A DNA stretch of 17,904 nucleotides from Thermus albus (GCF_022760855.1 NZ_JAKTNR010000018.1:1-17904), one strand, 5' to 3'. Positions 1-17,904 are shown, numbered from the stretch's first letter. The notes: generated by a model not told the origin, from the sequence alone. Numbers and translations: made by a program.

Positions 1-14
1 CTTACAAGTAAAGC

Positions 15-1394
15 ATGAATCCTCCTAGGGTCCTCGGCTATGGCCTAGATACCCTCGTGGTCAATCTCTACTGGCCGGCGGGCAAGTATCAGCTTCCTGA
101 GGGTTTTGAGGCTACGCTAAATGAGTTAAAGGACCTATATAGGCGGGACCCTAATGGGGCCATCCTCTGGGGTGTGGATGCCTATTTTCCTCTCCCTAAT
201 CCCGTGCCTGATTTGCCTTGGGGTCTAGAAGGGGACCTCTTTGAGGCGGCTATAGTGCAGCCTACGCGTCATTATGCGTGGCAGTTGTCCTTTGGCGGTC
301 TTGTTTTCGTGCGCCTGAGTGCTGTGAAGGATACTACCCGGCGGGCGGAGTTCCCTGCCATGCGGGTAGAGTTCACCGGTACCTACATGCGGTATGCAGA
401 CCGGGACGCGGAAAAGGTAGTGCGGTGGGTGTTGGATGCTGCGGAGAATCTCACGGGCACCCGTCCGCATAGGGTTCAGGTGTCCCGGGCGGATTTGTTC
501 GTGGACGTGGAGGCTAATCCGCTTCAAGTGACGGATATAGACCGGTTTACTAGTCGCTCCAGGGTGCGGGGGGTGTACTCCTTCGGGGTGGACCCCGGCC
601 GCGAGGCCGGGGCCACCCCAGAAGGGGGGCTCATGAGTAACACGCCCCCTGCTACGCGACTACGGGTTGCGGATTCTCTGGCAGAAGGGGTAGAGACTAC
701 CGCGGCTTTTTTGCGAGGCCGGGACTGGTCGGGCTTTACGTTCGGGCGTGGTCCCTTGATGGCTCGCGTTTATTCAAAGACGGTGGAGGCACGTTCTAAG
801 TATGAGACGCGTAACCTCCTCATGATGTATGAGGAACGCCACGGGCCTTTGACTGGCCACGTTATCCGTGTGGAGTTTCAGCTAACTACTGACGTGCTGC
901 GGGAGATGGTAGTGGTGGGTGATGGGTCCGATATTCGTGATTGGGATACGTTCCGGTGGGCTATTCCTGCAATCTGGGCGTACTTGACAGGAGAATGGTT
1001 GGTGCTACGGGATAAAGCGCGGGTGGACGCATATAACCGTTTGCGGGATGTGCCTGTGGACCCTCTATGGCAAGTGGTCCAAGGGGCATTCAATGAAGGG
1101 GGTGATAGGGGAAAAGGGGAACTAGTACGGGATAGGGTGTTCAGGCGTGTGGATCCGGTGGCCCTCGCAAAACAAGCGTTGGGGGCCTTTATGACGGCTC
1201 TCGCGGCTGTGGGGCGCATTGACCGGGTGGACTTGAAGAGTTGGTGGATAGGAGCCTTTAGGGCGTTAGGAAGGGACAAGGAAGAACGGGAGTGGCTAGG
1301 TAGGGAAGGGGCACTTGCCTACGGGCGTGCACGGCTACGGAAGATGGCGGTTTTTGGCGTAATGCCGGAAAAGTGGCGCTTTGAGGGGGTGTAG
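15..1394 (+). CDS. Rolling-circle replication initiation protein (pII/RstA-like, Rep_trans-type)
   Basis: 459-aa ORF, first gene of the phage module. Motifs resemble the Rep_trans family as I recall it: N-terminal GLDTLVVNLYW, MRVEFTGTYMRY, VSRADLFVDVE (RxDxxxD) and ARVYSK (YdK-like catalytic Tyr motif). There is an in-frame TAA at 9-11, so the ORF cannot extend further left. No SD is visible in the 14 nt upstream. Confidence 0.75.
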   Translation: MNPPRVLGYGLDTLVVNLYWPAGKYQLPEGFEATLNELKDLYRRDPNGAILWGVDAYFPLPNPVPDLPWGLEGDLFEAAIVQPTRHYAWQLSFGGLVFVRLSAVKDTTRRAEFPAMRVEFTGTYMRYADRDAEKVVRWVLDAAENLTGTRPHRVQVSRADLFVDVEANPLQVTDIDRFTSRSRVRGVYSFGVDPGREAGATPEGGLMSNTPPATRLRVADSLAEGVETTAAFLRGRDWSGFTFGRGPLMARVYSKTVEARSKYETRNLLMMYEERHGPLTGHVIRVEFQLTTDVLREMVVVGDGSDIRDWDTFRWAIPAIWAYLTGEWLVLRDKARVDAYNRLRDVPVDPLWQVVQGAFNEGGDRGKGELVRDRVFRRVDPVALAKQALGAFMTALAAVGRIDRVDLKSWWIGAFRALGRDKEEREWLGREGALAYGRARLRKMAVFGVMPEKWRFEGV

Positions 1395-1395
1395 G

Positions 1396-1695
1396 ATGCA
1401 GATTCTGGTCTTGGGCGTGAACATTTTCCAGCGGAAGGATGGGACTCACGGGGCTCGGATTGTGGTGGCGTCTACTCCACGCAATCCCAATACGCGCGGA
1501 CTAGTGGCGGCGGAGTTCGAGGTTTTGCCGGAAGTGGCGGACACCATGAAGGTGTTTCCGGGCATTTACAAGCTGGATTTGGAGCTTCCCATTTCTACCG
1601 GGTACGGTCGGCCTAATGAGGTGCGTCCGTTAGTCACCGGAGCAACGTTGGTGGCTCCTGTGGTGCCGGGGAAGAAGGATGTTCCTGCCTCCTGA
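1396..1695 (+). CDS. Putative ssDNA-binding protein (pV-like), assigned by position and size
   Basis: The ATG at 1396 lies 1 nt after the rep stop and is preceded by GAGGGGG. It encodes 99 aa (MQILVLGVNIFQRKDG...). The size and the position directly after rep match inovirus gene V. I recognise no sequence motif. The track start at 1381 is a TTG with no better support. Confidence 0.45.
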   Translation: MQILVLGVNIFQRKDGTHGARIVVASTPRNPNTRGLVAAEFEVLPEVADTMKVFPGIYKLDLELPISTGYGRPNEVRPLVTGATLVAPVVPGKKDVPAS

Positions 1696-1771
1696 GGCAT
1701 GGCAAGCCTTTTTGGTGGTTGCATTTGGGTTAGGTGTGATTGCGGGGCTGCTATCGGGGGGTGACTGGTGA
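1679..1771 (+). CDS. 30-aa hydrophobic microprotein (pVII/pIX-like minor coat candidate)
   Basis: My own translation gives MFLPPEAWQAFLVVAFGLGVIAGLLSGGDW. It has one TM-length hydrophobic core, GGGGAAGAAGG just upstream of the ATG, and overlaps the 3' end of the preceding gene. It is below the ORF-track size cutoff. Confidence 0.4.
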   Translation: MFLPPEAWQAFLVVAFGLGVIAGLLSGGDW

Positions 1772-1875
1772 TGGATGCTTCCCAGTGGTTCACGTGGTTT
1801 CTCGCCATTACCACCATCCCATATGTCCTTCTAGCAGCCTATCGCTACTTGGGAAAACTCTATGGAGGGCTATGA
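1771..1875 (+). CDS. 34-aa hydrophobic microprotein (pVII/pIX-like minor coat candidate)
   Basis: My own translation gives MDASQWFTWFLAITTIPYVLLAAYRYLGKLYGGL. Its start overlaps the previous stop as TGATG (1769-1773), and the SD-like GGGGGGTGA lies 8 nt upstream. It has a single hydrophobic helix. Confidence 0.45.
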   Translation: MDASQWFTWFLAITTIPYVLLAAYRYLGKLYGGL

Positions 1876-1963
1876 TGTTCGGGAGCTGTTCGGGGCCTTT
1901 TGGTGGGGGGTCGCTGCCGGTGTTGTGGCTGCGTTCCTCCGTAACCTTCTTCGTCGGCTCTAG
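1862..1963 (+). CDS. 33-aa coat-like microprotein (acidic N-terminus, hydrophobic core, basic C-terminus)
   Basis: My own translation gives MEGYDVRELFGAFWWGVAAGVVAAFLRNLLRRL. The charge layout is typical of DNA-contacting filamentous coat proteins. The SD is weak (GGGAAAA), and the ORF overlaps the previous one by 14 nt. Confidence 0.35.
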   Translation: MEGYDVRELFGAFWWGVAAGVVAAFLRNLLRRL

Positions 1964-2013
1964 GGACAATCGGGGAATAATCCCCGTGATGGTCCAGAAA
2001 GGGGGTGAGTAGG

Positions 2014-2154
2014 GTGGAGTTCCAGCCGGATCAGATCGCGAGCGCTGTTCAGACCTACGTTACGGCTATCGCTGCTGCGGGTGCCGGGGTGTTGGCTCTA
2101 ACTATCGGCCTTTCCGCGGCCTGGCGGTACGCCAAGAAGTTCCTCAAGGGCTAG
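2014..2154 (+). CDS. Major coat protein (pVIII-like), 46 aa, no signal peptide
   Basis: GTG start preceded by AAAGGGGGTGA. The product is (M)EFQPDQIASAVQTYVTAIAAAGAGVLALTIGLSAAWRYAKKFLKG. It has the same length as, and is near-identical in its C-terminal two thirds to, the 46-residue PH75 coat protein as I remember it (...AIAAAGxGVLALxIGLSAAWxYAKxFLKG). It lies immediately upstream of the pIII-like gene. Confidence 0.85.
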   Translation: MEFQPDQIASAVQTYVTAIAAAGAGVLALTIGLSAAWRYAKKFLKG

Positions 2155-2156
2155 GT

Positions 2157-3851
2157 ATGAGCTTAGGGCGGTTCCTCCTGCTAGGGGTGGTCCTGCTAGG
2201 GGGGACCGCCCTGGCAAATGCTCAGTACAAGGATGCGGTGAAGGGTGCGGTCCAGGGCATGACCCTGGATGAGATTATTCAGTGGAGCAATGGCCAGTTC
2301 CGGCGGCAAGCCACCATTGGGCGCTATGTACGCTGGGGTGGTTCTATCGTGTTGGGTTCGGCCCTGATTGCTGCGGGCTTGGATTATTTTTATAACTACC
2401 TTCGGCGGGAAACCGGAACGCCCTTGGACCAGTGGTATTATTGGGTGCCTTCCGTTGTGGCTGGGATAGGGGGCTACTGGGCTAAAGTGGATATGTCGTG
2501 TTCGGGGAAGTGTAATTATCGGTGTCTATATGGGTACCAGTGGGCTGTTTATGGCTATAGGTTTCCTGGTGGTAAGGTCGGGGGTACGGAGTCTACTGGG
2601 ACGGGATGGTATGATAGTCCTCCGTCGTGTTCGGTAGATATGGCGGAATCGTGGGCGAAGTCTCATTTTAAGCAAATGATTGGTGCCCCTTATTCATCAT
2701 GGGAGTGGCGTACGGCTAGTGAAAGCTATAAGAATGGGGTGCCGGAAAGTGATAGGTCGCGCTTCGTATCCGATTTGAGCTGGTTACGTCATGTGCTGGT
2801 GGAGCCGGGTGCGCAGCCCGATTTGGTGACGTGGCTCCAGCAGCATCCTGACGCGGCCAATGGGGTAAAGCAGGCGGTTACCCAGTACCTAACTGATACC
2901 GAACCGTCTTCTCCTTCCCAGCCCTGGCCGGGGGTGCGCCTTGAGCCGGTGCCGAACCCTAACCAGTGGACCGATAACCCCTTCACGCGTCCGGACATAG
3001 ACACTGACGGTGATGGCTATCCGGATTCCGTGGAGTGGCAAGAGGCTAATCGGCGTGGTGTACCCTGGCCGGACGTTATCAATGACCCGACCGAGCACCC
3101 GGACCCCAATGGTGATCCGGACGGGGATGGATACCCAACGCTGGAAGAGGTGCAGGTAGGTACTGACCCCTATGACCCTGCAAGTAACCCAGGTCCTCGC
3201 CGTCGTCCGTGGATAGATACCGACGGGGACGGCTACCCAGATTGGCAGGAGGTACAAGAAGGCACGGATCCAAAGGATGCCTCTAGTAGGCCGCGGGTGG
3301 CACCTGCCCCTAACCCTAATCAGCCTTGGGTGGATACCGACGGGGACGGCTACCCAGATTGGCAGGAGATTAGCGAGGGGACGGACCCGAATGACCCGGA
3401 AAGCCGGCCTTCTGTTCCCCCGGCTCCGCGTCCTGAGGAGAATCCGGATAAGGTGGAGTGGCCGGGGGCTCCTCCTGCTCCCGGGTTGAAGCCGGTTGAG
3501 TGGCCTACGCGGAGTGAGGAGCGCAAGGCTTTGCCTGAGGTGGATAAGCTCATTCAGCCCTTTGAGGATAAGGTGCTTCAGCGTTGGAGGGATGGGGTAC
3601 GGGAGATAAGGGAGACGGCAGAACGCAAGTTCCCGTTTGGCATCATTGCGGTTATCAGGGGCATGAGCATTAGCCGGGAGGGTGGTAACTGTACGTTCAC
3701 CTTCTCCGTGGGTCCTGCACAGGGGACCGTGGCCCCGTGCAACACTCCCATATTTGCGGTGGCTGAATCCTTCCGGCCAGTCTGGGCGGGTTTGCTCTGG
3801 GTGGCATTTGCTCTTGCTCTCGTGCGGAGGGGGTTGGACATCCAGCGATGA
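2157..3851 (+). CDS. pIII-like minor coat / host-adsorption protein with TSP3-type Ca-binding repeats
   Basis: 564 aa. It has an N-terminal signal peptide (MSLGRFLLLGVVLLGGTALANA|Q) and a Cys-containing N-domain (CSGKCNYRC...PPSCS). Four D-x-D-x-DGDGYP motifs are separated by Pro-rich linkers. A C-terminal hydrophobic anchor (VWAGLLWVAFALALV-RRG) resembles the pIII C-domain. Its position between the major coat and pVI-like genes fits this call. Confidence 0.75.
   Translation: MSLGRFLLLGVVLLGGTALANAQYKDAVKGAVQGMTLDEIIQWSNGQFRRQATIGRYVRWGGSIVLGSALIAAGLDYFYNYLRRETGTPLDQWYYWVPSVVAGIGGYWAKVDMSCSGKCNYRCLYGYQWAVYGYRFPGGKVGGTESTGTGWYDSPPSCSVDMAESWAKSHFKQMIGAPYSSWEWRTASESYKNGVPESDRSRFVSDLSWLRHVLVEPGAQPDLVTWLQQHPDAANGVKQAVTQYLTDTEPSSPSQPWPGVRLEPVPNPNQWTDNPFTRPDIDTDGDGYPDSVEWQEANRRGVPWPDVINDPTEHPDPNGDPDGDGYPTLEEVQVGTDPYDPASNPGPRRRPWIDTDGDGYPDWQEVQEGTDPKDASSRPRVAPAPNPNQPWVDTDGDGYPDWQEISEGTDPNDPESRPSVPPAPRPEENPDKVEWPGAPPAPGLKPVEWPTRSEERKALPEVDKLIQPFEDKVLQRWRDGVREIRETAERKFPFGIIAVIRGMSISREGGNCTFTFSVGPAQGTVAPCNTPIFAVAESFRPVWAGLLWVAFALALVRRGLDIQR
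2994..3368 (+). repeat. Intragenic tandem repeats encoding DxDxDGDGYP(D/T) calcium-binding motifs
   Basis: Motif copies start at 2994, 3101, 3213 and 3330. The last two units include an exact 36-nt duplicate, gataccgacggggacggctacccagattggcaggag, at 3216-3251 and 3333-3368. The period is 117 nt (39 aa). Confidence 0.9.
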
Positions 3852-3916
3852 CGTGGGAAAACCGTCACAACCCCTTCCATTTCTCCCCTTCCGCCCCCTT
3901 AACTGCCTATTGCCTC

Positions 3917-4053
3917 GCCGCGGGGTGCCGTCAAGGGCGTCAGTCCCCGGGCCGCCCTCCATCACGCACGTTTACCGTGTTCAAGGACGGGGTTTGGACA
4001 TGCAGGGGCGGCCCGGGGATGCTCTGCACCCTTGACGGCGGGGTCCCCGCGGC
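3917..4053 (+). other. Long nested inverted repeat (about 137-nt imperfect hairpin) in the 253-nt pIII/pVI intergenic region; candidate ssDNA packaging signal or replication origin
   Basis: In the outer stem, gccgcgggg (3917-3925) pairs with ccccgcggc (4045-4053), and gccgtcaaggg (3927-3937) pairs with cccttgacggc (4029-4039). In the inner stem, tccccgggccgccc (3944-3957) pairs with gggcggcccgggga (4006-4019). This is the only sizeable non-coding stretch inside the phage module. A T-rich run, tttgttttt (4084-4092), follows. Confidence 0.5.
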
Positions 4054-4104
4054 AGGCACCCTGCTCACGGGGGGCGGAAGGGGTTTGTTTTTGGGGGGTG
4101 GCTC

Positions 4105-4542
4105 ATGGCTGGTGTGTCGGCAATAGTAGAAGGCCTTCTGGATCTCCTCCGGTGGCTGGCCCAAACTGCTATAGGCTTCTTCGGCTGGCTCTGGCAGACG
4201 GTCACCGGCTTCGCGCATTGGGTCTGGTCTGTCCTGGACTGGGTTTTCGTCCATGCGTGGAACCTCTTTATTGATGTTTTGGGCTGGGCGCTGGGTTTTG
4301 TTTTTGAGTTCGTCGGTTCGCTGCTGGTGCTGGTGCTCAAGTTTGTTCTGTTACTCGTCAGCCTTCTACCGGACGTTCCAAATGAGTTGCTGCGGGGTGT
4401 TTCGGCCATCGTTCCTGCTGCGGGTATCGCTGACCGTATCCTGCCCATTTCTGATGCGATTACTATCGTGTCGTTGTGGGGGTCGTTTTATGGCGTAATG
4501 GCGATTTGGCGTGTTATTACCTTCATCAGGGGAGGGCGTTGA
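4105..4542 (+). CDS. pVI-like multi-pass membrane minor coat protein, assigned by position and topology
   Basis: 145 aa with several long hydrophobic segments (e.g. AIGFFGWLWQTVTGF, WALGFVFEFVGSLLVLVLKFVLLLVSLL). GGGGGGTGG lies upstream of the ATG. Its stop overlaps the Zot start as TGATG (4540-4544), and the gene sits directly upstream of the pI/Zot gene, as in Ff phage. Confidence 0.55.
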   Translation: MAGVSAIVEGLLDLLRWLAQTAIGFFGWLWQTVTGFAHWVWSVLDWVFVHAWNLFIDVLGWALGFVFEFVGSLLVLVLKFVLLLVSLLPDVPNELLRGVSAIVPAAGIADRILPISDAITIVSLWGSFYGVMAIWRVITFIRGGR

Positions 4543-5474
4543 TGATTGAAGCTTTTGTGGGCATTCCGGGAAGTGGCAAGAGTTACGCCTTGGTGGTTAA
4601 AGGCCTCGAGGCTCTGGCTTCTGGTCGCATGGTCTACGCAAACTTTGGCTTACTCCCCGAACGGGTTTACCTTTGGCTGCGCCTACGTCGTCGCTTGTCT
4701 CATCGTGATGCTGTGGAACGTGCTGACCGAATCCGTGAAATACGGGACTACTCGGACCTGCTAAACGTTCATGATGGCGTGTTGCTCTTTGACGAGGCCC
4801 ACATGTGGCTTCCCTCCCGTGAGTTTAGTTTAATCCCCACGGAGGTTATAGCCTTTTGGAGCCAACACCGGAAGGTCGGTGTGGACGTCTACCTTGCTAC
4901 TCAACGCTATGGCTCCGTGGATGCCATCGTGAGGGAGTTAGTGGCGAATGTGTATTGGGCTCGTCCTGCTCCCTTTTGGCTCCGCCTTCTCCTCCGTCCG
5001 TGGGCTCGTGGTCGTCCAGTGCTCCGGTACACCGCTATTATGGATGAGTCTTTCGGGACTATGCAGAAGGCGGTTAAGGGCCTTTTTGAGGGGGTGCAGC
5101 GCAATAGCGTGGTTATTCTGGACCCGTTAGCGGCGTCCTGCTATGATACGCACGCTATCTTCGAGCCGCCTATTGTGCGCCTTCAAAGGGAGATGGACCC
5201 TAAACGGCGGGCGATTCTCGACCGTATGGGCCTTTCGTGGGATGCCTCGCGTATTCAAGGGCGTCGGGAGTCCGGTGATGGTTTGCCCGTTCTGTCTATG
5301 CGTGAGTTGGCCGAGGCCTATCGTTCTGGTAGGCCTCCCCATGCCGTGCTTAGGGAAAAGTGGTTAACTACTATGCATGACCCTTCTCCTTCTGACCCTC
5401 CTCAGTCTGATGCTGGCCGCGTATTACCTGAGGAAGAGGGCACAGACTGGACCGCGTTCGCATGGCGTGGCTAG
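4542..5474 (+). CDS. Zot / pI-family inovirus assembly (morphogenesis) ATPase
   Basis: The ATG at 4542 is preceded by GGAGGG (4531-4536). The N-terminus MIEAFVGIPGSGKSYALV is a Walker A motif in the typical Zot context, and LLFDEAH is a Walker B-like motif. The product is 310 aa. The track start at 4476 is unlikely because it lies inside the pVI-like gene with no RBS. No TM helix is present in this frame (see findings). Confidence 0.9.
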   Translation: MIEAFVGIPGSGKSYALVVKGLEALASGRMVYANFGLLPERVYLWLRLRRRLSHRDAVERADRIREIRDYSDLLNVHDGVLLFDEAHMWLPSREFSLIPTEVIAFWSQHRKVGVDVYLATQRYGSVDAIVRELVANVYWARPAPFWLRLLLRPWARGRPVLRYTAIMDESFGTMQKAVKGLFEGVQRNSVVILDPLAASCYDTHAIFEPPIVRLQREMDPKRRAILDRMGLSWDASRIQGRRESGDGLPVLSMRELAEAYRSGRPPHAVLREKWLTTMHDPSPSDPPQSDAGRVLPEEEGTDWTAFAWRG

Positions 5475-5604
5475 GTGTCCCAAGTGTGGCATGCCTCACC
5501 GGTTGGCCTTGCAGGTTAAGGAGTATAAGCGTCATTGCCCTTATGTGGCTTATGGTCAATGCCCGTATGACCCTCGCCGTGGGGTGTATCGTATGAGGCG
5601 TTAG
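5377..5604 (+). CDS. 75-aa predicted membrane protein with a Cys/His-rich tail, overlapping the Zot 3' end in the +1 frame
   Basis: MTLLLLTLLSLMLAAYYL-RKR is a TM helix followed by positive residues. It is followed by CPKCG...HCPY...C, a zinc-ribbon-like spacing. This frame opens only at 5368, after a TAA at 5365-5367. No convincing SD is present. Confidence 0.4.
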   Translation: MTLLLLTLLSLMLAAYYLRKRAQTGPRSHGVARCPKCGMPHRLALQVKEYKRHCPYVAYGQCPYDPRRGVYRMRR

Positions 5605-5617
5605 GTTATACTGGCTT

Positions 5618-5746
5618 GGGGCGGGCGTGTTGTCGGGTAGACTTTTGGCCCTTTGTGGTCGTGCCTTAGACTGGCCATTACCCCTAGCGTGGTTAGTGTT
5701 GGCCCATTGTGGTCGTTTGTAAGAGTGCTGAAGGGGTGCCCGCCCC
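5618..5746 (+). ncRNA. Candidate IS110-type bridge (guide) RNA in the recombinase leader
   Basis: A perfect 9-bp GC stem (ggggcgggc at 5618-5626 with gcccgcccc at 5738-5746) encloses two copies of an 18-nt repeat. Each copy can form a GGCC/GGUC hairpin, and each is flanked by 9-10-nt segments. Segment 5662-5671 is the reverse complement of 6728-6737, segment 5691-5699 is identical to 6721-6729, and segment 5717-5723 is the reverse complement of window positions 1-7. A TATACT -10-like hexamer at 5607-5612 would place a TSS near 5618-5620. No ORF is present. Confidence 0.45.
5645..5716 (+). repeat. Two copies of an 18-nt direct repeat, TTGGCCC(T/A)TTGTGGTCGT
   Basis: The copies lie at 5645-5662 and 5699-5716 and are 17/18 identical. 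The single difference falls in the predicted 6-nt hairpin loop (ctttgt versus cattgt). A third partial TGGCCA unit lies at 5672-5677. Confidence 0.9.
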
Positions 5747-12699: not shown

Positions 12700-13407
12700 C
12701 TACACCTCCAAAAGGGCCTCGAGGGCCACCTCCACCATACGCCTTAGGCTTTCCTGCAGCACCTCAGGAGGCGCCAGCTCGGGATCGCCAATGCGGTTGG
12801 AGACCGCTAGGATGGCCCCGGTTCGCACACCCCGCATCTTACCCAGAAGGAAAAGGGCGCTGGCCTCCATCTCAAAGGCCAGAACCCCGTACCGGGCCCA
12901 GGCCCTGGCGCCCTCCGGGGTGGTGGCGTAGAAGGCATCCTCGGTGGCCACCAGCCCCACATGGTGGGGGTAACGCCTTTGCTCCGCCTGGTTCCAGAGG
13001 GCGCGGAAGAGATCGGCATCGGGCACGGGAGCGTAGGGGCGGCCCTCCAGGTACTGCCGGGTGGCCCCGTCCAAGGGTATGGCCCCCTGGGCGATCACCA
13101 GGTCCCCGGGGGCCAGGCCCTCGTCCACCGCCCCACAGGTGCCCACCCTAAGCAGCACCCTGGCCCCCAGGCTCACCAACTCCTCGGCCACAATGCTGGC
13201 GGAAGGGGCCCCCATGCCCGTGGTCTGCACGGAAACCGGCACCCCCCGGTACCGCCCAGTGAAGCCCAAAAGGCCGCGGTGCGAGGTGTAAAGCCGGGAT
13301 TCCTCTAGAAACGTCTTGGCGATCCACTCCGCCCGGCCCGGGTCCCCAGGCAGAAGCACCTTTTCGGCCACATCTCCTTTGGCTCCCCGCACGTGGATGG
13401 GGCTCAT
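12700..13407 (-). CDS. deoD: Purine nucleoside phosphorylase, DeoD (hexameric) type
   Basis: 235 aa with LLPGDPGRAEWIA, GFTGRYRGVPVSVQTTGMGAPSASIVAEEL and LRVGTCGA, as in DeoD-family PNPs. Confidence 0.85.
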   Translation of the reverse strand: MSPIHVRGAKGDVAEKVLLPGDPGRAEWIAKTFLEESRLYTSHRGLLGFTGRYRGVPVSVQTTGMGAPSASIVAEELVSLGARVLLRVGTCGAVDEGLAPGDLVIAQGAIPLDGATRQYLEGRPYAPVPDADLFRALWNQAEQRRYPHHVGLVATEDAFYATTPEGARAWARYGVLAFEMEASALFLLGKMRGVRTGAILAVSNRIGDPELAPPEVLQESLRRMVEVALEALLEV

Positions 13408-13418
13408 ACCGCCCCATT

Positions 13419-14048
13419 TTAAAGGCGCAAGGTGGGCAGGCCTTCCACCAAGGCCTCGTCATGGGTGGAAAGAAGGAGGGCCGCCCCCACCTCCTGGGCC
13501 AGCTCCTCCAAGAGCCTGAGCACCTCTTTGGCCTGGGTGCGGTCCAGGCTAGCGGTGGGCTCGTCCGCCAAAAGGAGCCTGGGCCTAAGGTAAAGGGCCC
13601 GGGCCACCGCCACCCGCTGCCGCTCCCCACCCGAAAGCCTTTGGGGAAGGAAATCCGCCCGTTCCCTAAGGCCCAGCCGGGAAAGGAACCAAAGGGCATG
13701 GCCCCGGTCCACCTGGCCTGCCAGGTAGCCGGGGGCCAGAACGTTCTCCAAGGCGGTGAGCTCAGGGAAGAGGAAGTGGTGCTGAAATACAAGGCCCATA
13801 AAACGGAGCCGTTTCCTGGCCAACATCCCCTCGGGAAGGCCCCGGATGGGGGTTCCCTCCCAGTACACCTCCCCCTCCTGCAGGGGTAAAAGCCCCGCCA
13901 GGAGGTGGAGAAGGGTGGTTTTGCCGCTCCCCGAGGGGCCCAAGACGGCCAGGGCCTCCCCGGGGCCTAATCTTAGGGAAACCCCCCGGAAAAGGTGGCC
14001 GTTCCCGTAGGAGAATCCCAGGCCTACCGCCTCCAGGACCGGGTCCAC
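13419..14048 (-). CDS. ABC transporter ATP-binding protein (LolD/FtsE-like size)
   Basis: 209 aa with a GTG start. It carries Walker A (GPSGSGKTT), the ABC signature (LSGGERQRVAVARAL) and Walker B (LLLADEPTASLD). No permease gene is adjacent within the window. Confidence 0.85.
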   Translation of the reverse strand: MDPVLEAVGLGFSYGNGHLFRGVSLRLGPGEALAVLGPSGSGKTTLLHLLAGLLPLQEGEVYWEGTPIRGLPEGMLARKRLRFMGLVFQHHFLFPELTALENVLAPGYLAGQVDRGHALWFLSRLGLRERADFLPQRLSGGERQRVAVARALYLRPRLLLADEPTASLDRTQAKEVLRLLEELAQEVGAALLLSTHDEALVEGLPTLRL

Positions 14049-14060
14049 CTTCTAATCCTC

Positions 14061-14089
14061 TAGGCAAAAGATGAAGCCTCGGTTAGAGT
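14061..14089 (+). promoter_or_regulatory. Putative promoter giving a leaderless or near-leaderless CRP/FNR mRNA
   Basis: TAGGCA (14061-14066), a 17-nt spacer and TAGAGT (14084-14089). The ATG lies 7 nt downstream at 14097 with no SD. Confidence 0.35.
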
Positions 14090-14096
14090 AAGGCCG

Positions 14097-14747
14097 ATGC
14101 CCGCATCCCCTCTTTTCCAGGATATGGGCCCGGAGGAAATCCATCTGGCCCGCTCCTACTTCCAACCCTTGGCCTACCCCAAGGGTAAACCCATCTTCCA
14201 CCAGGGGGACCTGGGCCAGGCCCTTTACCTGGTGGAGGAGGGTTGGGTGCGCCTCTACCGCACCCATCTGGGAGGCCAGGAAAAGATCCTGGGGTTCCTA
14301 GGGCCCGGGGAGGTCTTCGGGGAGATGAGCCTTTTGGACGGGGGGGAACGAAGCGCCAGCGCCGTAGCGGAGGAGGACACCCTTCTTCTGGTCCTTTACC
14401 GGGAGACCTACTTTGGGCTCATCCGCCGCCTTCCCCTCTTCGCCCACAACCTGGCCAAGATCCTCGCCCGCCGCCTGCGGGAACTCAACCTGGAGCTGGA
14501 CCTTCTGGCCTTTGAGGAGGCCAGAAGCCGCGTGGCCTACGCCCTCTTAAAGCTTCTTCGCCAAGGGTATGAATCCCGTCTGGCCCTCCGTCACCAGGAC
14601 CTGGCGGCCCTGGCCGGGGTGAGCCGGGAGACCACCACCCGGGTCCTCCACCAGCTAAAAGACCAAGGCATCCTGCGGCTCTCCGCGGGGATAGTGGAGG
14701 TGGCGGACCCCAGGCTTTTGGAGGAGGTGGCCTTTGGCCTGGTCTGA
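14097..14747 (+). CDS. CRP/FNR-family transcriptional regulator
   Basis: 216 aa. It has a cNMP-binding fold (GDLGQALYLVEEGWVRLY...GEVFGEMSLLDGGERSASAVA) and a C-terminal HTH (QDLAALAGVSRETTTRVLHQLKDQGIL). Confidence 0.85.
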   Translation: MPASPLFQDMGPEEIHLARSYFQPLAYPKGKPIFHQGDLGQALYLVEEGWVRLYRTHLGGQEKILGFLGPGEVFGEMSLLDGGERSASAVAEEDTLLLVLYRETYFGLIRRLPLFAHNLAKILARRLRELNLELDLLAFEEARSRVAYALLKLLRQGYESRLALRHQDLAALAGVSRETTTRVLHQLKDQGILRLSAGIVEVADPRLLEEVAFGLV

Positions 14748-14771
14748 GGAAACCGAGTCGGAGGACCTTCC

Positions 14772-15566
14772 ATGCGCTTGAAGGTGGACGTTCTCCCCAC
14801 GGAGGGGTTGGTCTACCCCGATGTGGTCCTGGTGGTGGATGTGATCCGCTCCACCACCACCGCCGTCTGCTTCCTGGAGGGAGGGGCGGAGGCCCTGTAC
14901 TTGGTGCCCAGCCTCGAGGCCGCCCGGACCTTCAAGGACCGGGACGTGCTCCTGGCGGGGGAGGTGGGGGGGTTAAAGCCCCCGGGGTTTGACCTGGGAA
15001 ACTCCCCCCGGGAGGCCCTCGAGGCCCCGGTGGGAGGCAAGACCGTGGTGATGAGCACCACCAACGGCACCAAGGCCGCCCACGTGGCCGCAAGGACCGC
15101 CAAGCACGTGCTCCTGGCCTCCCTCTTTAACGCCCACGCGGCCGCCCGCCTGGCCCGGGAGCTGGCCACGGAGGAGGTGGCCATCCTGGCTGCCGGGAAG
15201 GAGGGGCGGGTGGGCCTGGACGACCTCTACACCGCCGGGGTCCTGGCGGAGTACCTAGGCCTTCTGGGGAAAGTGGAACCCGAGGATGGGGCCAGGATCG
15301 CCTTGGCGGTGAAGCGCAACTTCCAGGACCCCCTGGAGGCCCTCACCCTCTCCGCCGCCGCTTCGGCCCTTAAGGGAGTGGGCCTCGAGGCCGACGTGCC
15401 CTTCTGTGCCCAGGTGGCCAAAAGCGCCGTGGTCCCCGTCCTCACGGGCCGGGTGGGGGAGGCCCTCATCTTCAAGGTGGCCCCCTTCGGGGTGGCCAAG
15501 CGGGCGGTCCCCGAAACCCTAAAGCAGCCGGGGAACCAGGCGCAGGAAAAGGACCATCCCCAGTAG
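14772..15566 (+). CDS. comB: 2-phosphosulfolactate phosphatase family protein (ComB-like)
   Basis: Contains [22 protein letters not shown] and [10 protein letters not shown], which match the ComB family pattern. The SD GGAGGA lies upstream. The last 48 nt overlap the convergent permease gene, so the true C-terminus is uncertain. Confidence 0.7.
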
Positions 15567-16448
15567 CTCCACCAGGGACTGGAACACGATGACCAGGGGA
15601 GCCAGGCCCGCCTCGGGTACGGCCAGGCTTAAGGGGAGCACCAAAAAGGAGTTCCGGGTGCCCAGGCTGAAGGCCAGGGTCCTGCCCGCCTTGGGGGGAA
15701 GGCGGAATGACCGGGCCAGGGAAAGGGCCAAGCCCAAGGCCAAGACCAGGTACAGGACAAATACCCCAAGCAAGGGGAGAACATACCCCCATAGCCCCGG
15801 CAAAAGGCCCGCATGCCCCAGGGCCACCAGGAAGACCACCAGGGCCAGAAGGGGCACGGGCCAGGAGGTGGTCCGGGACACTAGCGCCTTTCCCCAGGGG
15901 CGGCCCTGTACCCAGAAGGCCAGGAAAAGGGGCAGGAGGACCACCAGGCCCGCCCCCACCAGGGTCTCTGGGTCCGGGTGGTAGGCCGATAGCGCCTCCC
16001 CGAAGAACAGTAGAAGGTAAAGGGGCAGAAGGGCGAGTTGCAGGAGGAGGTTCAGGGGCGTCAGGACCAGGGCCCGGGCCATATCCCCCCGGCCTAGGTA
16101 GCTAAAGGCTAAAAACCAGTCGGTGCAGGGCACCAGGAGGACCAAGGCCACCCCCAGGCGAAGCCCCGGTTCCGGAGGCAGGAGGTGGAGGAGGCCATAT
16201 ACGCCCAAGGGCACCAGGAGGAAGTTCCCCACCAACCCCGCCAGGAGAAAGGCCCGGTCGCGGAAAGCTTGGCGCAGGGCGCGAAAGGGTACCGGCAAAA
16301 AGGTGAAGAAGAGCAAAACGGCCAACGCTGGCCAGAGCAGGACCTCGCCCCAAGGGGCAAGCCCAGGGAAAGCCAACCCCAAGGCCACCCCCAGGAGAGC
16401 CGCCCCCAGGTATAGGGGAAGCTGGTAGCGCTCCAAGAGGCCCCCCAC
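15519..16448 (-). CDS. Multi-pass permease, ACR3 / bile acid:sodium symporter (SBF)-like
   Basis: 309 aa and very hydrophobic, with about 8-10 TM segments. [19 protein letters not shown] resembles the ACR3/BASS signature region. The GTG start lies 5 nt after the upstream M20 stop. Confidence 0.55.
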
Positions 16449-16453
16449 CCCGC

Positions 16454-17767
16454 CTAGCCCCCTTGGACCAAAAGCTCGTAGAAGCGCCTTAGAGTAGCGA
16501 TGCCCTTCTCCAGGTTCACCAAGTCAAACTTCTCGTTGGGAGCGTGGAGGTTGTCGTCGGGAAGCCCCAAGCCCAAGAGGACGATGGGGGCTCCCAAAGC
16601 CTCTTGGAGTTCCGCCACCACCGGGATGCTCCCGCCTTCCCGGGTGTACACCGGAGGCCTGCCCCAGACCTCCTCCAGGGCCTGGGCCATGAGGCGCATG
16701 GGGGGGCTAAAGGGGTCGGTGAGAACAGGTTTGCCCCCGTGGAGGCGGAGGATCTCCATGGTGTAACCGGGCGGGCAGATCCCCCGCAAATAGGCCTCTA
16801 CCAAGTCCCCCACCTCCTCCGGGTCCTGGTCCGGCACCAGGCGCAAGGAAACCTTGAAGCCCGCCTCGGCGGGGATCACCGTCTTGGAACCCTCCCCCTG
16901 GTACCCTCCCCAGATGCCATTCGGGTCCAGGGTGGGCCGGGTCCAAAGCCTCTCCAAGGGGCTAAAGCCCTCCTCCCCAGGCAGCACCTCCACCCCAAGC
17001 TCCCTCTTCAAGGCCTCCTCGTCCAAGGAGGGCCAGAGCCTTTTCTCCTCCTCCGAAACCTGCCGAACTCGGTCGTAAAGGCCGGGAACCAGGATCCTCC
17101 CGGTTTTTTCGTCCTTTAACTTAGATAGAATCCACCCAATGGCTTGGATGGGGTTGGGAGCCACGCCGCCGAAACTTCCGGAGTGCAGGTCCCGCCGGGC
17201 CCCCCTCAGGCGCACCTCCAGGTAGGCCAGGCCCCGTAGGCCATAGGTGAGGGTGGGGGTGAGGGGGGCGAACATGGCCCCATCGGAGATAAGGACCACG
17301 TCGGCTTTGAGCTTCTCCCGGTGCTCCCGCACGAAGGGAAGAAGGCTCGGGCTGCCGATCTCCTCCTCCCCTTCCACCAACAGCTTCACGTTCACCCGGG
17401 CGGGCAGGTCCTCGAGGGCCGCCACATGGGCCCAAAGCTGCCCCTTATCGTCGGAGGCCCCCCGGGCGTACACCTTTCCTTCCCGCACCGTGGGGACGAA
17501 GGGGGGGGTTTCCCACGGCTCCAGGGGATCCGGGGGCTGGACGTCGTAGTGGCCGTAGACCAGAACCGTGGGGGCCTTGGGGTCCAGGAAGCGCTCGGCG
17601 TAAAGGATGGGATGCAGGGGGGTCTCATGGAGCTCGGTGTGGAAACCCCGCTCCCTAAGCCTCTCTGCAAGCCAGAGGGCCGCCTTGCGAAGGTCTTCCT
17701 TTCGGGCCGGGTCGGTGGATACCGAGGGGATGGACAAGAACTCCAAAAGGGGCTCTAGCGTCTTCAC
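16454..17767 (-). CDS. M20-family metallopeptidase (dipeptidase / ArgE-DapE-CPG2-like)
   Basis: 437 aa with a GTG start. Contains LVYGHYDVQPPDPLEPW, ARGASDDKGQL and EGEEEIGS, the M20 metal-binding and catalytic motifs. Confidence 0.85.
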   Translation of the reverse strand: MKTLEPLLEFLSIPSVSTDPARKEDLRKAALWLAERLRERGFHTELHETPLHPILYAERFLDPKAPTVLVYGHYDVQPPDPLEPWETPPFVPTVREGKVYARGASDDKGQLWAHVAALEDLPARVNVKLLVEGEEEIGSPSLLPFVREHREKLKADVVLISDGAMFAPLTPTLTYGLRGLAYLEVRLRGARRDLHSGSFGGVAPNPIQAIGWILSKLKDEKTGRILVPGLYDRVRQVSEEEKRLWPSLDEEALKRELGVEVLPGEEGFSPLERLWTRPTLDPNGIWGGYQGEGSKTVIPAEAGFKVSLRLVPDQDPEEVGDLVEAYLRGICPPGYTMEILRLHGGKPVLTDPFSPPMRLMAQALEEVWGRPPVYTREGGSIPVVAELQEALGAPIVLLGLGLPDDNLHAPNEKFDLVNLEKGIATLRRFYELLVQGG

Positions 17768-17904
17768 GCCCCCATGCTACCCTCTTCGGGGAAGGACCTG
17801 CCCTCCTCCAGAAGGAGGAGCTTGAGCCGGGCCACCTCGGCCTCAAACCGGGTCTGCAGGGCCTCCAGCTCCGAACGAAGCCGCATGATCTCCTCCACCC
17901 CCGC
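17764..17904 (-). CDS. C-terminal 46 codons of an unidentified protein that continues beyond the right window edge
   Basis: My own translation of the minus strand gives ...AGVEEIMRLRSELEALQTRFEAEVARLKLLLLEEGRSFPEEGSMGA*. The stop overlaps the M20 start as GTGA. The fragment is coiled-coil-like and I can assign no family. Confidence 0.3.
   Translation of the reverse strand, partial: AGVEEIMRLRSELEALQTRFEAEVARLKLLLLEEGRSFPEEGSMGA

Follow-up and report, generated by a model that had tools for sequence, protein, structure and literature searches.

A putative bridge RNA and IS110-family recombinase in an integrated filamentous phage of Thermus

How far does the filamentous phage at the start of this Thermus contig extend, and by what means might it have entered the chromosome? 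The stretch of DNA analysed here (the window, 17,904 nt, Thermus albus) is the whole contig, as the source contig measures 17,906 nt. We read positions 1-6731, from their sequence, as an intact temperate filamentous prophage of the phiOH16/Zuza group in a Thermus chromosome near T. altitudinis, and consider it very probable that this prophage carries its own IS110-family recombinase together with a bridge RNA that directs integration (Table 1). A preliminary description had interpreted the region as an inovirus prophage, an interpretation that is supported here: every gene that it listed in a full filamentous-phage set was found, all co-directional, with stops and starts overlapping or abutting. 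The prophage itself is not new, since Thermus inovirus proviruses of the same layout have already been published (PMC4763002, 2016; PMC11437467, 2024), and proviruses with an endonuclease at one end and an IS110 transposase at the other have been described (PMC11437467). In these published descriptions of Thermus phages and proviruses a guide RNA goes unmentioned, and we found no report of a bridge RNA of Thermus filamentous phages in the searchable literature.

Table 1. Features of the prophage and of the adjoining host DNA, in window coordinates.
Feature	Position	Strand	Evidence or remark
attL, CT core	1-2	+	window 1-8 reads CTTACAAG; contig begins here
rep promoter -10 box TACAAG	3-8	+	meets its -35 box (6708-6713) only when the phage is circular
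rep, rolling-circle replication initiator (gene II position), Rep_trans-like fold	15-1394	+	PHROG 33635, E 1e-167
Gene V-position ORF, ssDNA-binding by position only	1396-1695	+	PHROG 38435, E 2e-30; syntenic with phiOH3 gene V
Minor coat microprotein 1, gene VII-like, 30 aa	1679-1771	+	PHROG 35129, E 2e-7
Minor coat microprotein 2, gene IX-like, 35 aa	1768-1875	+	PHROG 38437, E 3e-14
Microprotein 3, hydrophobic, 33 aa	1862-1963	+	conserved by tblastn
Major coat protein, 46 aa, GTG start	2014-2154	+	PDB 1HGV, PH75 coat, E 2.7e-17
Adsorption protein, gene III-like, 564 aa	2157-3851	+	PHROG 36046, E 9e-147
GC-rich hairpin, III-VI intergenic, 14-bp perfect arms, 48-nt spacer	3944-4019	+	
Minor coat protein, gene VI-like, 145 aa	4105-4542	+	PHROG 37052, E 2e-32
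Zot/pI assembly ATPase (gene I), 310 aa	4542-5474	+	Pfam Zot E 9e-15; PHROG 20922, E 2e-135
Small basic four-Cys zinc-ribbon ORF (CPKCGMPH...CPYVAYGQCPYDP)	5467-5604	+	
-10-like hexamer TATACT	5607-5612	+	5-7 nt before the closing stem; conserved column in 18-locus alignment
Putative bridge RNA, ~130 nt	5618-5746	+	closing stem 5618-5626 with 5738-5746 around target and donor loops
Left target guide (LTG) GGGTAGACTTT	5635-5645	+	host attB left arm GGGTAGACT(CT), empty-site genomes
Right target guide (RTG) TGCCTTAG	5662-5669	+	reverse complement CTAAGGCA = window 6730-6737, 8/8
Left donor guide (LDG) GTGGTTAGTGT	5689-5699	+	matches phage arm GGGGTTAGTGT at 6719-6729, 10/11
Right donor guide (RDG) TTTGTAAG	5716-5723	+	reverse complement CTTACAAA against window 1-8 CTTACAAG, 7/8
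IS110-family (DEDD + Ser) bridge recombinase (predicted), 305 aa, ATG 5759	5759-6676	+	Pfam, NCBIfam and PDB matches
rep promoter -35 box TTGACA	6708-6713	+	integration parts it from the -10 box
attR: phage left arm GGGTTAGTGT and CT core (6730-6731)	6720-6731	+	host DNA next
Host PGM/PMM-like gene	6737-7633	+	Pfam PGM_PMM_I and II; 98% amino-acid identity to T. altitudinis

The reference phages phiOH3, phiOH16, Zuza8 and Zuza27 share about 70% nucleotide identity and an identical gene order (tnp, II, V, VII, IX, VIII, III, VI, I) with the prophage, with amino-acid identities of 52-78% for Rep and 55-63% for the recombinase. The prophage is a lineage separate from all four, its nearest Rep (77%) being that of Thermus sp. 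PS18, and the group is classified in the Paulinoviridae (Thomixvirus) and not, as the label "Ff-style" had implied, with the Ff phages. The "Rep_trans motifs" reported earlier for the replication initiator stand at the level of fold, where an AF2 model (pLDDT 81) has RepDE (4CWE/4CWC, E 3e-7) as its top Foldseek matches, but not at the level of sequence, where searches of Pfam, NCBIfam and PDB gave no match for Rep. RstA of CTX-phi is a member of the Rep_trans family, and the prophage resembles CTX-phi and the Rep_trans inoviruses in joining an initiator of this fold to a Zot-type assembly ATPase without a secretin gene; the absence of pIV, noted before, is shared with phiOH3, phiOH16 and the Zuza phages. 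The likeness of the coat protein to that of PH75 was borne out by an end-to-end alignment (residues 1-46 to 1-46), and the protein also aligns with the phiOH3 gene VIII product at about 70% identity; the gene I product does match the Zot family, at 55 bits against a Pfam gathering cutoff of 20.3.

Among the remaining proteins, the gene III-like protein has four TSP3 calcium-binding repeats (Pfam TSP3_bac, E 6e-21), and microprotein 1 a weak match to Pfam Inovirus_G7P_2 (E 0.0016, under the family cutoff). The motif ...FAAFWWGLGAGLVASFLRN.LRRL of microprotein 3 is present in every relative (59-72% identity by tblastn), in a region where phiOH3, phiOH16, Zuza8 and Zuza27 have no annotated CDS. 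The zinc-ribbon ORF, whose start may be ATG 5377 or a GTG at 5467 that overlaps the stop of gene I, is 73-79% identical at the amino-acid level in Zuza8, Zuza27 and metagenome relatives and truncated in phiOH3 and phiOH16; it is without annotation in the reference phages, and its Pfam zinc-ribbon matches are all sub-threshold. The hairpin between genes III and VI is a candidate ssDNA packaging signal or complementary-strand origin: five of six relatives have an inverted repeat with a 48-56-nt spacer at the same position and with different arm sequences, the exception being a genome prophage (L087) with a 15-bp repeat and a 29-nt spacer.

The element had been placed at 1-5606 and its 5.6 kb likened to the size of phiOH3, and both statements need revision. 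Homology with phiOH16, Zuza8 and Zuza27 runs on to about 6463, host homology to genomes with an empty site starts at 6720, and the crossover lies at 6730-6731, which gives a prophage of 6.7 kb, like phiOH16 (6533), Zuza8 (6773) and Zuza27 (6680); phiOH3 is a deletion derivative from which the donor loop and the greater part of tnp are missing. The stretch that was missed, 5467-6731, holds the zinc-ribbon ORF, a structured RNA, the IS110 recombinase and the right attachment site.

Eight Thermus genomes have the empty site (T. altitudinis, T. scotoductus, T. caliditerrae, T. composti, T. tenuipuniceus, T. parvatiensis and two MAGs). In these, uvrD/pcrA and the PGM-like gene lie 33 bp apart and share a divergent promoter region, and the insertion point is 5 bp upstream of the PGM-like gene start codon. 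The region is thus not conserved at this locus across Thermus with host-like composition: the site is empty in these genomes, GC is 0.53-0.63 in the prophage against 0.62-0.71 in the host, and GC skew is constantly positive until about 6750. The contig begins at the att core, with the left host flank outside it, and attL and attB were deduced from other genomes; the left flank predicted for the source genome is ...GGGGTAGACT, from the uvrD side.

Is the element still active? Only one junction is visible in the window, which would fit a fixed, inactive remnant that has lost excision and virion production. Such a remnant is nevertheless unlikely, given that none of the ten protein genes is interrupted, that the recombinase retains its catalytic residues, and that neither the RNA nor attR shows a defect. 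The nearest genome, with 98% amino-acid identity in the adjacent gene and 97.7% nucleotide identity in the flank, has an empty site, and the insertion is therefore recent. Moreover, the contig ends precisely on the att core, as would be expected if circular and integrated forms coexist in the reads.

The intact prophage would owe its mobility to the recombinase, which matches Pfam DEDD_Tnp_IS110 (E 5.5e-23) and Transposase_20 (E 2.5e-21), the NCBIfam model NF033542, 'IS110 family RNA-guided transposase' (198.9 bits, cutoff 140), and, over its full length, the PDB entries for ISCro4 (E 2.8e-36) and IS621 (E 4e-34). Its catalytic D, E, D, D and S positions are invariant; we place its start at ATG 5759, where the ORF list has TTG 5750. 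Directly 5' of tnp, a covariance model finds one RNA match per phage (5614-5749 in the window, 99 bits), and the RNAalifold consensus of 11 sequences has 94.5% of cells paired. Structural covariation is modest because the stems are mostly invariant, with double changes, all compensatory, in only 5 of 32 pairs and an alifold covariation term of ~0. No Rfam family matches the RNA and the covariance model gave no match among distant IS110 loci; kinship with the IS621 RNA would be one of architecture, not of sequence. The hexamer preceding the RNA, which reads TAGAAT in most relatives, is probably its -10-like box.

In this RNA the target would be addressed by the first loop and the donor by the second, each loop having a 3' side complementary to the top strand on the right of the core. 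The LTG has nine bases identical to the attB left arm, then a U opposite G (wobble) and a U in the core, and the RDG, the 3' guide of the donor loop, is the reverse complement of CTTACAA. Guide boundaries were set on the window first and then used on other loci, and 16-mers built from the guides alone served as test sequences. In the window the 16-mer formed by the LDG and the reverse complement of the RTG matches 6722-6737 at 16/16, the next best site having 4 mismatches, and the chance of such a match is about 1e-5 over 2 x 17.9 kb. In the free circles the 16-mers locate attP in the tnp-rep spacer, with 2 mismatches in Zuza27, 1 in Zuza8 and 2 in phiOH16 (next best 4-5), and ten of eleven prophage contigs have a junction at 1-2 mismatches. 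For one contig (L026) the test gave no clean match, and for another (L019) the best junction has 2 mismatches and the other end 3. Two genome prophages, L087 and L088, have attR at 16/16 and 14/16 (read by eye).

Could the recombinase and RNA be a passenger IS110 insertion sequence, in a phage that integrates otherwise, for instance by host XerCD at a dif-like site or by homologous recombination? IS110 elements usually measure about 1.5 kb and have their RNA 5' of the recombinase gene (PMC11208160), and phiOH3 lives without the module (PMC4763002). We regard a passenger element as extremely unlikely, as the donor loop matches the tnp-rep junction and the RDG finds its match not upstream of the RNA but ahead of rep, at a distance of 5.6 kb in the prophage. 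Each genome has one attP only, the guide rule places prophage ends at the predicted hybrid sites in the window and in 14 other copies (13 at 0-2 mismatches), and the phiOH3 deletion cuts within the RNA and within tnp, not at IS ends.

That the recombinase instead reads its sites by protein-DNA contacts, with the RNA region as a 5' UTR or regulatory segment, is very unlikely, if slightly less so. The few compensatory changes in the stems would fit it, and the target sites are all -10-like hexamers before leaderless genes while the phage arms look like -10 boxes, so that some similarity between guide and site is expected; on this reading the matches to the att sites would be side effects of the -10-like motifs that both have in common. 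The matches nonetheless exceed the hexamers, with the RTG extending into the start codon, and the guides on the right run as reverse complements of their sites. Covariation of guides and sites between lineages is a further point. Own-guide/own-site pairs score highest in a cross matrix; three elements with the LTG CCGGTAAGCT occupy three different host sites, each containing CCGGTAAG-CT; and the donor site of the prophage lies on the strand that also bears it in phiOH16, while Zuza8 and Zuza27 have theirs on the other strand. Lastly, the homologous IS621 and ISCro4 require RNA (PMC11208160). The fit is looser in places: in L087 and L088, the two closest complete prophages, the LTG match is 2 nt off the core, attL of L087 has GT in place of CT, and the target loop of L019 fits its own site worse than another lineage's loop does. 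From the same rule we predict the targets of phiOH16 (CCAGTATA-CT-TTCCCA) and Zuza8 (GGGGTAAG-CT-TTGGGA) in T. thermophilus HB8, and of Zuza27 (TGGGTAAA-CT-CAAGGA) in HB27.

Because the two loops of the RNA spell out where phage and host DNA would be joined, RNA-guided recombination appears to be the route by which the virus integrates. We propose that the phage's own recombinase would be guided by the RNA encoded just upstream, the first internal loop pairing with the host site GGGTAGACT-CT-AAGGCA and the second with the phage site GGTTAGTGT-CT-TACAA, and strand exchange taking place at the CT common to both. The donor would be the circular replicative form in full, 6.7 kb in place of the 1.5 kb of an insertion sequence. 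In the rep promoter the crossover falls inside the spacer that divides the -35 box from the -10 box. Every relative has (C)TTGACA after its tnp stop, the tnp-rep gap of free phages reads TTGACA-N17/18-TACTAT, TACCGT or TACAAT, and joining the window ends leaves an 18-nt spacer between the boxes. Integration would thus split the promoter, leaving the -35 box after tnp and the -10 box before rep, and excision would rejoin them, much like the junction promoter of IS110 circles. On the host side, the -10 hexamer of the PGM/PMM-like gene is replaced by a phage one (native TAGACT-CTAAGGC-ATG, lysogen TAGTGT-CTAAGGC-ATG), and this substitution may keep the leaderless host gene expressed.

The same RNA 5' of tnp and the same TTGACA after it are found in phiOH16, Zuza8 and Zuza27; the target loop of the prophage would address a host site other than theirs. 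With IS621 and ISCro4 the system shares a DEDD + Ser recombinase, an RNA immediately 5' of the gene whose two internal loops serve target and donor in that order, a CT core and a promoter split over the circle junction (PMC11208160). Unlike theirs, the mobile unit would be a virus of 6.7 kb that has a capsid and a replication system of its own, the junction promoter lies before rep, about 5.6 kb upstream of an RNA with its own -10-like box, and the RNA has a closing stem in place of a separate 5' stem-loop. Expanded IS110 elements move far more than recombinase and RNA, in a size continuum to about 100 kb, with mostly plasmid-derived cargo gained by progressive additions (bioRxiv 10.64898/2026.08.14.744561), whereas the "cargo" here is a complete, conserved virus genome with the donor site inside its replication promoter. 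According to passages in PMC11437467 and PMC4763002, the filamentous prophages Nf and MDA-phi of Neisseria are thought to integrate by their own IS110-family (Piv-like) transposase, located at one end (attributed there to Kawai et al. 2005). Their hosts and structural genes are unrelated to those of the Thermus prophage, and we found no paper in the searchable literature linking them to a bridge RNA. CTX-phi integrates by host XerCD at dif (PMC4763002), in contrast to the Thermus phage with its own predicted RNA-guided recombinase.

The inovirus prophage of the preliminary description proves right in kind, as regards both gene set and relatives, and truncated, in that it was ended at 5606 and the integration module was omitted. 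This end is too early because homology to the Thermus phages phiOH16, Zuza8 and Zuza27 continues to ~6463, through an ORF at 5750/5759-6676 that encodes an IS110 recombinase; the circles of all three phages carry an IS110-family transposase gene (tnp) between gene I and gene II. Only the Thermus phages Zuza27, phiOH16, Zuza8 and phiOH3 were matched in blastn searches of phage genomes, at ~70% identity, and the 69-72% identity over 35-49% of the query to Thomixvirus-group phages is a blastn value, not an intergenomic distance. The type phage and annotated relatives share with the prophage the one-strand order II-V-VII-IX-VIII-III-VI-I. By itself, the prophage is an ordinary new member of an already published group; the point of interest is the right end left out of the first reading, where a recombinase and a candidate bridge RNA lead us, on computational evidence, to consider RNA-guided integration highly probable.

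The phage genes are co-directional and tightly packed on the + strand (see table), GC skew is positive all through 1-6750, and the PHROG families matched are very small, with strong matches. The 46-aa coat protein, said at the outset to resemble that of PH75, aligns over its full length with this major coat (1HGV), which is of the small alpha-helical type, and the presumed Zot ATPase matches the Pfam Zot model above its gathering score (E 9.3e-15; 55 bits, cutoff 20.3). The Rep_trans motifs ascribed to Rep had no counterpart in Pfam, NCBIfam or PDB sequence searches, even across 21 homologues, and the assignment held at the level of fold. An AlphaFold (AF2) model from the 21-homologue alignment (pLDDT 81, pTM 0.70) has S. 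aureus RepDE (4CWE/4CWC), a Rep_trans protein, as its sole significant PDB neighbours in Foldseek (E 3e-7, probability 1.0), with TBP folds ranking after RepDE; the model thus supports, at fold level, a role for Rep as a rolling-circle replication initiator. The third tiny hydrophobic ORF is real. Lying between gene IX and gene VIII, it encodes a 33-aa hydrophobic product (MEGYDVRELFGAFWWGVAAGVVAAFLRNLLRRL) that has a counterpart of 59-72% identity in all relatives; phiOH3, phiOH16, Zuza8 and Zuza27 are among them, and their GenBank records leave this ORF unannotated. A secretin gene is absent, as first noted, and is absent from all relatives too; the 'IV' label in the phiOH3 record denotes the Zot protein (PMC4763002).

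Coordinates of phage genes, RNA guides, donor sites, guide-derived 16-mers and host targets in the window and in compared loci (L-numbers). LTG and RTG, left and right target guides; LDG and RDG, left and right donor guides; rc, reverse complement.
Feature	Position	Strand	Match or sequence
rep	15-1394	+	PHROG 33635, E 1e-167
Gene V-position ORF	1396-1695	+	PHROG 38435, E 2e-30
Microprotein, VII-like	1679-1771	+	PHROG 35129, E 2e-7
Microprotein, IX-like	1768-1875	+	PHROG 38437, E 3e-14
Third microprotein	1862-1963	+	kept in all relatives
Major coat, 46 aa, GTG start	2014-2154	+	PH75 coat 1HGV, E 2.7e-17
pIII-like, 564 aa	2157-3851	+	PHROG 36046, E 9e-147; four TSP3 repeats
pVI-like	4105-4542	+	PHROG 37052, E 2e-32
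Zot-domain assembly ATPase (pI)	4542-5474	+	Pfam PF05707 Zot; PHROG 20922, E 2e-135
LTG (target loop, 5' side)	5635-5645		GGGTAGACTTT; matches host left arm GGGTAGACT + core
RTG (target loop, 3' side)	5662-5669		TGCCTTAG; reverse complement of CTAAGGCA = core + host right arm, 8/8
LDG (donor loop, 5' side)	5689-5699		GTGGTTAGTGT; phage left arm 6719-6729, 10/11
RDG (donor loop, 3' side)	5716-5723		TTTGTAAG; reverse complement of window 1-7, CTTACAA; 7/8 over window 1-8
Donor site, L001 (Zuza8/27)	931-946	-	
Donor site, L002 (Zuza8/27)	930-945	-	
Donor site, phiOH16 (L004)	1130-1145	+	
Window, LDG+rcRTG 16-mer	6722-6737		0 mismatches; next best 4
L014, L018, one junction each			1 mismatch
L017, both ends			1 and 1 mismatches
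L020, both ends			1 and 2 mismatches
L016, L021, L024, L025, one junction each			1 mismatch
L022, L023, one junction each			2 mismatches
L019, 16-mers			3 and 2 mismatches
L026			no clean 16-mer match; junctions at contig ends
Window target			TAGACT-CTAAGGC-ATG
L088 target			TACACT-CCCTCTG-ATG
L087 target			TACACT-TTAGGT-ATG
L017 target			TAAGCT-TGGGGG-GTG

The recombinase contains both IS110 Pfam domains, PF01548 and PF02371 (DEDD RuvC-like and Tnp), and scores 198.9 bits (cutoff 140) with the NCBIfam equivalog NF033542, 'IS110 family RNA-guided transposase'. Its alignments with ISCro4 (E 2.8e-36) and IS621 (E 4e-34), both bridge recombinases of solved structure, span the full length and preserve the catalytic D, E, D and D and the catalytic Ser of the Tnp domain. 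A single-protein search of IMG/VR with the recombinase returned nothing, and an alignment-based search two loci. From the NCBI family name an RNA partner is expected by homology, though none has so far been described for these viruses. The Zuza paper (2024) reported integrated proviruses in several Thermus isolates and proposed transposase-mediated integration by analogy with Neisseria Nf (PMC11437467); a guide RNA is mentioned in neither of the Thermus phage papers (PMC4763002, PMC11437467), and full-text literature searches for bridge RNA or IS110 together with filamentous phage, inovirus, prophage, Neisseria or Thermus found no paper linking them.

Gene I and the recombinase are separated by 280 bp that hold two segments, each followed by a similar small hairpin, and this region is kept upstream of the recombinase in phiOH16, Zuza8, Zuza27 and ~14 hot-spring metagenome or IMG/VR contigs. 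RNAalifold folds 11 non-redundant copies into a closing stem around two stem/internal-loop/hairpin units, with 94.5% of cells paired compared with 38-58% in slid controls. Five pairs have changed on both sides; with the majority of stem positions invariant, structural covariation is modest. The covariance model of this alignment finds exactly one match in each phage, and in all cases it lies directly 5' of the recombinase (in the window at 5614-5749, 99 bits). It finds nothing convincing in 58 distant IS110 loci (best 19 bits, E 0.17), and a search of all Rfam families at E up to 1 gave no match to the RNA, only a spurious lncRNA match in host DNA. A conserved hexamer, TAGAAT/TATACT, 5-7 nt before the closing stem, at which a ~130-nt RNA is predicted to start, may be the RNA's own promoter element.

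The guides in the two loops match the host and phage arms beside the core. In IS621 the core is CT, and each internal loop addresses both strands, its 5' side covering 8-9 nt of the bottom strand and its 3' side 4-7 nt of the top strand (PMC11208160). The phage RNA follows this rule, by which the first internal loop reads the target and the second the donor (see table). The left target guide matches 9 nt of the host left arm, taken from empty-site genomes, followed by a wobble and by a U within the core. These genomes were obtained with the host gene 3' of the element (6737-7633, PGM/PMM-like) as query: in eight Thermus genomes or MAGs, alignment with the window begins only at ~6720 (T. altitudinis with 98% aa identity in the PGM/PMM-like gene and 97.7% nt identity in the flank), and they have no phage upstream but an opposite-strand uvrD/pcrA helicase gene 33 bp away. 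Together with a shift in composition at ~6750 (GC 0.53-0.63 over 1-6750 vs 0.62-0.71 in the remaining window), they agree with the original view of the region as an insert.

The empty site reads ...GAGTCTACCAC GGGGTAGACT CT AAGGC ATG, the window at 6720-6739 reads ...GGGTTAGTGT CT AAGGC ATG, and the window starts with CT TACAAG TAAAGC ATG(rep); therefore, the crossover lies within (T)CT, at 6729-6731. The predicted left junction is ...CCACGGGGTAGACT-CT-TACAAGTAAAGCATG, with uvrD/pcrA on the left, and the predicted attachment sites are GGTTAGTGT-CT-TACAAG in the phage circle (attP) and GGGGTAGACT-CT-AAGGC in the host (attB). The window, almost the entire 17,906-nt source contig, begins at the att core, a break that would be expected of reads in which circular forms coexist with integrated ones, or occupied sites with empty ones. 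Exact-sequence look-ups of the rep, pIII and PGM-like proteins matched no record. The host site is a 21-bp near-palindrome, GAGTCTACC AC GGGGTAGACTC (window 6720-6740; 9950-10003 in compared locus L005), which holds the back-to-back -10 hexamers of the divergent, apparently leaderless uvrD/pcrA and PGM-like genes.

With guide columns fixed from the alignment, 16-mers were composed for attP (LDG+rcRDG), attB (LTG+rcRTG) and the two recombinant junctions, and were scanned on both strands of each locus. In the free circles of Zuza27, Zuza8 and phiOH16, the attP 16-mer occurs with 2, 1 and 2 mismatches, each time within the tnp-rep spacer and with the next best at 4-5, and the attB and hybrid 16-mers were not found there. 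Prophage loci yield hybrid 16-mers, not attP or attB 16-mers, and in two complete genome prophages, L087 (Thermus sp. PS18) and L088 (T. caldifontis), the right junction (attR) fits at 16/16 and 14/16 by eye. When guides are scored against sites in a cross matrix, the diagonal dominates, and one left target guide, CCGGTAAGCT, is common to three elements at three different host loci, each of which contains CCGGTAAG-CT. Guides covary consistently with sites across orthologues, in more than 12 related elements, the exceptions being L019, L087 and L088. For the free phages, the guides predict targets in T. thermophilus HB8 at CCAGTATA-CT-TTCCCA (phiOH16) and GGGGTAAG-CT-TTGGGA (Zuza8), and in T. 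thermophilus HB27 at TGGGTAAA-CT-CAAGGA (Zuza27).

In L019 (70-85, 6732-6747), the target loop is GGGGTAAGCT / CACCCAAG and the insertion site, CCGGTAAG-CT-TGGGAA, suits the target loop of the L016/L024 lineage better than the element's own; the misfit points either to off-target insertion or to chimeric assembly of the metagenome contig. In L087 (8900-9000, 16230-16280) and L088 (8900-9000, 15632-15680), the left target guide matches 9 nt ending 2 nt before the core, and the left junction (attL) of L087 has GT in place of CT. The L087 prophage is inserted before a Rad52-like gene, inside another prophage-like region with integrase, S24 peptidase and HTH genes. At the prophage right end in L021 (~1830-1890), a ~27-nt segment, GGGGCTTGACAAGTG(G/C)GAGTTGTGAG, is tandemly duplicated before the host flank, which may be the scar of a second recombination or of a half-site event.

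The right donor guide matches the DNA before rep, not the DNA before the RNA, and each free genome has a single attP; therefore, the core-bounded element is the 6.7-kb phage. This unit between CT cores differs from the minimal ~1.5-kb IS110 form of recombinase and RNA only. phiOH3 derives from a phiOH16-like phage by a deletion that removed donor loop and recombinase; it begins inside the RNA, beyond the target loop, and reaches into the 3' part of tnp. What remains is the 5' half of the bridge RNA, with closing stem and target loop (29-151, a 61-bit partial model match), and the last ~100 nt of tnp, a pattern unlike the leftover of a separate IS excising. The donor reads on the tnp strand in the window, phiOH16, L014/L018, L087 and L088, and on the opposite strand in Zuza8, Zuza27 and the L016-L026 group, and it lies within the rep promoter spacer in both orientations. 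Given this strand flip and the differing targets between lineages, both loops have been rewritten during phage divergence.

All relatives have (C)TTGACA after the tnp stop, and in free circles TTGACA lies 17-18 nt upstream of a TAnnnT hexamer, itself 6-11 nt before the rep start codon. Joining the window ends gives TTGACA (6708-6713), an 18-nt spacer, TACAAG (3-8), TAAAGC and ATG. Because the core falls within the -35/-10 spacer, integration would part the -35 from the -10 box and excision would rejoin them. IS110 circles also rejoin a split promoter at their junction, but for their own RNA (PMC11208160); the promoter spanning the phage circle junction faces rep, not the RNA, a variant of this arrangement. 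We infer the promoters of both rep and the RNA from sequence. On the host side, all reconstructed sites have a -10-like hexamer a few bases before the host start codon, and after integration the phage arm gives the host gene a similar hexamer at the same distance, TAGTGT in the window and TAGTCT in Zuza-type prophages. Perhaps this replacement hexamer preserves expression of the host gene, and it is tempting to speculate that a crossover in the rep promoter makes integration a physical on/off switch of replication that needs no repressor. We regard both the promoter switch and the surrogate -10 as plausible, and advance them with some reserve.

The elements of an IS110 bridge-RNA system are present in the phage, namely the recombinase, an adjoining two-loop RNA, and loops complementary to target and donor strands, and the guides of this module would specify both phage and host attachment sites. 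Bridge recombinases are known from tiny insertion sequences and are under development as programmable genome-writing tools; according to a 2026 preprint, some IS110 elements have expanded to include large cargo, for the most part of plasmid origin (bioRxiv 10.64898/2026.08.14.744561). Here, a complete virus apparently uses a bridge recombinase for lysogeny, at ~70 °C. A serious but tentative possibility is that in a hyperthermophile filamentous virus family a bridge RNA integrates the whole viral genome as donor, with naturally reprogrammed loops, a rep switch and a surrogate -10. More than 12 related elements with visible junctions form a natural series of reprogrammed guides that bears on tolerated guide length, wobble and register, and the module is a candidate thermostable enzyme-RNA pair. 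It also suggests a model of lysogeny for repressor-less inoviruses, in which replication is controlled through splitting of the rep promoter. Prophage finders that end at the Zot gene lose the integration module, and with it the RNA as well as two small ORFs that are conserved.

A small, basic, four-Cys zinc-ribbon ORF (5467-5604, or from an ATG at 5377) immediately precedes the bridge RNA and may begin at a GTG that overlaps the gene I stop. This ORF is unannotated, conserved at 73-79% aa in Zuza8, Zuza27 and metagenome relatives, and truncated in phiOH3 and phiOH16; family searches gave no informative match, and it could be a regulator or directionality factor. The III-VI intergenic region contains a perfect 14-bp GC-rich inverted repeat (3944-3957 / 4006-4019) with a 48-nt spacer, and an equivalent repeat with other arm sequences and a 48-56-nt spacer occupies the same position in five of the six relatives checked; the spacer in L087 is 29 nt. 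This repeat is a candidate packaging signal or complementary-strand origin. A 92-aa ORF in the same gap (3848-4126) shows weak, patchy conservation, and the region was read as non-coding with a hairpin; a 358-aa minus-strand ORF (2889-3965) within the gene III repeat region was treated as spurious. The four TSP3 (bacterial thrombospondin type 3, calcium-binding) repeats occupy the central Pro/Asp-rich part of the adsorption protein. Outside the prophage, an AT skew of +0.5 on the + strand at 15500-16500 coincides with an SBF-family membrane transporter gene on the minus strand and is unremarkable.
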